DNA from: a virus
Lineage: Duplodnaviria > Caudoviricetes
Virus record (IMG/VR): IMGVR_UViG_3300023178_004792
Coordinates: 1 to 60,037 of that record
Direction: 5' to 3' (one strand)
DNA: 60,037 nucleotides
A program made the position numbers and the translations under genes. The notes under the pieces were generated by a model. The model saw only the letters and a list, made by a program, of their open reading frames with translations, had not been told where the DNA came from and did not search any database. This document shows, piece by piece, positions 1 to 60,037 of the stretch (position 1 is the first letter of the stretch; each line of letters begins with the position of its first letter).

Positions 1-3000
1 TCTGTGGTCGCTTCATATTTGAACGTGTCAGCACCTTCTCCGCCCCAGAGCGTGTCAGCCGCGCCGCCGCCATAAATCACATCATCACCCATGGTACCAA
101 GTATTGTATCAGCACCGCTGGTTCCATTGATCTGTGATGCTCCATCATAGTACAGTGACGCCGCCCACTGTATGAGGTTTTCGTTGTAGGTCTGAGAACC
201 ACCGCTTGACAATGTGCTTGATGATGTATAGGTTGAATCGACGCCACTTCCGTCCCACAAGTCCATGGGATATGTGTCATAGTACACCAGTCCCGAACCG
301 TACTTGTAGGCAAATGCGTTGTTGTAACTCTCACCGTTGGGATAATCATTTATTCCCCTGTGTCCTATGCCCACCTCGCCAGTGCCCAGGTTGGTGATGT
401 GTCCGTGGTCAGTGTGGCCACCACCGTCCAGGGTGTTGTTGGTCAATGTGCCCGCCGCACCGTTGTACAACAATGTGTCGTTCAGTTCTGTCCTGAAGTC
501 TGTGTCATCGTTGGTACCACCAATTCCGTGGTCATAACCACCAAACGATCTTGTGATTGTGGCTGACTCACCCAACAACATATTGTTTGCGTTTGTCACG
601 TGTCTGTCCTGTATTAAAAGTATACCACCATCGTTGACCCAACTCCAAACGTCACTGCTGGCACTACTTGGCGAAGAACTATCAGCCATTCCAACTCCTG
701 TCAACCATTCAGACAGGTACCGACTGTTGTCTCCATTGTGAACGTACATGATGTCTATGTTCTGCAGGTCGGCTGTTCGAACATCGGTCAGATTGGTTGC
801 TGTGTGTCCCGTGTTCTCGATGATTCTCTTCTGGTTGGTCGTGTCACCTTGATATAAATCCATTGTATAATAACCAACGTTCTGTTTGTAGGCTATTGGG
901 GTACCGTCGTTGCCGGAGTGTACATCTTCAAAGTCCAAGATGTTCTCATGGATTGTGATTGAGCCGTCCGCTGTCACTGTCAACACAAAATCCGCCTTGG
1001 CATCATCAGTGCCGTCGAACGCCCTCACAGTGACGTTGTAGTTGGTGTCTTCAGTGACATCAGTGAATGAGGACGCCAGGGTGATCACACCATTGTCGTT
1101 GATGGCAAGGTTGCCTGATTGATCCACAGTGAGACTGTACGTGAGTGCGTCACCATCCGCGTCCGATGCCGATGCTGTTGCGATTGTAGACCCCACACTC
1201 AAACTTTCTGACTTGCTGACGTTGGCGATTGTGCTGATGGTGGGTGCTGTGTTCACAAACAACACAAGGTCTTGTCCATTCATAAAATTTTCAAAATTTT
1301 GAAAATCATCCTGTATTTCATCAGCACCTTCGTTCCACCAGACATTATCTAAGTCATCTATGAAAATTTCTTCTTGATACACTGGTTGTTCGAACGCCAC
1401 CAGTTGTTCATCTTCCTGTTTGAAGTCGTCCATCTTGAATTGCTCCTCCACGAACATCTCCTCCTGTTGGAATATGTCATCCTGTGCCTGCATCTCCTGT
1501 TGGAAGGCATCCTCCTGCATCAGATTCTCCATCTCCTGCTCGAACTCCTGGAAGTTGTCCGCCTCGTTGAATATGTCCTGCACCTCCTTGGGTGCGTCCA
1601 GCAACTCGCCATCCTCCTTGGCCTGGTCGAAGTCGGCCTCTATCTGATCCTTGAACGCTTCCTCCTCCAAGCGTAGTTCTTCCTCTATCTTCTGTATCTG
1701 CTCCATGTCCTCTTCTGGCATGTCGGCGTCCTCCTCGAAGATGTCAGCGTTGACCTCTTCCTCTACCTTGGGCTCCTCCTTGATCTCCTGTATCACCTGT
1801 TCCTCGATCTTGTCCTCGAACACCACGTCAGCCTCGTTGAAAGCCTTCTCAACCTCGTTGATCACCTCGGCACCGAAGTCCTGCTCCAGTTCCTGGAAGA
1901 ACTGTTGGAACTCTTGTTCTATCTGCTGTATCTCCTGTTCGATCTGCTGGAAGTTCTGTTCGATGTTCTGCTCCAGCACGAAGACCTGTTCGAATTTCTG
2001 TTCAACCTCTTGGAACCTCTGTTCGATCTTCTGCACGACCTGTTCCACTTCCTGGATCTTTTCCTCGAACTGTATCTTCTCTTCTATGATCTCCTCTCGG
2101 ATCTGCTCCACTTCAACAATCTCTTCCTCCACTTTTGCCAGTTCTTCCTCGATCTTGGCCTTCTCCTGTGGTGCGGCCTGTTCCAATTTCTCTTCCAGTT
2201 CCACCTTCGCTTCTTCTAATTTTTCTTCTTTTATCTCCACTTCCTTCTCTTTCTCCGCTACCTCTTCCAGTTCCTCTTCCAGTAGTTCCGCTTCCTCTTC
2301 CAACTGCTCGGCCTCTTCCTCCAGTTGTTCCTTCTCTTCCTCCAGTTGTTCCTTCTCCTCTTCCAACTGCTCCTGTTCCTCCTCCAGTTTCTTCTTCTGC
2401 TTCTCGGCCTCCTTGCTCTTCTTGTTCTTTTGTGAGGTCTTCAGCGTGGTCTTGTTGGTGGCGATGGTCTTGGCGAACTTCTTGAGCACCACGTCCTCGG
2501 GCACTATGATGGGTATGCTGGGTGGTAGGAATGCGCTGGTAATCGTGGAGCTCTCGAACGGTTGCGTCAGCACCACCTCACCGCCCTGTGTGATCAGTGC
2601 CACCTCGCCCACGGTGCCGTCCTCGTTGGGCAACAGCACCACGTCATTGGACTCGCCCTCCTGTGACGCCTTGCCCGCCACCTGTGTTCCCCTGACGCCT
2701 ATGGTCAGCACTGGCGTGGTCACCTTCATGGCGTCCGCACCGGTCTTGGCCACGCCGCCCGATATGAACGAGAAGTCGCCCTTGATCATGGTGACGTTCA
2801 TGGAGCCCGTCAGTGTCTCTGGGTCATACACGAAGTCGTCTATGACCTGCCTGGCGCCCGCGTCGATGGAGAACGTGGTGTCATCCAGGAACACTATGCC
2901 CGTGGATCCACCCGTGCTCTCTATGACGTCGTTGAGGTATATTAGGTCCCCCACCTGTAATTCTATGGTCTGGCCGGCACGCTGAACAGTCACCGTGCCG

Positions 3001-3287
3001 CCCGCTATGGTTATCTCACCTATGGCGTCGGGATCCTCGAAAGCCACGAGCGATTGGTCAAGAGGTCGGCTGTTGACAGCCATTAGGTCGACTATGTGAC
3101 TTTTGAGGATTGAGCCGTTAGGTGTGACGAGGTCCTTGGGGTTGACGAAGTAGTCCTTGAGCAGTATCTCCGCCCGTTCCCCGAACAGGTCTTCGTGGGT
3201 GATCTTGAGATGATCTCCCTGTCTGACGTAGTCGCCAGACGTCATCAGTTGCCATGATATCTCTATCTTGTCAGATGGACCTGCCAT
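1..3287 (-). CDS. Large FecR-domain / acidic coiled-coil / cadherin / RTX-repeat protein (3' end outside window)
   Basis: Hand translation from ATG 3287 stays open and in frame to the window edge. FecR-like segment (GDLIYLNDVIEST...TPVLTIGVRGT), Glu-rich heptads, cadherin-like NTAPTI...ASDADGDALTYSL, RTX-like GGGAADTLWGGEGADTF. Confidence 0.85.
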   Translation of the reverse strand, partial: MAGPSDKIEISWQLMTSGDYVRQGDHLKITHEDLFGERAEILLKDYFVNPKDLVTPNGSILKSHIVDLMAVNSRPLDQSLVAFEDPDAIGEITIAGGTVTVQRAGQTIELQVGDLIYLNDVIESTGGSTGIVFLDDTTFSIDAGARQVIDDFVYDPETLTGSMNVTMIKGDFSFISGGVAKTGADAMKVTTPVLTIGVRGTQVAGKASQEGESNDVVLLPNEDGTVGEVALITQGGEVVLTQPFESSTITSAFLPPSIPIIVPEDVVLKKFAKTIATNKTTLKTSQKNKKSKEAEKQKKKLEEEQEQLEEEKEQLEEEKEQLEEEAEQLEEEAELLEEELEEVAEKEKEVEIKEEKLEEAKVELEEKLEQAAPQEKAKIEEELAKVEEEIVEVEQIREEIIEEKIQFEEKIQEVEQVVQKIEQRFQEVEQKFEQVFVLEQNIEQNFQQIEQEIQQIEQEFQQFFQELEQDFGAEVINEVEKAFNEADVVFEDKIEEQVIQEIKEEPKVEEEVNADIFEEDADMPEEDMEQIQKIEEELRLEEEAFKDQIEADFDQAKEDGELLDAPKEVQDIFNEADNFQEFEQEMENLMQEDAFQQEMQAQDDIFQQEEMFVEEQFKMDDFKQEDEQLVAFEQPVYQEEIFIDDLDNVWWNEGADEIQDDFQNFENFMNGQDLVLFVNTAPTISTIANVSKSESLSVGSTIATASASDADGDALTYSLTVDQSGNLAINDNGVITLASSFTDVTEDTNYNVTVRAFDGTDDAKADFVLTVTADGSITIHENILDFEDVHSGNDGTPIAYKQNVGYYTMDLYQGDTTNQKRIIENTGHTATNLTDVRTADLQNIDIMYVHNGDNSRYLSEWLTGVGMADSSSPSSASSDVWSWVNDGGILLIQDRHVTNANNMLLGESATITRSFGGYDHGIGGTNDDTDFRTELNDTLLYNGAAGTLTNNTLDGGGHTDHGHITNLGTGEVGIGHRGINDYPNGESYNNAFAYKYGSGLVYYDTYPMDLWDGSGVDSTYTSSSTLSSGGSQTYNENLIQWAASLYYDGASQINGTSGADTILGTMGDDVIYGGGAADTLWGGEGADTFKYEATT
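2270..2390 (-). repeat. Degenerate 21-bp tandem repeat encoding LEEE(K/Q/A)EQ heptads
   Basis: Repeated tccagttgttccttctc-type units translating to LEEEQEQ LEEEKEQ LEEEKEQ LEEEAEQ LEEEAEL. Confidence 0.8.
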
Positions 3288-3431
3288 GTAAGTACTTTAA
3301 CCTCGCTCATGTTTATTTAAATAACCGCGTGTATATAAAGTGTGCGTACATTATCCACAGAGCCTCAGATTGCACACCTTTGATAATACACGCACATTTC
3401 TGTCTGGGCACCACACTTTAAATATTGGCGA

Positions 3432-3845
3432 ATGAAGGAAATCCTCACAGCGATGATAATATGGTTGGGAGCCAACACCAACCTTGACACCAACCATGAC
3501 GTGCCGTTGGTGATATTCCTGCCACAGGACCAGCTCAACCACATGTACTACAAGGACTCCGCACACGACGGCAATAAACTGCATGGGCTCTATGACCGCG
3601 ACAAGGACACGATTTTCCTGCCAGACACCTGGGACAGGCGCCGGCCATGGGACCTGGGAGTGTTGCTACACGAGATGATGCACTACCTACAGGACCAGAA
3701 CGAGATCAAGTTCAGTTGCGTACAGGAGATGGAGCGTGACGTGTGGCCCACACAGCGTAAGTACCTACAAGAGGTTCATGACTACGAGTGGGAGTATGAC
3801 GAACTGTGGTACTGGATGGTCAGCAACTGTCCTAGTATGATCTAA
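3432..3845 (+). CDS. DUF6647-like HExxH metallopeptidase-like protein
   Basis: Hydrophobic N-terminus, LLHEMMHYLQ motif, TAAATA at 3419-3424. Confidence 0.65.
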   Translation: MKEILTAMIIWLGANTNLDTNHDVPLVIFLPQDQLNHMYYKDSAHDGNKLHGLYDRDKDTIFLPDTWDRRRPWDLGVLLHEMMHYLQDQNEIKFSCVQEMERDVWPTQRKYLQEVHDYEWEYDELWYWMVSNCPSMI

Positions 3846-4420
3846 ACCTTGAAAATTTTGGAAGTGATCTCGGATGTTTTATTCATGACCGCACGATTCA
3901 CGCAGGTCTCCCAGAGATCATCTGGTTTGCTTGAAAATACCAATTCCTGATCATAATCTAATGTAAGCCAGCTCATGGTCTTGGGCCTAGGTGGCTGTGG
4001 GTCCAGTTCCGCCTCCAGTTGTCCGGCCTCCCAGTTGGCCATGCCCAGCATGATCAATCGCTTTTCAGGTCCACCGCCCTGTGCTATCATCTCCAGCATC
4101 TTGCGGTCCAGCGTGTATGCCAGTTCGTCCTGCTTCCTGGATTGGCTACTGCCCAACTGCACGTCCTTGGTGTGTAACACTCCTATGATATTGGTCAGCA
4201 CGGGTCCACCGTAGTACACAGGATTATTGTATCCGGACATCAAATTAATTCCACCCTCGGAACACACGTGCTTGAAGTCTGGGTGTTTGCAGATCTTGTT
4301 TATGATGACACCCGCCGCGCCTGAAACGTCGTGCCTCCACATGTAAACAACCGACTTGGCGAAACGCCAGTCAGGCATGTTGGGTGGTGCCACCAGCAGT
4401 TTGCCCTGTGTGTCCGTCAT
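3842..4420 (-). CDS. YqgE/AlgH family protein
   Basis: GKLLVAPPNMPDWRFAKSVVY, YYGGPV and GMANWEAGQLEAEL motifs. Confidence 0.85.
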   Translation of the reverse strand: MTDTQGKLLVAPPNMPDWRFAKSVVYMWRHDVSGAAGVIINKICKHPDFKHVCSEGGINLMSGYNNPVYYGGPVLTNIIGVLHTKDVQLGSSQSRKQDELAYTLDRKMLEMIAQGGGPEKRLIMLGMANWEAGQLEAELDPQPPRPKTMSWLTLDYDQELVFSSKPDDLWETCVNRAVMNKTSEITSKIFKV

Positions 4421-5217
4421 ACACTTTTACTTATAGCGTCGAACTTCTTTAATTTTATGAGTAGATCTTTGAGGTCGTCCAGGTGCACGTTGTTGGGACC
4501 GTCCGACGCCGCGTTGTCGGGATCGTCATGCACCTCCATGAACACGCCCGCCACACCCACGGCCACCGCCGCCGATGCTATCACTGGTATGTGTTCTCTG
4601 TTGCCACCTGATGATGTGCCCTGTCCTCCCGGCTGTTGGCAACTGTGTGTGGCGTCTATAACGACTGGGTATCCTGTCTTCTTCATCTCGTGTAGGCCAC
4701 GCATGTCGGACACCAGTGTGTTGTATCCAAAACTGGTTCCACGATCACACAACCACAGTTTGTCGTTGCCGGTTGATGCCACCTTCTCTGCGACATTTCG
4801 CATGTCCCAGGGCGCCAGGAACTGACCCTTCTTGATGTTGATGTACTTGCCGGTCTCGCCCGCCGCAAGTAGTAGGTCGGTCTGCCTGCACAGGAACGCT
4901 GGTATCTGTAGTGCGTCCACGTGTGGTGCCACAAGAGCGGCCTGTTGTTCCGTGTGTATGTCAGTTATGATCTTTAGGTCGGGCATCTCCGCCTTGAGCT
5001 TGTCGAATATCTCCATGCCACGTGCCAAACCCGCACCACGTTTTCCCGTCAGTGATGTCCTGTTGGCCTTGTCAAAACTGCTCTTGTAGAAGAATTCAAT
5101 TCCGCAGTAGTCTGCGATCTTCTTGATCTCACGTGCCATTTTGAATGCGTGTTGTTCTGATTCTATCTGGCAGGGTCCTGCGATCAGGAAGAATGGTTGG
5201 TCATTGCCTATGTTCAT
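4417..5217 (-). CDS. kdsA: KDO-8-phosphate synthase
   Basis: IAGPCQIES, KSSFDKANRTS, QIPAFLCRQTDLL, KKGQFLAP, DATHS, SDGPN. Confidence 0.97.
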   Translation of the reverse strand: MNIGNDQPFFLIAGPCQIESEQHAFKMAREIKKIADYCGIEFFYKSSFDKANRTSLTGKRGAGLARGMEIFDKLKAEMPDLKIITDIHTEQQAALVAPHVDALQIPAFLCRQTDLLLAAGETGKYINIKKGQFLAPWDMRNVAEKVASTGNDKLWLCDRGTSFGYNTLVSDMRGLHEMKKTGYPVVIDATHSCQQPGGQGTSSGGNREHIPVIASAAVAVGVAGVFMEVHDDPDNAASDGPNNVHLDDLKDLLIKLKKFDAISKSV

Positions 5218-5236
5218 GTAGGTAATTATTCAGATA

Positions 5237-6553
5237 TTATTTGGCTTCAGCACTCATTTGAGCAAACGGATTACGTTCAACAGTCGAAATCGGATATGCT
5301 GTGTTCACTGTCAAATTAAAGCCTTTGACAAGACTTTCAATGTTTTCGGCGTAACTTGTTTTTGTTACACCACCACGCCTGCTTATGAATAAAAGTCCCA
5401 TTCCACCCTCTGCTTGTTTTTGTGTGAAATATGCCTTAAGGTTTGCTAACCCATGGAAGTTTTGTGCTTGTTTCAAATTATTACTTTTGACTGCTTGGAT
5501 AATTTTAGGAGTATATTCGTTGTTTGGCCAAAGGTCTTCAATGATAAGTGTGAAATCATCTAACATTTTTTGCCTAATTTTTTTATCAACATCTTGACTG
5601 TGTATTGCACCCAAAAGTGTAGAATAGGCAATACCAGATTTTTTCTTAGGAATAATTTGTTGATAGTCGTTAATAAATTTTGTTGCTTTATTGAAATAAT
5701 CAGGAGATGGGTTTATGTCATCATCTTTGAATCTTCCTTTATACGCTCCACCTTTCACTTCTATAGGAGTGTTATCATCGATTACTACTAAATCACCCTT
5801 TTCTCCTTTTCTCAATTCTTTGCTGTGTGTGGCAAATAATATTTCTCCAGGACCAATACCCTGAGCAGGTTGGTATGTAAGCATATCATTCCAATAAAAT
5901 TTGAGTTCATCACTTGTTTGTAAATCTTTTCTAATAATATTTGATAAAACGTTAGAAGGTTTTTGTAATTCGTCTACACTTATACAAGTATTATCATTAA
6001 TTGCTTTTATAATTTTTGTGATTTCTTCAGACGTCAAACTATTACCCAGCATAAATTTTGACACTACTTTGTAATATTTTTGTAAATCGCCATCGTCTAC
6101 GGCCTTTACTGCTCGTGAAACTTTAAGATATTGATTTTGTTTTTTACTTGTTTTTCCTTTGATGCTTTTGTCTGGTGTACCTGCAAGTTGTAATGCCGAA
6201 TTGATTTGATCTAAAATTCTATCACTCACATCCTTAGGTAAACTTGCTACCTGTTTAGAAAGTGCTTTAATTTTCTGTGCTTGAGGCAAACTCATTATAC
6301 CTTGATCTGCTGGTGCCTCCCTCAGGAACCACGGAGTCTCGAAACTCTCCTTCTTCATGAACCTGTGTATTAAATCTTGATAAAGTTTGTCATGGCTCTG
6401 CTGTGATATCTCACCACGTGCCACCCTTGTGTGTAGGTCCTTGACTCCCGTTAGGAAGTCCGGATAGCTCTGCACGTTGGGCATCTGCACTACCTTGGCC
6501 TTGGGCGTTGGGAATTTGATCACGTTGGATTCTTTTTCAAACCATGGTTTCAT
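5237..6553 (-). CDS. Chimeric protein with AT-rich PD-(D/E)xK nuclease-like C-terminal domain
   Basis: GPGE...KGDLVVIDDNTPIEVKG motif; base composition switches after ...PWFLREA near 6310. Confidence 0.55.
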   Translation of the reverse strand: MKPWFEKESNVIKFPTPKAKVVQMPNVQSYPDFLTGVKDLHTRVARGEISQQSHDKLYQDLIHRFMKKESFETPWFLREAPADQGIMSLPQAQKIKALSKQVASLPKDVSDRILDQINSALQLAGTPDKSIKGKTSKKQNQYLKVSRAVKAVDDGDLQKYYKVVSKFMLGNSLTSEEITKIIKAINDNTCISVDELQKPSNVLSNIIRKDLQTSDELKFYWNDMLTYQPAQGIGPGEILFATHSKELRKGEKGDLVVIDDNTPIEVKGGAYKGRFKDDDINPSPDYFNKATKFINDYQQIIPKKKSGIAYSTLLGAIHSQDVDKKIRQKMLDDFTLIIEDLWPNNEYTPKIIQAVKSNNLKQAQNFHGLANLKAYFTQKQAEGGMGLLFISRRGGVTKTSYAENIESLVKGFNLTVNTAYPISTVERNPFAQMSAEAK

Positions 6554-6568
6554 ACGGGTATTTATTGC

Positions 6569-7375
6569 TTATGAGTCGTCGCCGTTACGCAGTTTGTCGT
6601 TGATCTTTATGCTGGTTTCTAACTGTGTGAATGGCGTGTTAAGGATCTCACGGGCGAACCATGCCAGTGCGGCGGTGTCCTTGGGGAAACATGATCCCGC
6701 GTAGCCACGCTGTCCATCATGCCCGGGCACCCGCATGTGGGTGTCGCCGATCCTGGGATCGTGTGCTATGATCTTTGTGAATGTTTGCCAGTCAGTGCCC
6801 CTTGCGGCCTTTAGAACATCATACATCTCGTTCATGAATGTAACCTTGGTTGCGAGGAAACTGTTGATGCAGTACTTGACCATGCTCGCAGTCACAATGT
6901 CTGTCTTGTACACAGGACATTCTTTACAATCACTGTGTTCTTTGTACAGTTTCTCAACGGAATCAGTGTCAGCGTCCCTACCACCAAACACGTGCATGGG
7001 TGGGTTAACGAAATCATTTATGTAGTTCTTCTCTGTGAGGAACTCGGGATTGTACACTATCCTCAGGTCCACACATTGTTCTATGATGTTCTGCAATTTG
7101 TATGCGGGCACAGTTGATTTAACAATCACGAGTAAACCTTTTGACTGGTTCAACTGTTGCATGACATCTTCCAATATAGCAGTGTTGCATTCTCCCGACT
7201 CCAGCATGGGCGTTGGCACTGCCACGAAGACGGCGTCAGGCCGGAACTTGATCAGGTCCTCTATGGTGTTGGTGCTGTTGTGTTTGGGATCTACTATGAA
7301 CTTCTGCACGTCTCGTGTGAATCCATGATCCACCGCCGTGCCTACAAATCCATGTCCCACAATACCCAGTTTCAT
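6569..7375 (-). CDS. UDP-glucose/GDP-mannose dehydrogenase family protein (short form)
   Basis: GHGFVG Rossmann motif, VPTP, KSTV, YNPEFL, GYAGSCFPKD. Confidence 0.9.
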   Translation of the reverse strand: MKLGIVGHGFVGTAVDHGFTRDVQKFIVDPKHNSTNTIEDLIKFRPDAVFVAVPTPMLESGECNTAILEDVMQQLNQSKGLLVIVKSTVPAYKLQNIIEQCVDLRIVYNPEFLTEKNYINDFVNPPMHVFGGRDADTDSVEKLYKEHSDCKECPVYKTDIVTASMVKYCINSFLATKVTFMNEMYDVLKAARGTDWQTFTKIIAHDPRIGDTHMRVPGHDGQRGYAGSCFPKDTAALAWFAREILNTPFTQLETSIKINDKLRNGDDS

Positions 7376-7413
7376 ATGTGGTATATTATACTGGGTATCG
7401 AAGACAATGTCTA

Positions 7414-8367
7414 CTATTTGGCTCTGGTCCTCATGGCCGCCATGGTTTCTGCGTCTAGCGGTACAAGTCCGAGGTCAAGTAGGTAACCTCTTTTACCAAT
7501 GGCCTTCTTGCTCACGTAACTCTGCATGAACTTCTTGAGTCCAGGAACTATGTCGAAGTGCTCCTTCTTGAAGTACACGAACAATGGTCTCGAGATTGGA
7601 TAACTGTAGTCCTGGATGGATTCCAATGATATCTCGACTCCGTCTATGGTCATCGCTTGGACCTTGTCTCTTGAGTTGTCAAGATAACTGTATCCAAATA
7701 TCGCGAAGTACTTGGGATCGTTCTGTAGTTTCTGGATCAACAGTGTGTCGTTCTCACCTGCCTCCACCACCGGTCCGTCCTCACGCAAGTTGTAACAGGC
7801 CTTCTTGCCTTGTGCTTCCAGGATCTCCTTTGGACATCCTTTCTTCATCACTAGCGAGTTCCATGCGTCTCTGGTGCCCGATGTTGGTGGTGGCACCATC
7901 ACGATGATCTCTTGGTCTGGTAGGCTTGGATCTATCTCCGACCACTTCTTGGGTCTAGGGCCTAGGTCCGCCAGCGCCATCCAAAGTTGTTCCCTGGTGA
8001 AGTTTACTTTAACGCCTTCCACTGAGTTCGCTAAAGCGATGCCGTCATTGCCCACGGCTATCTCGATGAAGTTCACGTTGTTGTTCGCACACAACTTGGC
8101 CTCTTTGTCTTTGATGGCCCTTGATGCGTTTGTGGCTGATGGTGTGTTCGTATCTATGCCTGCGCAGAACAATTTCATTCCGCCACCAGTTCCCGTAGAT
8201 TCCACCACTGGTGTGGCGTGTTTGCTTTCCTTACCAAAACGTTCGGCAACCACCGTGGTGAATGGATACACCGTCGATGAACCTACGATCTTGATCTGGA
8301 TTTCTTTTGCTACGGAAGTAGATACAAATGCTAACAACATCAACACTGTTAGTGTCAATTGTCTCAT
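7414..8367 (-). CDS. pstS: Phosphate ABC transporter substrate-binding protein
   Basis: Signal peptide; VGSSTVYPF, ESTGTGGG, TSGTRD, YPISRPLF. Confidence 0.93.
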   Translation of the reverse strand: MRQLTLTVLMLLAFVSTSVAKEIQIKIVGSSTVYPFTTVVAERFGKESKHATPVVESTGTGGGMKLFCAGIDTNTPSATNASRAIKDKEAKLCANNNVNFIEIAVGNDGIALANSVEGVKVNFTREQLWMALADLGPRPKKWSEIDPSLPDQEIIVMVPPPTSGTRDAWNSLVMKKGCPKEILEAQGKKACYNLREDGPVVEAGENDTLLIQKLQNDPKYFAIFGYSYLDNSRDKVQAMTIDGVEISLESIQDYSYPISRPLFVYFKKEHFDIVPGLKKFMQSYVSKKAIGKRGYLLDLGLVPLDAETMAAMRTRAK

Positions 8368-8431
8368 TTGATTTTCCTTTGTTGTTTTAATGTTTTCATT
8401 GGTTATAAAACGCTATTATTTAAACACACTA

Positions 8432-8460
8432 GTATTAAAGGAATGTTACAGTTATGTTAA
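8432..8460 (-). promoter_or_regulatory. Putative Pho-box-like direct repeats upstream of pstS
   Basis: Minus strand TTAACAT-N4-GTAACAT-N4-TTAATAC with an exact 11-bp period. Confidence 0.5.
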
Positions 8461-9110
8461 ACTTTTTTTAAAGGATGATTGTCTGATAAGTGTAACCAGC
8501 AGTAGGGAAAGGCTTCGTCGGCCAATTTCCAGATCTGGTCTGCCACGTCACGTGTTTCTTTCTGTGTGTCAGGTTTACAACGCAGGTTGCACACCCTTGC
8601 GAAAGCATATACACTGCCTGACCATATCCATTCTGTCATCATCGACTGAGGTAGCACCATACGTGCCTGTTCGGGTGCCACGCCTTTTACCAACAGGCTG
8701 TTGTAAAGTATAAGGCAACTCTCCATCGTGGTCTGTAGGTTGTGTTCTGTTGTCCGATCAAGTTTCACTTCACCGTCTGATCCCTGTTTGCTGTTCACAG
8801 GTCTACCACGCCAGGCATCTGGGTTGTACAGTTCTGGGTCATAGTCCACGTATCGCCTTGACACCTCGTTCCATACCAGTCCCACTTGGTGTTTGACCAA
8901 TTGCCTTGCTACAAAGATGGGTGCCTTGATCCTGAACTGCATGAATGCGTGTGCGAAAGGAGACCAATGTTCGTGTTCTGCTAGGTATTTGATTAAACGT
9001 TCATCCTGCACAGTAAACGCTTTGCTCTCTTTGGAATAACTTACCCTTGCCGCATTGATTACAGTAAGGTCATCGCCCATCTTGTCTATTAAGGTCACTT
9101 CCATACACAA
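8457..9110 (-). CDS. thyX: FAD-dependent thymidylate synthase
   Basis: AARVSY, HWSPF, ARQLVKHQ...NEVSRRY, EQARMVLP. Confidence 0.95.
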   Translation of the reverse strand: MCMEVTLIDKMGDDLTVINAARVSYSKESKAFTVQDERLIKYLAEHEHWSPFAHAFMQFRIKAPIFVARQLVKHQVGLVWNEVSRRYVDYDPELYNPDAWRGRPVNSKQGSDGEVKLDRTTEHNLQTTMESCLILYNSLLVKGVAPEQARMVLPQSMMTEWIWSGSVYAFARVCNLRCKPDTQKETRDVADQIWKLADEAFPYCWLHLSDNHPLKKV

Positions 9111-9116
9111 ATTATA

Positions 9117-10724
9117 CTAGAAAGATTTGTTAAATCCTAGTGTAAACTTCCTGCCTTCCTGGCTGAAACCATGCGGAGACTCGTAGTCTTCGTCTAACAA
9201 GTTCAGTAAACTAATACCAAAATCTATTCCATGGTAATTGTATCCTATGTTGAGGTCAAGCAAGTGTGTCTCAGGCATGGATATTGTTGACCAGTTGGAA
9301 TTGTGTACATCAAGGTGTTTGCCCTTGTACTTGTAATTGGTAGTCAAAGAGAAGTTATTTTCAAAGTCATAGTTGTGCATGAAGCCGAGATTCCAATTGG
9401 GTCGTCTCAACTGTACGACATCTTTTTTCTTGCTGTTTAGATGGCTCGCGAAAACTTTGAAATCCTTCTGTCCATAACTGAACTCTATGCCATCCGTGGT
9501 CAGGTCACTGATGTCGTTTTTGAATATCGTGGTTGCAAAGTTATTTTTTGTGAGAGTTAACTCTTGTGACTCACCGTATTCTATTGCTGTCCAGGTGGTC
9601 TTGTCTTTGTAACTGGTTGATGTGCTACCACTTAGGCTTAAACCTTCGTCCAATTCTTTGAAGAACCCCAACTTGTATGTTTCGTGTTCTTCGTCAAATC
9701 TGTGATGATATGAAAATATATTATAAGATAGGTTGTAGAAGTATCCTAGATTATGATGCTGTCCGGCTAGGGACTCGTTGTGTTTGTAGTCAAATCCAAA
9801 TCCAAACTTCTCGTATTGTTGTGTTCCCCTTATAGTATAGTTCTCACTCTCATAATGAGAATCATCATAGTCTCTGTCGTACTCGTGTGTATGGAACGTC
9901 AAACTGGAATTTTTGTAATCCAGTCCTGTCTGTAAGGCATAGAAAGTGTTGTCTGCCCATTTGCCGTCTTGTATAGAAACATTGTGCCCATCTAAGTCTG
10001 TGAATGTGTTCCTTGCGAACCAAGATGTTCTCCAATGCACTAGGTCATACCATTTGCTGACATTGACACCTATGGTCTTGTTGTCCACGCCATCCTTTTC
10101 ATCTGCGCCTGACAGGGCAGAAACATTTTCTGATTTGTGTTGTCCTGCTGATACAGAGATGTCAAAGTCATTTAAACTGGTGTAGTAGTTTCCGCTGATT
10201 GTTTGATCGTTGCCATTGCCTGCCAGACTTAACTTTTTATCATAGTCAACCGTGGTCCTGAAGTTTATAGCACCACCAACTGCGTCTGCACCCCAATGGG
10301 CACCTGCGGAACCTTTGTACACATCAATCTGCATGACATTAAACATGAAGTCCTGTCCGACATCGTGAGCACCTGTGGGTGTGGAGTAATCGTTTATTGG
10401 TATGCCGTTCAACAAAACAAGTGTGTGGTTGGAATTAGTCCCCCTCATGAACACGGAACCCTGTTGTCCCGTTGGACCAGACTGCGTTATGTCTAATCCT
10501 TGCACATAGTTCAACACCTTAGGTAAGTCTATGAGATTGTATTTTTGTATTTCTGATTTAGTTATTGTGCTTGTAGGTGTAATCTTATCGCCTAACGCAT
10601 TTGAATTATTTGTATACTTTGGATATATTGTTGTGCAAGGAATCTTGTTGTCCCACTTACAATCATCAGCATATGCCACACCCGTGAACATAAGCAATAC
10701 GAAAAACATTATATATTTTGTCAT
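9117..10724 (-). CDS. btuB: TonB-dependent cobalamin receptor-like outer membrane protein
   Basis: Signal peptide, plug motif FMRGTNSNHTLVLLNGIPI...GAINF, C-terminal Phe; lies downstream of a cobalamin riboswitch. Confidence 0.8.
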   Translation of the reverse strand: MTKYIMFFVLLMFTGVAYADDCKWDNKIPCTTIYPKYTNNSNALGDKITPTSTITKSEIQKYNLIDLPKVLNYVQGLDITQSGPTGQQGSVFMRGTNSNHTLVLLNGIPINDYSTPTGAHDVGQDFMFNVMQIDVYKGSAGAHWGADAVGGAINFRTTVDYDKKLSLAGNGNDQTISGNYYTSLNDFDISVSAGQHKSENVSALSGADEKDGVDNKTIGVNVSKWYDLVHWRTSWFARNTFTDLDGHNVSIQDGKWADNTFYALQTGLDYKNSSLTFHTHEYDRDYDDSHYESENYTIRGTQQYEKFGFGFDYKHNESLAGQHHNLGYFYNLSYNIFSYHHRFDEEHETYKLGFFKELDEGLSLSGSTSTSYKDKTTWTAIEYGESQELTLTKNNFATTIFKNDISDLTTDGIEFSYGQKDFKVFASHLNSKKKDVVQLRRPNWNLGFMHNYDFENNFSLTTNYKYKGKHLDVHNSNWSTISMPETHLLDLNIGYNYHGIDFGISLLNLLDEDYESPHGFSQEGRKFTLGFNKSF

Positions 10725-10764
10725 AACAGTAGCCTTTCATTAACGCCACTGTTAATTTTTAATT

Positions 10765-10884
10765 GTAGAACTAGACTTTCCCAGGCCCTCGCTCGACAGC
10801 GGACTATACTGGTTGGCACTCCGACTTTACGGTTCCTGGTAGAGCCATGGAATTACACCTTGATTCCCCAACACGATTCAGTAT
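10765..10884 (-). promoter_or_regulatory. Cobalamin riboswitch (AdoCbl-variant / Cbl-II type)
   Basis: Minus strand ATACTGAA..GGGGAATCAAGGTGTAATTCC..GGAACCGTAAAGTCGGAGTGCCA..AGTCCGCTG..GGAAAGTCTAGTTCTAC resembles the marine AdoCbl-variant motif; sits in the btuB leader. Confidence 0.85.
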
Positions 10885-10891
10885 TGCTATT

Positions 10892-10920
10892 ATTTTATAA
10901 CACTATCTTGGTAATGTCAA
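10892..10920 (-). promoter_or_regulatory. Sigma70-type promoter for riboswitch-btuB
   Basis: TTGACA-N17-TAAAAT on the minus strand. Confidence 0.7.
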
Positions 10921-10929
10921 CTGTACTGG

Positions 10930-11328
10930 TTATAGTCCCATCAGTTCACGAACCTCAGGATTTATCATGTCACGACCCCACTGTGGTTGCATGGTTATTT
11001 TGACTTTACATTTTAGATTTGGTATGCTCTCAACTTTCTGTTGTACATCTCTCGGAATCATGTCAGCGGCAGGACAGAATGCACTTGTAAGACTCATTAG
11101 CACATGAACCCATCCATCTTCTGTTACCTTAACATCATATATCAAACCTAAATTATAAATGTCGACACTGATCTCTGGATCATAACATTCTTTTAGTTTC
11201 TCAACTATCTTGGGCATGTACTCTGATTGTGTTGGTGGATGCTCTTTTATGTCAGACAGATCAGTCTTCAGTTGTGGATCTACTGATGCGTTTGGTTGTG
11301 GAGTCCATCCTGGCGGCATATCCATCAT
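10930..11328 (-). CDS. DUF59 / SufT-like Fe-S maturation protein
   Basis: YDPEISVDIYNLGLIY...SLTSAFCPAA...QPQW; start 11328 overlaps the sufE stop (ATGA). Confidence 0.85.
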   Translation of the reverse strand: MMDMPPGWTPQPNASVDPQLKTDLSDIKEHPPTQSEYMPKIVEKLKECYDPEISVDIYNLGLIYDVKVTEDGWVHVLMSLTSAFCPAADMIPRDVQQKVESIPNLKCKVKITMQPQWGRDMINPEVRELMGL

Positions 11329-11723
11329 TGTGCTATCCTTATTATCCTGTTGATCAATTCTCCCAGTCCATTTTGTCGTTGCATGGTCAGTAGTTCCTTG
11401 ATGCCAAGCCCAGTGAAGTTTTCCACTGTGAGATTTGCGACCTCGCTCCTGTGGCAACCGTTCACGATGTCCGTGACAACTTTTGCCGTGCCCTTTGTGA
11501 TGAATGCGTCTCCGTCCACTTGGTACTGCATGTTGTTGTCAGCATCGGCGCCACCTATGATCCATAACTTGCTGGCACAACCGTGTATGCGATTCTCCTC
11601 GGTCTTGGCCGATTCCGGCAGTGGCTCAACGTCCTTGGCCTTGTCCACGAGGTACTGCAAACGATCGTGTCCCTCCAGCATGGCCAGGTTCTCGCCCATT
11701 TCTTTTATCCTATCAATTATCAT
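11325..11723 (-). CDS. sufE: SufE family sulfur acceptor
   Basis: ENRIHGCASKLW, DGDAFITKG, RQNGL. Confidence 0.88.
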   Translation of the reverse strand: MIIDRIKEMGENLAMLEGHDRLQYLVDKAKDVEPLPESAKTEENRIHGCASKLWIIGGADADNNMQYQVDGDAFITKGTAKVVTDIVNGCHRSEVANLTVENFTGLGIKELLTMQRQNGLGELINRIIRIAQ

Positions 11724-11904
11724 CCTTGTCAGACTTAAACGGCAGGTTCCTGCCTGATAGTTCCTCTGGTTTAGGTTTGTAACCTTTCTTCATCTGGAAC
11801 CCGTAGCCTTGGCGACCCAGCGTGTGTATCTTGGGGTCGAACTGTGAGTTCCTTTCGGCTTCTCGCTCTCTGCGAGATTGCCCTGTATTCTTTTTCTTTT
11901 TCAT
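11713..11904 (-). CDS. Small basic hypothetical protein
   Basis: 63-aa ORF packed between ferredoxin and sufE. Confidence 0.55.
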   Translation of the reverse strand: MKKKKNTGQSRREREAERNSQFDPKIHTLGRQGYGFQMKKGYKPKPEELSGRNLPFKSDKDDN

Positions 11905-11910
11905 TTGTCC

Positions 11911-12237
11911 TCATTTGTCTTTGAAATATTTTTGTAGTTTGTCTTTTTCATCCCTATGTTCGTTGTTGGGATCTAATGAATCCTTTTTGGATGTCAGTAC
12001 CGGCCAACCCGATGTTGACCATTTTCGATTGAACTCCACCCAAGCCCTTCCGTCATCGTCGGTGTCGGGAAGGATGGCGTCCTCCGGACACTCGGGCTCG
12101 CACACGCCACAATCAATGCATTCGTCTGGATTGATCACCAGCATGTTCTCGCCCTCGTAGAAGCAGTCCACTGGACAAACCTCCACGCAGTCCGTGTGTT
12201 TGCACATTATACACTTGTCATTGACAGTGTATGTCAT
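11911..12237 (-). CDS. fdxA: 7Fe/8Fe ferredoxin (FdxA type)
   Basis: [21 protein letters not shown]...[12 protein letters not shown]. Confidence 0.93.
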
Positions 12238-12435
12238 TTAGAAGTACTTCTTAAGCATCTCGATCTCGTCATCGTACTCGGCGATGATCTTGAGCTCCTT
12301 CTCTATGGTCTCCAACGTGTCAGGGTGCTCAGCAACTCCCACGGCCTTCTCCAACAGTATCTCTACGTTGGCCTTGTGTTTGTTGATGTGCCCCTCCGCG
12401 TGAGAGATAAGAGCTTCTTTGATTTCTGCTTTCAT
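12238..12435 (-). CDS. Hypothetical protein
   Basis: 65-aa helical ORF translationally coupled to rubrerythrin. Confidence 0.7.
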   Translation of the reverse strand: MKAEIKEALISHAEGHINKHKANVEILLEKAVGVAEHPDTLETIEKELKIIAEYDDEIEMLKKYF

Positions 12436-12857
12436 TATGCTCCTTTGTAGGCGTCCAGCGTTCTCTGGAATTTGCCTGCGTGTGACTTCTCAGCCTTGGC
12501 GAGTGTCTCGAACCAGTCGGCTATCTCGTCGAAGCCTTCTTCTCTGGCAGTTCTTGCCATGCCTGGGTACATGTCGGTGTACTCGTGCGTCTCACCTGCT
12601 ATGGCAGATTTTAGGTTTGTTTCGGTGTCACCTATAGGTTCACCTGTTGCTGGATCACCCACTTCCTCTAGGTACTCTAGATGTCCGTGTGCGTGTCCTG
12701 TTTCACCTTCCGCTGTTGACCTGAACACAGTTGCCACCTCATTGGCGCCTTCTATGTCGGCCTTCTGTGCGAAGTACAGGTATCTCCTGTTTGCTTGTGA
12801 CTCGCCCGCGAACGCATCTTTGAGGTTCTGGGCCGTTTTACTTTCTTTTAGTTCCAT
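12435..12857 (-). CDS. Rubrerythrin (no rubredoxin domain)
   Basis: [36 protein letters not shown] di-iron motifs; AAGGAG SD. Confidence 0.93.
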
Positions 12858-12906
12858 ATGGATCTCCTTTGTAAATTACTGTTAAGATTGTACACTATTT
12901 TTTCCA

Positions 12907-13905
12907 TTAAGTCAAATACCCCTTGTCTCTCATATACCTTGTGATCAACTCATCGTTTTCATAAAATGGTATGAGATTTAATAGTTTGCTGTCTGGAATC
13001 CTCTGTTCATGAAGGCTCTGTCCCTCGAGAAAATGGCCTTTTGGAATTTCCGCTATCATGACCATGTCGTGAACTGGCAGGTCCAATATACCACACCATT
13101 TTTTTTGCAGTGGTTTTACACTATCTCTGACGTGCCAGTACCCTTTATCATGGAGGTACTGCAGACTGACGTGGTAGCCAACCTTGTTACCGAGTGGATA
13201 GAGGTCGTAGTGTTCAGGAACTGGCCTTCTGTGCAAACAAAAACCGCCCTTGATCCCGCTCAATGGCAAAACTTTTGTCATGCTATGGCTAACCAATTCC
13301 ACGCAATCTGTGTGTTCAAGTTTTTTTACATTGTTGATCAGAGGCATCCATATCAGGTCCAGCATCACCGGAATGCCATTTTCGCAACAGTGCTTCAGAA
13401 TTTGATCCATGTCATGATGGTATGTGAAGTTTTCAAAGTAAGGCAACGACATGATCAACAAATCATTGCTGTGCATCTGTTCTAAGGAGTCGATGTGTGT
13501 ATCTATTATGTTTTTGAAATACCAAAAATCGTTTTTGAATATTACTGGCCTGCGTGAACTGTGTCTGTTCATGAATTCTAGAGCGGTGTGGACAGTGGTC
13601 GAAAGCGGCTGGCAAACAAATTCTTTGTAATGCAATCCTATATCAGGTAAATGTGACATGTCTAATTTTTCATTACTTTGGTTTACTTTGAAAAGATCTA
13701 GGTCAAGTCCTGACAGCCAGCCTGTCATCTCTTCGCTTTGCAGGGCACGGAGACCCAATTGGATGCCACTTGCTCGAGAATGCAAATGATCAATCCTGCC
13801 ACTTCTTGGACGCTGGTAAGTCATGCCACCTCTCTTGGCAGAATTAGACAGTTCTGATCTTGCCATCAACCATTTTAATTCAAAAAAAATTTCTTTATCC
13901 AACAT
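12907..13905 (-). CDS. PLP-dependent transferase-like protein (divergent)
   Basis: VMLDLIW...SHSMTK...GIKGGF resembles the fold-type I PLP Asp and Lys motifs. Confidence 0.45.
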   Translation of the reverse strand: MLDKEIFFELKWLMARSELSNSAKRGGMTYQRPRSGRIDHLHSRASGIQLGLRALQSEEMTGWLSGLDLDLFKVNQSNEKLDMSHLPDIGLHYKEFVCQPLSTTVHTALEFMNRHSSRRPVIFKNDFWYFKNIIDTHIDSLEQMHSNDLLIMSLPYFENFTYHHDMDQILKHCCENGIPVMLDLIWMPLINNVKKLEHTDCVELVSHSMTKVLPLSGIKGGFCLHRRPVPEHYDLYPLGNKVGYHVSLQYLHDKGYWHVRDSVKPLQKKWCGILDLPVHDMVMIAEIPKGHFLEGQSLHEQRIPDSKLLNLIPFYENDELITRYMRDKGYLT

Positions 13906-14557
13906 ACTTAGATATCTCGTTGTTGATCATTGTTAGTTCATGAAAATTTTTCCAGTGTAGTTTTTTGAACACTTCTGACCATTGTGGGAAAACGTCTGTG
14001 ATTTCTGTGCCATGCAACCTATCGAGATCGTTTATCACGTTTACGCAGTCTAAATTGATGTCATTGTCTAACAAACTTTTGTAATTGTCAGGAACAAATT
14101 TATGCAACTGATATGGCATATTAGATACTGTCAATATTTCAGGTTTCAACAATATGTCTATAGACATTTCATATTTGTTTGTGGCACACCATTGTTCCAG
14201 TTCTTTGATTGAAAACACAGAAAACACATGGAGTTTGGATGCAATTTTGAAATTCACACCATTCGCATCGAACATCTTCAAATTTTCTTCCACCAAAGGC
14301 CAACTCAGTCCTGGACGCAGGTATTCTTGTGCCGCTCCAATACCGTCAAGGCTTACTTCTAGTTGTAGATTAGGGGTAGACTTACAGAATTCTATAATTT
14401 CTCGATCACACCTGGTGCCGTTTGTTACAAGTTTACCTATTGAAGACCTTGGGTGTTTGAATATGTGCCTCCTAAAGAAAGGTTCAACTGTGACGTGCCC
14501 ACCAATTCTGTACTGCCATCTGTATGGACAGTTGTCATTGACTAGCGTTTGGTTCAT
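13895..14557 (-). CDS. Truncated radical-SAM-like protein (no CxxxCxxC)
   Basis: VTNGT...VSLDGIGAAQEYLRPG matches the C-terminal half of the other rSAMs in the window; cluster motif absent. Confidence 0.6.
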   Translation of the reverse strand: MNQTLVNDNCPYRWQYRIGGHVTVEPFFRRHIFKHPRSSIGKLVTNGTRCDREIIEFCKSTPNLQLEVSLDGIGAAQEYLRPGLSWPLVEENLKMFDANGVNFKIASKLHVFSVFSIKELEQWCATNKYEMSIDILLKPEILTVSNMPYQLHKFVPDNYKSLLDNDINLDCVNVINDLDRLHGTEITDVFPQWSEVFKKLHWKNFHELTMINNEISKYVG

Positions 14558-14775
14558 TTCAGTTTTGATTCTAGTTCGTAGTAGCCACCAATATGTTCGT
14601 CATCCAGCCAAATCTGAGGCATCGTCCTCGCATTAGGAACCAATGCCAGCAGGTCTTGTATTTTGTGTCCTTCCGCTATATTCTTTTCCTCATACTCTAT
14701 TCCTTTAGATTTCAAAAGGGTCTTGGCCTTTACGCAATAGGGACAAGATGGTTTACTCCATACCACTGCTTTCAT
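14554..14775 (-). CDS. Glutaredoxin
   Basis: CPYC, TMPQIW, IGGY. Confidence 0.93.
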   Translation of the reverse strand: MKAVVWSKPSCPYCVKAKTLLKSKGIEYEEKNIAEGHKIQDLLALVPNARTMPQIWLDDEHIGGYYELESKLK

Positions 14776-14978
14776 TTATCACCTCCTAAATATTTTTTTA
14801 TTTTGTACCACATGTAAAACACTAGGTCATACCAAATTAGATTCAATAGAAATCCTAGTTTGGTGAAATAGATGCCAAAGACATAGTTAGGCACCACAAA
14901 CATAACCAAAATCATTGTGACTATGTATGGCCTCGCATAATCATGCGGCACTGTCCAAAATAACCAACTGTTAGACAT
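14772..14978 (-). CDS. Small membrane protein
   Basis: Two hydrophobic segments; overlaps grx start. Confidence 0.6.
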   Translation of the reverse strand: MSNSWLFWTVPHDYARPYIVTMILVMFVVPNYVFGIYFTKLGFLLNLIWYDLVFYMWYKIKKYLGGDK

Positions 14979-14982
14979 ATTG

Positions 14983-15336
14983 CTAGTTACCTAGCCTATC
15001 CAATAATTTTCTAATCTTTGGAATTCGTCTCGTGCCTATTCCGTGTAGGCAAGTCTTGTAGTAGATCTTCATGAACCAGTTATTTGTGTGGGAAAGTTTT
15101 AGTGAGTAATTGTAGAAGTCATGTATTGCTTTTTGGCAGTCGATAACTTCCAAGTTGTTTTCCTCAGCCAACAAAGGATCCTCACTCAATCTCAGCAACA
15201 CTGTATTGAACCTTTGAAGGGCCTTGTCTAAAGTACCAAAATATATGTCATAATTTCCAGGAAGTCTATCTAAGATGAACTGTTGTATTGGTCTGTTATC
15301 TAGCACAAACTGTTTATGGTCTACTATTTGGATCAT
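14983..15336 (-). CDS. Hypothetical protein
   Basis: ORF coupled to clpS. Confidence 0.6.
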   Translation of the reverse strand: MIQIVDHKQFVLDNRPIQQFILDRLPGNYDIYFGTLDKALQRFNTVLLRLSEDPLLAEENNLEVIDCQKAIHDFYNYSLKLSHTNNWFMKIYYKTCLHGIGTRRIPKIRKLLDRLGN

Positions 15337-15635
15337 TGTTTCTTGACTTTAACTTGTAATGGAAAATTTTCCTGTCTTGCCGCAAGTGTGGCCTCAATGC
15401 CTTTCTGCTCTGCGACTTCGTGTGTGTATGAACCCACAATGCCTTGTCCGTCTTGGTGGATCCTCCGGGTGATGCTTTGTGCCTGTTCTGGGGTCTTGCC
15501 GAATATTTGTTTCAGCACCTTGATAACAAATTCCATAGTGGTTATGTTGTCGTTTAGGAATATCACGTCGTACAAGCCGGGCTCGTCTAATTTGATCTTT
15601 TCTTTGGTTAATGTGTTAATGTCTGTTGCCATCAT
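15333..15635 (-). CDS. clpS: ClpS adaptor
   Basis: YDVIFLNDNITTMEFVIKVL...IHQDGQGIVGSYTHEVAEQK...FPL. Confidence 0.92.
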   Translation of the reverse strand: MMATDINTLTKEKIKLDEPGLYDVIFLNDNITTMEFVIKVLKQIFGKTPEQAQSITRRIHQDGQGIVGSYTHEVAEQKGIEATLAARQENFPLQVKVKKQ

Positions 15636-15718
15636 AGTTCCTTATTGTAGCATAATTCTGTAGTTTGTCAATGGAGGGGTGTTTTACCACCCCATCCATC
15701 TTGATTAAGGACAAGTGC

Positions 15719-16177
15719 TTACTTGATCTCGATAGTTCTTGGTGCTTTACCTTCTGGAATGATTCTTTCCATAGATACCTTAAGCAAACCATCTTTCAGT
15801 TCAGCGCCTTTGACTTCCACATCATCAGCAATAGTGAATGATTTCGAGAACCATCTCTTGCTGATACCTCTGTGTAAGATGTCACCGTTCTCGTCTTTGT
15901 CTTCAGACTTCTCGTCTTTCTGCTTTGACTTCACGTGCAACATATTGTCTTCGTACTGTACTTCGATGTCATCTTTACCAAATCCTGCCAATGCAAGTTC
16001 GATGTCGTATGTGTTCTTTCCAGTCTTGACTATGTTGTACGGTGGGAAGTTTGACATTGTAGGCGATCTGAAGAAATTGTCCTCATCGAACATTCTCTCG
16101 AAGTGATCGAACACGTTGTCAAATCCAACGGTTACTGGTCTTAATTGATTAAAAATAGATAGATGTTTGTTTGTCAT
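15719..16177 (-). CDS. Small heat-shock protein (Hsp20/IbpA-like)
   Basis: FPPYNIVK, IELALAGF, LHRGIS, AELKDGLL; AAGGAG SD before ATG 16177. Confidence 0.95.
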   Translation of the reverse strand: MTNKHLSIFNQLRPVTVGFDNVFDHFERMFDEDNFFRSPTMSNFPPYNIVKTGKNTYDIELALAGFGKDDIEVQYEDNMLHVKSKQKDEKSEDKDENGDILHRGISKRWFSKSFTIADDVEVKGAELKDGLLKVSMERIIPEGKAPRTIEIK

Positions 16178-16238
16178 TTTAGTGCCCTCCTTATTAAGCA
16201 AGTTATATTGAAGATCCTATCTATAGCAATCTTCAACT
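16178..16238 (-). promoter_or_regulatory. ROSE-like RNA thermometer in hsp20 leader
   Basis: 5' hairpin TTGAAGAT/ATCTTCAA (16208-16236), then CUUGCUU-AAU-AAGGAG (16187-16202) pairing with the SD around a bulged G. Confidence 0.65.
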
Positions 16239-16244
16239 GTATTT

Positions 16245-16272
16245 ATTATAACATATAATGGCTATATGTCAA
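16245..16272 (-). promoter_or_regulatory. Sigma70-type promoter overlapping a TAAATA motif (hsp20)
   Basis: TTGACA-N16-TATAAT with extended -10 TG, followed by TAAATA. Confidence 0.65.
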
Positions 16273-16293
16273 ATTGCGACCTTTTTTGGTAAA

Positions 16294-16572
16294 CTATCTG
16301 CCCCTGCCCCTTTGCACACCCATAAAGATGTTGCTGTCTCTCTCACGTTGAAGTTTCCTGAGCGTCTTGGCCCTCTGTTTCCTCTTCTCACGTTTTATGG
16401 CGCTGGGTTTTGTGAACACTGATCTGTCTCTGATTTGTTCTATGAAACGGTCTTCCTTGATCCATCTCTTGATCTTCCTGTATGATCTAATGGCGTCACC
16501 TCCTGGAGGTACTTCCACGTAGTAGCCTTGGAATCCCAATGGTCTGTTATTTGTTCTGTTGTTTCTTCGCAT
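16294..16572 (-). CDS. rpsU: Ribosomal protein bS21-like
   Basis: VEV..DAIRSYRKIKR..FIEQIRDRSVFTKPSAIKREKRK pattern. Confidence 0.75.
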   Translation of the reverse strand: MRRNNRTNNRPLGFQGYYVEVPPGGDAIRSYRKIKRWIKEDRFIEQIRDRSVFTKPSAIKREKRKQRAKTLRKLQRERDSNIFMGVQRGRGR

Positions 16573-17794
16573 CCGTCTTTTTAAATACTAACACAGGGTC
16601 AGCGCCATTGTCAACCACGTCGCCGTTTATTTGTATTCTTGTCACACCGTTGCGCCTCATTTCAGCGGCATCAAACTGATATGGTAAAACAACATTGTCA
16701 ACAATGTTTTTCAATCCCCTTGCATTCGTGCCCAGTGCTTTTGCTTTTTTGGCTATACTGATCTTGGCATCTTTGGTAAATTCAATTGTTATGTCATCAA
16801 GTCCAAAAAGATACTGAGTTTGCTTTAAAATAGCATTTTTTGGTTCAGTTAGAATCTTTACCAATTGTTCTTCAGACAGTTTATCAACATGGGTCAGCAT
16901 GGAGAATCTACCAACAAACTCAGGAATTAATCCATACTTGATAAGGTCCTCGGGTTTGACTTCCGAGAGATAATTTTTCACTTCCTTGTCTAACAATAGT
17001 GTATTGAAACCCATTCCACCGCCGTCTCTTTTGCGTATCTGGTTTTCTAGTTCCGTGAACGCACCACCAACAATGAATAATATGTTTGACGTATCTATCC
17101 TCACGGTCTGTTGATCAGGGTGTTTCCTTCCTCCATGTGGCGGAACTCTACATTCTGTGCCTTCCACTATTTTTAATAGTCCCTGCTGTACTCCTTCGCC
17201 TGACACGTCTCTGGTTATAGATGTACTCTCGCCTTTCCTACATATCTTGTCGATCTCGTCTATGAATATTATGCCCTTCTCTGTTTTCTCTAGGTCACCC
17301 TCTGCATTTGCATATAATTTTTGCACAACATTTTCAACATCATCCCCAACGTAACCTGATTCCGTCAATGTGGTAGCATCAGCAATAGCAAACGGCACGT
17401 CCAGGTATCTGGCTATAGTCTTCGCCATCAGTGTTTTTCCTGCACCCGTGGCCCCGAGAATCATCACGTTTGATTTGTCTAGGTCGAAGTCAATGGGCGG
17501 CTGTACAATCCTCTTGTAATGATTTGCTACTGCAACAGCGAGAACGGTCTTGGCGTAGTCTTGCCCAATGACATATCTGTCCAGTTCTTCCTTGATTGTT
17601 ACAGGGTTAAGAATGCTTTTATCACCTGCGTACAGTTTCTCCTTACGAGACTTGACAGTGTCCTCCTCGAGTATCTCCACACAGAGTTTGACACACTCAT
17701 TACAAATGGATGTCTTTTGGGCACCCACTATCATTTTTGTGACGTCTTTCCGAGACTTGTTGCAGAAGGAACAGTTGTTGTACTCTTCCGCCAT
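16547..17794 (-). CDS. clpX: ATP-dependent Clp protease ATPase subunit
   Basis: C4 zinc domain CSFC...[33 protein letters not shown] loop. Confidence 0.96.
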
Positions 17795-18363
17795 TAACGA
17801 CTATCTTTAAGTTTTTTGATTTTAGGAAACAGTTCTTGCATGTTGTTGATCTTGTTTCTGTTCAGAACGCCAAACGATGCTGAATCATCAGGGTTTGAAT
17901 TCAAGAACCAAGTCTTTGACATTGTGAGTATGTATCCTGACCATACCTTCATTTGGTTTGAACTGTAATCCATATTCATTATCACAGTGGTGGCGGCCCT
18001 ACATGCGTTCAATAACCATGTGTAGTCTCTGCCTTTTTGATTAGGTTTCCATGACTCCAGATACTTTTCATACTCGGGATCATCTCCACCAAACGGATCT
18101 AGATTAGAAAAGTTGTTGTCGTCCCATAGGTATATGGTTATATCTTCCTTGGGAAAATACTTGTTGATCTGATCTGCGAAGTTGTCCTTGTCTCTCCTAC
18201 TCAAATTGACAAGACAAAAACTTTTATTTTGATTTTGGAAAAAACTAGGCGGAGTAACCATGGTTATGGTGCCCATCTTTTTACGTAACTCCAGTTTTTC
18301 GCCTGTGGCCGCGTAAGTCTGCTTTTGTTCCTTGTTGCCTTGTTTTTTTGTTGTGTCAGTCAT
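17794..18363 (-). CDS. Hypothetical protein
   Basis: 189-aa ORF coupled to clpX. Confidence 0.65.
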   Translation of the reverse strand: MTDTTKKQGNKEQKQTYAATGEKLELRKKMGTITMVTPPSFFQNQNKSFCLVNLSRRDKDNFADQINKYFPKEDITIYLWDDNNFSNLDPFGGDDPEYEKYLESWKPNQKGRDYTWLLNACRAATTVIMNMDYSSNQMKVWSGYILTMSKTWFLNSNPDDSASFGVLNRNKINNMQELFPKIKKLKDSR

Positions 18364-20980
18364 CTTGATTCAATATATCTAGTATAACTTTTTGATCTTC
18401 CTTAGTCAAGTCATCTAACGTAATTTCCTTGCTCTCAAGTTTAGTTATCATGTCGTTGACACGCTGTTCAATTCTTGAATGGTAGTCCTCGCCACTGGTT
18501 ATCCTCTTTCTATATCTGGTAAATTTTTCTTCGGGGATAGAGGTTTCGATCTTTATTCCGTCTGCTACTTCTGGTATCTGATCTTCTGATATGGTGTTGT
18601 TTAATATTGGCAGGTCAATCTCATTTTTTTCTGGTTCTGGAAGATCGAGCTCTTTTGTTTTTTGCCAAAGAGTCTTATCGTTTTGCTCTTCATTCTGTAC
18701 GTAGGAGTCTCTATCGGCCGGTACGAAGATTCTTTTACCATCTTTGATAATGGTTTTTGTCTTACCTTGTGGATTGTTTTCTTGCTCCCAACCTTCTAGC
18801 AGTTTGTCAAGTTCCTCATCGGTCATAGGTCTCTCTTCTGTCTGAGGAGATACCATGAATTTTTCTTTCAGACCCTCGGCTGTGGTTTTTTCTATGCCTT
18901 CCTCTCCTTCAGGTTTCAAAGCAGAGCCTTTCGTGATAATCTCAGGATTGGGCATGTCGGGGTCCATGAGTTGTGCCAAAGTCTTTCTTAGTTCTTCGGG
19001 TACATTTTCAAATGTCGTGTCCCCTCGTCCTATGTCGTCAATGATATCTTGAAAATATGCCATACGTGATTCGGTTATGGGTGGATGGTTTTCTGCCTCT
19101 TCCTTAGACAATGACACATCAGCAACAAATTGTGCTTTGTTTGATTCATCACGTTCTTTTTTCAGTTCCATATCACTGATATCTTCATACTTGCCGTGTT
19201 GGTTATGCAGTTTGTCCAGCATCTGTGTTCGCTCGTCATCCGTCATCTCCGACGGGTTTGTTGACTTTGGGGGCTGTACCGCTTTGCCCTTGGGGTCTAC
19301 TAGAACCTGCCCGATGGTGCCTGACAAACTTTTATTCTTGTCCTTTATGGCCACTTCTGGTTCTAAAACTTCAGTAAAATCAGGTTTGATCCTTTCAGGT
19401 TTCATGGCCTCTTCTATCTGTTCAGATATTGTCGGTTCGTCCTCTTCTTTGGCCTTACGTGCATACTCTTCCAATGCGGCCTGTTCTTCTTTTTCTCTCT
19501 TTTTGAATTCTTCTAGTTGTTTTGCTTTGAAATCTTTTTCCTGCTCTGCTTTTATTTGCTCCATCACCTCCGCTGGATCACTGTGTTCAGGTTCCTCGTA
19601 CTTGGTATTGAACTCTTCGTAACCTTCAACCTCTGCTGGATCGAACCCATCCTTTGGTTCCTCAGTGGCTTTCGATGAGGTGTGATGCACAGTTTCTTCG
19701 TCGTCCTCCTGCACAATCTCCAATGGTTTGGATTCTGGTTTAATGACTTTGGCATTGAAAACGTCCAATTTGGCCTTCCACTCCTGCATCTGTTTTTCCG
19801 CATTTTCTTTTGCGGCCTGTTCTTTGGCCTTGCCTATCATCTCGTTCCATTTCAAAGTTACGTCCTCTTCATCGGGCTTTTCTAGGTCCACTATCTCCTG
19901 AGGTTTGGGCGCCTGGACAGGAAAGCGTTTAACAAGACTTTGGTTGGCCGCTATCAACAACAACACCGCCAAAGGGTCAAAAACAAATATAATGATTAGT
20001 ATTATCCATCTCACTGCCTCGGAAGTATCCACCTTGTCTGTAACTCCCCAGTCAACTGCCAAAGCGGCAATGTATTTCACAGGACCGACTTCCGCTTCTA
20101 GTTTGATCATTTTAGCCTCTAATGGCTCTCGTTCTATAATCAAATTATCAATGTTGTTTTGTGCTTTTAATATGTTTGCCTCGGCCACTTCAATTTTGGC
20201 CTCAACATCCGACTTGTCATCCACATCATTGCTTCTCAGATTATCAATTCTCTTTTGTATTACCGCGGTGTCCATCGCGTAATCTTCTTTGAGCTGATTG
20301 ATCCTGTCCTGCGCCTGACTTATTCCTTTGTTGATTTGCTCACGTTCTTCCCTCTGTGATGCCTTTAGGTCCGCCGCCGCCTTCTCCTCATTGAAGAATG
20401 ATTTGTTAGACGTCAACACGTCACTAACGTCCTTGTCAAGCACTGTCAATCTGTCGCTTAGATTTTTGATAGTGTTGGTCTCGACTGCAAGTAGTGTTTT
20501 GAATTTGTCCTCTACCGATTTGATGTTGTCTTTTTCTATGTCTATGGCTCCTGAGTTGTTGTCAACTACCACAGATAAATTCTTTTCTGCCCTCTCAATT
20601 ATTAGGCCTTGCCTTTTGATGTATGTCTCTTCGCTTTCGATTTTGTCATTGATTATTTCTATCCTCTGGGAAACTGTGTCCTCCGCTAGGTTTTGTTCCA
20701 GATGTGCCTTTGATAGGAACCCAAAAATACCCATAGACGTTATCAATGAAAGTATTAAGACCGCTATTGTAAGATAAGTTTTCAATAGCCAAGGTGTGAA
20801 CTTCCAGTTCCGATAAACCCACGATGCGGTTATAAGTTTACCGACCTCCAGCACTGATCCCATTATGACCACAGGCCAGAACGCACCTGGGAATATGGTT
20901 GCTAGTCCTATCACGGAGTAGAATATGGCCACTCCAGAAATGGACAATGCAGACAGCAGTGTTAGAATTGGCATCAACAT
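18356..20980 (-). CDS. Membrane protein with coiled coil and long acidic low-complexity tail
   Basis: Three N-terminal TM segments, coiled coil, EAEVGPVKYIA, a further TM (IFVFDPLAVLLLIAAN), E/K/P-rich tail. Confidence 0.8.
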   Translation of the reverse strand: MLMPILTLLSALSISGVAIFYSVIGLATIFPGAFWPVVIMGSVLEVGKLITASWVYRNWKFTPWLLKTYLTIAVLILSLITSMGIFGFLSKAHLEQNLAEDTVSQRIEIINDKIESEETYIKRQGLIIERAEKNLSVVVDNNSGAIDIEKDNIKSVEDKFKTLLAVETNTIKNLSDRLTVLDKDVSDVLTSNKSFFNEEKAAADLKASQREEREQINKGISQAQDRINQLKEDYAMDTAVIQKRIDNLRSNDVDDKSDVEAKIEVAEANILKAQNNIDNLIIEREPLEAKMIKLEAEVGPVKYIAALAVDWGVTDKVDTSEAVRWIILIIIFVFDPLAVLLLIAANQSLVKRFPVQAPKPQEIVDLEKPDEEDVTLKWNEMIGKAKEQAAKENAEKQMQEWKAKLDVFNAKVIKPESKPLEIVQEDDEETVHHTSSKATEEPKDGFDPAEVEGYEEFNTKYEEPEHSDPAEVMEQIKAEQEKDFKAKQLEEFKKREKEEQAALEEYARKAKEEDEPTISEQIEEAMKPERIKPDFTEVLEPEVAIKDKNKSLSGTIGQVLVDPKGKAVQPPKSTNPSEMTDDERTQMLDKLHNQHGKYEDISDMELKKERDESNKAQFVADVSLSKEEAENHPPITESRMAYFQDIIDDIGRGDTTFENVPEELRKTLAQLMDPDMPNPEIITKGSALKPEGEEGIEKTTAEGLKEKFMVSPQTEERPMTDEELDKLLEGWEQENNPQGKTKTIIKDGKRIFVPADRDSYVQNEEQNDKTLWQKTKELDLPEPEKNEIDLPILNNTISEDQIPEVADGIKIETSIPEEKFTRYRKRITSGEDYHSRIEQRVNDMITKLESKEITLDDLTKEDQKVILDILNQDD

Positions 20981-21039
20981 AATTGAAAGTATTTACTATA
21001 ACAGAAAATGCTGATTTGTGCTAGTGAAATGTTTGGTAA

Positions 21040-21678
21040 TTAGGCCGCGCTGTCGGTTGGCTTCTCAGCGTCACCCACTGCGTCCGCTTCACCTATCCTT
21101 GACACCGTGATAGAATCAAAAATTTCTGTGTCCGTGCCTGGTGCAGTAATGCTTAACTCCTCTACCACAGGTCCTCTGTCCACAGTGCCTTCTACATGGG
21201 TTGGATCGTAGTACAGAACGTTCTGTGTGTATGAACCTTTGATTGCCTGTGCTATAAGGTCTTTGAGAACCGCTTCTCTAGTTGAAAGTGAAGTTGAACC
21301 GTCAACTGAGGTGCCCGAAGTTGGTACCGCAGTATCGTTTTCGAAAAGAATATTAAAAGTCACTGATGTTGGCACATTATCTTGGTCAGCACTAGAATCA
21401 GTTGCTATTTTTAAAAGTCTATAGTTTGAATATGTTCCAAGTATTTGTAGAACCTTGAGATATCTTACTCCACCTCTTGCAAGGTTTAAACCGTCGTTTT
21501 TGTTGGTCGGAACCGTTGCGAAATCTCTGTAAGAATATGGATTTACAGCACCTGCCGCCGCATTACCATCTGTTGAAGTGTAGCCCGAACAATCAATGCT
21601 TATTGCATATAAATGATGATTTTCACCTGTGTCGGAGCCAATTCCGCGTGTCTTAAATGGATATTCACTTGAAGCCAT
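21040..21678 (-). CDS. Probable virion structural protein
   Basis: S/T/A/G-rich 212 aa with AAGGA SD. Confidence 0.55.
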   Translation of the reverse strand: MASSEYPFKTRGIGSDTGENHHLYAISIDCSGYTSTDGNAAAGAVNPYSYRDFATVPTNKNDGLNLARGGVRYLKVLQILGTYSNYRLLKIATDSSADQDNVPTSVTFNILFENDTAVPTSGTSVDGSTSLSTREAVLKDLIAQAIKGSYTQNVLYYDPTHVEGTVDRGPVVEELSITAPGTDTEIFDSITVSRIGEADAVGDAEKPTDSAA

Positions 21679-21717
21679 ATTTTTAAATTCCTTTGTTAAT
21701 GTACTTATTTATAACGA

Positions 21718-22167
21718 TTATTTATAAAATGACCAACTTGCTGAACCAATAGTTCTGCAGGCATTGTTGGTTGTGTGCCGTTCAGTGCCGTTAAGTTTGA
21801 TGTAAGCCTGGTATGTACGGCAATATCCACCTGAAATAGGGTATGAATGAATTACACGCACTTTTCCGCTGGCCAGCCTCTCTTTGCTATACCAACTGAC
21901 AATTTTGCCATTTGGAGCATTATCGAGCATGATGAATACAGCCGATTCGTGCATCTTCTTCTCTTCTTGGTTGAGTCGGAATCTCAGGTATTGTGTTTGC
22001 CGCCAAAGAAAAGCAGGTGCACTGTACTTGAGATCATCACCTAGCAACTTTGGTTTCGGCATTTCGCCTATATATCCGTGCGTCTCTGTCAGACTGCCAG
22101 TTGTCGCTGAGCAATTTGCCAACAACAAAAAACTAATCGATGCTATGATAGCCTTGAACAATTTCAT
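21718..22167 (-). CDS. RT0821/17-kDa surface-antigen-like lipoprotein
   Basis: Lipobox LANC; W...G.V......CRTYQ...ACR...W. Confidence 0.75.
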   Translation of the reverse strand: MKLFKAIIASISFLLLANCSATTGSLTETHGYIGEMPKPKLLGDDLKYSAPAFLWRQTQYLRFRLNQEEKKMHESAVFIMLDNAPNGKIVSWYSKERLASGKVRVIHSYPISGGYCRTYQAYIKLNGTERHTTNNACRTIGSASWSFYK

Positions 22168-22489
22168 ATTCTCCGTTCATTTTATGACACGCAATTTGTC
22201 TCTGCGTCACTAGAACATCTCCTAATGGCATGTCCCAAGTGTAAATGTTGCAACTATCTGCTATACCCATTCCGTGCAGGAAATCTTTTGCACCGTCATT
22301 GCAAACAACCTTCTCCTCGGTCCTGTTTTCGATTAAATTGCCCTGCTGGTCGACCACTTTAATCTTAGTGACCTCCACATCGCAGTACTGATCATTCCAT
22401 GGGCCACCTGCGTGTGACTGGCCTATGCTGAAGATAATCATGCCCAGCGTCAGCATCACTAGTGCTATAAGATAATAGATAGTCTTCAT
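22133..22489 (-). CDS. Secreted hypothetical protein
   Basis: Signal peptide (QSHA), four Cys. Confidence 0.65.
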   Translation of the reverse strand: MKTIYYLIALVMLTLGMIIFSIGQSHAGGPWNDQYCDVEVTKIKVVDQQGNLIENRTEEKVVCNDGAKDFLHGMGIADSCNIYTWDMPLGDVLVTQRQIACHKMNGEYEIVQGYHSID

Positions 22490-22493
22490 AGCA

Positions 22494-22970
22494 CTAGATG
22501 TTTTCTGCTAGATCTTTTTTGCTGATCTCGATCATGATGTAGGCTCTGTAGCTCTTGTTCTTGGTCATGAATATCTCACTCTTCGTAACCTTGTAGCCTT
22601 TCGCAACAGTGTCCTCTATCACGTTGTTGATCGTGTCAGTTGAATTGCCAGAAACTGCAAGTTCCTCGTTAGTGCCAGTCTCAACTTTGTTGATCACGGT
22701 GTCGTTGTTCATCTCACCATTTACCCTGTCAACAAGTTTCGCCTTGGCCAGTAGAACTGCTTTCTTAACCGCAAGTTCCATGTCCGGAGATACCGCAGTG
22801 CCAGACTCTTGATATTTGAACAGTGTCTCCCTGTCGTATTTGACGTACCATTTAGGTGTTTTGTCAACGACACCACTCTTGTTCATATCAGGTTTTATCT
22901 TGTATGTTGAGCATTGGGCCAACATCAGGCCTGCCAACAACACCAAGATTGTTCTTGTTATGTTTGTCAT
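22494..22970 (-). CDS. LPP20-like lipoprotein
   Basis: Lipobox LAQC; TPKWY...GTAVSPDMELAVKKAVLLAKAKL. Confidence 0.75.
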   Translation of the reverse strand: MTNITRTILVLLAGLMLAQCSTYKIKPDMNKSGVVDKTPKWYVKYDRETLFKYQESGTAVSPDMELAVKKAVLLAKAKLVDRVNGEMNNDTVINKVETGTNEELAVSGNSTDTINNVIEDTVAKGYKVTKSEIFMTKNKSYRAYIMIEISKKDLAENI

Positions 22971-23195
22971 TGTTTCCTTATCTTTTAAACTTCTCTACAA
23001 CGTCCGTCACGAACTCAGTCACAGCCGCGACATTAAAATCGTTGCTGAACTGTGCCCATCCATCACCAATCATGGGATAGACTGCTAGGAATATTGCGAA
23101 AAGTATTATTAGTCTAATCATACAACAATTATAGCATAATTTCCAAATGCGTCAACCAGAGTTGATCTTGTTAAAAGTGTTGATTTTATTGACTT

Positions 23196-23486
23196 TTATA
23201 GCATGGTCTTGATGAATCCTATGCCATCTATGCCCAAATATACCAAATACATGGCTGTGAATCCAAAACTCTTACGGCTATAGGCACCATACATCAAGAA
23301 GCATGTGGCTATCAGGAAGAATATGTATGCAATGAACATGGGCGGATTTGGTGAATACCACATAAGGATTAAAGATGCTACAAGATTAGAGATCATGCCA
23401 ATTACCTCACAACAGAATCTCACAGGATTTGACCTGTAATCTTCCATGATCCATTGCAGTGTTGATTTTCTTCCAATTCTGGCCAT
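23196..23486 (-). CDS. Small three-TM membrane protein
   Basis: Three hydrophobic segments. Confidence 0.7.
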   Translation of the reverse strand: MARIGRKSTLQWIMEDYRSNPVRFCCEVIGMISNLVASLILMWYSPNPPMFIAYIFFLIATCFLMYGAYSRKSFGFTAMYLVYLGIDGIGFIKTML

Positions 23487-23490
23487 GATA

Positions 23491-25053
23491 CTAATGGAAA
23501 TCTAAAACATCTTCTAGATCACTGATGTCATCAATACTGATTTTGTTTGAATTTAAATTTTTCATAATGTTATATAGTATGGTCAACTCTTCACGGCTCC
23601 TTGTTTGTGGCCAACCTAGGTCAACCGAAAGTTCATGTAGTTCTAATCTGCGCCTGATCCTTTCTCTCAGTGTCAGTTGTGGGTTCTGTGCATTCACCCA
23701 ACCCAGTCCTAATGCTATGTCTCTCAGTCCCTGTGGCAAATTTTTGAACTTTTTTTCAAAGTCTGGGTCAACCACCATCTCCACATCACCCGGCTTTTCG
23801 ACTTTCTTTGCATCTCGGAACATTCCTGTGTATCCCCATCGCACCATGTGTATTGAACCCGACCTTGCATACTTCCGGAACCTGTGTAGGAATTCTTTGT
23901 TATACTCGTGATCATCTTCTGTCTCTATTGGATAACCAACGAACATCAATGCAACATTTTTGATACCATAATATGCACTCTGTTCAAAATGAAATGCTAT
24001 ATCTTCGTTTGAATAATTTTTTCCCATGTGTTTTCTAACCCTTTCGCTGTAACTTTCAAATCCTGTAACCAGTAGGTTAGCACCGGCCTCATGCATAAGT
24101 TTCCAATCGGTGTCGGGTTGTTCATTCTGTGTCCTGCATATAAACTGTCCCATATACTTCAATGGCCTAAACTTTTCATCTTTTCTCAGTTCTCCAAGTC
24201 GTTGATTTAGTTCGCGAAAGTGTTTCATACTGCCATTGACAAGACTGTCTGTAAAGTGTGTGAGGTTAACCTGATATTCTATCTTGTTCTTCTTGATTTC
24301 ATCTACAAGTTTCTCTGCACTTCTTATACTGAACTTTGGCCAAAGATCAGGAACATTACAGAAAGTGCATCTTCTGACACAGCCTTTTGACATTGTCATG
24401 TACACTCCAGGCTCGTCGGTGTAATAGTATTTCATTGGTTCGATTGAGGCATATGACGGCAATGGCACCGCATCGAGATCCTTGACCATTACTGGCGGAA
24501 GTCCATCTATGCCAGGATAACGATTGCCCTGCAGAAGTTCTTTGATCGTGTCTTCTCCGTCTCCCACAATGTAGTGATCTATAAATTTTTCTTCTTTGAG
24601 GTAGTCTGCTATTGTTTTGTATTTTGTATTCTCATCAACGTTAGGCAAACTGCCCGGCCATGCTCCTATACCATGCCCACCTATCATCACGGTGGCGTTT
24701 ATCCTAGGTCTAAGGTATTTCAACAATTCAAAGCAAGACACTGTGCTGAATCTCGAAAACACACTGATACCTATCCAGTCTGGATCATACTCTTTGACTT
24801 CAATCAGAAACTCTGCTAGAGTGCTTTGTAACTGTTGTCGTGTCTGTTCCGTGATTGTGTCTATCTTGCATCTCCAATATTCTTCTAGTTCACTCCACGC
24901 CGCACTGTCCACTTTGCTATTTAGATAAAGATTGAAATCAAAAATTTTACAGTCCCAACCGATCGATCTAATTATACTGCTTAACAATGCCGCGGCCGCA
25001 GGTGGCCTTTCTAGTTCCTGACTTGGTATGTTGATGAATGCAAACTTTTTCAT
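23491..25053 (-). CDS. B12-binding radical SAM protein
   Basis: N-terminal cobalamin-binding-like region (IGISVF, MIGGHG); SKGCVRRCTFC; TGFES; VGYPIET. Confidence 0.88.
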   Translation of the reverse strand: MKKFAFINIPSQELERPPAAAALLSSIIRSIGWDCKIFDFNLYLNSKVDSAAWSELEEYWRCKIDTITEQTRQQLQSTLAEFLIEVKEYDPDWIGISVFSRFSTVSCFELLKYLRPRINATVMIGGHGIGAWPGSLPNVDENTKYKTIADYLKEEKFIDHYIVGDGEDTIKELLQGNRYPGIDGLPPVMVKDLDAVPLPSYASIEPMKYYYTDEPGVYMTMSKGCVRRCTFCNVPDLWPKFSIRSAEKLVDEIKKNKIEYQVNLTHFTDSLVNGSMKHFRELNQRLGELRKDEKFRPLKYMGQFICRTQNEQPDTDWKLMHEAGANLLVTGFESYSERVRKHMGKNYSNEDIAFHFEQSAYYGIKNVALMFVGYPIETEDDHEYNKEFLHRFRKYARSGSIHMVRWGYTGMFRDAKKVEKPGDVEMVVDPDFEKKFKNLPQGLRDIALGLGWVNAQNPQLTLRERIRRRLELHELSVDLGWPQTRSREELTILYNIMKNLNSNKISIDDISDLEDVLDFH

Positions 25054-25631
25054 ATAAGTTCCTTTATTTTTGTAACCACGTCCTCACATGTATCGAGACT
25101 GCCTCTGAATTTATGGATCCTGTCAGGATCCCTGTCCAAGAATTTTATTACCTCTTTGTCTTGTTTGATGCGAAAGTACCAATCCCAAAAATCATTTTCA
25201 AACTCCATGAATGTGAAAGTGCCTGGAAAATGCCATATTAATTGGCTTTTTATCTCAGAATCCAGTGGTTGGTTCTTCCTGGCATCTTTGTGTTGTTGCA
25301 CGAACCCTTTGAAATATCTTGGTGCGTAGATTCCTTCTGTCATAAACCAGTTTTCGATCTGTATGCCATCCACACGTATGTTCAACAACTCAAAGGTTTG
25401 ATCCTGAGTGATCTTGCCATTTTGCACAACGGTGTGTTTCTCCGTCTTGTTGATCCAGTCCAGTTTCAGCACATTTTTATCTTGTGGTTTCACACTCCAC
25501 GTAAATTTGTCTTTGTCACATTCGATGTTTTCAATCAGCGTGTCGTTGTGCAATAGATTCAACTTTGGCCAATCTAAACTGCAAGTCGCTTTGTAGGTGA
25601 ATTCAAATTCTATCATAGGTATGGCTTCCAT
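25050..25631 (-). CDS. Hypothetical protein between two radical SAM genes
   Basis: Overlaps both neighbours. Confidence 0.7.
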   Translation of the reverse strand: MEAIPMIEFEFTYKATCSLDWPKLNLLHNDTLIENIECDKDKFTWSVKPQDKNVLKLDWINKTEKHTVVQNGKITQDQTFELLNIRVDGIQIENWFMTEGIYAPRYFKGFVQQHKDARKNQPLDSEIKSQLIWHFPGTFTFMEFENDFWDWYFRIKQDKEVIKFLDRDPDRIHKFRGSLDTCEDVVTKIKELI

Positions 25632-26731
25632 TCCGGCATAAAACTTTTTATGTCCGTATTCCAGTATTTGTCAAGCTCTTTTAGGAATACCTTGTAATCG
25701 TCAACCGCGTCCTCTGTCACAAACTTCTGGTAGCCTTGTGGCACTTGCAGTTTCAATTCACCAGGTAGGTTCCGTGGATGCAGTTGCTTAGGATCATAAA
25801 CTATGTGCTTCTGTGGATTATGGATCTTTCTCTCTGCACACCAATTGTCCAACTTATCTAAGTGCAACACATTCAGTAACGATATGGTCGACTGCACTAG
25901 CACATTGATACCATAGTCTCTGAATTTCTGGATGTTTGATTCCACAAGAGAAAAGTCACACCCTGGCCTGATGTATTCGTGCACCTTGCCTATGCCGTCC
26001 AGACTTATGATTAACACAACTTCCTTGAAACTTTTCAGCAGTTCAACTAATTTGTTGTTGTAGAACATTCCGTTTGACGTGATATACATGGTCATTTTTT
26101 GAGAATAATTGTTGTCCATCAACCATTTCAACAGGTCCAATAATTTTTTATTATAGAAGGGCTCGCCGCCTACCACGTCAATATATCTAATTGTGTTGGC
26201 GTGTTGCTTCAGCATCGCTTCGGCGTCTTGGTCATACTTGTAAGGCGAAAGTGTGTCCCAACCTATACTCCTGTACACAGCATTCACTCTGGAACTGACG
26301 TTTGTCACACACATCCTGCAGGCGAGATTACACAGTGCTCCAACTTTAATCTTTATTTCAATTGGTGTGAGTTTTTCATCCGGCAGTTCTAAAAGTTCTT
26401 TGTGTTGTTCTAATCGCGAGTTGTTCGCGTTCTGCCTTATGGATGTCTTGCCCTTGCTCTCCATTTCGAAGCATTTCCAACACCCTTTGGGTTGCTTGTT
26501 ATTTCGGAAATCTTCACGTAGATCTTTGAGTTCCTTGCTATCCCAGTAACTCTTGAAATCAAAAATTGGTTCCTGCTGTTGTTGGTACATGCAACAAGGT
26601 CCGGCGGGCAGACCTTCGTCGTATGGATTGCGGTCCATACTGATGAATGGCAATATACAAATATTTTTCCTATTAGTCATAACTTCTTGTAATGGCTTGT
26701 GGTGATACCACTTACGGCCTGGCCCACGCAT
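25613..26731 (-). CDS. N-terminal twitch-domain radical SAM protein
   Basis: CILPF..PCC..CWKC, then CNLACRMC, GGEPF, TSNG, SLDG; start may be near 26680. Confidence 0.88.
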   Translation of the reverse strand: MRGPGRKWYHHKPLQEVMTNRKNICILPFISMDRNPYDEGLPAGPCCMYQQQQEPIFDFKSYWDSKELKDLREDFRNNKQPKGCWKCFEMESKGKTSIRQNANNSRLEQHKELLELPDEKLTPIEIKIKVGALCNLACRMCVTNVSSRVNAVYRSIGWDTLSPYKYDQDAEAMLKQHANTIRYIDVVGGEPFYNKKLLDLLKWLMDNNYSQKMTMYITSNGMFYNNKLVELLKSFKEVVLIISLDGIGKVHEYIRPGCDFSLVESNIQKFRDYGINVLVQSTISLLNVLHLDKLDNWCAERKIHNPQKHIVYDPKQLHPRNLPGELKLQVPQGYQKFVTEDAVDDYKVFLKELDKYWNTDIKSFMPEWKPYL

Positions 26732-26820
26732 TTAAGACATAGAGGTCAGTGTATATGCCGACGTCACTGTATTGTGGCGTTGCGGCAATATTTATTTCTT
26801 GTGTAAATGGTTCAAAAAAA

Positions 26821-27180
26821 TCAATTTCGTCTCATCTTAGAGATTTCTTTGGCACCTTCTTCATCCCACACAGGAACCAAGTTTGATTTATGCATAAGTC
26901 CAATACCGATCAGTTTACGTTCACCGGAGTAGGCCTGAGGTTGTACCTTCTTGCCGCCAGCAACTGGCACTTTGTCCGAACACTGGGGATAGTTTGGGTC
27001 TGTTTTATACTCTGGAATATCATAGCCCTTGAAGTTCTTGGTCTTCTGCTTGAGAGTGTAAGTGTCGAGGCCCTGCGACTGCAACCATTCCTCGTGGTTG
27101 GCCTGTGCGTCACGATTCCGTTTAGAATTCTCTGCCTTCTTCTTCATTCTCTTTGCTAATCTCAGTTGTATGAAACCCAT
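26821..27180 (-). CDS. Hypothetical phage protein (HKSNLVPV motif)
   Basis: 119-aa ORF with TAATTA 4 nt upstream. Confidence 0.65.
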   Translation of the reverse strand: MGFIQLRLAKRMKKKAENSKRNRDAQANHEEWLQSQGLDTYTLKQKTKNFKGYDIPEYKTDPNYPQCSDKVPVAGGKKVQPQAYSGERKLIGIGLMHKSNLVPVWDEEGAKEISKMRRN

Positions 27181-27194
27181 GTTTAATTATAACA

Positions 27195-27944
27195 TTATGG
27201 TAATTTGTTGTCAACTATCGCCTGCAATATGATTGCCGCGTATTCTGGATTGGTGCTCCAGGCACTCATCCTTACCATCAATGCTCTGTAGTCCCATTTA
27301 CCTGTGTCTATTTGTTTTTCTCTTTCAATTCTGAATTCCTTATATGCTGGGTGCCTGTTCAGTATTTCGATCATGTCCTTGACAGAATTACATTTGGTAA
27401 CATATTTCTTGACTCCCCATGGTGCGTCCATGTTGCCTTTTGCCTTCATGTGTGGCACGTTTTTGAGGTCCCACGTCCTAACACCAAATAGTGCGTTACC
27501 TTCCATTGCGAACCTGCTGGTCCCCCAACCACTCTCAACACCGGCCATGGCAATTATAATACTTGTTGGAACCCTGCTTAATCTATCAGTGGTGTAGTTG
27601 AGATATTGAACACACCTCCTAGTAGACTCCAGGAACTCTGCTTTGTTGGTATATTCAAATTCGGGTTGTTCCAATCCAAGCAGATGCACTTCACTCAGTT
27701 CCTTTTTATGAAATTGGCCTTCAAGTTTCTCCACGGTCCATGGATTAGGATAAAAGGTTCCACCTATAAAAGAACCACCAAAACCGATCATTGCCAAAAG
27801 TAGAGTGCCAAAAATCCATTTTGTTATATTTGGTGTTGTGTCTGTTTTGTTCAGGGAGGTGGACCGAGATTTTACTGCATTGGCCTTTTTGGCGCTGTTG
27901 GTACTCGAGTCCACTTGCTTTAGTCCCCCTAAATTAAACCGCAA
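27195..27944 (-). CDS. Membrane-anchored glucosaminidase (Bax/GH73-like)
   Basis: TM segment; AMAGVESGWGTSRFAMEGNALFG; WSTNPEY. Confidence 0.85.
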   Translation of the reverse strand: MRFNLGGLKQVDSSTNSAKKANAVKSRSTSLNKTDTTPNITKWIFGTLLLAMIGFGGSFIGGTFYPNPWTVEKLEGQFHKKELSEVHLLGLEQPEFEYTNKAEFLESTRRCVQYLNYTTDRLSRVPTSIIIAMAGVESGWGTSRFAMEGNALFGVRTWDLKNVPHMKAKGNMDAPWGVKKYVTKCNSVKDMIEILNRHPAYKEFRIEREKQIDTGKWDYRALMVRMSAWSTNPEYAAIILQAIVDNKLP

Positions 27945-28290
27945 CTTTTTGCTCGGTTGCTGATGTTTCTGTGGTATCAGTAGAATACTTTTTGTTGTAT
28001 TCCGCTTCTGCGTTTCTCATCGCATTATTCCAATCTGCTTTAGACAGACCTGTAAACCTTGTGATGATCCCGTCAGACAAGATCTTGAAAGATCCACATA
28101 ATTTGTGTGATCCGTCTTCAGAAATCTTGTGTACAACACCTGTGGCTTTACCGTCTGCGTTCTCTCTGCCCATGATGTACATGTAATTTCCAGATCTACC
28201 TCTCCACTTGTTATTTGTCTGCGTGTCTTCTTGGCATCTAGACCTTACTTGGTCCATAACCAATTGTGCTTTTGCTGAACATTTATACAT
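27934..28290 (-). CDS. Hypothetical protein
   Basis: GAGGAG SD; upstream TTGACT/TATAAT. Confidence 0.7.
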   Translation of the reverse strand: MYKCSAKAQLVMDQVRSRCQEDTQTNNKWRGRSGNYMYIMGRENADGKATGVVHKISEDGSHKLCGSFKILSDGIITRFTGLSKADWNNAMRNAEAEYNKKYSTDTTETSATEQKVAV

Positions 28291-28508
28291 ATTTTCTCCT
28301 CTTTGTTACCATTATTATAACAGGTAATGGTAAACAGTCAACCTGGTAAAATCTTCCATTTATTGGAGTTTATTATACTGTTTACACAGATATAGGTAGA
28401 CTTTTTGCCAATATTTCTTGATTCCAGGGTCATTTGCAGTCATCATCATCTGGTACGCATTGTTGATCAAACGATTTTTACTTGGTTCAAACTGCTTTGC
28501 TAATGGTG

Positions 28509-29030
28509 TCATTTGAGGTTTGCCAATATCTCGGCTTCTTTTCTTTTTAATTTTTCTACTTTTTCTCTTTGCTCTTCTTCAAGTTCTTCTTTGGTTTTCA
28601 CTTTCTCTGGTTCCAGTTCTGTGGGAGCCTCTATTGGCAATCCTCCGTTGTCGAACCATCTGCCATCCGCCGTCACGTTGCATCTGCTGTAGAAGTTTTT
28701 GCTTTCTCGTGTAATGGGATCAACGTTGGTAATCAATCTTCTCTTCTTGTAGAGTTTGCCTTTGTACACAGTGCCGTTTGCCTGTAATAATTCACCTTCA
28801 TTCCATAGGTTGCCGTAGATCCTGTCTACCATTATGTACTCATCCCCGTCTTCGTCTTTCATCCTTTTTGCCTTTTCGTACTTCTTAGGGAGTTTGTGTA
28901 TTGATTCTGGTGTGGATGTGTAGAACCTGTTGGTGTAGGATCTTACTTTTGGTTCTGACTTCGTTGCGCCAACACCACTGCTGTCTGTGATCTTGTTGAG
29001 GTTTGCTAGTAATTCTTTTGTTTTACTCAT
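28509..29030 (-). CDS. Hypothetical protein downstream of structured leader
   Basis: 173-aa ORF. Confidence 0.7.
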   Translation of the reverse strand: MSKTKELLANLNKITDSSGVGATKSEPKVRSYTNRFYTSTPESIHKLPKKYEKAKRMKDEDGDEYIMVDRIYGNLWNEGELLQANGTVYKGKLYKKRRLITNVDPITRESKNFYSRCNVTADGRWFDNGGLPIEAPTELEPEKVKTKEELEEEQREKVEKLKRKEAEILANLK

Positions 29031-29037
29031 ATGACTT

Positions 29038-29161
29038 GCACGGAGGTGCCCAACGTAATCGCCTTCGAGCTGTCACCACCCTTTGGCACTATTTTACCTT
29101 GCATAAGACATAGAGTGTCTCTGAAGTTTGCGTTTACAAGTGACGACGTTGGCCCCTGTGC
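29038..29161 (-). ncRNA. Candidate structured ncRNA / cis-regulatory leader
   Basis: Terminal stem GCAC/GUGC, GGGG/CCUC, CCAACGU/ACGUUGG enclosing further stems; follows a TTGACT-N16-TATAAT promoter. Confidence 0.5.
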
Positions 29162-29186
29162 TTTCCTATATTATACACTATTTTGG

Positions 29187-29717
29187 TTATGAGTCAACCT
29201 TGATCCCCAACATCCTAAAATGATCCTCTAAGGTATATTGTACTAGGTCTATCTCTTTACCATCAACACTTATGATCTTTTTGTCAAATCCTGCATTAAC
29301 ATACCTCCTGAACGGATACTTCCAGTTTCCTGACTGTTGCCAATCGGATTCAAGGACGTGTTTATCAGCATCACTGATCATGCACAACGGCATCTGCAGG
29401 CACATCTCCGCTGTGATCTTGTCGTGCAGGTATGCGTTGATGATTTTGTTCTGCGGTATCACGTGTTCCAAATGTTGTTTACCCTCGAGGTCGTCAGCAC
29501 GGTAATGATATCCCATGGGAGCCAACTGTTTCTGCATCGACCTGATGTAGAGAGTCAAAGATGTTTTGATGTGCTTCTTAGTGGCCTGACTCCAAGTGTC
29601 ACGGAACAGGTCCGCCTTCATCTCGTCGATGTATTTGGCCAGTTCTGTCACTCCCGGTCTGGTCTTGCTTTTAAAAGTGATCTCTGGCAGGTTGTTAAGG
29701 CTTTGGTAGTCTATCAT
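29187..29717 (-). CDS. HNH-like protein
   Basis: HLEHVIP...PFRRY motif resembles HNH/DUF1524-type nucleases. Confidence 0.45.
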   Translation of the reverse strand: MIDYQSLNNLPEITFKSKTRPGVTELAKYIDEMKADLFRDTWSQATKKHIKTSLTLYIRSMQKQLAPMGYHYRADDLEGKQHLEHVIPQNKIINAYLHDKITAEMCLQMPLCMISDADKHVLESDWQQSGNWKYPFRRYVNAGFDKKIISVDGKEIDLVQYTLEDHFRMLGIKVDS

Positions 29718-29889
29718 GAAACTGCTCCCTCGTTATGTTTGGCATCCATTCCAACTCCACCGCATCCGCTCCTTGGTCGTACTGCTCCTGCACTGACTCC
29801 TCTATGAGGTCCTGCGGCAGGCACAACCACCAAGTTTCTGTTTTATCCGACTTGGTGACCAGCATTTTGTAGGTCTGTTCCTTATCCAT
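29695..29889 (-). CDS. Hypothetical protein
   Basis: Overlaps both neighbours. Confidence 0.55.
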   Translation of the reverse strand: MDKEQTYKMLVTKSDKTETWWLCLPQDLIEESVQEQYDQGADAVELEWMPNITREQFHDRLPKP

Positions 29890-30961
29890 TGATGTATTTC
29901 TTAAATGCAGTCTGCGCCTCAGACTCGGGTGATATGTTGTTATTTTTCAATCCCACCTGCACTTGTTGTATGAAACTTGGCTCGAAACCTTCCGGCACCT
30001 CAAGTTCATATATCTCTTTCAGTATGTGTGCCATTGCCACCGGTGCGTCCCAACCTGTACCATTGGCGTGTTGCCATTGCCTTTTACTGGCGGTGTGTAT
30101 CAGTGTGGCACTAGCACACACACTCTTTGTGGCCACCAACAACTGCTTCATCCAGTCCGCCGGCAATCTGTGCAACCTGCCCGCTGACAACTCATACTGC
30201 TTCATCAGTCCTATGAATATGCCCTGGTTGATCTCTCCTCCCGGCTCATCTGGAAAAACCTCTTTTATGGCCTGTAAGGCATTGGTCAGGCCTTGTTTGC
30301 CCGCCATCTTCATGCCCTTATAGGCGTAGTCGAAGTGCGAGAAGTAATGTTCGTTTGGACCTTTCTTGTTGGCACTGCTCCTTACCCTCTTGGGCTCTAG
30401 GTCGATGCCCACTTGGTCAAATGCGTCCTGCACCTGTCTTGCAATCCAGGGTCTGCTGTCAACTTCCTCTTCACCCATCTTATATCTGTGTAATAGCACC
30501 CTGTGGATCTCTTCGGTGCCTGCTCTAAGTATTCCAGTATCATTCACGATCTCAAACGCAATGGCGTCAAATGCCGGTTCATCTGTTTCCACGATAGTAA
30601 CAGGTATGCTTTTGAAACCCAACAGTGCAAGGCTCACCGCCCTGTGCTGTCCATCAAAAATGTAAAGTGTCTTGCTGTCAGACCTCCTCACAGCGGATAC
30701 AGGACAACACACACGTGGATCGAACTTCCTCATGATGTTCATCACGTGTCCTGCCCTCACGTCTCTCTGTACGGAGTAGTTGAATGAGAAGTCCTCTAAC
30801 GGGTGTGCCTCAGTGCCCAGTGGCAAAGTGAATCCTTCGTCCAACTTGTTTTTTAGATTAATTTTTGCTTCTTCGTACCTTTTAGACCAGTTTGGTACAT
30901 CTTCTGGTGCTTCTCTTCTTACTTCATCAACGACGTCGAGGAGCGTTCTTACATTTTGCAT
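29882..30961 (-). CDS. ParB/Srx-fold DGQHR-motif protein
   Basis: YSVQRD...LYIFDGQHRAV; GGAG SD. Confidence 0.75.
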   Translation of the reverse strand: MQNVRTLLDVVDEVRREAPEDVPNWSKRYEEAKINLKNKLDEGFTLPLGTEAHPLEDFSFNYSVQRDVRAGHVMNIMRKFDPRVCCPVSAVRRSDSKTLYIFDGQHRAVSLALLGFKSIPVTIVETDEPAFDAIAFEIVNDTGILRAGTEEIHRVLLHRYKMGEEEVDSRPWIARQVQDAFDQVGIDLEPKRVRSSANKKGPNEHYFSHFDYAYKGMKMAGKQGLTNALQAIKEVFPDEPGGEINQGIFIGLMKQYELSAGRLHRLPADWMKQLLVATKSVCASATLIHTASKRQWQHANGTGWDAPVAMAHILKEIYELEVPEGFEPSFIQQVQVGLKNNNISPESEAQTAFKKYING

Positions 30962-31060
30962 ATATTCTCCAATTAGTTAATATGTTGTATTTCAAGATAG
31001 TGCCAACAATAGGCGATTTCTAAAAATACAAGTGTATTATAGCACGAAAGCGTTATTTTG

Positions 31061-31348
31061 TCAACGTAGGCGTTTCTTGCCCAGAAGATCTCTCACGGTG
31101 TCTTTGCAGGCATCGTGCCAGTACTTGCCTGATTCTCGCAGGGCATCATTGGCGTGTCTTAATCTTTCTATTATCTTTTCCACTTGTTTGTGCTTGGCCT
31201 TTGTGAGGGGTCTGCCCTTGGCCTGTGCCTTGTCAATGATGTCAAGGACCCGGTCTATGTCTGGACAGGTGATATCCGGAACCTTGGGTGCTTTCTTGCG
31301 TATCTTGGACCAATAATTAGTCCGCTTTTGTGCTGATTGAAACAACAT
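31061..31348 (-). CDS. Hypothetical protein
   Basis: GGGAGGA SD; TCPDID...LRESGKYW. Confidence 0.65.
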   Translation of the reverse strand: MLFQSAQKRTNYWSKIRKKAPKVPDITCPDIDRVLDIIDKAQAKGRPLTKAKHKQVEKIIERLRHANDALRESGKYWHDACKDTVRDLLGKKRLR

Positions 31349-31396
31349 ATCCTCCCCTTGACAAAAATATTTAACGGCTTGAAATGTAAAGTTATG

Positions 31397-31597
31397 TTAG
31401 TGCTTTGTGATTACCCACGCACGATGATAGAAGTCATCGATATTGCGTTGTATCAGCGACTTGGCCATGTCATTGGCCTGTTGTTCCGTTGGATATGGAC
31501 CATGCTCTTTTTCAGTCTCGTGATCTAAGGTGTTCTGGTCGTTGGGATTGGTGTGAGTGCCCTCTACTACCCAGTATCTGTTTGTCGTCTTGCCCAT
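31397..31597 (-). CDS. DUF4170-like small protein
   Basis: YWVVEG...EHGPY...A...DDFYHRAWV resembles the alphaproteobacterial DUF4170 pattern. Confidence 0.45.
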   Translation of the reverse strand: MGKTTNRYWVVEGTHTNPNDQNTLDHETEKEHGPYPTEQQANDMAKSLIQRNIDDFYHRAWVITKH

Positions 31598-31836
31598 GCT
31601 ATAATAAAGTGATTGCTCCGTAAATGAAGATCAATGTGTAGATTACGATAATCCCCCACATTGTCTTGGTCATTTGATCCCGTGTCTCTTCGCGTGTTTC
31701 ACACGCCCTTTTTTCATGCCCAGATAGTACTCTCCTGGCTCGTAATCCCAAACCTTGCCGTGGTGCCCTCGTGCATCTGCCCAGGCCATTCTAAGTTTTA
31801 CCAGTAATTTTACTAACGGATTGTGACTTACTCTCA

Positions 31837-32040
31837 TTATCTTCCCAACTTCTTCTTTCTACCTAGTGGTAATTTTTGGTCTTTGACGAAAACTTCTCCT
31901 GCCTTCGTCGTCCACTCGATAGTTATCATCTTCGCCTTAGAACTGCCCTGATATGATTTCACGGCCTTCTTGAAAGATAGTGCTTCAACTTCCTTGGTCT
32001 CTGTTCCTTCTGTGATTTTGAATATTCTATTTTTTGGCAT
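31837..32040 (-). CDS. Small basic hypothetical protein
   Basis: MPKNRIFK... divergently oriented from the tmRNA. Confidence 0.6.
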   Translation of the reverse strand: MPKNRIFKITEGTETKEVEALSFKKAVKSYQGSSKAKMITIEWTTKAGEVFVKDQKLPLGRKKKLGR

Positions 32041-32091
32041 ATACATTAATTTAGCACAAGATTGACAAACTGTCAAGCCTATGCTTAAATA

Positions 32092-32393
32092 GAAGTAAGT
32101 TTGCTGACTGATAATCAATAAACGGGCAAGACAGGAGTTCGACTCTCCTCACCTCCACCAACTTATTACTTGGTGGCTTATGTAATCCCTTTCGGGGGTG
32201 TACTGGTATCGATTGACGTCTAAACTTGTCACGAGAACTTGGTGATGGCACTGACCTATACAGGCCGTTTTTAAATGCAAACAAAAAAGCATTAGGGTTT
32301 GCTGACCTAACAGTCGGTATGCCTGCATTGAGATTAGCGGCGTAATAACTGTCTGATTTCGGGGTTTGGCCCACCTGGCAACAGAACGGGCCA
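32092..32393 (+). ncRNA. ssrA: Circularly permuted two-piece tmRNA
   Basis: Acceptor piece ends GGAGTTCGACTCTCCTCACCTCCACCA (32160). Coding piece begins GGGGGTG (32194), giving a G3-U70 pair. Tag ORF 32277-32345 encodes ANKKALGFADLTVGMPALRLAA*. Alpha-type CTGGCAACAGAA 3' element; TTGACA at 32062. Confidence 0.93.
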
Positions 32394-32404
32394 TAAAGGG
32401 ATCT

Positions 32405-32614
32405 ATGTGGAAAATCATGATGGTGCTGTGTGTACTGAACAATGGTGTGCCTGAGTGCACCACCTACTATGAGACTAACAAGCGGACATTCGCAACCGAA
32501 GAACTCTGCCTCGAGGGTGCCGCGACCAAGTTTGACGAAGTTTACAATGGATTTAACAAAATGAACATACCCTACACACGTATAGAAATAGGCTGTGAGC
32601 AGAAAAAAGATTAA
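32405..32614 (+). CDS. Small secreted Cys-containing protein
   Basis: MWKIMMVLC start; four Cys. Confidence 0.6.
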   Translation: MWKIMMVLCVLNNGVPECTTYYETNKRTFATEELCLEGAATKFDEVYNGFNKMNIPYTRIEIGCEQKKD

Positions 32615-33846
32615 CTGTTTGTATTTGCTGATTGGTTCAGGTCTATTAGCCTGGCAATTTTTTCCTTGTCTTCTGTGTTCATGTTGTCCAACAAAGATTC
32701 ACTCTGGAAATATATCGATCTGTTGACTGTGTCGATGTTAAGTTGCTGACAGCTCTTGGTGATCACCTGCTCGTCTGTGAGTGTGTCAAACCCCGCAGTG
32801 TCTATCCTGTTATCACGTTTTGCTTTTGCGGCTACCGCCGATAGGTCAATAGAATCCAGAACGTCGGGAAGTCCTGCGTCTGCATAAATCTTATCTATCA
32901 ATGGGGCCTTGGCTGAATCTTCTATGGTATTGTACACAGGGTTAATACTTTCTATGTTTTCTTCATAATCTGTGAAATATGTTTTCCATGCGGTGTTTCT
33001 TGCGATTCTCTGGAACAATGTTCTCACGTCTGTGTCAGCGGCAAGTCCTGAGTATTGCAGGGAGTTTGATAAAGTTTTTAGGTAAGTTTCTAGAGAAGTA
33101 ATGTTACTGTTCTCTAGATTCAGTTGTGTAGTGATTTCTTGTTCAGCGTCACTGAGCAAATTGCGTTTTGACAGGTTTGGTTCCGAATTCAATGCATTGT
33201 TGAAATTAGTGTGGGCCGTTGCCACAGCAGTACCAAAGTTATCCAGCGTCTGTTGGAAGTCCGTGCTGTCTGCCCTCACGCTGTCAATAAAATTTTTTAG
33301 ATTATCATAGGCAGTTTCTAGATCTGTTTCAGAGGATAGGTTGGCATCAACTATGAACTGTATAGCAGACCTCATCCTATCAAATACAGGTTCACTGCTA
33401 TCTTCTGTGGTCTGGAACTTCCTGTTCAAAGTGCCAAAATGATCATCCAAATCTCTATTCTTGTTGGAAGCCGATATACCATACAACTGAGGTATCAGTG
33501 TCTTGACGGAAAGCGCCTGCGAAACTAACTCTATGAAAGTAGTAGGATCTGGATTTGGCAATCCACTGTCATCTGGCACTATAGATCCGTCCAGCACAGA
33601 AGTCGTGTGCCTTATGATGTCCCCTATGATCCTGCCCACATTAAGATATTGCACATTGTTAATTGCATCTTTGAGATCATTCTTCTGTGATGTGGAGAGC
33701 ACTTCGTTGTCAGCGATTGTCTGGTCTAGTTGGAAACTTTTGATTACCCACCCGATCTTAAGGGCATCGGTGGCGTTCTCCAGTTCCTGATTACTGAATT
33801 CTGGGTCTTGATCAGCGGCTGTGGCCAGTCCTTTTTTTACAGTCAT
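32611..33846 (-). CDS. Hypothetical protein, probably baseplate/virion associated
   Basis: 411 aa immediately downstream of PAAR. Confidence 0.6.
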   Translation of the reverse strand: MTVKKGLATAADQDPEFSNQELENATDALKIGWVIKSFQLDQTIADNEVLSTSQKNDLKDAINNVQYLNVGRIIGDIIRHTTSVLDGSIVPDDSGLPNPDPTTFIELVSQALSVKTLIPQLYGISASNKNRDLDDHFGTLNRKFQTTEDSSEPVFDRMRSAIQFIVDANLSSETDLETAYDNLKNFIDSVRADSTDFQQTLDNFGTAVATAHTNFNNALNSEPNLSKRNLLSDAEQEITTQLNLENSNITSLETYLKTLSNSLQYSGLAADTDVRTLFQRIARNTAWKTYFTDYEENIESINPVYNTIEDSAKAPLIDKIYADAGLPDVLDSIDLSAVAAKAKRDNRIDTAGFDTLTDEQVITKSCQQLNIDTVNRSIYFQSESLLDNMNTEDKEKIARLIDLNQSANTNS

Positions 33847-33849
33847 CTG

Positions 33850-34155
33850 TTATCCTCCTGCAAACACGTCGGGCGAGCCTTGGATCATTGCTCCCATGTC
33901 TGTGCTGTCACCTACTCTGGCAACAGGCACACCCTGAGCAAACACCGTGCTTGAGCCAACATTGATTACTGCACCAATATGAGGGCCACACCTTAGACCT
34001 TTCAAGATATTGTGCGGCTGACAAGGATCTCCTGTCCTGGCAATTGGTTCGAAGCCATTGACGAAAACTGAATTCGCCGTGGCTATTATTCCTATCTTCC
34101 TGGTACAAGTGTGTCCTGTAACACATAGGTCGTTGTTTCTTGATATCTGTGGCAT
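33850..34155 (-). CDS. PAAR-domain spike tip protein
   Basis: PIARTGD and PVARVGD repeats; GSPDVFAG. Confidence 0.93.
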   Translation of the reverse strand: MPQISRNNDLCVTGHTCTRKIGIIATANSVFVNGFEPIARTGDPCQPHNILKGLRCGPHIGAVINVGSSTVFAQGVPVARVGDSTDMGAMIQGSPDVFAGG

Positions 34156-34190
34156 CGTGTGAGTATTTATGGACCGGGAAAAGCGTGGTA

Positions 34191-35291
34191 TTATAACTTA
34201 AATTTAGAGAACTGACCTTTTTTGACGTCCTGCTTGATGCCACCAACGATGTAACTTTCTACCTCTGTCTCCTGCGGTGCCACCTGCATGCCTTTGCTTG
34301 ACAGCCAGTGCTGTGTCCATGGCAGTGGGTTGGTGCCCGCTGGTTGGTCATATAGTGCATCATAACCGAGTGCCTTCAATCTCTTGTTGGCAGTCCACTC
34401 AACGTAGTTGCCCAAAAGTTTCTCGTTAAGTCCTATTATTGAACCATCCTTGAACAGATATTTTGACCAGGCCTTCTCTTCTTCGACCACGGATTTGAAC
34501 ATCTTTATGACTTCTGAATCACACTCCTTGATGATCGCTTTCATCTCCTTGTCGTCGCCCGCCATCCAGTTCTTGAGGATGTGCGTTGATATCGCCAGGT
34601 GCTGTGATTCGTCCCTCGCAATCAGTGAAAGTATCTTGGCTGAACCTTCCATCAGTTTCAGCTCACCGAACGCGAACGTACATGCGAACGAAACATAGAA
34701 ACGTAATCCTTCCAACAGGTTCACGTTGACCATCGCTAAAAATAATTTCTTCTTCAACACCTTGGTAGAACCCTTGCCATTCACGTCCCACTGCTTGGCG
34801 TACTCTATGAAGTCATCGTAGTGCTTTGTGACCGAGGTCGCTCTCTTTAATATCTGCTCATCGTCCACTATGGTGTCGAACACCTCACTTGGATCTGGGT
34901 ATATGTTCTTGATGATATGCGTGTAAGATCTAGAGTGTATGGTCTCAAAGAAGTCCCATGTCACTATGCAACTCTCTAGTTCTGGCAATGAAACGTATGG
35001 CAGGAACGCAATCACAGGTCCTCTGCCTTGTACACTGTCCAAAAGTGTTTGGTACTTCAAGTTTGACGTGAATATGTGTTTCTGCTCCGGTCTGAAGTTT
35101 TGGAAATCTGCCCTGTCCTTCTGGAGTGAAACCTCTTCAGGTCTCCAGAAGTAGCCCAACTGCGTCTGTGTCAGTTTGTCAAACACAGGATACTTGTACA
35201 CGTCGAACCTCTGTGTATTCTGGTCCTCACCAAAGAACATTGGTTGTTTAGTAAAGTCAACTTTCTCCTGGTTAAAAACTGTCTTGCTCAT
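34191..35291 (-). CDS. nrdB: Ribonucleotide reductase class Ia beta subunit
   Basis: FWRPEEV, ETIHSRSY, EGLRFYVSF, RDESQH, VAPQETE. Confidence 0.97.
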   Translation of the reverse strand: MSKTVFNQEKVDFTKQPMFFGEDQNTQRFDVYKYPVFDKLTQTQLGYFWRPEEVSLQKDRADFQNFRPEQKHIFTSNLKYQTLLDSVQGRGPVIAFLPYVSLPELESCIVTWDFFETIHSRSYTHIIKNIYPDPSEVFDTIVDDEQILKRATSVTKHYDDFIEYAKQWDVNGKGSTKVLKKKLFLAMVNVNLLEGLRFYVSFACTFAFGELKLMEGSAKILSLIARDESQHLAISTHILKNWMAGDDKEMKAIIKECDSEVIKMFKSVVEEEKAWSKYLFKDGSIIGLNEKLLGNYVEWTANKRLKALGYDALYDQPAGTNPLPWTQHWLSSKGMQVAPQETEVESYIVGGIKQDVKKGQFSKFKL

Positions 35292-35307
35292 CTATATCTC
35301 GTTGTTG

Positions 35308-37662
35308 TTAAATTGTACAGGCCTCGCACTCGCCGTCGTCAGTGGCTGTACTTATTCCTTCTTGTAAATTTTCCGGTTCTAGGATCACGTCCTCGCCCTC
35401 GTCATCCTCAACTGCACCAATGCCCGCAGGTTGTAGGTCTTCTTCCTCACCTTTGAAGTCATACGTGTTCTGGTAGTATGAGGTCTTCCAACCGTACTTG
35501 TACGCCATCAACATGTCCTGCGCCATCGCTGACAGCGGAACCTCGTTGTTCTCGTAATGTAGTGGGTTGTAACTCCAGTTGCCTGATATGGCCTGGTCGA
35601 AGTACTTCTGCATCATGGCCACAACATTTATGTAACCCGAGTTGTCTGGCATGTCCCACAACAGAGTGTAGTCGTTCTTCAGTTTTGGGAAGCCGGGTGC
35701 TATCTGTTTCAGTGGACCCTTCTTGCTCTTCTTGATCTGTAGCATGGCCCTTGGTGGTTCGATACCGTTGGTCTCGTTACTGACAACGGAAGAACTTTCC
35801 GAGGGCATCTGCGCAGACAGTGTGCTGTGTCTCAATCCATACTTGGCGATGTCTTTCCTTAGACTTTCCCATGCCATGCGTTGTTTGTGTGGCACGATCT
35901 CGTCGATCTCTTTCTTGTAGTGATCGATCGGCAGTAAGCCGTCCGCATATTTTGTTCTTTCGAAACCTTCACACTTGCCTTTCTCTTTGGCGATGTCATT
36001 ACTCGCTTTTAGTAGATAGAACTGAAATGCTTCTGTAAGTCTGTCCACCAACTCCCAAGCACCCTTCTCGTTGTACTTGACACCATTCTTGGCCAGGTAG
36101 TGTGCAAGTCCGATGTAGCCTATTCCAAGACTTCTTCTTGCCTTCGTGGATACCTCGGCCGCTTTCACGGGATAGTCCTGGTAGTCTATGATCTGTTCCA
36201 GTGCCCTAACGCTCAAGTCACAAAGGTTCTCTAACTCGTTCACATCATTCAACTGTCCCACATTGATCGCTGATAGAATACAAAGTGCTATCTCACCTTG
36301 GTCATCATACAGGTCCTGTATGGGTGTGGTTGGCAGTGTAATCTCCTGGCAGAGGTTACTCATTGACACCTTGTCTTTGAAACTGCTGTGTGAATTACAA
36401 TGGTCCAAGTTCATGATGTAGATCCTGCCTGTCTCTGCCCTCTCTTTTAATAGGTCAAAGAATAGATCCTGTGCTGGTATGGTTTTCTTGGGGATTGTTT
36501 TGTCTGCTTCGTATTTCAGATACAGGTCATCAAATTCCTCAGTACCAAACGCTTCATAGAGTCCTGGAGCCATGTGTGGAGAGATAAGACTGATGTCTTC
36601 TTCGTTCATGAATCTCTCATAGAACAGTTTACTGATCTGTATGGAGTAGTCCATACGCCTCACTCTGTTGTCCTCTGTGCCCTTGTTGTTTTTAAGAACT
36701 AGGATGTCTTCTATCTCAGGATGCCATATAGGGAAGTGTACGGTTGCGTTTCCACCACGCACACCATTCTGTGTGCAACATCTCACGGTTGCCTCGAATT
36801 TTTTTAGGAACGGAATGACTCCTGTGTGTTGTACCTCCCCTCCCCTTATCTTAGAGTTGATGCCTCTGATACGTCCTGCGTTGATTCCTATCCCCGCCCT
36901 ACGTGCCACATAAAGACCAATAGCCATATCGGAACTAAAAATGCTAGGAAGAGTGTCGTCAGTGTCAACGAGTACACAACTAGCAAACTGCCGTATAGGA
37001 GTTCTAACACCAGCCATGACAGGCGTCGGAATGTTGATCTTGTGTTGGCTGATCGCGTCATAGTATTTCTTAACATACTGCATCCTTGTTTTCTCAGGAT
37101 AGTCAGCGAACAGTGTGGCCGAGATCATCATGTACATGTCCTGCGGCGTCTCGTACAGTTGTCCTGTGCTTCTGTCCTGCACCAGGTACTTGTCACATAT
37201 CTGTCTCAACCCCGCATACGTGAACTTGAGATCTCTGTCTCTCCTTATCCATGTGTTTAATTTTTTTATCTCTGTCTTGTTGTATTTCTCTACGATGCCT
37301 CTGTCATACACTCCCAACTTGATGTTTCTCAGTATCAGTTTCAGCAATGGAATGTATTCATACTGTCCGTGTGCTTCCTTCCTCACGTCATATGAGAGAA
37401 GTCTCGCCGCGGCGTACTGGTAGTTTGGAGTATCGAGTGTTATAAGATCATTGGCAGAACGCACAAGAACGTTTTGAATGTCCTTGGTAGTCATGCCATC
37501 ATAGAATTGTATGTTGGCGTTCATCTCGATAAGAGAACTAGACACACCAGACAGACCCTCACAGGCCTCCTCAACGACGAAATGAATCTTGTTGATGTCC
37601 AATGGCTCTAGCCTCCCATCTCGTTTCTGAACTTGAATCAAAGATGAGTTTGTGTTTGGCAT
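35308..37662 (-). CDS. nrdA: Ribonucleotide reductase class Ia alpha subunit (ATP cone)
   Basis: VQKRDG ATP cone, FASCVL, SNLCQEI, terminal CEAC; start 37662 or 37710. Confidence 0.97.
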   Translation of the reverse strand: MPNTNSSLIQVQKRDGRLEPLDINKIHFVVEEACEGLSGVSSSLIEMNANIQFYDGMTTKDIQNVLVRSANDLITLDTPNYQYAAARLLSYDVRKEAHGQYEYIPLLKLILRNIKLGVYDRGIVEKYNKTEIKKLNTWIRRDRDLKFTYAGLRQICDKYLVQDRSTGQLYETPQDMYMMISATLFADYPEKTRMQYVKKYYDAISQHKINIPTPVMAGVRTPIRQFASCVLVDTDDTLPSIFSSDMAIGLYVARRAGIGINAGRIRGINSKIRGGEVQHTGVIPFLKKFEATVRCCTQNGVRGGNATVHFPIWHPEIEDILVLKNNKGTEDNRVRRMDYSIQISKLFYERFMNEEDISLISPHMAPGLYEAFGTEEFDDLYLKYEADKTIPKKTIPAQDLFFDLLKERAETGRIYIMNLDHCNSHSSFKDKVSMSNLCQEITLPTTPIQDLYDDQGEIALCILSAINVGQLNDVNELENLCDLSVRALEQIIDYQDYPVKAAEVSTKARRSLGIGYIGLAHYLAKNGVKYNEKGAWELVDRLTEAFQFYLLKASNDIAKEKGKCEGFERTKYADGLLPIDHYKKEIDEIVPHKQRMAWESLRKDIAKYGLRHSTLSAQMPSESSSVVSNETNGIEPPRAMLQIKKSKKGPLKQIAPGFPKLKNDYTLLWDMPDNSGYINVVAMMQKYFDQAISGNWSYNPLHYENNEVPLSAMAQDMLMAYKYGWKTSYYQNTYDFKGEEEDLQPAGIGAVEDDEGEDVILEPENLQEGISTATDDGECEACTI

Positions 37663-37864
37663 TAATGTTTTATAATTTTTTGTTTTGATTTTTGTTTTTG
37701 TTGTATCCATATTTATCTAAATTCAGTTTATATACTTTTTTGTTGTTTTTCTGGTTGCTTCATACGATAATAATCACAACGTCGTTTTGTGTTTTTTATT
37801 ATGTACTAATATTAAAATAAAAAAAGTTTTTTGTCTATAGAAATCTAGATTACAACCAAAGGTA

Positions 37865-39478
37865 TTATGCTATGATTGTGGTTTGGTAATCTATTGTGGC
37901 GTCGGTACCGGTGTTACTCGTGGTGTATTGAAAAGATACTGTGTTTGTTGCCGAACTTCCGTCTGTCTTCTGTGCCGCGGTCAGTTCAACACCAACGTCC
38001 GATCCGCTCTCTGTGAATGTGTCATCAAAACTCACACCATTTGTTGATGCACTGATAATAAGTTCACCTGTCCTGTCGTTGGTCCCCCTCACTATCTTGT
38101 ACACAACTTTCAATCCCTTGCCTGCGAAAGCAGGATACTCGTTGATTGTGGTGGCCGACGATGTGTTGTCTGATAGTGTCTGTGATTTAATTGCCTTGCT
38201 CTGTATTGCGATGCCCTGTACCTCAGGTGCCGCGTTCAGTTCAGAACTGCCATCTGCCCTACGTAGGTCTGACCTCTCGAAGAAGTCCATGATGGAACTG
38301 CACTCGTCTTGATCGTACTGTAGCACAGGCACTTCTCTGATAGAACCCACCCCTTCAAAGTTGTTGGCAACGGTTGATGCGTACCAGTTACCATGTGATA
38401 TGATGTTCCTTGATGGTGCCTCGACAGTCTGTTTTGGTTTCACGTAGATGGCCTGTTGCCCTATGTTGCTCCAACTGTTGCCAGAGAAGTGAACATCTCT
38501 TGGACCTATCGTCATACCATTTGTTGTAGATCCGTCCCATTCATCACCTATGATGGCACCGTAATACGCTGTGTCAAAATCACAGTTGTTGAACCTCACG
38601 TTGGTGACATCAAAACTCATGTCCACCAGTCTGGCGAACTTGGTGAATTGGCATTGGTTGAAGACGATATGTGAGCAAGGAAGTGCGGTCGTTGACCTAA
38701 CTGTAACGCCTTTGGAATTTGAATTGTCAGCCGGGTTTGACGTTGCGTATGTGCCTTGGAACTTGCAGTTGTTGAAATACACTTTGGTAGCGTTGTCTAT
38801 GGACACTCCGCCATATGCTTCCACGTTCCTGAACGTGATGCCTTCTATCTGTATCTGTGTTGGTGTCGTTGCACCTGCTGTTCCGATAGCACCAAAAACA
38901 TTTTCTTCGTCATCCTCGGTCACAGCCACTGGTGCGTTTCCGCCTGACTGTCTGATTATGGTCTTGTCTGGCCCTTCGCCCACTAGGTGTGCGTAGGGTG
39001 GGATCGTGATGCTACCGTTGATCCTGTAGACACCGGCCGGGAAAAATAAAATCCTTCTTGCCCTCGGGTCGTCTAACAGTGCATCGGTGTCTGAGTATAA
39101 TTCGTCTATGGCCCTCTGTATGGCCGCCGTGTCATTTGTGCTGTCATCGCCCTTTGCGTCGAACTGTTTAACTGATGCGAAGTCGTCAAGTCTCTGTTGC
39201 ACTGTCCTTGTCACGTCGCCAGCAGATCCTGTCGTGATTGGTGTGCTGTCTCCTAGGTAACCCTTGTAGGTGTAGTTCACCGCTGTGGTGAAACTGCTCG
39301 AACCCTGTGTCATGATTTCAGTGTTGCCCACCGCTGGAGCACCATCTGACACTGTGCCGTTTCCTATGAAAAGTCTCTGTTCGTCTATGACCCAACCCAA
39401 TTCACCCGCGGCTAGTTGTGGTAGGTCCGTACGTTTACCTCTTCTATGTTGAATCCTCGATATTTGAACAATGGGCAC
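37865..39478 (-). CDS. Tail fibre/spike with Mtd-N-like anchor and pectate-lyase-like beta-helix
   Basis: QISRIQHRRG...LAAGELGW; SVKQFDAKGDDSTNDTAAIQRA; LFFPAGVY. Confidence 0.85.
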   Translation of the reverse strand: MPIVQISRIQHRRGKRTDLPQLAAGELGWVIDEQRLFIGNGTVSDGAPAVGNTEIMTQGSSSFTTAVNYTYKGYLGDSTPITTGSAGDVTRTVQQRLDDFASVKQFDAKGDDSTNDTAAIQRAIDELYSDTDALLDDPRARRILFFPAGVYRINGSITIPPYAHLVGEGPDKTIIRQSGGNAPVAVTEDDEENVFGAIGTAGATTPTQIQIEGITFRNVEAYGGVSIDNATKVYFNNCKFQGTYATSNPADNSNSKGVTVRSTTALPCSHIVFNQCQFTKFARLVDMSFDVTNVRFNNCDFDTAYYGAIIGDEWDGSTTNGMTIGPRDVHFSGNSWSNIGQQAIYVKPKQTVEAPSRNIISHGNWYASTVANNFEGVGSIREVPVLQYDQDECSSIMDFFERSDLRRADGSSELNAAPEVQGIAIQSKAIKSQTLSDNTSSATTINEYPAFAGKGLKVVYKIVRGTNDRTGELIISASTNGVSFDDTFTESGSDVGVELTAAQKTDGSSATNTVSFQYTTSNTGTDATIDYQTTIIA

Positions 39479-39522
39479 GATTAGTAGTTTCCTCTAAATT
39501 TTGTTAACATTTATTGTATTTA

Positions 39523-40227
39523 TTAGAGAACAGACTTGTAGTATTGCTCCAACTTCTTGTACCACTCGCTGGTCCAGTGGTCGTAGTTGTCTATCTCGAA
39601 TGTCTGGAATTCGTTGTTCTGTGTGCATATAAACACACGTCCGGCCTTGATGTTGGTGTCATACACCTTGTTGTGTGCCTCGCTGTAGGCGACCAACTGC
39701 ATGAAGTAATCTTCTATCCACTCCTTCTTCTTGAGCTTCCTCGACTGTTTGAAGTCACATATGGCCGGTTGGCCCTTGTAAACCGCAACTAGATCTGTCG
39801 TTCCAGCGTACAGTTCTGGGTAGTGTAATGACACTTCTGATCCCCATACCTCACTGATGTCCTTTAATCCATTGTCAATTATCACATTGGCCATCGTGTG
39901 TGCCTTCTGCTGTATGAGATTCGATCCCGGGGTCCTGTCCTCGCCTTTCACATGCTTCTCGAGGCTACGGTGCATCACGGTTCCTATGTTGGCCGACTCT
40001 GTTGCAATCTGTTGTGCTTTTGCCTCTCCTATGCGTTTTTTCCATGCGTTGAGATGTGTCATGTCTTTTGTGGCGCTCAACACCGTGGTCACGCTGGGCA
40101 CCAACCTGCCGTCGGGCGTTTGGTAATGTCGCTTGCCGTTCTTGCTCTGCCTGTTGAGCTCACCATATGGATACTTCTGAACGTAGGCTATGCCTTTGTT
40201 CTTAAGAACGTTTTCGGGTATTTTCAT
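39523..40227 (-). CDS. PD-(D/E)xK exonuclease (Cas4/MGME1-like phage type)
   Basis: PSVTTVL, GTVMH, YAGTTDL...DFKQS, QLVAY. Confidence 0.9.
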   Translation of the reverse strand: MKIPENVLKNKGIAYVQKYPYGELNRQSKNGKRHYQTPDGRLVPSVTTVLSATKDMTHLNAWKKRIGEAKAQQIATESANIGTVMHRSLEKHVKGEDRTPGSNLIQQKAHTMANVIIDNGLKDISEVWGSEVSLHYPELYAGTTDLVAVYKGQPAICDFKQSRKLKKKEWIEDYFMQLVAYSEAHNKVYDTNIKAGRVFICTQNNEFQTFEIDNYDHWTSEWYKKLEQYYKSVL

Positions 40228-40245
40228 GTAGATAATTATACAATA

Positions 40246-41550
40246 ATGAGTATATCAGATCAACCCCCTAAACCTTTTCCCATCAAAAAAGGACTTCCTT
40301 GCCAGCTCAAGTGGACACATAGCACGGTGTACCTTACCGATGGTGGCAGTTCAAGTTGCCATAGGGTCAATCAGGATCCACTTGAAGTTCGTAATGGTGA
40401 GTTGAATTTCCATAACCTGCCTGCCAAGTTAGAGGCCAGGCGAAAGATGTTGCGCGGTGAATGGCCGGGCAATGGGTGTGAACACTGTAAACACATCGAA
40501 GATGCTGGTGGAACAAGCGACAGAATGATACACCTTAACCTCGAGGGGACCACAGCACCGCCCGAGCTTGATAATGATCTGGAGGCGGTCGACGTTACAC
40601 CAAGGCAGTTGGAAATATACTGGGGTAACACTTGCAACCAAAAATGTATATACTGCGACGCACACTACAGTTCCATGATACATCAAGAAGAAAAGAGATT
40701 TGGTTACTTCAAGAAAGACGGGGTGTACCTGGACTACGACAACTGGCGGATGAATCCAAAGATCGAGGAGCATACAGAGTTGTTGTTCAAATGGTTAGAC
40801 AAAAATCTACAGCACCTACACAAGGTGTTTGTTATGGGGGGAGAGCCTTTCTTACAAAAAGAAACTTTCAGATTTATAGAACTTCTGGAGAAAGGCAATT
40901 ATCCAGACCTTACTCTGGTCTTTTTCAGCAACCACAACATCGAATCCGAAAGGTTCAAGAACTGGACGGACAGGCTGGACAGACTCAACAAAAGTGGCAG
41001 GCTGGACAAGGTACAAATTTTCTTCAGTTGTGATGCATTTGGCAAAGAAGGTGAGTACGTCAGGACAGGACTAGACTTGAATGTGGCCCTGGGTAATTTC
41101 AAACATCTGCTGTACAACACAGACATAGACCAGGCAATCAACTCTGCACTGACTGTGACCGCCGTGCCTGGAATGCCAGAGATGGTCAGGCACATCAACA
41201 AGTGGTCCAAGGAAGTCAAACCTATCTACTGGAGCATGATGAAAGCAAACCAACATGACCAACCGCCCAGGCCTTACATGTATCCGGGCATCTTTGGCAG
41301 TAAGATCAATGACTGGGGACTCAGAGAAGCAGTAGATATGTTTGAAACGAAGACAGACGGCTTTGAGGATTCAGTGAAGCAGAACCACAAAAAGTTCATG
41401 CAGGGAAACATGATAGAATTTGATCAACGTGAACCAAGCCTTGAACGACAGAAGCAGTTCAAGATATACCTAACCGAACTTGACCGCAGGCGTGGAACTG
41501 ATTTCACTAAAATATACCCTCAGATAGCAAGACTTTTAGAAAACCTCTAG
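40246..41550 (+). CDS. N-terminal twitch-domain radical SAM protein
   Basis: CQLKW..SCHR..CEHC; CNQKCIYC; GGEPF; start taken as ATG 40246. Confidence 0.88.
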   Translation: MSISDQPPKPFPIKKGLPCQLKWTHSTVYLTDGGSSSCHRVNQDPLEVRNGELNFHNLPAKLEARRKMLRGEWPGNGCEHCKHIEDAGGTSDRMIHLNLEGTTAPPELDNDLEAVDVTPRQLEIYWGNTCNQKCIYCDAHYSSMIHQEEKRFGYFKKDGVYLDYDNWRMNPKIEEHTELLFKWLDKNLQHLHKVFVMGGEPFLQKETFRFIELLEKGNYPDLTLVFFSNHNIESERFKNWTDRLDRLNKSGRLDKVQIFFSCDAFGKEGEYVRTGLDLNVALGNFKHLLYNTDIDQAINSALTVTAVPGMPEMVRHINKWSKEVKPIYWSMMKANQHDQPPRPYMYPGIFGSKINDWGLREAVDMFETKTDGFEDSVKQNHKKFMQGNMIEFDQREPSLERQKQFKIYLTELDRRRGTDFTKIYPQIARLLENL

Positions 41551-42838
41551 CCTAAAAAACTATCTATCGATTTTTCAAGACCAGGGAGCAAGTTTCTCCA
41601 GGTGATCCCGGCACGATGTTTGTCTTGTAGGTCGTTGTATTTGATGAAACTCTGTAAGGTCTCTTTTTTGAATGGCATTGACTTGTCGTTGCTTTCGTGT
41701 AAAGATTTAATATGCGATTCAATTTGTTTTTTGTTGTCAACTTTATCCACTTTATGTAGTGAATCTTGTAGTTTTTTTGCCACGGACTTCTTGTACTCGT
41801 CAGGCAAAACAGAATAGTCACAGATCCGAGGCCCAGTCACTACACCGGTCCACCATACATCCACCGCAATATCATGTTGCTTTTCGAACTGTTCCACGTA
41901 ATGCACTGTGTCAACCACGCTGTGTATGTTAAGCGACTAAAGGTTGGTCCTATGGTCATCCTGCACCTGTCATTAGTTTTCATAATGTCAGCGTAGAACT
42001 TCAAAGACCTTTCAATAACTGGCCATTTTGAAGGGTAGCGGATGTAGTCATTGACATCTCCTATTCCGTCCACACTACCATAAATGCCCATCATTTTAAC
42101 TTTCTTCAGCCAAGTGATCATTTTTGGATTGGTGTTGGTCAGATTAGTCGTCAAGGTGACTGTCTTTTTTTGTAGAGTGTCTTTTTGAAAACAAAATTCC
42201 AACAATTCATAGAACTCCTTGATTGCAGTTGGCTCGCCGCCAACAACATTGAGGTCACTGACATTATCACTTACGTAGTTGAAGATGTCATTCTTTGTTT
42301 TTGGGTTTTTGAACCAGTCATAAACTATTCCCAATTCAGATGTCCAGTTGTTCACCACACCACCTTGCTTCTTGAGCCATTCAACAAATCCGGGCTCTTT
42401 GTCGCCTATCTTTAATAACTCTTCTCCTATCTTGTGACTGTATTGCTGGCTACACATCTTGCAGGCAAGGTTACAAACATTTCCAAAGTGTAGTTCTAGT
42501 TGTTCTATTTTGTTATTGACTTTGCCATCCACTGTGATTGCATTGTAATGTTCGTAGTCTTTCACGTTTCTCATGCTTTTGATACCTCTGTCCTCGAGGT
42601 CATAGCACCTCTTACAGATATCTAGCCTTTCACCCGCCAGCATTTTCTTTCTGGTTTCTATCATGTAATTGCTGTTCCAACTGTCTGAAATTTTATCTTT
42701 TGACAGGTTGTATTGGTGATACCCGTCGTTCTTTGTGATGTGTTCCGGAGACAGGCAACACACCTTAAAGTGTCCTGTGGTCTGAACGTACAGATGCTTC
42801 CAAGGATAGTTACAAAAAGTTTTTGGTGTTTTAGACAT
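41547..42838 (-). pseudogene. Twitch radical SAM gene split by a 1-nt frameshift near 41938
   Basis: FCNYPW..VCC..CKRC, CNLACKMC. GPTF continues in another frame as SLNIHSVVD, matching the paralogs' TISLLNVLHL / SISCLNVLHL. Confidence 0.75.
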
Positions 42839-43247
42839 GAGTCAGTAGTTCCTCGGGTGTGGTATTGCTTTCAAACTTTGCAACAAAGTTGTGTTCTCGA
42901 TCAAATAGATACTTGTTAAAATTCCAGTCCGGCTTTCCATATTTTTGAAACAGTACATGGTTGAGATCAGTCTTAAGACAGACAGGAAACTGCACCGCAT
43001 ACCTGTTCTGTAGAAATTGCTGTATTTCGTAATTGTCACCTGGATCCTGACCCCCAAATTCGTTTGTGGGGAGGGCCACAGGCACAATTTGTCCTTGAGA
43101 AAACATTTGTTGGAAATTTTCTATCTGGTTTGTGAATCCACAAAAACTTGCAGAATTGAAAACCACAACGGGTTTGCCATGGTATTGGTCCGATGATATC
43201 AGTCCCGTCGCATACGTCTCGAGCTCGAGCTCTATCAATTTATCCAT
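42831..43247 (-). CDS. Glutathione peroxidase family protein (Cys type)
   Basis: NSASFCGFT, PTNEFGGQDPG, PDWNFNKYL. Confidence 0.9.
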   Translation of the reverse strand: MDKLIELELETYATGLISSDQYHGKPVVVFNSASFCGFTNQIENFQQMFSQGQIVPVALPTNEFGGQDPGDNYEIQQFLQNRYAVQFPVCLKTDLNHVLFQKYGKPDWNFNKYLFDREHNFVAKFESNTTPEELLTHV

Positions 43248-43262
43248 GTAAGTAATTATTGT

Positions 43263-43619
43263 TTACTTTCGTCTGTTCATGGCTGACTTGGCCATCTTCT
43301 TAACCACGTCTGTCGACCCTTGGTTGTCGAAGTCCATGGCAGGATCCTTCTCTGCTTCTGCGTCGGTCTTGATCACTATCTTCTCTTGGTCAAAGTCTGC
43401 TACTACGTTCTGCAGGTCACCGTCCTGGTCATAGATCCTTTTGAACACGTCATAGTTGAACGCCGGGTAACCCGTGTTGCTCATGATTTGTTTCACTGCG
43501 TCCATGCTGATGTCTGATGGTTGGTCCTTCTCGTCAGCGTCGCCCTTCATGTTCATCAGCACGTTGATCAGTGCCGCTTCCATGTCGCCGTCCGTGTTTT
43601 TGAATTCGTTAAATCTCAC
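43263..43619 (-). CDS. Probable head-internal protein
   Basis: MRFNEF N-terminus; acidic. Confidence 0.55.
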   Translation of the reverse strand: MRFNEFKNTDGDMEAALINVLMNMKGDADEKDQPSDISMDAVKQIMSNTGYPAFNYDVFKRIYDQDGDLQNVVADFDQEKIVIKTDAEAEKDPAMDFDNQGSTDVVKKMAKSAMNRRK

Positions 43620-43623
43620 GGGA

Positions 43624-44478
43624 CTACTTCCCCGCTAATTTGCTGTACAGTCTGTTTGAAGTCTCGAATACTTCTCTTGATTCTCTCTGCTCTCTGCCTT
43701 CTGGTTCCGTGCCACCTGCTTCGGCATCAGAGGCTCCAAACTCATCTGTCTCTTCTTCGCCGCCTTCTGAGTCCAGTGAGTCTAGATCTGTGTCCATGTC
43801 CATCGTGTCATCGGCTCCCATGGGTTCTGAGGCAACTTCTTCTCCGGTCAATATTCTTACACCGTTGTCTAGCTCTTGTCTAGTTGTCGTTAAAGTCGCT
43901 TCTGCCTGTTCAATCGCTGGTTGGATCTTTTGCATGAAAGCATCTGCCTTGTCTGCTCCCATCTCGTCTCTGATTCTGTCTGCCAGTTCTAGCATTCCTT
44001 CTGTCTTCATAGATGCTAGATCTTCTAGGTAACCTGTGACCTTGTCCATCATGTCCTTGGCCGCTAGTATTAATTCTGATTGTTCTTCAACACCTTCTTT
44101 GATCTTTTCATTGTCAGTCACTATGTCTCCTATGATCTCTTTCTTGTCCTTGTCCTGTATGCCAGGTGCGTCTTGTATCTTTTTAACTAAGGCCTTAGTC
44201 TTGGGATCTGACTTCATCTCACCCGAGCCATATTCATTAATGGCTTGATTAACGATGTCAAGCATCATTTGGCTTTTCTGATACTCTTCGTTCTTAAGTT
44301 CCTGTCCAAAGTGGGTGTTCTGTGTGATGTTGTGTATCTTCGTCCTGATGTGATTGGCCGTGTCTTCTAACTCTTCTTTGGTGTATCTGCTCACATCAAG
44401 CGTTTGATTAAATCTTGATTCAAATTCTGATAGCAATGACTCTGTTGTAAGTGGTTTTGTAAGTTCTAAGCTCTTCAT
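43624..44478 (-). CDS. Probable prohead core/scaffold-like protein
   Basis: Acidic, helical, many xxE sites; TAAATA upstream. Confidence 0.55.
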   Translation of the reverse strand: MKSLELTKPLTTESLLSEFESRFNQTLDVSRYTKEELEDTANHIRTKIHNITQNTHFGQELKNEEYQKSQMMLDIVNQAINEYGSGEMKSDPKTKALVKKIQDAPGIQDKDKKEIIGDIVTDNEKIKEGVEEQSELILAAKDMMDKVTGYLEDLASMKTEGMLELADRIRDEMGADKADAFMQKIQPAIEQAEATLTTTRQELDNGVRILTGEEVASEPMGADDTMDMDTDLDSLDSEGGEEETDEFGASDAEAGGTEPEGREQRESREVFETSNRLYSKLAGK

Positions 44479-44496
44479 ACTGTGTTTATTTATTAT

Positions 44497-44997
44497 CTAT
44501 GCACCGAACGTGTCGTTGAAAATCTGCTGTATTCTAGACTTGCATTCGTCCGCTAGGCGGTTTGCGACGTCTAATCTGTCCCAGTAAACATCTTCTGTCA
44601 GTTCGTCCTTGTCCTTCTGTGCCTCCTTTATCATGCGTTTGGCACTCTGGATGTCAAACAGTTGGCTTGCAAACTTGGTGTCGAGGTCCATCAAATTTTG
44701 TGGCACTGGTTTATTATCTGCTAGATGGTGTGCGACCAATATTGCGCTCTGTTTGAGATTGATATCTTCATACAGTATGTTAGCCTCCATCATGTCTGCT
44801 ATGACATAAACGTACCTAGTGCCTGTCCACTTCTTGGGGACAATGGCTATGTTGCCTATCAGTATGCCTTTGGAAAACTGTTTTGGTAGATGGCGGAAAG
44901 GTCTCTTTGCCTCTTCTTTGCGGGCAAGGTCTTGTAACTTGTTCTTGAGGCCATAGGCCTCTATCTGTCTTACCAGTTCTGTGTTATTTTTTGACAT
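44497..44997 (-). CDS. Hypothetical protein
   Basis: 166-aa ORF. Confidence 0.7.
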   Translation of the reverse strand: MSKNNTELVRQIEAYGLKNKLQDLARKEEAKRPFRHLPKQFSKGILIGNIAIVPKKWTGTRYVYVIADMMEANILYEDINLKQSAILVAHHLADNKPVPQNLMDLDTKFASQLFDIQSAKRMIKEAQKDKDELTEDVYWDRLDVANRLADECKSRIQQIFNDTFGA

Positions 44998-45214
44998 TCC
45001 GCACGATCCTTATGCGTCTATTTAAAGCATATTGAGTATCCGTGTCAAGTTTTTTCCTTACAAAGACGGCCTTGTCCGCCAGTCGCTTGGCCTGGTCCTG
45101 CAGTTCCGGTGTGAGTTGGCTGGCCTTGAATGTGAGGCTCCAATGCTGTTCTATGAAACGCATCTCTGCGTCGGTTACGTAAACTTTCACCCTAGGTGCT
45201 ATCTGAATGTACAT
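44984..45214 (-). CDS. Hypothetical protein
   Basis: 76-aa ORF overlapping the next gene. Confidence 0.6.
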   Translation of the reverse strand: MYIQIAPRVKVYVTDAEMRFIEQHWSLTFKASQLTPELQDQAKRLADKAVFVRKKLDTDTQYALNRRIRIVRNVKK

Positions 45215-45244
45215 ATATTTTTGGATTGGTAAAAGTAGTTATGA

Positions 45245-45481
45245 TTAGCCCGGCATCTTCATCAGGATCACAACTACTGTTGATAATAATCCTGCGACCA
45301 CAGTGCCCGCTGTGGCAATGATTGTTTTTGTCTGTGATTTGTGACCTGCTGTCATTTCTTCGTTCATTTTGCCTAGACGAAGTTCTATAGCACTCAGTCT
45401 ATCGTGTAATCCTTTGTATCTCTCTGAGCAAAGGTCCACGTGTGCTTCTAAGTTCTGTTTCTCTAAATCTGTTGTACTCAT
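45245..45481 (-). CDS. Coiled-coil plus C-terminal TM protein (holin/XhlA-like architecture)
   Basis: EKQNLEAHVDLCSERY...IIATAGTVVAGLLSTVVVIL; start taken as ATG 45481. Confidence 0.65.
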   Translation of the reverse strand: MSTTDLEKQNLEAHVDLCSERYKGLHDRLSAIELRLGKMNEEMTAGHKSQTKTIIATAGTVVAGLLSTVVVILMKMPG

Positions 45482-45527
45482 ATAGTTTTTTATCTCATTT
45501 TTGAGGTTGCGTACCTCGAATATTAGA

Positions 45528-45586
45528 GCCTGTAAATGAGCCTGTGTCATCGCCTATGTGAGCCTTTGTTTTAGGTTAAAGTGCCT
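45528..45586 (-). repeat. Five phased AGGC motifs in leader region
   Basis: GCCT on the plus strand at 45528, 45540, 45552, 45562 and 45583. Confidence 0.6.
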
Positions 45587-45596
45587 TAATCAAATA

Positions 45597-46067
45597 TTAT
45601 TTATCTGAAAAACCAGCGTATGAAAAGTATGTGTTTAAAGTGTTTAGATTCTGTGTGTCAAAAGTGCTGAACGGAAAAGTTGCAGTCTCCTTGCAGAAAC
45701 TCACTATCGGCACCTGGTGGAAGTCGCCTACAAGTTCTAAAACTGGATCCGTCTCATCACCGTATATGCCGGTCTGTTCAACAAAAAATTGGAAGTGCCA
45801 TGAATTGTGTGAGCCCTCGTAAAATGAACCAAAACCGGAATTTCCCAGAGTGTCGTTGATCCTCATGGGCGGCTTCTCCCATGTGATGTTGGTCCTTATC
45901 TGGAGCAGTTGCACCATGGTACTGAAGTTGCTGTTTTGATTTCTCGCAGTGGCCAGGGTATGTTTGTCGTGTATCACATCACCTGCTGGCGTCTTGAACG
46001 GGAACTGCTGTTTGAGGTTACCATTGTCCGTGATGTCTACCAGGGTATGTATCCTATATTCATACAT
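45597..46067 (-). CDS. Hypothetical phage protein (HTLVDIT motif)
   Basis: 156-aa ORF. Confidence 0.7.
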   Translation of the reverse strand: MYEYRIHTLVDITDNGNLKQQFPFKTPAGDVIHDKHTLATARNQNSNFSTMVQLLQIRTNITWEKPPMRINDTLGNSGFGSFYEGSHNSWHFQFFVEQTGIYGDETDPVLELVGDFHQVPIVSFCKETATFPFSTFDTQNLNTLNTYFSYAGFSDK

Positions 46068-46730
46068 CTATGCTTGTCCACTTACTTTGTCCCAATACAG
46101 GTAATCTGGTGCCAGAAACTCTTCGAGCCTTTGCTTCCATTTCTTGTTTTGCCTTAGGAACTTCTCTAGTTGGGCTTTGCCCTTGTTTTCCATCTTTCTG
46201 ACGTTTTCATCTTGATGCCTATGATTTTTGAATTTCTTTAACCTGCCATACTGTAATAATTTCTGTTTCCTACAGAAGTTTGCGAACCTATCTGCCAGAT
46301 CACTGTCCACCTTGATAAAGTGATCTACCTTGACTTGATCTAGTATCTGCCACTGGCTCGTAGTGAACCTGTTAAAGTGAGGGAAATAGTCTTCCATCAG
46401 TTGCTCGTTCTCCCACCAAGAGTACCAAGGAAGGTTATTCATCCACGATCTCACACCCGACCACCAGCGTTCTTGTGGGTTCCTCACCAGGGCAAAAATT
46501 GGTGAGTCATCTTTTTGGTCAGTATGCATGTGCCATCCCTCTGTCCCATACTCCGTGGACAGCCAGTTCCTCATGGTTCCACTGGCACAGCAGGTCTGGT
46601 CCAGGTACCTGAACCTTGTGATGTGTGCTGGGTGCGAGTCATCCAATCTGTAGATTATTGGAGTGATGTCTCTGAGTTTACTGTCTGGCGAATTTATGAT
46701 GGCCAGGGTTTGTTCTATTGGTGTTGGCAT
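46068..46730 (-). CDS. Sulfotransferase-like protein (divergent)
   Basis: FALVRNPQERWWSG resembles the 3'-PB motif; CASGT at the 5'-PSB position; PDY near the C-terminus. Confidence 0.55.
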   Translation of the reverse strand: MPTPIEQTLAIINSPDSKLRDITPIIYRLDDSHPAHITRFRYLDQTCCASGTMRNWLSTEYGTEGWHMHTDQKDDSPIFALVRNPQERWWSGVRSWMNNLPWYSWWENEQLMEDYFPHFNRFTTSQWQILDQVKVDHFIKVDSDLADRFANFCRKQKLLQYGRLKKFKNHRHQDENVRKMENKGKAQLEKFLRQNKKWKQRLEEFLAPDYLYWDKVSGQA

Positions 46731-46746
46731 GCGATTATTTAATCGT

Positions 46747-46783
46747 AAAAAAAGGGCGAACCTAGAATATAGATCCGCCCTTT
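46747..46783 (-). terminator. Rho-independent terminator
   Basis: AAAGGGCGGATCTA-loop-TAGGTTCGCCCTTTTTTT on the minus strand. Confidence 0.85.
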
Positions 46784-46801
46784 GGTAATATCAATTAGAT
46801 A

Positions 46802-47326
46802 TTATGCATCACCTCTTTGGTCGAACATTCCGACGAAAGTGTCAGCGTCACCGTTCACGTGACCTTCAGGTAATAACGTTCTCACTTTAACGTGTACGTT
46901 ACCAGCCGAGTCACTGATGTCAAGTGTTGCTAGGATGTCTGTCTCTAGGTCAGCCTCAGCGTCACCCACCACAGTTGCGTCAACGTCCATGTTGATGTCA
47001 CCTGCAGAGTCAGCCGCGTTGAACTGTCCCGGTGTACCTTCGCATACGAACTGGTATGAGTCGATTGAGTCGTTGGCTTCGATCGCCGCAACTTCCGCCG
47101 CATCATTGACAGTGGCCTTTGCCGCTAATCTGTAAGAAGCGCCAAGTAGGGTACCGTTTCTGTTTACAACCTTTGTCACTTTGTCGAAAGCACTGTCAAG
47201 AGCTTCTGGCGTAGTAGCCGAAGCCGTGATGGCGTTGTCAAAGATAACCTCGATGAAAGTCAAACCTTTACCATTGAAAGACTGTCTTCTCGTCAAGTCA
47301 GTTGATCTGTTTTGTGTAATAGGCAT
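46802..47326 (-). CDS. Virion structural paralog 3
   Basis: MPITQN...SFNGKGLTF; GGAGGAG SD. Confidence 0.7.
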   Translation of the reverse strand: MPITQNRSTDLTRRQSFNGKGLTFIEVIFDNAITASATTPEALDSAFDKVTKVVNRNGTLLGASYRLAAKATVNDAAEVAAIEANDSIDSYQFVCEGTPGQFNAADSAGDINMDVDATVVGDAEADLETDILATLDISDSAGNVHVKVRTLLPEGHVNGDADTFVGMFDQRGDA

Positions 47327-47352
47327 TTTTTTTCTCCTCCTATACTAAACTA

Positions 47353-47751
47353 TTAAGCATTTACACCAGTGTCCGAAGCACCTGTTGTGTTCGATGTCAC
47401 TGTTGCACTTGAAATAGTTGCTGTGATTTTTGAGTTTGAGTTAAGCGCCTGGATCGCTGATTGGATAGCCGCCACAGTAGTCGTTGAACTTATAGTGTCA
47501 AGAGCGTCCGCTCTCACCATGTAAGTCACCTCTGTGTTACCGACAGCAAGACCACCCTTACCAATGATGTTCACACCTTGGTTTTGGATTGCCTCTTCAA
47601 CTAACGCAAGGCCGGCCGTGTTGGCAGTTGCTAATGGATCAGTAGTCTCCGCGTTCATGGGATTGATGTAGTCAACTGTTAAGAATGCAACATCTACTCC
47701 CTCAAACTCGTTGTTCAAGTTAATTGCAAAGTTATTTTTAGAAATTGGCAT
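47353..47751 (-). CDS. Virion structural paralog 2
   Basis: MPISKNN...EFEGVDVAF...NIIGKGGL...AIQAL; AAGGAG SD. Confidence 0.7.
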   Translation of the reverse strand: MPISKNNFAINLNNEFEGVDVAFLTVDYINPMNAETTDPLATANTAGLALVEEAIQNQGVNIIGKGGLAVGNTEVTYMVRADALDTISSTTTVAAIQSAIQALNSNSKITATISSATVTSNTTGASDTGVNA

Positions 47752-47773
47752 TGTCTATGTCTCCTTACTAAAA

Positions 47774-48184
47774 TTACTCTAACGTCGCTTTTCTCATCGC
47801 AAGGTTAGTAACGAAAGACGTTTCTGAACCCATGTCGATAGAGTCAACAGTTCCTAAGGCCTGTACTGCTGTGGCCAAAGTTCCTGCTGTTGCGTTTGCA
47901 GAACTTGTTGTTAATGTAAAAGTACCACCTGCACTTGCTGGTGATCCTACGAATTGGTCAGTGCCCTCAATTATGTAGTTCTTTTCTACGTTTGAGTTAA
48001 CCAACGGACCCGCACCTACGATGTTTGCGTAGATTTGGATTGTTTTCTCAACCACATCAATGGTGCTGTCTTTGGCCGTCTTAGCCGCAACAGAACTTGG
48101 GAATGTTTGGTTCAAGAACTCAAGGTCTTTACCTAAAAATTCACCTGATGCTACGTGAGTTGTGTTGTTTTCACTTATTGCCAT
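47774..48184 (-). CDS. Virion structural paralog 1
   Basis: MAISENN...EFLGKDLEF...NIVGAGPL...AVQAL; AGGAGG SD. Confidence 0.7.
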   Translation of the reverse strand: MAISENNTTHVASGEFLGKDLEFLNQTFPSSVAAKTAKDSTIDVVEKTIQIYANIVGAGPLVNSNVEKNYIIEGTDQFVGSPASAGGTFTLTTSSANATAGTLATAVQALGTVDSIDMGSETSFVTNLAMRKATLE

Positions 48185-48283
48185 TTTTAATCCTCCTTTT
48201 TATCTGATTACAATGACTGTGACGTCGCTCAGACATCACGTTAAATGTATTTATTGGCAAATTTGGTAAATTAACCGCTAATA

Positions 48284-48400
48284 TTAGGATTTTTGTTCTT
48301 CTTTACAGCATTTACACATGCAGTCAGGACAATCGAGGCACTCTGCACACGATCTCTCACAGTGGTGTTCACAACCACATTCACATACACATTCAATCAT
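48284..48400 (-). CDS. Cys-rich micro-peptide B (38 aa, 12 Cys)
   Basis: MIECVCECGCEHHCERSCAECLDCPDCMCKCCKEEQKS; TAAATA at 48406-48411. Confidence 0.75.
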   Translation of the reverse strand: MIECVCECGCEHHCERSCAECLDCPDCMCKCCKEEQKS

Positions 48401-48412
48401 GCTGTTATTTAA

Positions 48413-48544
48413 CTACCCCACAGGGTTGAATCTCTGCAAACATTTCAAACAGTCACAGGTCTCACAGTTCTCACAGTTCTTGCATTCTTCATCACAGTGC
48501 CGCTCACAAGAACACCTGTGGCATCGTTCTTCTCTCTTAGGCAT
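48413..48544 (-). CDS. Cys-rich micro-peptide A (43 aa, 10 Cys)
   Basis: MPKREERCHRCSCERHCDEECKNCENCETCDCLKCLQRFNPVG; AAGGAG SD; overlaps the stop of the upstream gene. Confidence 0.75.
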   Translation of the reverse strand: MPKREERCHRCSCERHCDEECKNCENCETCDCLKCLQRFNPVG

Positions 48545-49103
48545 TGATCTCCTTGAATTTTCTTTGTATGTCTGTGTTGGGCAACTTTGATTTGAGATAT
48601 TGATTTATTTTGTCGATCACTTGTTTTTTTGTCCGTTTGTCTAGATTACCATAGTTGGCCACCGATCTGCGCAGGTTACGATAGTTGGCGTCGTTTATGT
48701 TCAATGACCTCTCCAGCATGGAAAGGTTACTATAATGATCTTCGAAACTTCTGAGGTATCTTCTCACGGCCATCACGGGCAATGTTTGCCTTTGCCTCAT
48801 GGCCTGTGCCTGGTTCTTGTTCTTGAGTTTTTTAGTGATTTCAGGGTCTCCCGACACTATTGCCATCATGTTTGCAAGATCATTGTTGATCATCCTCACC
48901 TGGTCAAAGGTGCCCTTTGCCATTGTCTGGTCTGCGTACATTTTGGTAAAAGACTGTGTCTGTTTCAACTGACTCATCAAGGCCAGTGCTAGGAAACTCA
49001 GATAAATTCTCTCTGTGACTTCGGGAAAAGTGAATCTCTGCAAGTCATTATGCCGTCTTATCACTTTACCCTCAGATACATACTTAAGAAATGGTGTTAG
49101 CAT
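48537..49103 (-). CDS. Hypothetical protein (probable head-associated)
   Basis: MLTPFLKYVSEG; TAAATA at 49109-49114. Confidence 0.7.
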   Translation of the reverse strand: MLTPFLKYVSEGKVIRRHNDLQRFTFPEVTERIYLSFLALALMSQLKQTQSFTKMYADQTMAKGTFDQVRMINNDLANMMAIVSGDPEITKKLKNKNQAQAMRQRQTLPVMAVRRYLRSFEDHYSNLSMLERSLNINDANYRNLRRSVANYGNLDKRTKKQVIDKINQYLKSKLPNTDIQRKFKEINA

Positions 49104-49122
49104 ACACATATTTATAGACGAC

Positions 49123-50196
49123 ATGCAACGTAACTTTATATTGACCGACGTGATGAAGACAGGAGATCACCTGTCATACGAAAGATTCATTGACTACAAC
49201 ACAATGGAAGGACAGAAGTTTGACTACACAGGTGAGTATTACACACTGCATGGTTTTGACTTAGACAGTTACGATCGTAGGTTTGCGTTCATAGACTCGC
49301 AGATACACAATGACAGGATGATAGGCAATCAAGCATACAAGGATGACCTTGCCAGGCGCCTAGAGTTGTTGCACCAACAGGGTTTTGTATTCATAAAGGC
49401 CTGCCCATGGGAGTCGCAGGAAAACATAGACACAAATACATTCCTTGCAGGCAAGCCTATGCCCGAAGTTGATATTCCTTATCCCTACATGACATGGACC
49501 GGAGGCGTGTCATGGTTCTGGTATTACATGTATGACAAGCATCATGCCAACTCATTGAAATTCACACACCGGCACAAGACACATGATTTCTTGTATCTCA
49601 ATAAGGGTGCGAGGGCACACAGAGTAAAACTGTATGACAAACTCTTGTCCACTGGCGTACTCGATAACAGCATACACACTTTCATAGAACGTGTGCCACC
49701 AAGACGACTGGATAAAAAATACGAGTTGCCTGGAATAGATCCAGCAGACTATCCGAGGTGGGGCAAAGATCAAGACATCTATGAGCCACCATACAACGAT
49801 ACTGCGTGTTCGCTGGTGTCAGAGACCAACGACTCAAACAACGAAGTCTTTATGACAGAAAAAATATGGAAACCTATCATGGCGCAACATCCTTTCGTGG
49901 TGCATGGGAACCATCTTTACCTACAAAAATTAAAGGAGATCGGATTCAAAACTTTTGGATCTTACTTTGACGAGACTTATGACCTAGAACAAGATCAAGA
50001 CAAGAGAATAGACAAGATAGTAAATCTATGTAAAGATCTACTTTCAATCAATTGGCAGGATCTATATTTGCAGACACAATCACTACGCCAACACAATTAC
50101 AATACATTATTCGATAAAGATAAAATGTCGAAAGAAATTAATAAAACTTTAGATCTATTTCTTGAATTTGCTGACAGCAGTCAAGTTCCTTCTTGA
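49123..50196 (+). CDS. Glycosyltransferase-like protein (GT-B / fucosyltransferase-like C-terminus)
   Basis: FLYLN...HRVKL...SLVSET...FMTEKIWKPI...GFKTF...DETYD. Confidence 0.6.
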   Translation: MQRNFILTDVMKTGDHLSYERFIDYNTMEGQKFDYTGEYYTLHGFDLDSYDRRFAFIDSQIHNDRMIGNQAYKDDLARRLELLHQQGFVFIKACPWESQENIDTNTFLAGKPMPEVDIPYPYMTWTGGVSWFWYYMYDKHHANSLKFTHRHKTHDFLYLNKGARAHRVKLYDKLLSTGVLDNSIHTFIERVPPRRLDKKYELPGIDPADYPRWGKDQDIYEPPYNDTACSLVSETNDSNNEVFMTEKIWKPIMAQHPFVVHGNHLYLQKLKEIGFKTFGSYFDETYDLEQDQDKRIDKIVNLCKDLLSINWQDLYLQTQSLRQHNYNTLFDKDKMSKEINKTLDLFLEFADSSQVPS

Positions 50197-51369
50197 GAAT
50201 CCTAATCTATCTACAAGTTTCACGGCATTACCTGTCTTGTCCACAGCAACAAATCCTTCAGGCTCTGTGACTTCTAGGCCACCGTCCGTTTGTTGGAAAG
50301 ATCCTATTGCCTGTGCTTGGTTCATCTTCTTCAACACAAAGGCCTTCATCGTCTGCACTGCCTTATAAAAAGTCAACATTGCCTGCAAAGGTTTCTTAGC
50401 CCTGTTCAGGAAAACAGGCATCTGCTTCATTTTATCTTGCCTTAACTGCAGGGCTTTCTGGGCCTTGAGTCCAGATATCTGCTGTTGCATCCTATCTGCG
50501 TAGAATTTTTTGAATCCCTGTAGGAACTGATTGACGTTGCCAGGCAACTGCCCTTGTTTGACCATTGCATTGATATACATCTGGAACATGGGAACAAAGT
50601 CTTGATTCTGTCCTAACACGCTTGATAAGTTCGTAGGCACTGCGTTCAGCAACGTTTCTAATTTTTCTATACCGCTAAAGAACTTCTTGGTCTCGTCGTT
50701 TGTAAATTTTGCACTGCCAGACACATCCTTGTAGGTTGCATTGTCAAAGAACACGTCAGGACTTTTTGTGAATGAATCAACGTCCGCTCCTGCTTGAGCA
50801 TTCATGTCAGCCAAAGAGTCGCCAACATAACTTGTATGAAATATAATTCCAACTTTCGCTCTGTCTACCTGTGCCCCGAGGCTTCCTTGTTCAGGTACTG
50901 CATAAGTGATCGTGTTCGGCGTAAATGTTATGTGGGGTTTGCCGTCTACATTTTTCCTAACTATGTCTTCGTCTGTGAAAAGTAAATCACCTTGCACAAC
51001 TCCTCGGATGTTCAGTTTCTTTAGATGAACGAGACACTTCAACAACTTCTGGCCAAGATCTTCGGTTCCGTGATTCTTAGCGATGTCTTTTTTAGTGTAA
51101 TTGATTTTGGCATTCTGAGCAAACACTGACTTTGTGCCAACGAAAAATTTTCCATTTGCAGGATTGGTTCCACAGACCACAGCAGGTGCTCCGTCCCACT
51201 TCACGGACACGCTCATTGCTTCTGAACTGGTCCCCTTCAATGTAAGCAACAGTCCTCTGAAATACTCCACAACGGCCTTGCCACCTTCGTAACCATCGGT
51301 AATGATGATGTCTTCTATGTGTTCTAGATGGGTCCTTTTAAATTCAGTAAGGACGTCTTCGATGAGCAT
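50155..51369 (-). CDS. DUF6267-like T4-family protein with KxDG ligase-like motif
   Basis: THLEHIED, SVKWDGAPA, QGDLLF, EPEGFV, KLVDRLGFS. Confidence 0.75.
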   Translation of the reverse strand: MLIEDVLTEFKRTHLEHIEDIIITDGYEGGKAVVEYFRGLLLTLKGTSSEAMSVSVKWDGAPAVVCGTNPANGKFFVGTKSVFAQNAKINYTKKDIAKNHGTEDLGQKLLKCLVHLKKLNIRGVVQGDLLFTDEDIVRKNVDGKPHITFTPNTITYAVPEQGSLGAQVDRAKVGIIFHTSYVGDSLADMNAQAGADVDSFTKSPDVFFDNATYKDVSGSAKFTNDETKKFFSGIEKLETLLNAVPTNLSSVLGQNQDFVPMFQMYINAMVKQGQLPGNVNQFLQGFKKFYADRMQQQISGLKAQKALQLRQDKMKQMPVFLNRAKKPLQAMLTFYKAVQTMKAFVLKKMNQAQAIGSFQQTDGGLEVTEPEGFVAVDKTGNAVKLVDRLGFSRRNLTAVSKFKK

Positions 51370-51371
51370 AA

Positions 51372-51671
51372 TTAGTCCTCGTTGTATTCACCGTCAATTG
51401 TCTTGAGGACATTTTTCTTGATGTCTTTGTTCTCCTTGATTCTAGCCACTCCTTTTGAGAATTTTGAGCTGTCCATGGCTTTCATCGATGAATAGAATTT
51501 TTTCTCTAATTTGAATGCGGTGTCCTGGTCAAAGTTTTCGCGAATGTAGGTCATTAGCCTAATTGCTGAGTCTAAGATGTGTGAGGCACGGCTCTCGACC
51601 ACTTCTTCTTTGTCTCTTTTCAAAGGCATAGAACTCAACTCTTCTAATAAACTTTTAGTATGTTTTTGCAT
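51372..51671 (-). CDS. Hypothetical protein
   Basis: MQKHTKSLLEEL; TAAATA at 51680-51685. Confidence 0.65.
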   Translation of the reverse strand: MQKHTKSLLEELSSMPLKRDKEEVVESRASHILDSAIRLMTYIRENFDQDTAFKLEKKFYSSMKAMDSSKFSKGVARIKENKDIKKNVLKTIDGEYNED

Positions 51672-51763
51672 TCTAATGGTATTTACTATCAATTGTACTA
51701 CAATTAAAGCAAATGTCTACTGGTTATTTTGTTTAAATGCGTTCGTCCTATAACTAATTTACA

Positions 51764-52207
51764 ATGTATTCAAAAAAACAACTGTTCCGGCGTATGTATT
51801 CACATCCTGACCCAGATATTGACATGGAGGGCGAGTTTTGGCCAATGATGGGTATATTGGCCACTATACTTGGCCTGTGGACAGCGTTGGTGCATTTGAT
51901 AGACTATCTGACCTTCGATAAGATTCCATGGTGGGCGGAACCTTTCACTATTATACCGTTGTTTTTGGTTATCATTATGAAAGAACTTTATAACAGTCTC
52001 AATCCATTGCACTGGTGGCCCATGTTTTGGGGGTACCAGGTCAAATTGCCAGACCAAAGTCGGATCACTATCAGGCCACTCGACGAGGAGGCCATCTATA
52101 AGAAGTATGGGGGCAAGTTCAACGTGTTCATAGTCGACTACGAACAGATCAAGTTCCGCAAGAAGAAAGACGCGGTATACTTTGGACTCACTAATGTTAT
52201 TTCTTAG
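51764..52207 (+). CDS. Membrane hypothetical protein
   Basis: Two TM segments. Confidence 0.65.
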   Translation: MYSKKQLFRRMYSHPDPDIDMEGEFWPMMGILATILGLWTALVHLIDYLTFDKIPWWAEPFTIIPLFLVIIMKELYNSLNPLHWWPMFWGYQVKLPDQSRITIRPLDEEAIYKKYGGKFNVFIVDYEQIKFRKKKDAVYFGLTNVIS

Positions 52208-52358
52208 TGCTAGGCATGAAAACAGCACCATGAACTTGGTCATACAACTTTAACTTGTCTGAAAGTTCCTTGACGATCTGTTGGTACTCGCTTACCTGTA
52301 CCTGGAGATTGCCTACTTCTCCTTCTAGCATTCTTATTTTTTGTTGTAGGTCTTCCAT

Positions 52359-53477
52359 TTATCCTCCTTTGTTTTTTAATAGATGTAATAGTTCCTGAAG
52401 ATACACTTCATGATCTAGTTTTTTGAATGATTTTGTAAAATCCAACTCTTTGTAGAATCTATCCCTTGCACCTTTATCAAAGGTAGAGTCGTCTAATTTC
52501 TTACACACGGTGTCCTTGCCAATTTTGAGATTACTCAACTTTTCTTTTATGAATTCCTTCTGTCCTGCATTAAAAATCGAGAAAGAGTAATGCTGTGGGG
52601 TGTCCACAAAATTCAGCATCCATACCAACTTGTTCTGCATCAACCATTCTGTGAGCTTGGGTAGGTGCAGTACGTTTAGGCAACTGATAGAGGGTGCAAT
52701 CATTAAAGTGAAGCATGATTCTTTCTGGAGTGCCTTCATTTCTTTCAAATTTTCTTCGACGTCGTGCCACCTGCCGTTTGACCTAATATATTCAAAAAGG
52801 TCACCAGTTGCGTCAATGCTTAGACACAAATCTATCTTGTTGAAATGCGTGGAGATTTCTTTGAGCTTGTCCGGCACAGGCACGGTCCCGTTGGTGACGT
52901 AGGCCAGGCTTATTTTTTTAGACATGCCTTTCTCTACTAGATGTTCGAGTACATTCAAGTGGTCAAAGTTTTTGAAGGGCTCGCCTCCCAGCACCTCTAT
53001 TGTTTCTAGGTGCGTCAGGTCGTTAGCCAGTATCGATTCTACCGGAGTCCTTTTGTATGGTTTTTTGTCTAGCATCTTGTCACCAAGTTTGGCTTGAAAC
53101 TCGATCCACAAGCCAGAACTGATTTCTGGCTGACAGGTTCTGCAGGCAAGGTTGCATACGTTGCCGGAATCTATCACGAGGTGCTTCAATTGTTTACTTT
53201 GGTTCTCCTCCTCTGTCTCACTTTCTGTTTTGTGTTTTGAAAATTGCTGTCTTTTAGACACAACACCGTTTTTTTCACAGGTCCAACAGAAATCGCAGAG
53301 TGGATTTTTGATACCATTCGCGAGATCTTCCCTGAGAGTCTTTAACTCCTTGTCGTTGTTCAGTGCATGATGGCTGTCAAATTTGTTTTGAGATTTTATG
53401 TGACAACACACGTGCCCTTGTCGGTAGTCAAACCCTGCTGTAGCCAGCGAACAATATGTGTCTCTATTCATTCCCAT
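52359..53477 (-). CDS. N-terminal twitch-domain radical SAM protein
   Basis: YCSLA..VCC..CDFC; CNLACRTC; GGEPF; VTNGT; SIDA. Confidence 0.88.
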   Translation of the reverse strand: MGMNRDTYCSLATAGFDYRQGHVCCHIKSQNKFDSHHALNNDKELKTLREDLANGIKNPLCDFCWTCEKNGVVSKRQQFSKHKTESETEEENQSKQLKHLVIDSGNVCNLACRTCQPEISSGLWIEFQAKLGDKMLDKKPYKRTPVESILANDLTHLETIEVLGGEPFKNFDHLNVLEHLVEKGMSKKISLAYVTNGTVPVPDKLKEISTHFNKIDLCLSIDATGDLFEYIRSNGRWHDVEENLKEMKALQKESCFTLMIAPSISCLNVLHLPKLTEWLMQNKLVWMLNFVDTPQHYSFSIFNAGQKEFIKEKLSNLKIGKDTVCKKLDDSTFDKGARDRFYKELDFTKSFKKLDHEVYLQELLHLLKNKGG

Positions 53478-53509
53478 GGAATTATTTAACATGGCGAAAA
53501 ATATTAAAT

Positions 53510-53653
53510 TTATTTGCCTTGTCCCCTATAAGACTTGTAAGATCTCTTCTTGTGCTTGTTCATAGAGCTCATTTTTATTCGACTCTTGTTCTTGCCTTGT
53601 GAAGTCTTTTTGGGTCTTCCTGGTGTGTATCCAGATGTGTTGTGTATAGCCAT
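53510..53653 (-). CDS. Very basic 47-aa peptide
   Basis: MAIHNTSGYTPGRPKKTSQGKNKSRIKMSSMNKHKKRSYKSYRGQGK (hand translation). Confidence 0.6.
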   Translation of the reverse strand: MAIHNTSGYTPGRPKKTSQGKNKSRIKMSSMNKHKKRSYKSYRGQGK

Positions 53654-53709
53654 GTTGTTATTATATAGTAGACACAATTATCGTCAACCTGTATAATGTA
53701 AATACAAAT

Positions 53710-54150
53710 ATGATCAAGTTCGCCCTCAAGTGTGAATGTTCCGCCAAGTTCGAAGGCTGGTTCCCAAGCAACGAAGACTACGAAAACCAGTTGGCAAAGG
53801 GACAGTTGTTATGTCCCATGTGCGACAGCACCCGAGTGCGTAAAGACATAATGGCACCCGCGGTTGGTAAAAAGTCCACGGCGAGAAAACGAGGCAAGGC
53901 CAAAATGGAAGAGCTCACAGGAGATCAGATGGTTATGGGAGGACAGGCCCGGACACTGCTGAAGCAGATACAGAATCATGTGGAGAAAAATTTCGAGAAC
54001 GTTGGTAAAAAGTTTGCTCGGGAGGCCAGAAAGGCACACAATGGTGAAAGGAATCTGGAGTTCTATGGCAAACCCACAAAGAAGGAAGTCACTGAATTAA
54101 CAAATGAAGGCATAGACCTGTTCGCGGTGCCCAAGGTCAAAGACAATTAG
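53710..54150 (+). CDS. DUF1178 family protein
   Basis: MIKFALKC..FEGWF..CPMC..IMAP..FENVGKKFAREARKAH. Confidence 0.88.
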   Translation: MIKFALKCECSAKFEGWFPSNEDYENQLAKGQLLCPMCDSTRVRKDIMAPAVGKKSTARKRGKAKMEELTGDQMVMGGQARTLLKQIQNHVEKNFENVGKKFAREARKAHNGERNLEFYGKPTKKEVTELTNEGIDLFAVPKVKDN

Positions 54151-54178
54151 TCGCAAGAACACTGGCTTTCCTAGCCGG

Positions 54179-54207
54179 TTGACTTTATACACTTCTTAGT
54201 ATATAAT
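54179..54207 (+). promoter_or_regulatory. Sigma70-type promoter
   Basis: TTGACT-N17-TATAAT. Confidence 0.75.
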
Positions 54208-54284
54208 TGTAGCATGATTCGTAGGATAACAGAGATTGAAACTCCGGCGCATCGTAAATTAACAAACAAGGAAAGAGGAACAAT

Positions 54285-54656
54285 ATGCTAAAAGGTATGT
54301 TTAATACACTTTTTCCAACTACTAAGAAGGAAAATAAAACCATGGCAAACTCAACTCAATACGTTGTATACACAAGAAACTTCAGATCAAGAGCGAAGCA
54401 GATTGGTGTATTCGCCGAGCCGGCTTCTTCATACAAAGTGAATGGTGAAGTACACGGTGGTAAAATCAAGTTCAAAAACCTAGCAGTAAAAAACACTGCA
54501 AGAAAGACAGCGACTAACAAGTTGTTATCTAAAGGTATTGATTTTACAGTAGAAGTTTTAGGTGTTGCACCTAAGAACTCTGCATTGACTATGAAGTCAA
54601 ACATCATTTCTTTATTAAAGAAATCAGGCAGAAAAGTAATCAACTACTCTGCTTAA
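54285..54656 (+). CDS. Basic hypothetical protein
   Basis: GAGGA SD; own promoter and terminator. Confidence 0.7.
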   Translation: MLKGMFNTLFPTTKKENKTMANSTQYVVYTRNFRSRAKQIGVFAEPASSYKVNGEVHGGKIKFKNLAVKNTARKTATNKLLSKGIDFTVEVLGVAPKNSALTMKSNIISLLKKSGRKVINYSA

Positions 54657-54675
54657 TTCCCAATAGTTAAGTTGT

Positions 54676-54708
54676 TGGAGTGGGCGATAGCAATATCGCC
54701 CTCTCTTT
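54676..54708 (+). terminator. Intrinsic terminator-like hairpin
   Basis: GGGCGATA-GCAA-TATCGCCC followed by TCTCTTT. Confidence 0.65.
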
Positions 54709-54828
54709 AAAGACATAAGTAAAGATGAGACAAGAGTAACAAGACAAGACGCAGAAGACATAACAAACCTCCCGCCCTATTTTAGATACAGACTACCTCA
54801 TAAAATTAACAATAACGAAAGAACAAAC

Positions 54829-55029
54829 ATGAGCAATCAAGGAACAGTGAAATGGTTCAACGCCTCAAAGGGTTTTGGATTCATCGCCTGCGAAGACAAG
54901 GATGTCTTCGTACACATCTCAGCAGTGGAGGCCTCAGGCCTGAACTCGTTGAATGAAGGTGACACTATTACGTTTGAAACACAGGATGGTCCTAAAGGAC
55001 CTAGTGCTGTGAATCTATCAGTAGCGTAA
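54829..55029 (+). CDS. cspA: Cold-shock protein
   Basis: [30 protein letters not shown]. Confidence 0.95.
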
Positions 55030-55040
55030 ATTTAGAGTAT

Positions 55041-55074
55041 AAAAGGGGTGGTAGGCGACTATCGCCCTTTTTTT
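55041..55074 (+). terminator. Rho-independent terminator (possibly bidirectional)
   Basis: AAAAGGGGTGGTAG-GCGA-CTATCGCCCTTTTTTT. Confidence 0.8.
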
Positions 55075-55109
55075 GTGGCCGTTAAATACTTTGGTAAAAA
55101 AAGTAGAAA

Positions 55110-55487
55110 TTAGAACAGATGATTTGAATCGTCTGTGAAGATACTTTCAACACCGGGCTTAATCCAACCATTGGAATTAATCAATGCAGTTTTCCTGGTG
55201 TTGTATTGTTCGGCCCAATCATCGCCTGGAGCCGTCCCAGCACCTTTAGTTCCAAAATCGAAGGTATATTTCAACTGAGTGTTGTCTCCGTTGTCGTCAG
55301 CGACCAGAGCCCATTGCACATTAGTGCAACATTCGTCTATCACTGCCAATGCCTCGTCTGTAAAAAAGAATGTCTTCGCCGCATCTGTGTCTGCGAAAGA
55401 TTGTTTTGTCGCCCAATCATGACTAGGTTGACTGATTATTTTGGTATTTTTGTTATATGTACCGAATAGGTTATCTGAATTTGGCAT
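55110..55487 (-). CDS. Hypothetical protein
   Basis: GGAG SD; 125 aa. Confidence 0.65.
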   Translation of the reverse strand: MPNSDNLFGTYNKNTKIISQPSHDWATKQSFADTDAAKTFFFTDEALAVIDECCTNVQWALVADDNGDNTQLKYTFDFGTKGAGTAPGDDWAEQYNTRKTALINSNGWIKPGVESIFTDDSNHLF

Positions 55488-55504
55488 ATTTTTAAAACTC
55501 CGTT

Positions 55505-56701
55505 TTACTTGCTGTATTTACCATAATACACCACATTATCCGCTTTGGGATATGATCTCCATGGATCAAACACGATGGTTTTTGCGTCACAGGTGAAATT
55601 ATCACTTTCATGCACCCTTACAATCACCTCCACAGGGTTGTCAAATCCTTCTACTATCTGTCCACCGTGCTTTTGCACGTAAAACTGCACCAGCAGGCTA
55701 TACGAACCATCGGTCATGTCCGTGTCCGGCTTGTATGAATCTGAGCTGAACCATATGTTTTTTCCATGTTTCAATATGGCCAGAGCCATGTGTTCGGCCT
55801 GCTTTTCTCTGGCTGTCATTATGCTTCCAAACAGATCATATTGGAGGTCCAATTTCTTTGCCAGCCATCTTAGAGCAATGTTATCCCTGGGATGGCAGGA
55901 GCCACCGTCACCCATCCCTGGTTTCATGTACGCATCACTGGTTATACGTTTAGAACTTTTAGAAAGTGCATCTGTCACCACGTCAACATTCACATTGCCT
56001 AGTTTTTCTGCCACGTCCTGTATCATGTTGACCAAAGCAAGTTTGTTGCTGATGAAAGTGTTGTAGAATATTTTCATACTTTCAACTTCTTCCCAGGTGC
56101 CTGTCTCTATCCTAGGATAGTTTTCACAGACCATGTTGTAGAAGTTTTTCAGTATTTCTGTCCTGTATCTGCACAAGGGACCTTTATCTCCCATCTCTGT
56201 GCCTATCATTATCATTTCTGGATTGACCATATCACTCGCAACAGTGCCCATCGCTATAAGGTAAGGGTTGTAAACCAAACCCACGTTTTTGCACAGTGGT
56301 GACAACTGGCTACGGATTGTGCCAGGCAACACCGTGGATACCAACACGACTATTTGATCTTTGTGGCAGACGTCATTGATCCTGCCGAGAGTTTTCTTGA
56401 CGGCATCATAATTGAAGTCCTTTACTTCTTTATGGCTGGTCGGTTCTCTGCCATCATACCCTTCCTCGTGTGGAGTTGGCACCGCAATGAAAATGATGTC
56501 TCTGTCATGCACAGCCTCCTTGAGGTCATTCTTGACCTTTATCAGTTTGCCCGACTTGGGTTCGGTGTCATAGCCGGTCACATCAAATCCTTTTTGTGCT
56601 ATTGCTTCTGCACACGGCATGCCTAACTTGCCTAAACCAACAAAGGCTATCTTTGTGCCATAAATTACTTTGTGTCCAAAGAAGTCGTCCAGTATTCCCA
56701 T
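55505..56701 (-). CDS. UDP-glucose/GDP-mannose dehydrogenase family protein
   Basis: GLGKLG, VPTP, STVLPGT, YNPYLIAMG, GDGGSCHPRD. Confidence 0.9.
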   Translation of the reverse strand: MGILDDFFGHKVIYGTKIAFVGLGKLGMPCAEAIAQKGFDVTGYDTEPKSGKLIKVKNDLKEAVHDRDIIFIAVPTPHEEGYDGREPTSHKEVKDFNYDAVKKTLGRINDVCHKDQIVVLVSTVLPGTIRSQLSPLCKNVGLVYNPYLIAMGTVASDMVNPEMIMIGTEMGDKGPLCRYRTEILKNFYNMVCENYPRIETGTWEEVESMKIFYNTFISNKLALVNMIQDVAEKLGNVNVDVVTDALSKSSKRITSDAYMKPGMGDGGSCHPRDNIALRWLAKKLDLQYDLFGSIMTAREKQAEHMALAILKHGKNIWFSSDSYKPDTDMTDGSYSLLVQFYVQKHGGQIVEGFDNPVEVIVRVHESDNFTCDAKTIVFDPWRSYPKADNVVYYGKYSK

Positions 56702-57711
56702 TATGCCCTTTCTAGGTCACAGGTCACGCAGTGGGGTCCACCGCCCAGTGTCCTTGATTGTGTGAGCGGAACTTCTATACAGTTGAATCCCTCCGCCCTC
56801 AGTTGTTTGACCAAATCTTTCTGCACGGGATCTATCATCACGGTCTCCTCGTCTATGCTGAGTATGTTCATGCCGATCCATTTTGATGCGTAAGGAAATT
56901 GTGAAAATGAACCGTCGGCCATGTCATGCAACCATATCTTCCTGTATGATTTAAGGAAGTCTGGCAGTTGGTTTGTGTTTTGTACCCTACTTGCATTTAT
57001 CATGACTAAATCTTTTTTCAGTGACGTCAGCGTTGAATCGATGTGTGAATGTGTGTAAACCTTGTCCCACACTATTACTTCGAACTCGTTGCCAACTACT
57101 TTTTGTAACCACTTGGCTCCTATGTAATTTGACGTGCTGGTCTTCATGTACAGCAGTTTGTCATTGAATTTCAAAACATTGGCGGCGTCAAAGATAGGAT
57201 ATCTCTCTGTTAGTTTTATCTTGTTCAGGCCCATCACGCACTCCGCCGGTTCCATCCTTGCTCGTGGTGCCGCGATCCATCTGCATCCGTCCCGCATGGC
57301 CTCCTGCTTTATCACATCATAGGCATCAAACTCCCTATACCTACTCACGAAAGGTGTTGGACATTCTATGGCCATGTTGCCCACAGTGAGTATGAGATCC
57401 CTCGGAGAGTAGGAGTGCATACCTGAGGTCATATGTTCGTAGTGAGTCACTGTCCTTTTGTAGTCGAGGATTTCTGGACGGAAAACTTTTACGTCATTGT
57501 CTTCCAGGAGATCCTTCATTCGCAGTAGGTCGTCGTTGGCCTCCTTAATGACCGATCCCGATATCGGTCCCTTGGAAATTTTGCCTGGGTGCGTGTTCAA
57601 GTCTGCCAGGCGGTCAAAGAAGATGTCTCCTGTGGGCCAGTTGGCTCCATGTGGCCTGCCCAGTATCACAGACTTCAATCTGTCGTATTCGTTGCGTGTG
57701 GAAATTTTCAT
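56701..57711 (-). CDS. Amidinotransferase (AGAT/StrB1-like)
   Basis: NEYDRLKSVILG, SPRD, FDAAN, HIDST, WIGMN, LGGGPHC. Confidence 0.9.
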   Translation of the reverse strand: MKISTRNEYDRLKSVILGRPHGANWPTGDIFFDRLADLNTHPGKISKGPISGSVIKEANDDLLRMKDLLEDNDVKVFRPEILDYKRTVTHYEHMTSGMHSYSPRDLILTVGNMAIECPTPFVSRYREFDAYDVIKQEAMRDGCRWIAAPRARMEPAECVMGLNKIKLTERYPIFDAANVLKFNDKLLYMKTSTSNYIGAKWLQKVVGNEFEVIVWDKVYTHSHIDSTLTSLKKDLVMINASRVQNTNQLPDFLKSYRKIWLHDMADGSFSQFPYASKWIGMNILSIDEETVMIDPVQKDLVKQLRAEGFNCIEVPLTQSRTLGGGPHCVTCDLERA

Positions 57712-57793
57712 GCTGGTATTTAATATAACACAAGTTGGTGCTACAAGCAAGATTTTATTGCCACCTAAGACAACCACAGGTAATTACCAGTGT

Positions 57794-58393
57794 ATGAAGA
57801 CCATAGGATTCTTTGGAGACAGTTTCTGCGCCAGGAACCAGCCCGAGAGCTGGTGCAACATCCTGCAGGAGAAGTTGGGTTGTGCGAGGCCACGCTGGTT
57901 TGGTCAACCGGGTCGTAGCATATGGTCCACCTTCATGCACTTCAATCATCTCATCAAGATGGATCGCGTGCCGGACGTCAGCGTGTTCTGTTGGACCGAA
58001 CCCTACAGGCTTTACCATCCCAGTTTGATACTGAGCGCCAACACCCAACCCATGGAGGGTGTGGACCCAAAGGTGTACGAGGCACTGGACGACTACTGGA
58101 AGTACCTACACAGTTATGACAAGGATGAGATGAGTTACGAGTACTCAATACGGCATTATGACGAGCATGTTCTATCCAAGGTCCGGGGCGAGGTTATACA
58201 GATGTGGAGTTTCAGGCCATTCGAGACAGCGGGCAAGGACGCAGGAATCAAACTAACCACTGGCACGTTCATAGACGAGAGCATTTTTGCATTCAGTGGT
58301 GGTAAAGACAGTTGGGGCCGTGGCACGATAAATCACATGACCGCAGAACAGAATCAACAGTGGGCCGACAAAGTTTATTTACAGATTCGCTAA
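57794..58393 (+). CDS. SGNH/GDSL-like protein
   Basis: IGFFGDSFC...W...G.S...NH; TAATTA at 57781. Confidence 0.6.
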   Translation: MKTIGFFGDSFCARNQPESWCNILQEKLGCARPRWFGQPGRSIWSTFMHFNHLIKMDRVPDVSVFCWTEPYRLYHPSLILSANTQPMEGVDPKVYEALDDYWKYLHSYDKDEMSYEYSIRHYDEHVLSKVRGEVIQMWSFRPFETAGKDAGIKLTTGTFIDESIFAFSGGKDSWGRGTINHMTAEQNQQWADKVYLQIR

Positions 58394-58436
58394 TGGCTCG
58401 CTATTGGCTCGCTATTAGGCCTTTGATTTTTTTAGA

Positions 58437-58673
58437 TTATTTTGAGTAGTCTGGAAGAGGTCCGCCGTACTTCTTGCCCTTGATACGTTTTCCCGACACC
58501 TTCATGGTCTTGCCGCCCACCTTCTCTTTGCGGTTGCCGGTGCGTTTCATTTTGCCCTGTGACTTGCAACTGCTGACCCATGATGCGGGCAGGCTGGACA
58601 TGGGCTTGGAACACACGCCCTTTGGTGCAGGTCCTATGTTTTCGTCTGTGTTGTAAATTTCGTAGATCCTCAT
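58437..58673 (-). CDS. Small basic protein (probable head-internal)
   Basis: MRIYEIYNTDE; K-rich; TAAATA upstream. Confidence 0.6.
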   Translation of the reverse strand: MRIYEIYNTDENIGPAPKGVCSKPMSSLPASWVSSCKSQGKMKRTGNRKEKVGGKTMKVSGKRIKGKKYGGPLPDYSK

Positions 58674-58769
58674 TGTGCTTGTATTTAACACATCTATTGG
58701 GGTCGAGTTGATCTAGTGCAAGACAACGCAGGCGATCTGTAGTGCGTTTAGGTCTTAAGTGTAGGCGTA

Positions 58770-58816
58770 TAAGGTTTAACATCAGTTGCTGTAAGGTTAG
58801 TTGTAAGGTGTAAGGT
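58770..58816 (+). repeat. TAAGGT direct repeats in divergent intergenic region
   Basis: TAAGGT at 58770, 58792, 58804 and 58811. Confidence 0.65.
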
Positions 58817-58831
58817 ACAATAAATATCAGT

Positions 58832-59338
58832 ATGAAGATAGCAGAATTGGTAATAGCACCAAAAGAATCTAAAGATACTACATCTTGTGGCACAACATCT
58901 AGTGCCATCAAAGGAGGCCAGACACAAGATATAGTATCACAAAATATCGTGCCAGAAATGGTGAATGGTGAAATTGAATCACACCCAGACCATTCCGCCA
59001 TTGCGGAAGGCGTCAGCCAAATCTTCAGACGAAAGAAGGGCGGTGCTCCTCAGAAAGGGTTCAGATGTAGTTCCGGACCTAGGAAAGGTCGTATCGTAGC
59101 CAAACCCAGCACCTGTTTCCAGAAATTGGATCCGGTCAAGGGTAGTAAGATCAAAAGGAAAAGAAAACAGAAGGCCGCGATAGCAGGCAAGAAACTGGCC
59201 CAGACCAAGAGATCAGGTGCGGGTTCGTTGAGGTTGAAGGGTGCTCAGATCAAGAGAACCAGCCAAAAAGGACCAAGTTTCAAGGGCAAGTTGAAAGGCA
59301 AGGCTCCTGTGAAATCAAAAATAGTCCGTCCGAAATAA
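58832..59338 (+). CDS. Basic protein (probable head-internal / DNA-binding)
   Basis: MKIAEL; FRCSSGPRKGRIVAKPSTC; K/R-rich C-terminal half. Confidence 0.65.
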   Translation: MKIAELVIAPKESKDTTSCGTTSSAIKGGQTQDIVSQNIVPEMVNGEIESHPDHSAIAEGVSQIFRRKKGGAPQKGFRCSSGPRKGRIVAKPSTCFQKLDPVKGSKIKRKRKQKAAIAGKKLAQTKRSGAGSLRLKGAQIKRTSQKGPSFKGKLKGKAPVKSKIVRPK

Positions 59339-59358
59339 GAACAGTTTGGAAATTTTGG

Positions 59359-59589
59359 TTAGTCGTCTAGTTTGATGCCATCATCCTCCAAGGCCTTGGC
59401 TACCACGTCTCTCGGACTATATGTCCATACCGTGAAGCCAGCGGAGTTCATCTCGTCCTGGTCCACCACTGCCGTTATGCCCGATGCCTTGAGGCTAGAA
59501 TGGATGCTGGGTACGATGCTCCTGTCCATGTCTAGATCCCAGTCACCTATGTCGGCAACCTGGAAATGATGTTTATGAGTTTCTGTCAT
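59359..59589 (-). CDS. Hypothetical protein
   Basis: ATGA-coupled ORF. Confidence 0.6.
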   Translation of the reverse strand: MTETHKHHFQVADIGDWDLDMDRSIVPSIHSSLKASGITAVVDQDEMNSAGFTVWTYSPRDVVAKALEDDGIKLDD

Positions 59590-59798
59590 TTCAGTCCTCC
59601 CAATTTGTAGATTGAATCTTTTGTTAATGTGTGAATCTCCTCATAGAAAGAAGGTCCCCACTCCTCGTTTTTTGTCTTCTGCTCTATCTTGCCAGCGGTA
59701 ATGATGCCCTTGTAGATCACTGAAGCAGGATCTGGACTTGTCTGGTCTCCACCACCTGCCACTGTAAGAAATATTCCAAATATAGTTTCTAATATCAT
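59586..59798 (-). CDS. Hypothetical protein
   Basis: Coupled ORF with hydrophobic N-terminus. Confidence 0.55.
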   Translation of the reverse strand: MILETIFGIFLTVAGGGDQTSPDPASVIYKGIITAGKIEQKTKNEEWGPSFYEEIHTLTKDSIYKLGGLK

Positions 59799-60004
59799 CT
59801 GAACTTACTCTCCAAATGTAATAGGTGCTCACGGCACCAGTCTTCGATCTCTTCCTTGGCTGGTATGATCTCGGCCTCCCTGTACCCGTATCCAAGGCAC
59901 ACATCATGGAATCTCTTGCCAAATGTTTTAGGTGACATCAGGGCGTCATCTCCCCATTGTGTCATGCCCTCCAGGTAGTCACCCTTGATATAAGTCTCAG
60001 TCAT
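59795..60004 (-). CDS. Hypothetical protein
   Basis: GAGGAG SD. Confidence 0.6.
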   Translation of the reverse strand: MTETYIKGDYLEGMTQWGDDALMSPKTFGKRFHDVCLGYGYREAEIIPAKEEIEDWCREHLLHLESKFR

Positions 60005-60037
60005 CTCCTCGAAGATGTCTTCAATTGATTTTGTTTT

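What the first reader, a model, noticed from the sequence alone, without database searches (positions are those of the whole stretch)
48284..48544. Two tandem unannotated Cys-rich micro-peptides with identical Cys/His spacing: phage metallothioneins or radical-SAM precursor peptides
Seen (below the ORF-track cutoff): A contains CSCERHCDEECKNCENCETCDCLKC and B contains CGCEHHCERSCAECLDCPDCMCKCC. They align without gaps over 25 residues as CxCExHCxxxCxxCxxCxxCxCxxC while most other positions differ, which indicates selection on the Cys/His scaffold. A has an AAGGAG SD and B its own TAAATA. Established: Cys/His-rich miniproteins include metallothioneins, and CxxC-periodic peptides with Asp/Glu/Asn/Thr neighbours are substrates of SPASM/twitch rSAMs (ranthi- and sactipeptides). 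Inference: with four twitch rSAM loci, a B12-rSAM and Fe-S/B12 supply genes in the same window, this is the best candidate for an undescribed phage peptide-modification or metal/Fe-S buffering system. The very short leaders favour metal binding.
Basis: partly seen in the sequence, partly recalled or inferred. Interest (0 to 1): 0.8.

Follow-up and report, generated by a model that had tools for sequence, protein, structure and literature searches.

The report
Virus-only ten-cysteine mini-protein gene pair
Two tiny neighbouring genes in a fragment of a very large uncultured phage encode real, conserved 43- and 38-residue proteins from an undescribed, so far virus-only family built on ten fixed cysteines and one histidine, which most likely fold around metal ions; they do not look like precursors for peptide-modifying enzymes.

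Summary
A (48413-48544, minus strand, 43 aa) and B (48284-48400, minus strand, 38 aa) align without gaps over 25 residues.

Both are real genes.
- Relatives lie in 53 viral contigs.
- 10 Cys and 1 His are invariant in 21 aligned A/B sequences, and every invariant column uses both synonymous codons.
- pN/pS is lowest in the sense frame in 9 of 9 pairs.
- A metatranscriptome contig spans both genes.

The family is undescribed. Pfam, PHROGs, NCBIfam and the PDB gave no match. A scan of 1.84 billion proteins gave 31 unnamed small hits. One genome scan found no true cellular copy.

My best reading is a metallothionein-like metal-thiolate mini-protein tied to the iron-sulfur and redox needs of radical-SAM-rich phages. 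In 6 of 53 loci the gene directly abuts phage IscU or IscA genes. Metal binding is untested.

The radical-SAM precursor reading is weak: A and B have almost no leader, only 1 of 53 loci has an adjacent radical-SAM gene, and 4 of 10 long contigs have none.

The scan noted a probable relative on other DNA before (e1-6211326).

The parts
48413..48544 (-). Peptide A gene, 43 aa, 10 Cys + 2 His (His16 invariant in the family); the end coordinate range includes the stop TAG at 48413-48415
   Evidence: ORF. Orthologues in 14 of 15 syntenic viral loci (13 as a separate ORF, one as the N-terminal half of the L011 fusion; L012 lacks it). pN/pS 0.08-0.17 in the sense frame. RNA-library contigs cover 48252-48563 (run X12) and 48438-48596 (run X17).
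48284..48400 (-). Peptide B gene, 38 aa, 12 Cys + 2 His; paralogue of A on the same scaffold
   Evidence: ORF. Orthologues in 11 of 15 syntenic loci (one of them fused to A). pN/pS 0.08-0.22 in the sense frame. Covered by the run X12 RNA-library contig 48252-48563.
48549..48554 (-). AAGGAG Shine-Dalgarno sequence, 4 nt before A's ATG; it lies inside the end of the upstream 195-aa ORF
   Evidence: Read directly from the sequence. The same AAGGAG is present in L001-L004.
48406..48411 (-). TAAATA box exactly 5 nt before B's ATG, inside the 12-nt A-B spacer
   Evidence: TAAATA-N5-ATG is kept before the B genes of L001, L002, L008, L009, L010, L012, L013, L014 and L015. The same arrangement opens 7 other ORFs of the window.
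48537..49124 (-). Upstream 195-aa ORF of unknown function whose stop overlaps A's ATG by 8 nt. An internal ATG at 49103 carries TATAAATA-N5-ATG
   Evidence: Conserved upstream of the peptide in L001-L011. No Pfam or PHROG family at a significant level.
46802..48184 (-). Three downstream paralogous genes (136, 132 and 174 aa) of unknown function, each behind a strong SD sequence; copy number varies between loci
   Evidence: Covered by RNA-library contigs 46802-48205 (X12) and 47046-48210 (X16). The AF2 model has pLDDT 61 and Foldseek against the PDB found nothing at E <= 0.001.

Best explanation
A and B are two paralogous members of an undescribed family of 38-60-residue proteins, so far found only in viruses. 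Ten invariant cysteines and one invariant histidine sit within about 28 residues. I infer that they fold around a polynuclear metal-thiolate cluster, as a metallothionein domain does. Eleven ligands is the number used by four-metal metallothionein clusters (recalled).

The pair is translated from one late-type transcription unit. A is coupled to the upstream gene. B starts 12 nt after A's stop, behind a TAAATA box.

I propose that the proteins buffer or deliver thiophilic metal ions (Zn, Cu or Fe). This would protect or feed the iron-sulfur economy of a very large phage that carries many Fe-S enzymes.

Shown: the genes are real, the scaffold is under selection, the family is viral and unannotated, and some members sit beside Fe-S assembly genes. 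Inferred: metal binding, metal identity, stoichiometry and physiological role.
For: Gene reality:
- 53 related viral loci were found.
- 11 columns are invariant in 21 A/B sequences, each with both synonymous codons.
- The sense frame has the lowest pN/pS in 9 of 9 pairs, 0.08-0.22; one pair is nearly tied with an antisense frame, 0.13 against 0.14.
- An RNA-library contig spans both genes.

Metallothionein-like make-up: 72 distinct cores have 36.5% Cys, 1.9% aromatic residues and 18% Asp+Glu.

Two-domain logic: the A-B tandem is kept as separate genes in 9 of 15 syntenic loci and is fused into one ORF in L011.

Fe-S and redox setting:
- The peptide directly abuts NifU_N/IscU and/or Fe-S_biosyn/IscA genes in L035, L036, L037, L039, L042 and L046, in at least 4 different arrangements.
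- The base rate is only 8 IscU/IscA matches in 920,593 bases of 10 peptide-bearing contigs.
- An Fe/Mn superoxide dismutase gene follows the peptide in L035.
- An isocitrate lyase gene is adjacent in L033, L038 and L052.
- The window encodes SufE, a DUF59-type Fe-S assembly protein, a ferredoxin, rubrerythrin, glutaredoxin, a glutathione-peroxidase-like protein and 5 radical-SAM ORFs.
- Passages of PMC5332604 describe T4-like marine viral genomes with Fe-S carrier genes and up to 12 radical-SAM genes.
Against: - No metal measurement exists.
- No sequence similarity to any metallothionein family or solved structure was found.
- AF2 gave no confident fold (pLDDT 63).
- In the window itself the pair is not next to Fe-S genes. 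It sits between unknown genes and probable virion genes.
- 16 of the 38 loci found with alignment A4 place the gene in a neck/tail module.
- 0 of 80 viral IscU loci carry the peptide within 4 kb, so phage IscU does not need it.
- 5 of 10 long peptide-bearing contigs show no IscU or IscA at all, though all are fragments.
- The adjacency enrichment is my rough estimate, not a formal test, and accessory-gene islands could inflate it.
Confidence: 0.4

Rival explanations
1. Fe-S cluster or iron-handling mini-protein. The scaffold would hold an iron-sulfur cluster or iron itself. It would act with phage IscU/IscA as a donor, carrier or small electron carrier for the many viral radical-SAM enzymes.
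For: - Direct adjacency to IscU/IscA in 6 loci, including PEP-IscU-IscA-IscA in L042 and L046.
- L020 has the peptide followed by 3 radical-SAM genes.
- 6 of 10 long peptide-bearing contigs hold 1-11 radical-SAM matches.
- The run CxxCxxCxxC is visible in the sequence.
- In the window, the radical-SAM gene starting at 53477 shares the TAAATA-N5-ATG start signal with B.
Against: - No Fer4 or other Fe-S domain matches.
- The classic CxxCxxCxxxCP ferredoxin motif (recalled) is absent.
- The window already encodes a Fer4 ferredoxin.
- 28 residues with no hydrophobic core seem too small to shield cubane clusters (inference).
- 0 of 80 IscU loci have the peptide.
- 4 of 10 contigs have no radical-SAM gene.
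Confidence: 0.2
2. Structural zinc-knot module. The peptide would be a compact multi-zinc domain that binds a protein or nucleic-acid partner, for example a virion assembly factor, an enzyme subunit or a late regulator. It would not be a metal buffer.
For: - The spacing C8-x2-C11-x4-H16-x4-C21 of A equals the CCHC zinc-knuckle spacing (recalled motif; weak AIR2 knuckle hit, E 0.6).
- CP[Dx]C knuckles occur in B and in the third subfamily.
- Natural fusion to an FkbM-family methyltransferase: P0014, whose cluster has 3 members of 255 aa. Such a methyltransferase gene also lies just downstream in L004 and L010.
- 16 loci place the gene between a virion structural gene and a T4 gp15-like gene.
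- The third subfamily has a conserved N-terminal YMDDYxxYKRY stretch that could be a docking helix.
Against: - 11 ligands in 28 residues is denser than known zinc fingers (recalled).
- B is strongly acidic, which argues against nucleic-acid binding (read from the sequence).
- Pfam zf-CCHC does not match.
- B has C-x1-C where the knuckle needs C-x2-C.
- Gene neighbours change between lineages, so no constant partner is evident.
Confidence: 0.2
3. Ribosomally made precursor peptides whose cysteines are cross-linked by the phage's SPASM/twitch radical-SAM enzymes (ranthipeptide or sactipeptide type).
For: - Cys-rich cores have Asp, Glu, Asn or Thr beside the cysteines.
- The window has 5 radical-SAM ORFs.
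- In L020 the peptide is followed at once by three radical-SAM genes, at least one carrying a SPASM domain.
- The third subfamily has a conserved 17-20-residue N-terminal stretch that could serve as a leader.
Against: - A has 7 and B only 3 residues before the first Cys.
- No radical-SAM gene is adjacent in the window or in any of the 15 syntenic loci.
- Only 1 of 53 loci has an adjacent radical-SAM gene.
- 4 of 10 long contigs have none.
- No NCBIfam precursor model matches.
- All ten Cys and the His are invariant and the whole peptide is under purifying selection, as in a folded protein.
Confidence: 0.08
4. Not genes: chance ORFs, or the real gene is the 90-aa ORF on the opposite strand (48318-48590, plus strand).
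For: Long stop-free antisense runs exist in several loci. One antisense frame has the second-lowest pN/pS, 0.13-0.66.
Against: - The sense frame has the lowest pN/pS in 9 of 9 pairs.
- The antisense run is broken in L003, L008 and L013.
- The start signals, the operon strand and the invariant Cys/His columns with both synonymous codons all fit the minus-strand frames.
Confidence: 0.02

Closest known systems
Metallothioneins, especially four-metal clusters with 11 ligands (vertebrate alpha domain; cyanobacterial SmtA/BmtA with Cys9His2). These details are recalled, not tested here.
   Same: Small size, about one third cysteine in CxC/CxxC patterns, almost no aromatic residues, 11 potential ligands including a histidine. 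The tandem pair, once fused, resembles a two-domain protein.
   Different: No sequence relation to any Pfam, NCBIfam or PDB metallothionein. Found only in viral contigs. Rich in Glu and Asp. Metal binding has not been measured.
SCIFF/ranthipeptide and sactipeptide precursors (radical-SAM-modified peptides)
   Same: Short Cys-rich peptides encoded in genomes with SPASM/twitch radical-SAM genes. One locus (L020) has adjacent radical-SAM genes.
   Different: A and B have no leader. No radical-SAM gene is adjacent in 52 of 53 loci. No precursor model matches. Every Cys is invariant.
Fe-S accessory gene sets of T4-like marine viral genomes (Nishimura et al. 2017, PMC5332604; passages read)
   Same: The same kind of phage: A-type carrier and IscU genes, glutaredoxin, a DUF59/PaaD-type protein and up to 12 radical-SAM genes per genome. 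The window holds several of these.
   Different: The passages I read do not mention a Cys-rich mini-protein. I could not see the paper's supplementary tables, and these might list such ORFs.
Nine-cysteine 20-24-residue micro-gene family of marine phages, noted earlier in this scan (for example e1-5788367; unpublished AI notes)
   Same: Unannotated, tiny, Cys-rich phage genes read as metallothionein-like.
   Different: Half the length, nine Cys and no fixed His according to those notes. I had no sequences to compare, so kinship is untested.

Membership tests
Metallothionein (operational definition, recalled) | Low molecular mass (under 10 kDa) | tested here: met
   43 and 38 residues. Family members are 38-83 aa, apart from one 255-aa fusion.
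Metallothionein (operational definition, recalled) | High cysteine content in CxC/CxxC/CC motifs, with few aromatic residues | tested here: met
   72 distinct cores: 36.5% Cys and 1.9% Phe+Trp+Tyr.
Metallothionein (operational definition, recalled) | High metal content in metal-thiolate clusters | not testable with these tools
   Needs ICP-MS, native MS or spectroscopy of the purified protein.
Known metallothionein sequence families (Pfam, NCBIfam, PDB) | Significant match to a family model or a solved metallothionein | tested here: not met
   Pfam 0 families at E <= 1. NCBIfam 0 for A and B at E <= 10. A PDB profile search gave only a zinc-knuckle protein at E 0.6.
Ranthipeptide/sactipeptide precursor (SCIFF type) | Leader peptide ahead of the Cys-rich core | tested here: not met
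   A has 7 and B has 3 residues before the first Cys. The third subfamily has a conserved 17-20-residue N-terminus, which leaves the question open for that branch.
Ranthipeptide/sactipeptide precursor (SCIFF type) | Adjacent radical-SAM/SPASM maturase gene | tested here: not met
   The window's nearest radical-SAM ORFs are 41840-42838 and 52359-53492. Adjacency is seen in 1 of 53 loci.
Ranthipeptide/sactipeptide precursor (SCIFF type) | Match to a curated precursor model | tested here: not met
   NCBIfam gave no family for 9 peptides at E <= 10 other than two chance-level rows.
Ranthipeptide/sactipeptide precursor (SCIFF type) | Thioether cross-links in the mature product | not testable with these tools
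   Needs mass spectrometry after co-expression.
Ferredoxin (Fer4-type 4Fe-4S) | Fer4 domain match and the CxxCxxCxxxCP motif (motif recalled) | tested here: not met
   No Pfam Fer4 match. The scaffold reads CxxCxxCxxCxC.
CCHC zinc knuckle | C-x2-C-x4-H-x4-C spacing (recalled) and a match to the family model | tested here: inconclusive
   The spacing is present in A (C8, C11, H16, C21). B has C-x1-C instead, and L013/L015 have x5 before the last Cys. No Pfam match. PDB E 0.6.

The most novel reading that the evidence does not exclude
The family is a phage-invented minimal iron or iron-sulfur chaperone. This 40-55-residue Cys10His protein would work with viral IscU and A-type carriers to load the many radical-SAM and other Fe-S enzymes of giant marine phages. 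It would stand in for the ferredoxin, frataxin or IscX-type helpers of cellular ISC operons.
Probability: 0.2. Interest if true: 0.8.

Novelty: new variant of a known kind. Interest (0 to 1): 0.55.

Why it matters
If the proteins bind metal, they would form a metallothionein-like family that so far appears only in viruses. They sit in phage genome fragments that CheckV rates 11-59% complete at 39-208 kb, so the full genomes are probably several hundred kb. These phages carry their own Fe-S assembly genes and, in 6 of 10 long contigs, 1-11 radical-SAM genes.

That would add a metal-handling step to the known viral Fe-S accessory gene set. It would also give a small, easily expressed protein with which to test how phages manage zinc, copper or iron during infection.

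The work also shows that gene callers and family libraries miss a conserved gene family. I found 72 distinct cores, none of them named in any source.

Tried and rejected
- tblastn of A, of B and of a third-subfamily peptide against 50,697 phage records found nothing. BLAST's low-complexity filter may mask these queries, so this is no proof of absence in cultured phages.
- The word-indexed protein search found no candidates.
- The protein atlas gave only unnamed clusters scoring below 0.9. I treat these as leads only.
- AF2 of A with 21 sequences gave pLDDT 63 and no usable fold. I ran no fold search on that model.
- The complex prediction of A with B plus four zinc ions gave no verdict (score 0.00). 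It counts neither for nor against binding.
- AF2 of the downstream 136-aa paralogue gave pLDDT 61. Foldseek against the PDB then found nothing at E <= 0.001, only generic alpha/beta hits. The paralogues stay unexplained.
- The cultured jumbo phage PA5oct has the virion gene and the gp15-like gene abutting, with no peptide annotated between them. In Sinorhizobium phage Phosso an endolysin gene precedes the gp15-like gene, again with no peptide annotated. I did not scan either locus for the motif.
- The single genome-contig hit (L136, an actinomycete) is an off-frame chance match inside long high-GC ORFs.
- I considered ranking expression by contig depth in the RNA runs and dropped it, because contigs cannot rank genes.
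- Literature searches found no paper on a phage Cys-rich mini-protein of this kind. One review sentence says that temperate phages can carry metallothionein genes (PMC12917443, one passage read). For most listed papers I saw only the search listing.

Full report
**Observation**

A is 48413-48544 (43 aa) and B is 48284-48400 (38 aa).
- They align without gaps over 25 residues in the stated register.
- A has AAGGAG 4 nt before its ATG, and that ATG overlaps the stop of the upstream 195-aa ORF by 8 nt.
- B starts 12 nt after A's stop, with TAAATA exactly 5 nt before its ATG.

**Are they genes?**

Back-translated patterns from the A/B alignment found 15 viral contigs, L001-L015. Their make-up is as follows:
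- 9 loci have A and B as separate genes.
- L011 has them fused in one 79-aa ORF.
- 4 loci have A only (L003, L005-L007).
- L012 has a B-like gene only.

In 21 aligned A/B sequences, ten Cys and one His are invariant, while mean column identity is only 42%. Each invariant column uses both synonymous codons.

Synonymous sites are largely saturated. Where it can be computed, dN/dS is 0.05-0.56, and it is 0.25 or less in 15 of 17 pairs.

Long antisense stop-free runs exist, so I compared all six frames. The sense frame has the lowest pN/pS in 9 of 9 pairs, 0.08-0.22, with one near tie at 0.13 against 0.14.

Contigs assembled from RNA libraries cover 48252-48563 (run X12) and 48438-48596 (run X17). 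The tool warns that DNA can sit in such libraries, so this is weak support for transcription.

**The family**

No known family or structure matches:
- Pfam, PHROGs and NCBIfam give nothing for the peptides.
- A profile search of PDB sequences gives only a zinc-knuckle protein at E 0.6.

A profile scan of 1.84 billion cluster representatives gave 31 proteins at E <= 0.001.
- All are 38-83 aa except P0014.
- P0014 is a 255-aa fusion to an FkbM-family methyltransferase, and its cluster has 3 members of that length.
- Of the 10 hit clusters I looked up, none has a functional name; two carry only 'hypothetical protein'.

A second pattern scan, built from five of these hits, found 38 more viral loci, L016-L053. 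They carry a third subfamily with a conserved N-terminal stretch of the type YMDDYxxYKRY ahead of the same scaffold.

Over all members I count 72 distinct cores with 36.5% Cys and 1.9% aromatic residues. Spacing varies at only three points.

One scan of genomes of 185,579 species, limited to two exact patterns, gave a single off-frame chance hit.

**Surroundings**

The window is a viral record rated 12% complete. Its Pfam-identified genes include:
- five ORFs with a Radical_SAM match;
- SufE, a DUF59-type Fe-S assembly protein, a Fer4 ferredoxin, rubrerythrin and glutaredoxin;
- a glutathione-peroxidase-like protein and DUF1178;
- class I ribonucleotide reductase and a TonB-dependent receptor plug domain.

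The pair's own block is syntenic in L001-L015. The order is DUF6267, a 393-aa gene on the other strand, the 195-aa gene, A, B, one to three paralogous 110-175-aa genes, and then genes with weak virion-structural PHROG matches.

Elsewhere the peptide sits in other places:
- In 16 loci it lies between a virion structural gene and a T4 gp15-like gene. The closest cultured matches to that gp15-like gene are PA5oct-type jumbo phages, at about 36% identity.
- In 7 loci it lies between two unknown genes.
- In 5 loci it follows a GH19 endolysin gene.
- In L033, L038 and L052 it is next to an isocitrate lyase gene.
- In L020 it is directly followed by three radical-SAM genes.
- In L035, L036, L037, L039, L042 and L046 it directly abuts IscU and/or IscA genes, in at least four arrangements. 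L035 also has a superoxide dismutase gene next to the peptide.

**How strong is the Fe-S link?**

Ten long peptide-bearing contigs (920,593 bases in all) hold 2 IscU and 6 IscA matches. That is under 1% of genes if there is about one gene per kb, which is my assumption. On that figure a flanking IscU or IscA gene would be expected in roughly 2% of loci. It is seen in 6 of 53. This is a rough estimate, not a test, and accessory-gene islands would inflate it.

Against a tight link:
- 0 of the 80 viral IscU loci returned have the peptide within 4 kb.
- 5 of the 10 contigs show neither IscU nor IscA.
- The window has neither.

**Radical-SAM link**

Radical_SAM matches in the ten contigs number 5, 0, 5, 6, 11, 0, 1, 3, 0 and 0. 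Many carriers are therefore unusually rich in these genes, but 4 fragments have none.

With no leader in A or B, no adjacent maturase gene in 52 of 53 loci and no match to a precursor model, the substrate reading is weak. L020 and the leader-like N-terminus of the third subfamily keep it alive at a low level.

**Mechanism**

I commit to a metallothionein-like metal-thiolate mini-protein. Eleven fixed ligands in about 28 residues, an acidic and non-aromatic make-up, and a pair that can fuse into one chain all fit. I link its role to the metal, Fe-S and redox needs of these phages.

An Fe-S-holding variant and a structural zinc-knot or partner-binding variant are serious rivals. The partner-binding rival draws on the methyltransferase fusion, the structural-module contexts and the knuckle spacing.

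Structure prediction did not help.

**Known work**

Passages of PMC5332604 describe T4-like marine viral genomes with Fe-S carrier genes, glutaredoxin, PaaD and up to 12 radical-SAM genes. That is the genomic setting found here. Those passages do not mention such a peptide.

Six literature searches found no description of this family. A review sentence mentions metallothionein genes carried by temperate phages.

This scan had already flagged a probable relative on other DNA (e1-6211326). It had also flagged a different nine-cysteine phage micro-gene family.

**Verdict**

The genes are real, and the family is conserved, unannotated and so far viral. A metal-binding function is likely but unmeasured. 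The radical-SAM substrate idea is unlikely. Interest is moderate.

Noticed in passing
window, ATGs at 53710(+), 58832(+), 57711(-), 53477(-), 49103(-), 48400(-), 46730(-), 6553(-); N8 variants at 58673(-), 51671(-), 44478(-), 34155(-): TAAATA followed by exactly 5 nt and ATG opens 8 ORFs of 30 aa or more; an 8-nt spacer opens 4 more. These include both genes of the divergent pair at 53477/53710. Spacing from a T4-type late promoter (TATAAATA at -10, recalled) would put the transcript start on or beside the A of ATG, which suggests leaderless late mRNAs. The same box and spacing is kept before B genes in 9 related loci.
   Followed up: partly
window 48185-48254 (-): The leader of the first downstream paralogue holds ATAAATA, an imperfect 8-bp hairpin and AAAGGAGG. 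Spurious small ORFs of the same wording in L007 and L010 show that this leader is conserved at the DNA level. RNA-library contigs of runs X12, X16 and X18 end at 48205-48210, which is a weak hint of an RNA end there.
   Followed up: partly
P0014 (255 aa); L004 2108-2755; L010 5342-6064: An FkbM-family methyltransferase is fused to an A-type peptide in a three-member protein cluster. It is a separate gene just downstream of the peptides in two syntenic loci. The window has no such gene at this place.
   Followed up: partly
window 46802-48184 (-) and L001-L015: A family of 110-175-aa paralogues of unknown function follows the peptides in variable copy number (one to three, plus a fourth type in L005, L007, L010 and L015). 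No Pfam or PHROG family matches them, and the AF2 model is poor.
   Followed up: partly
contigs behind L006, L045, L046, L052, L033 and the window: These viral records are rated 12-59% complete at 60-208 kb, so the genomes are probably several hundred kb. They carry 3-11 Radical_SAM matches each. Many of these genes have the SPASM-type domain at the N-terminus.
   Followed up: partly
L038 3590-4816, L052 8215-9498, L033: An isocitrate lyase gene lies next to the peptide in three viral loci. Its role in these phages was not examined.
   Followed up: no
P0035 (633 aa): A 633-aa protein from an NCBI record is filed in the same 90% cluster as a 46-aa B-type peptide. It could be a fusion or a gene-calling artefact. 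I did not look at it.
   Followed up: no
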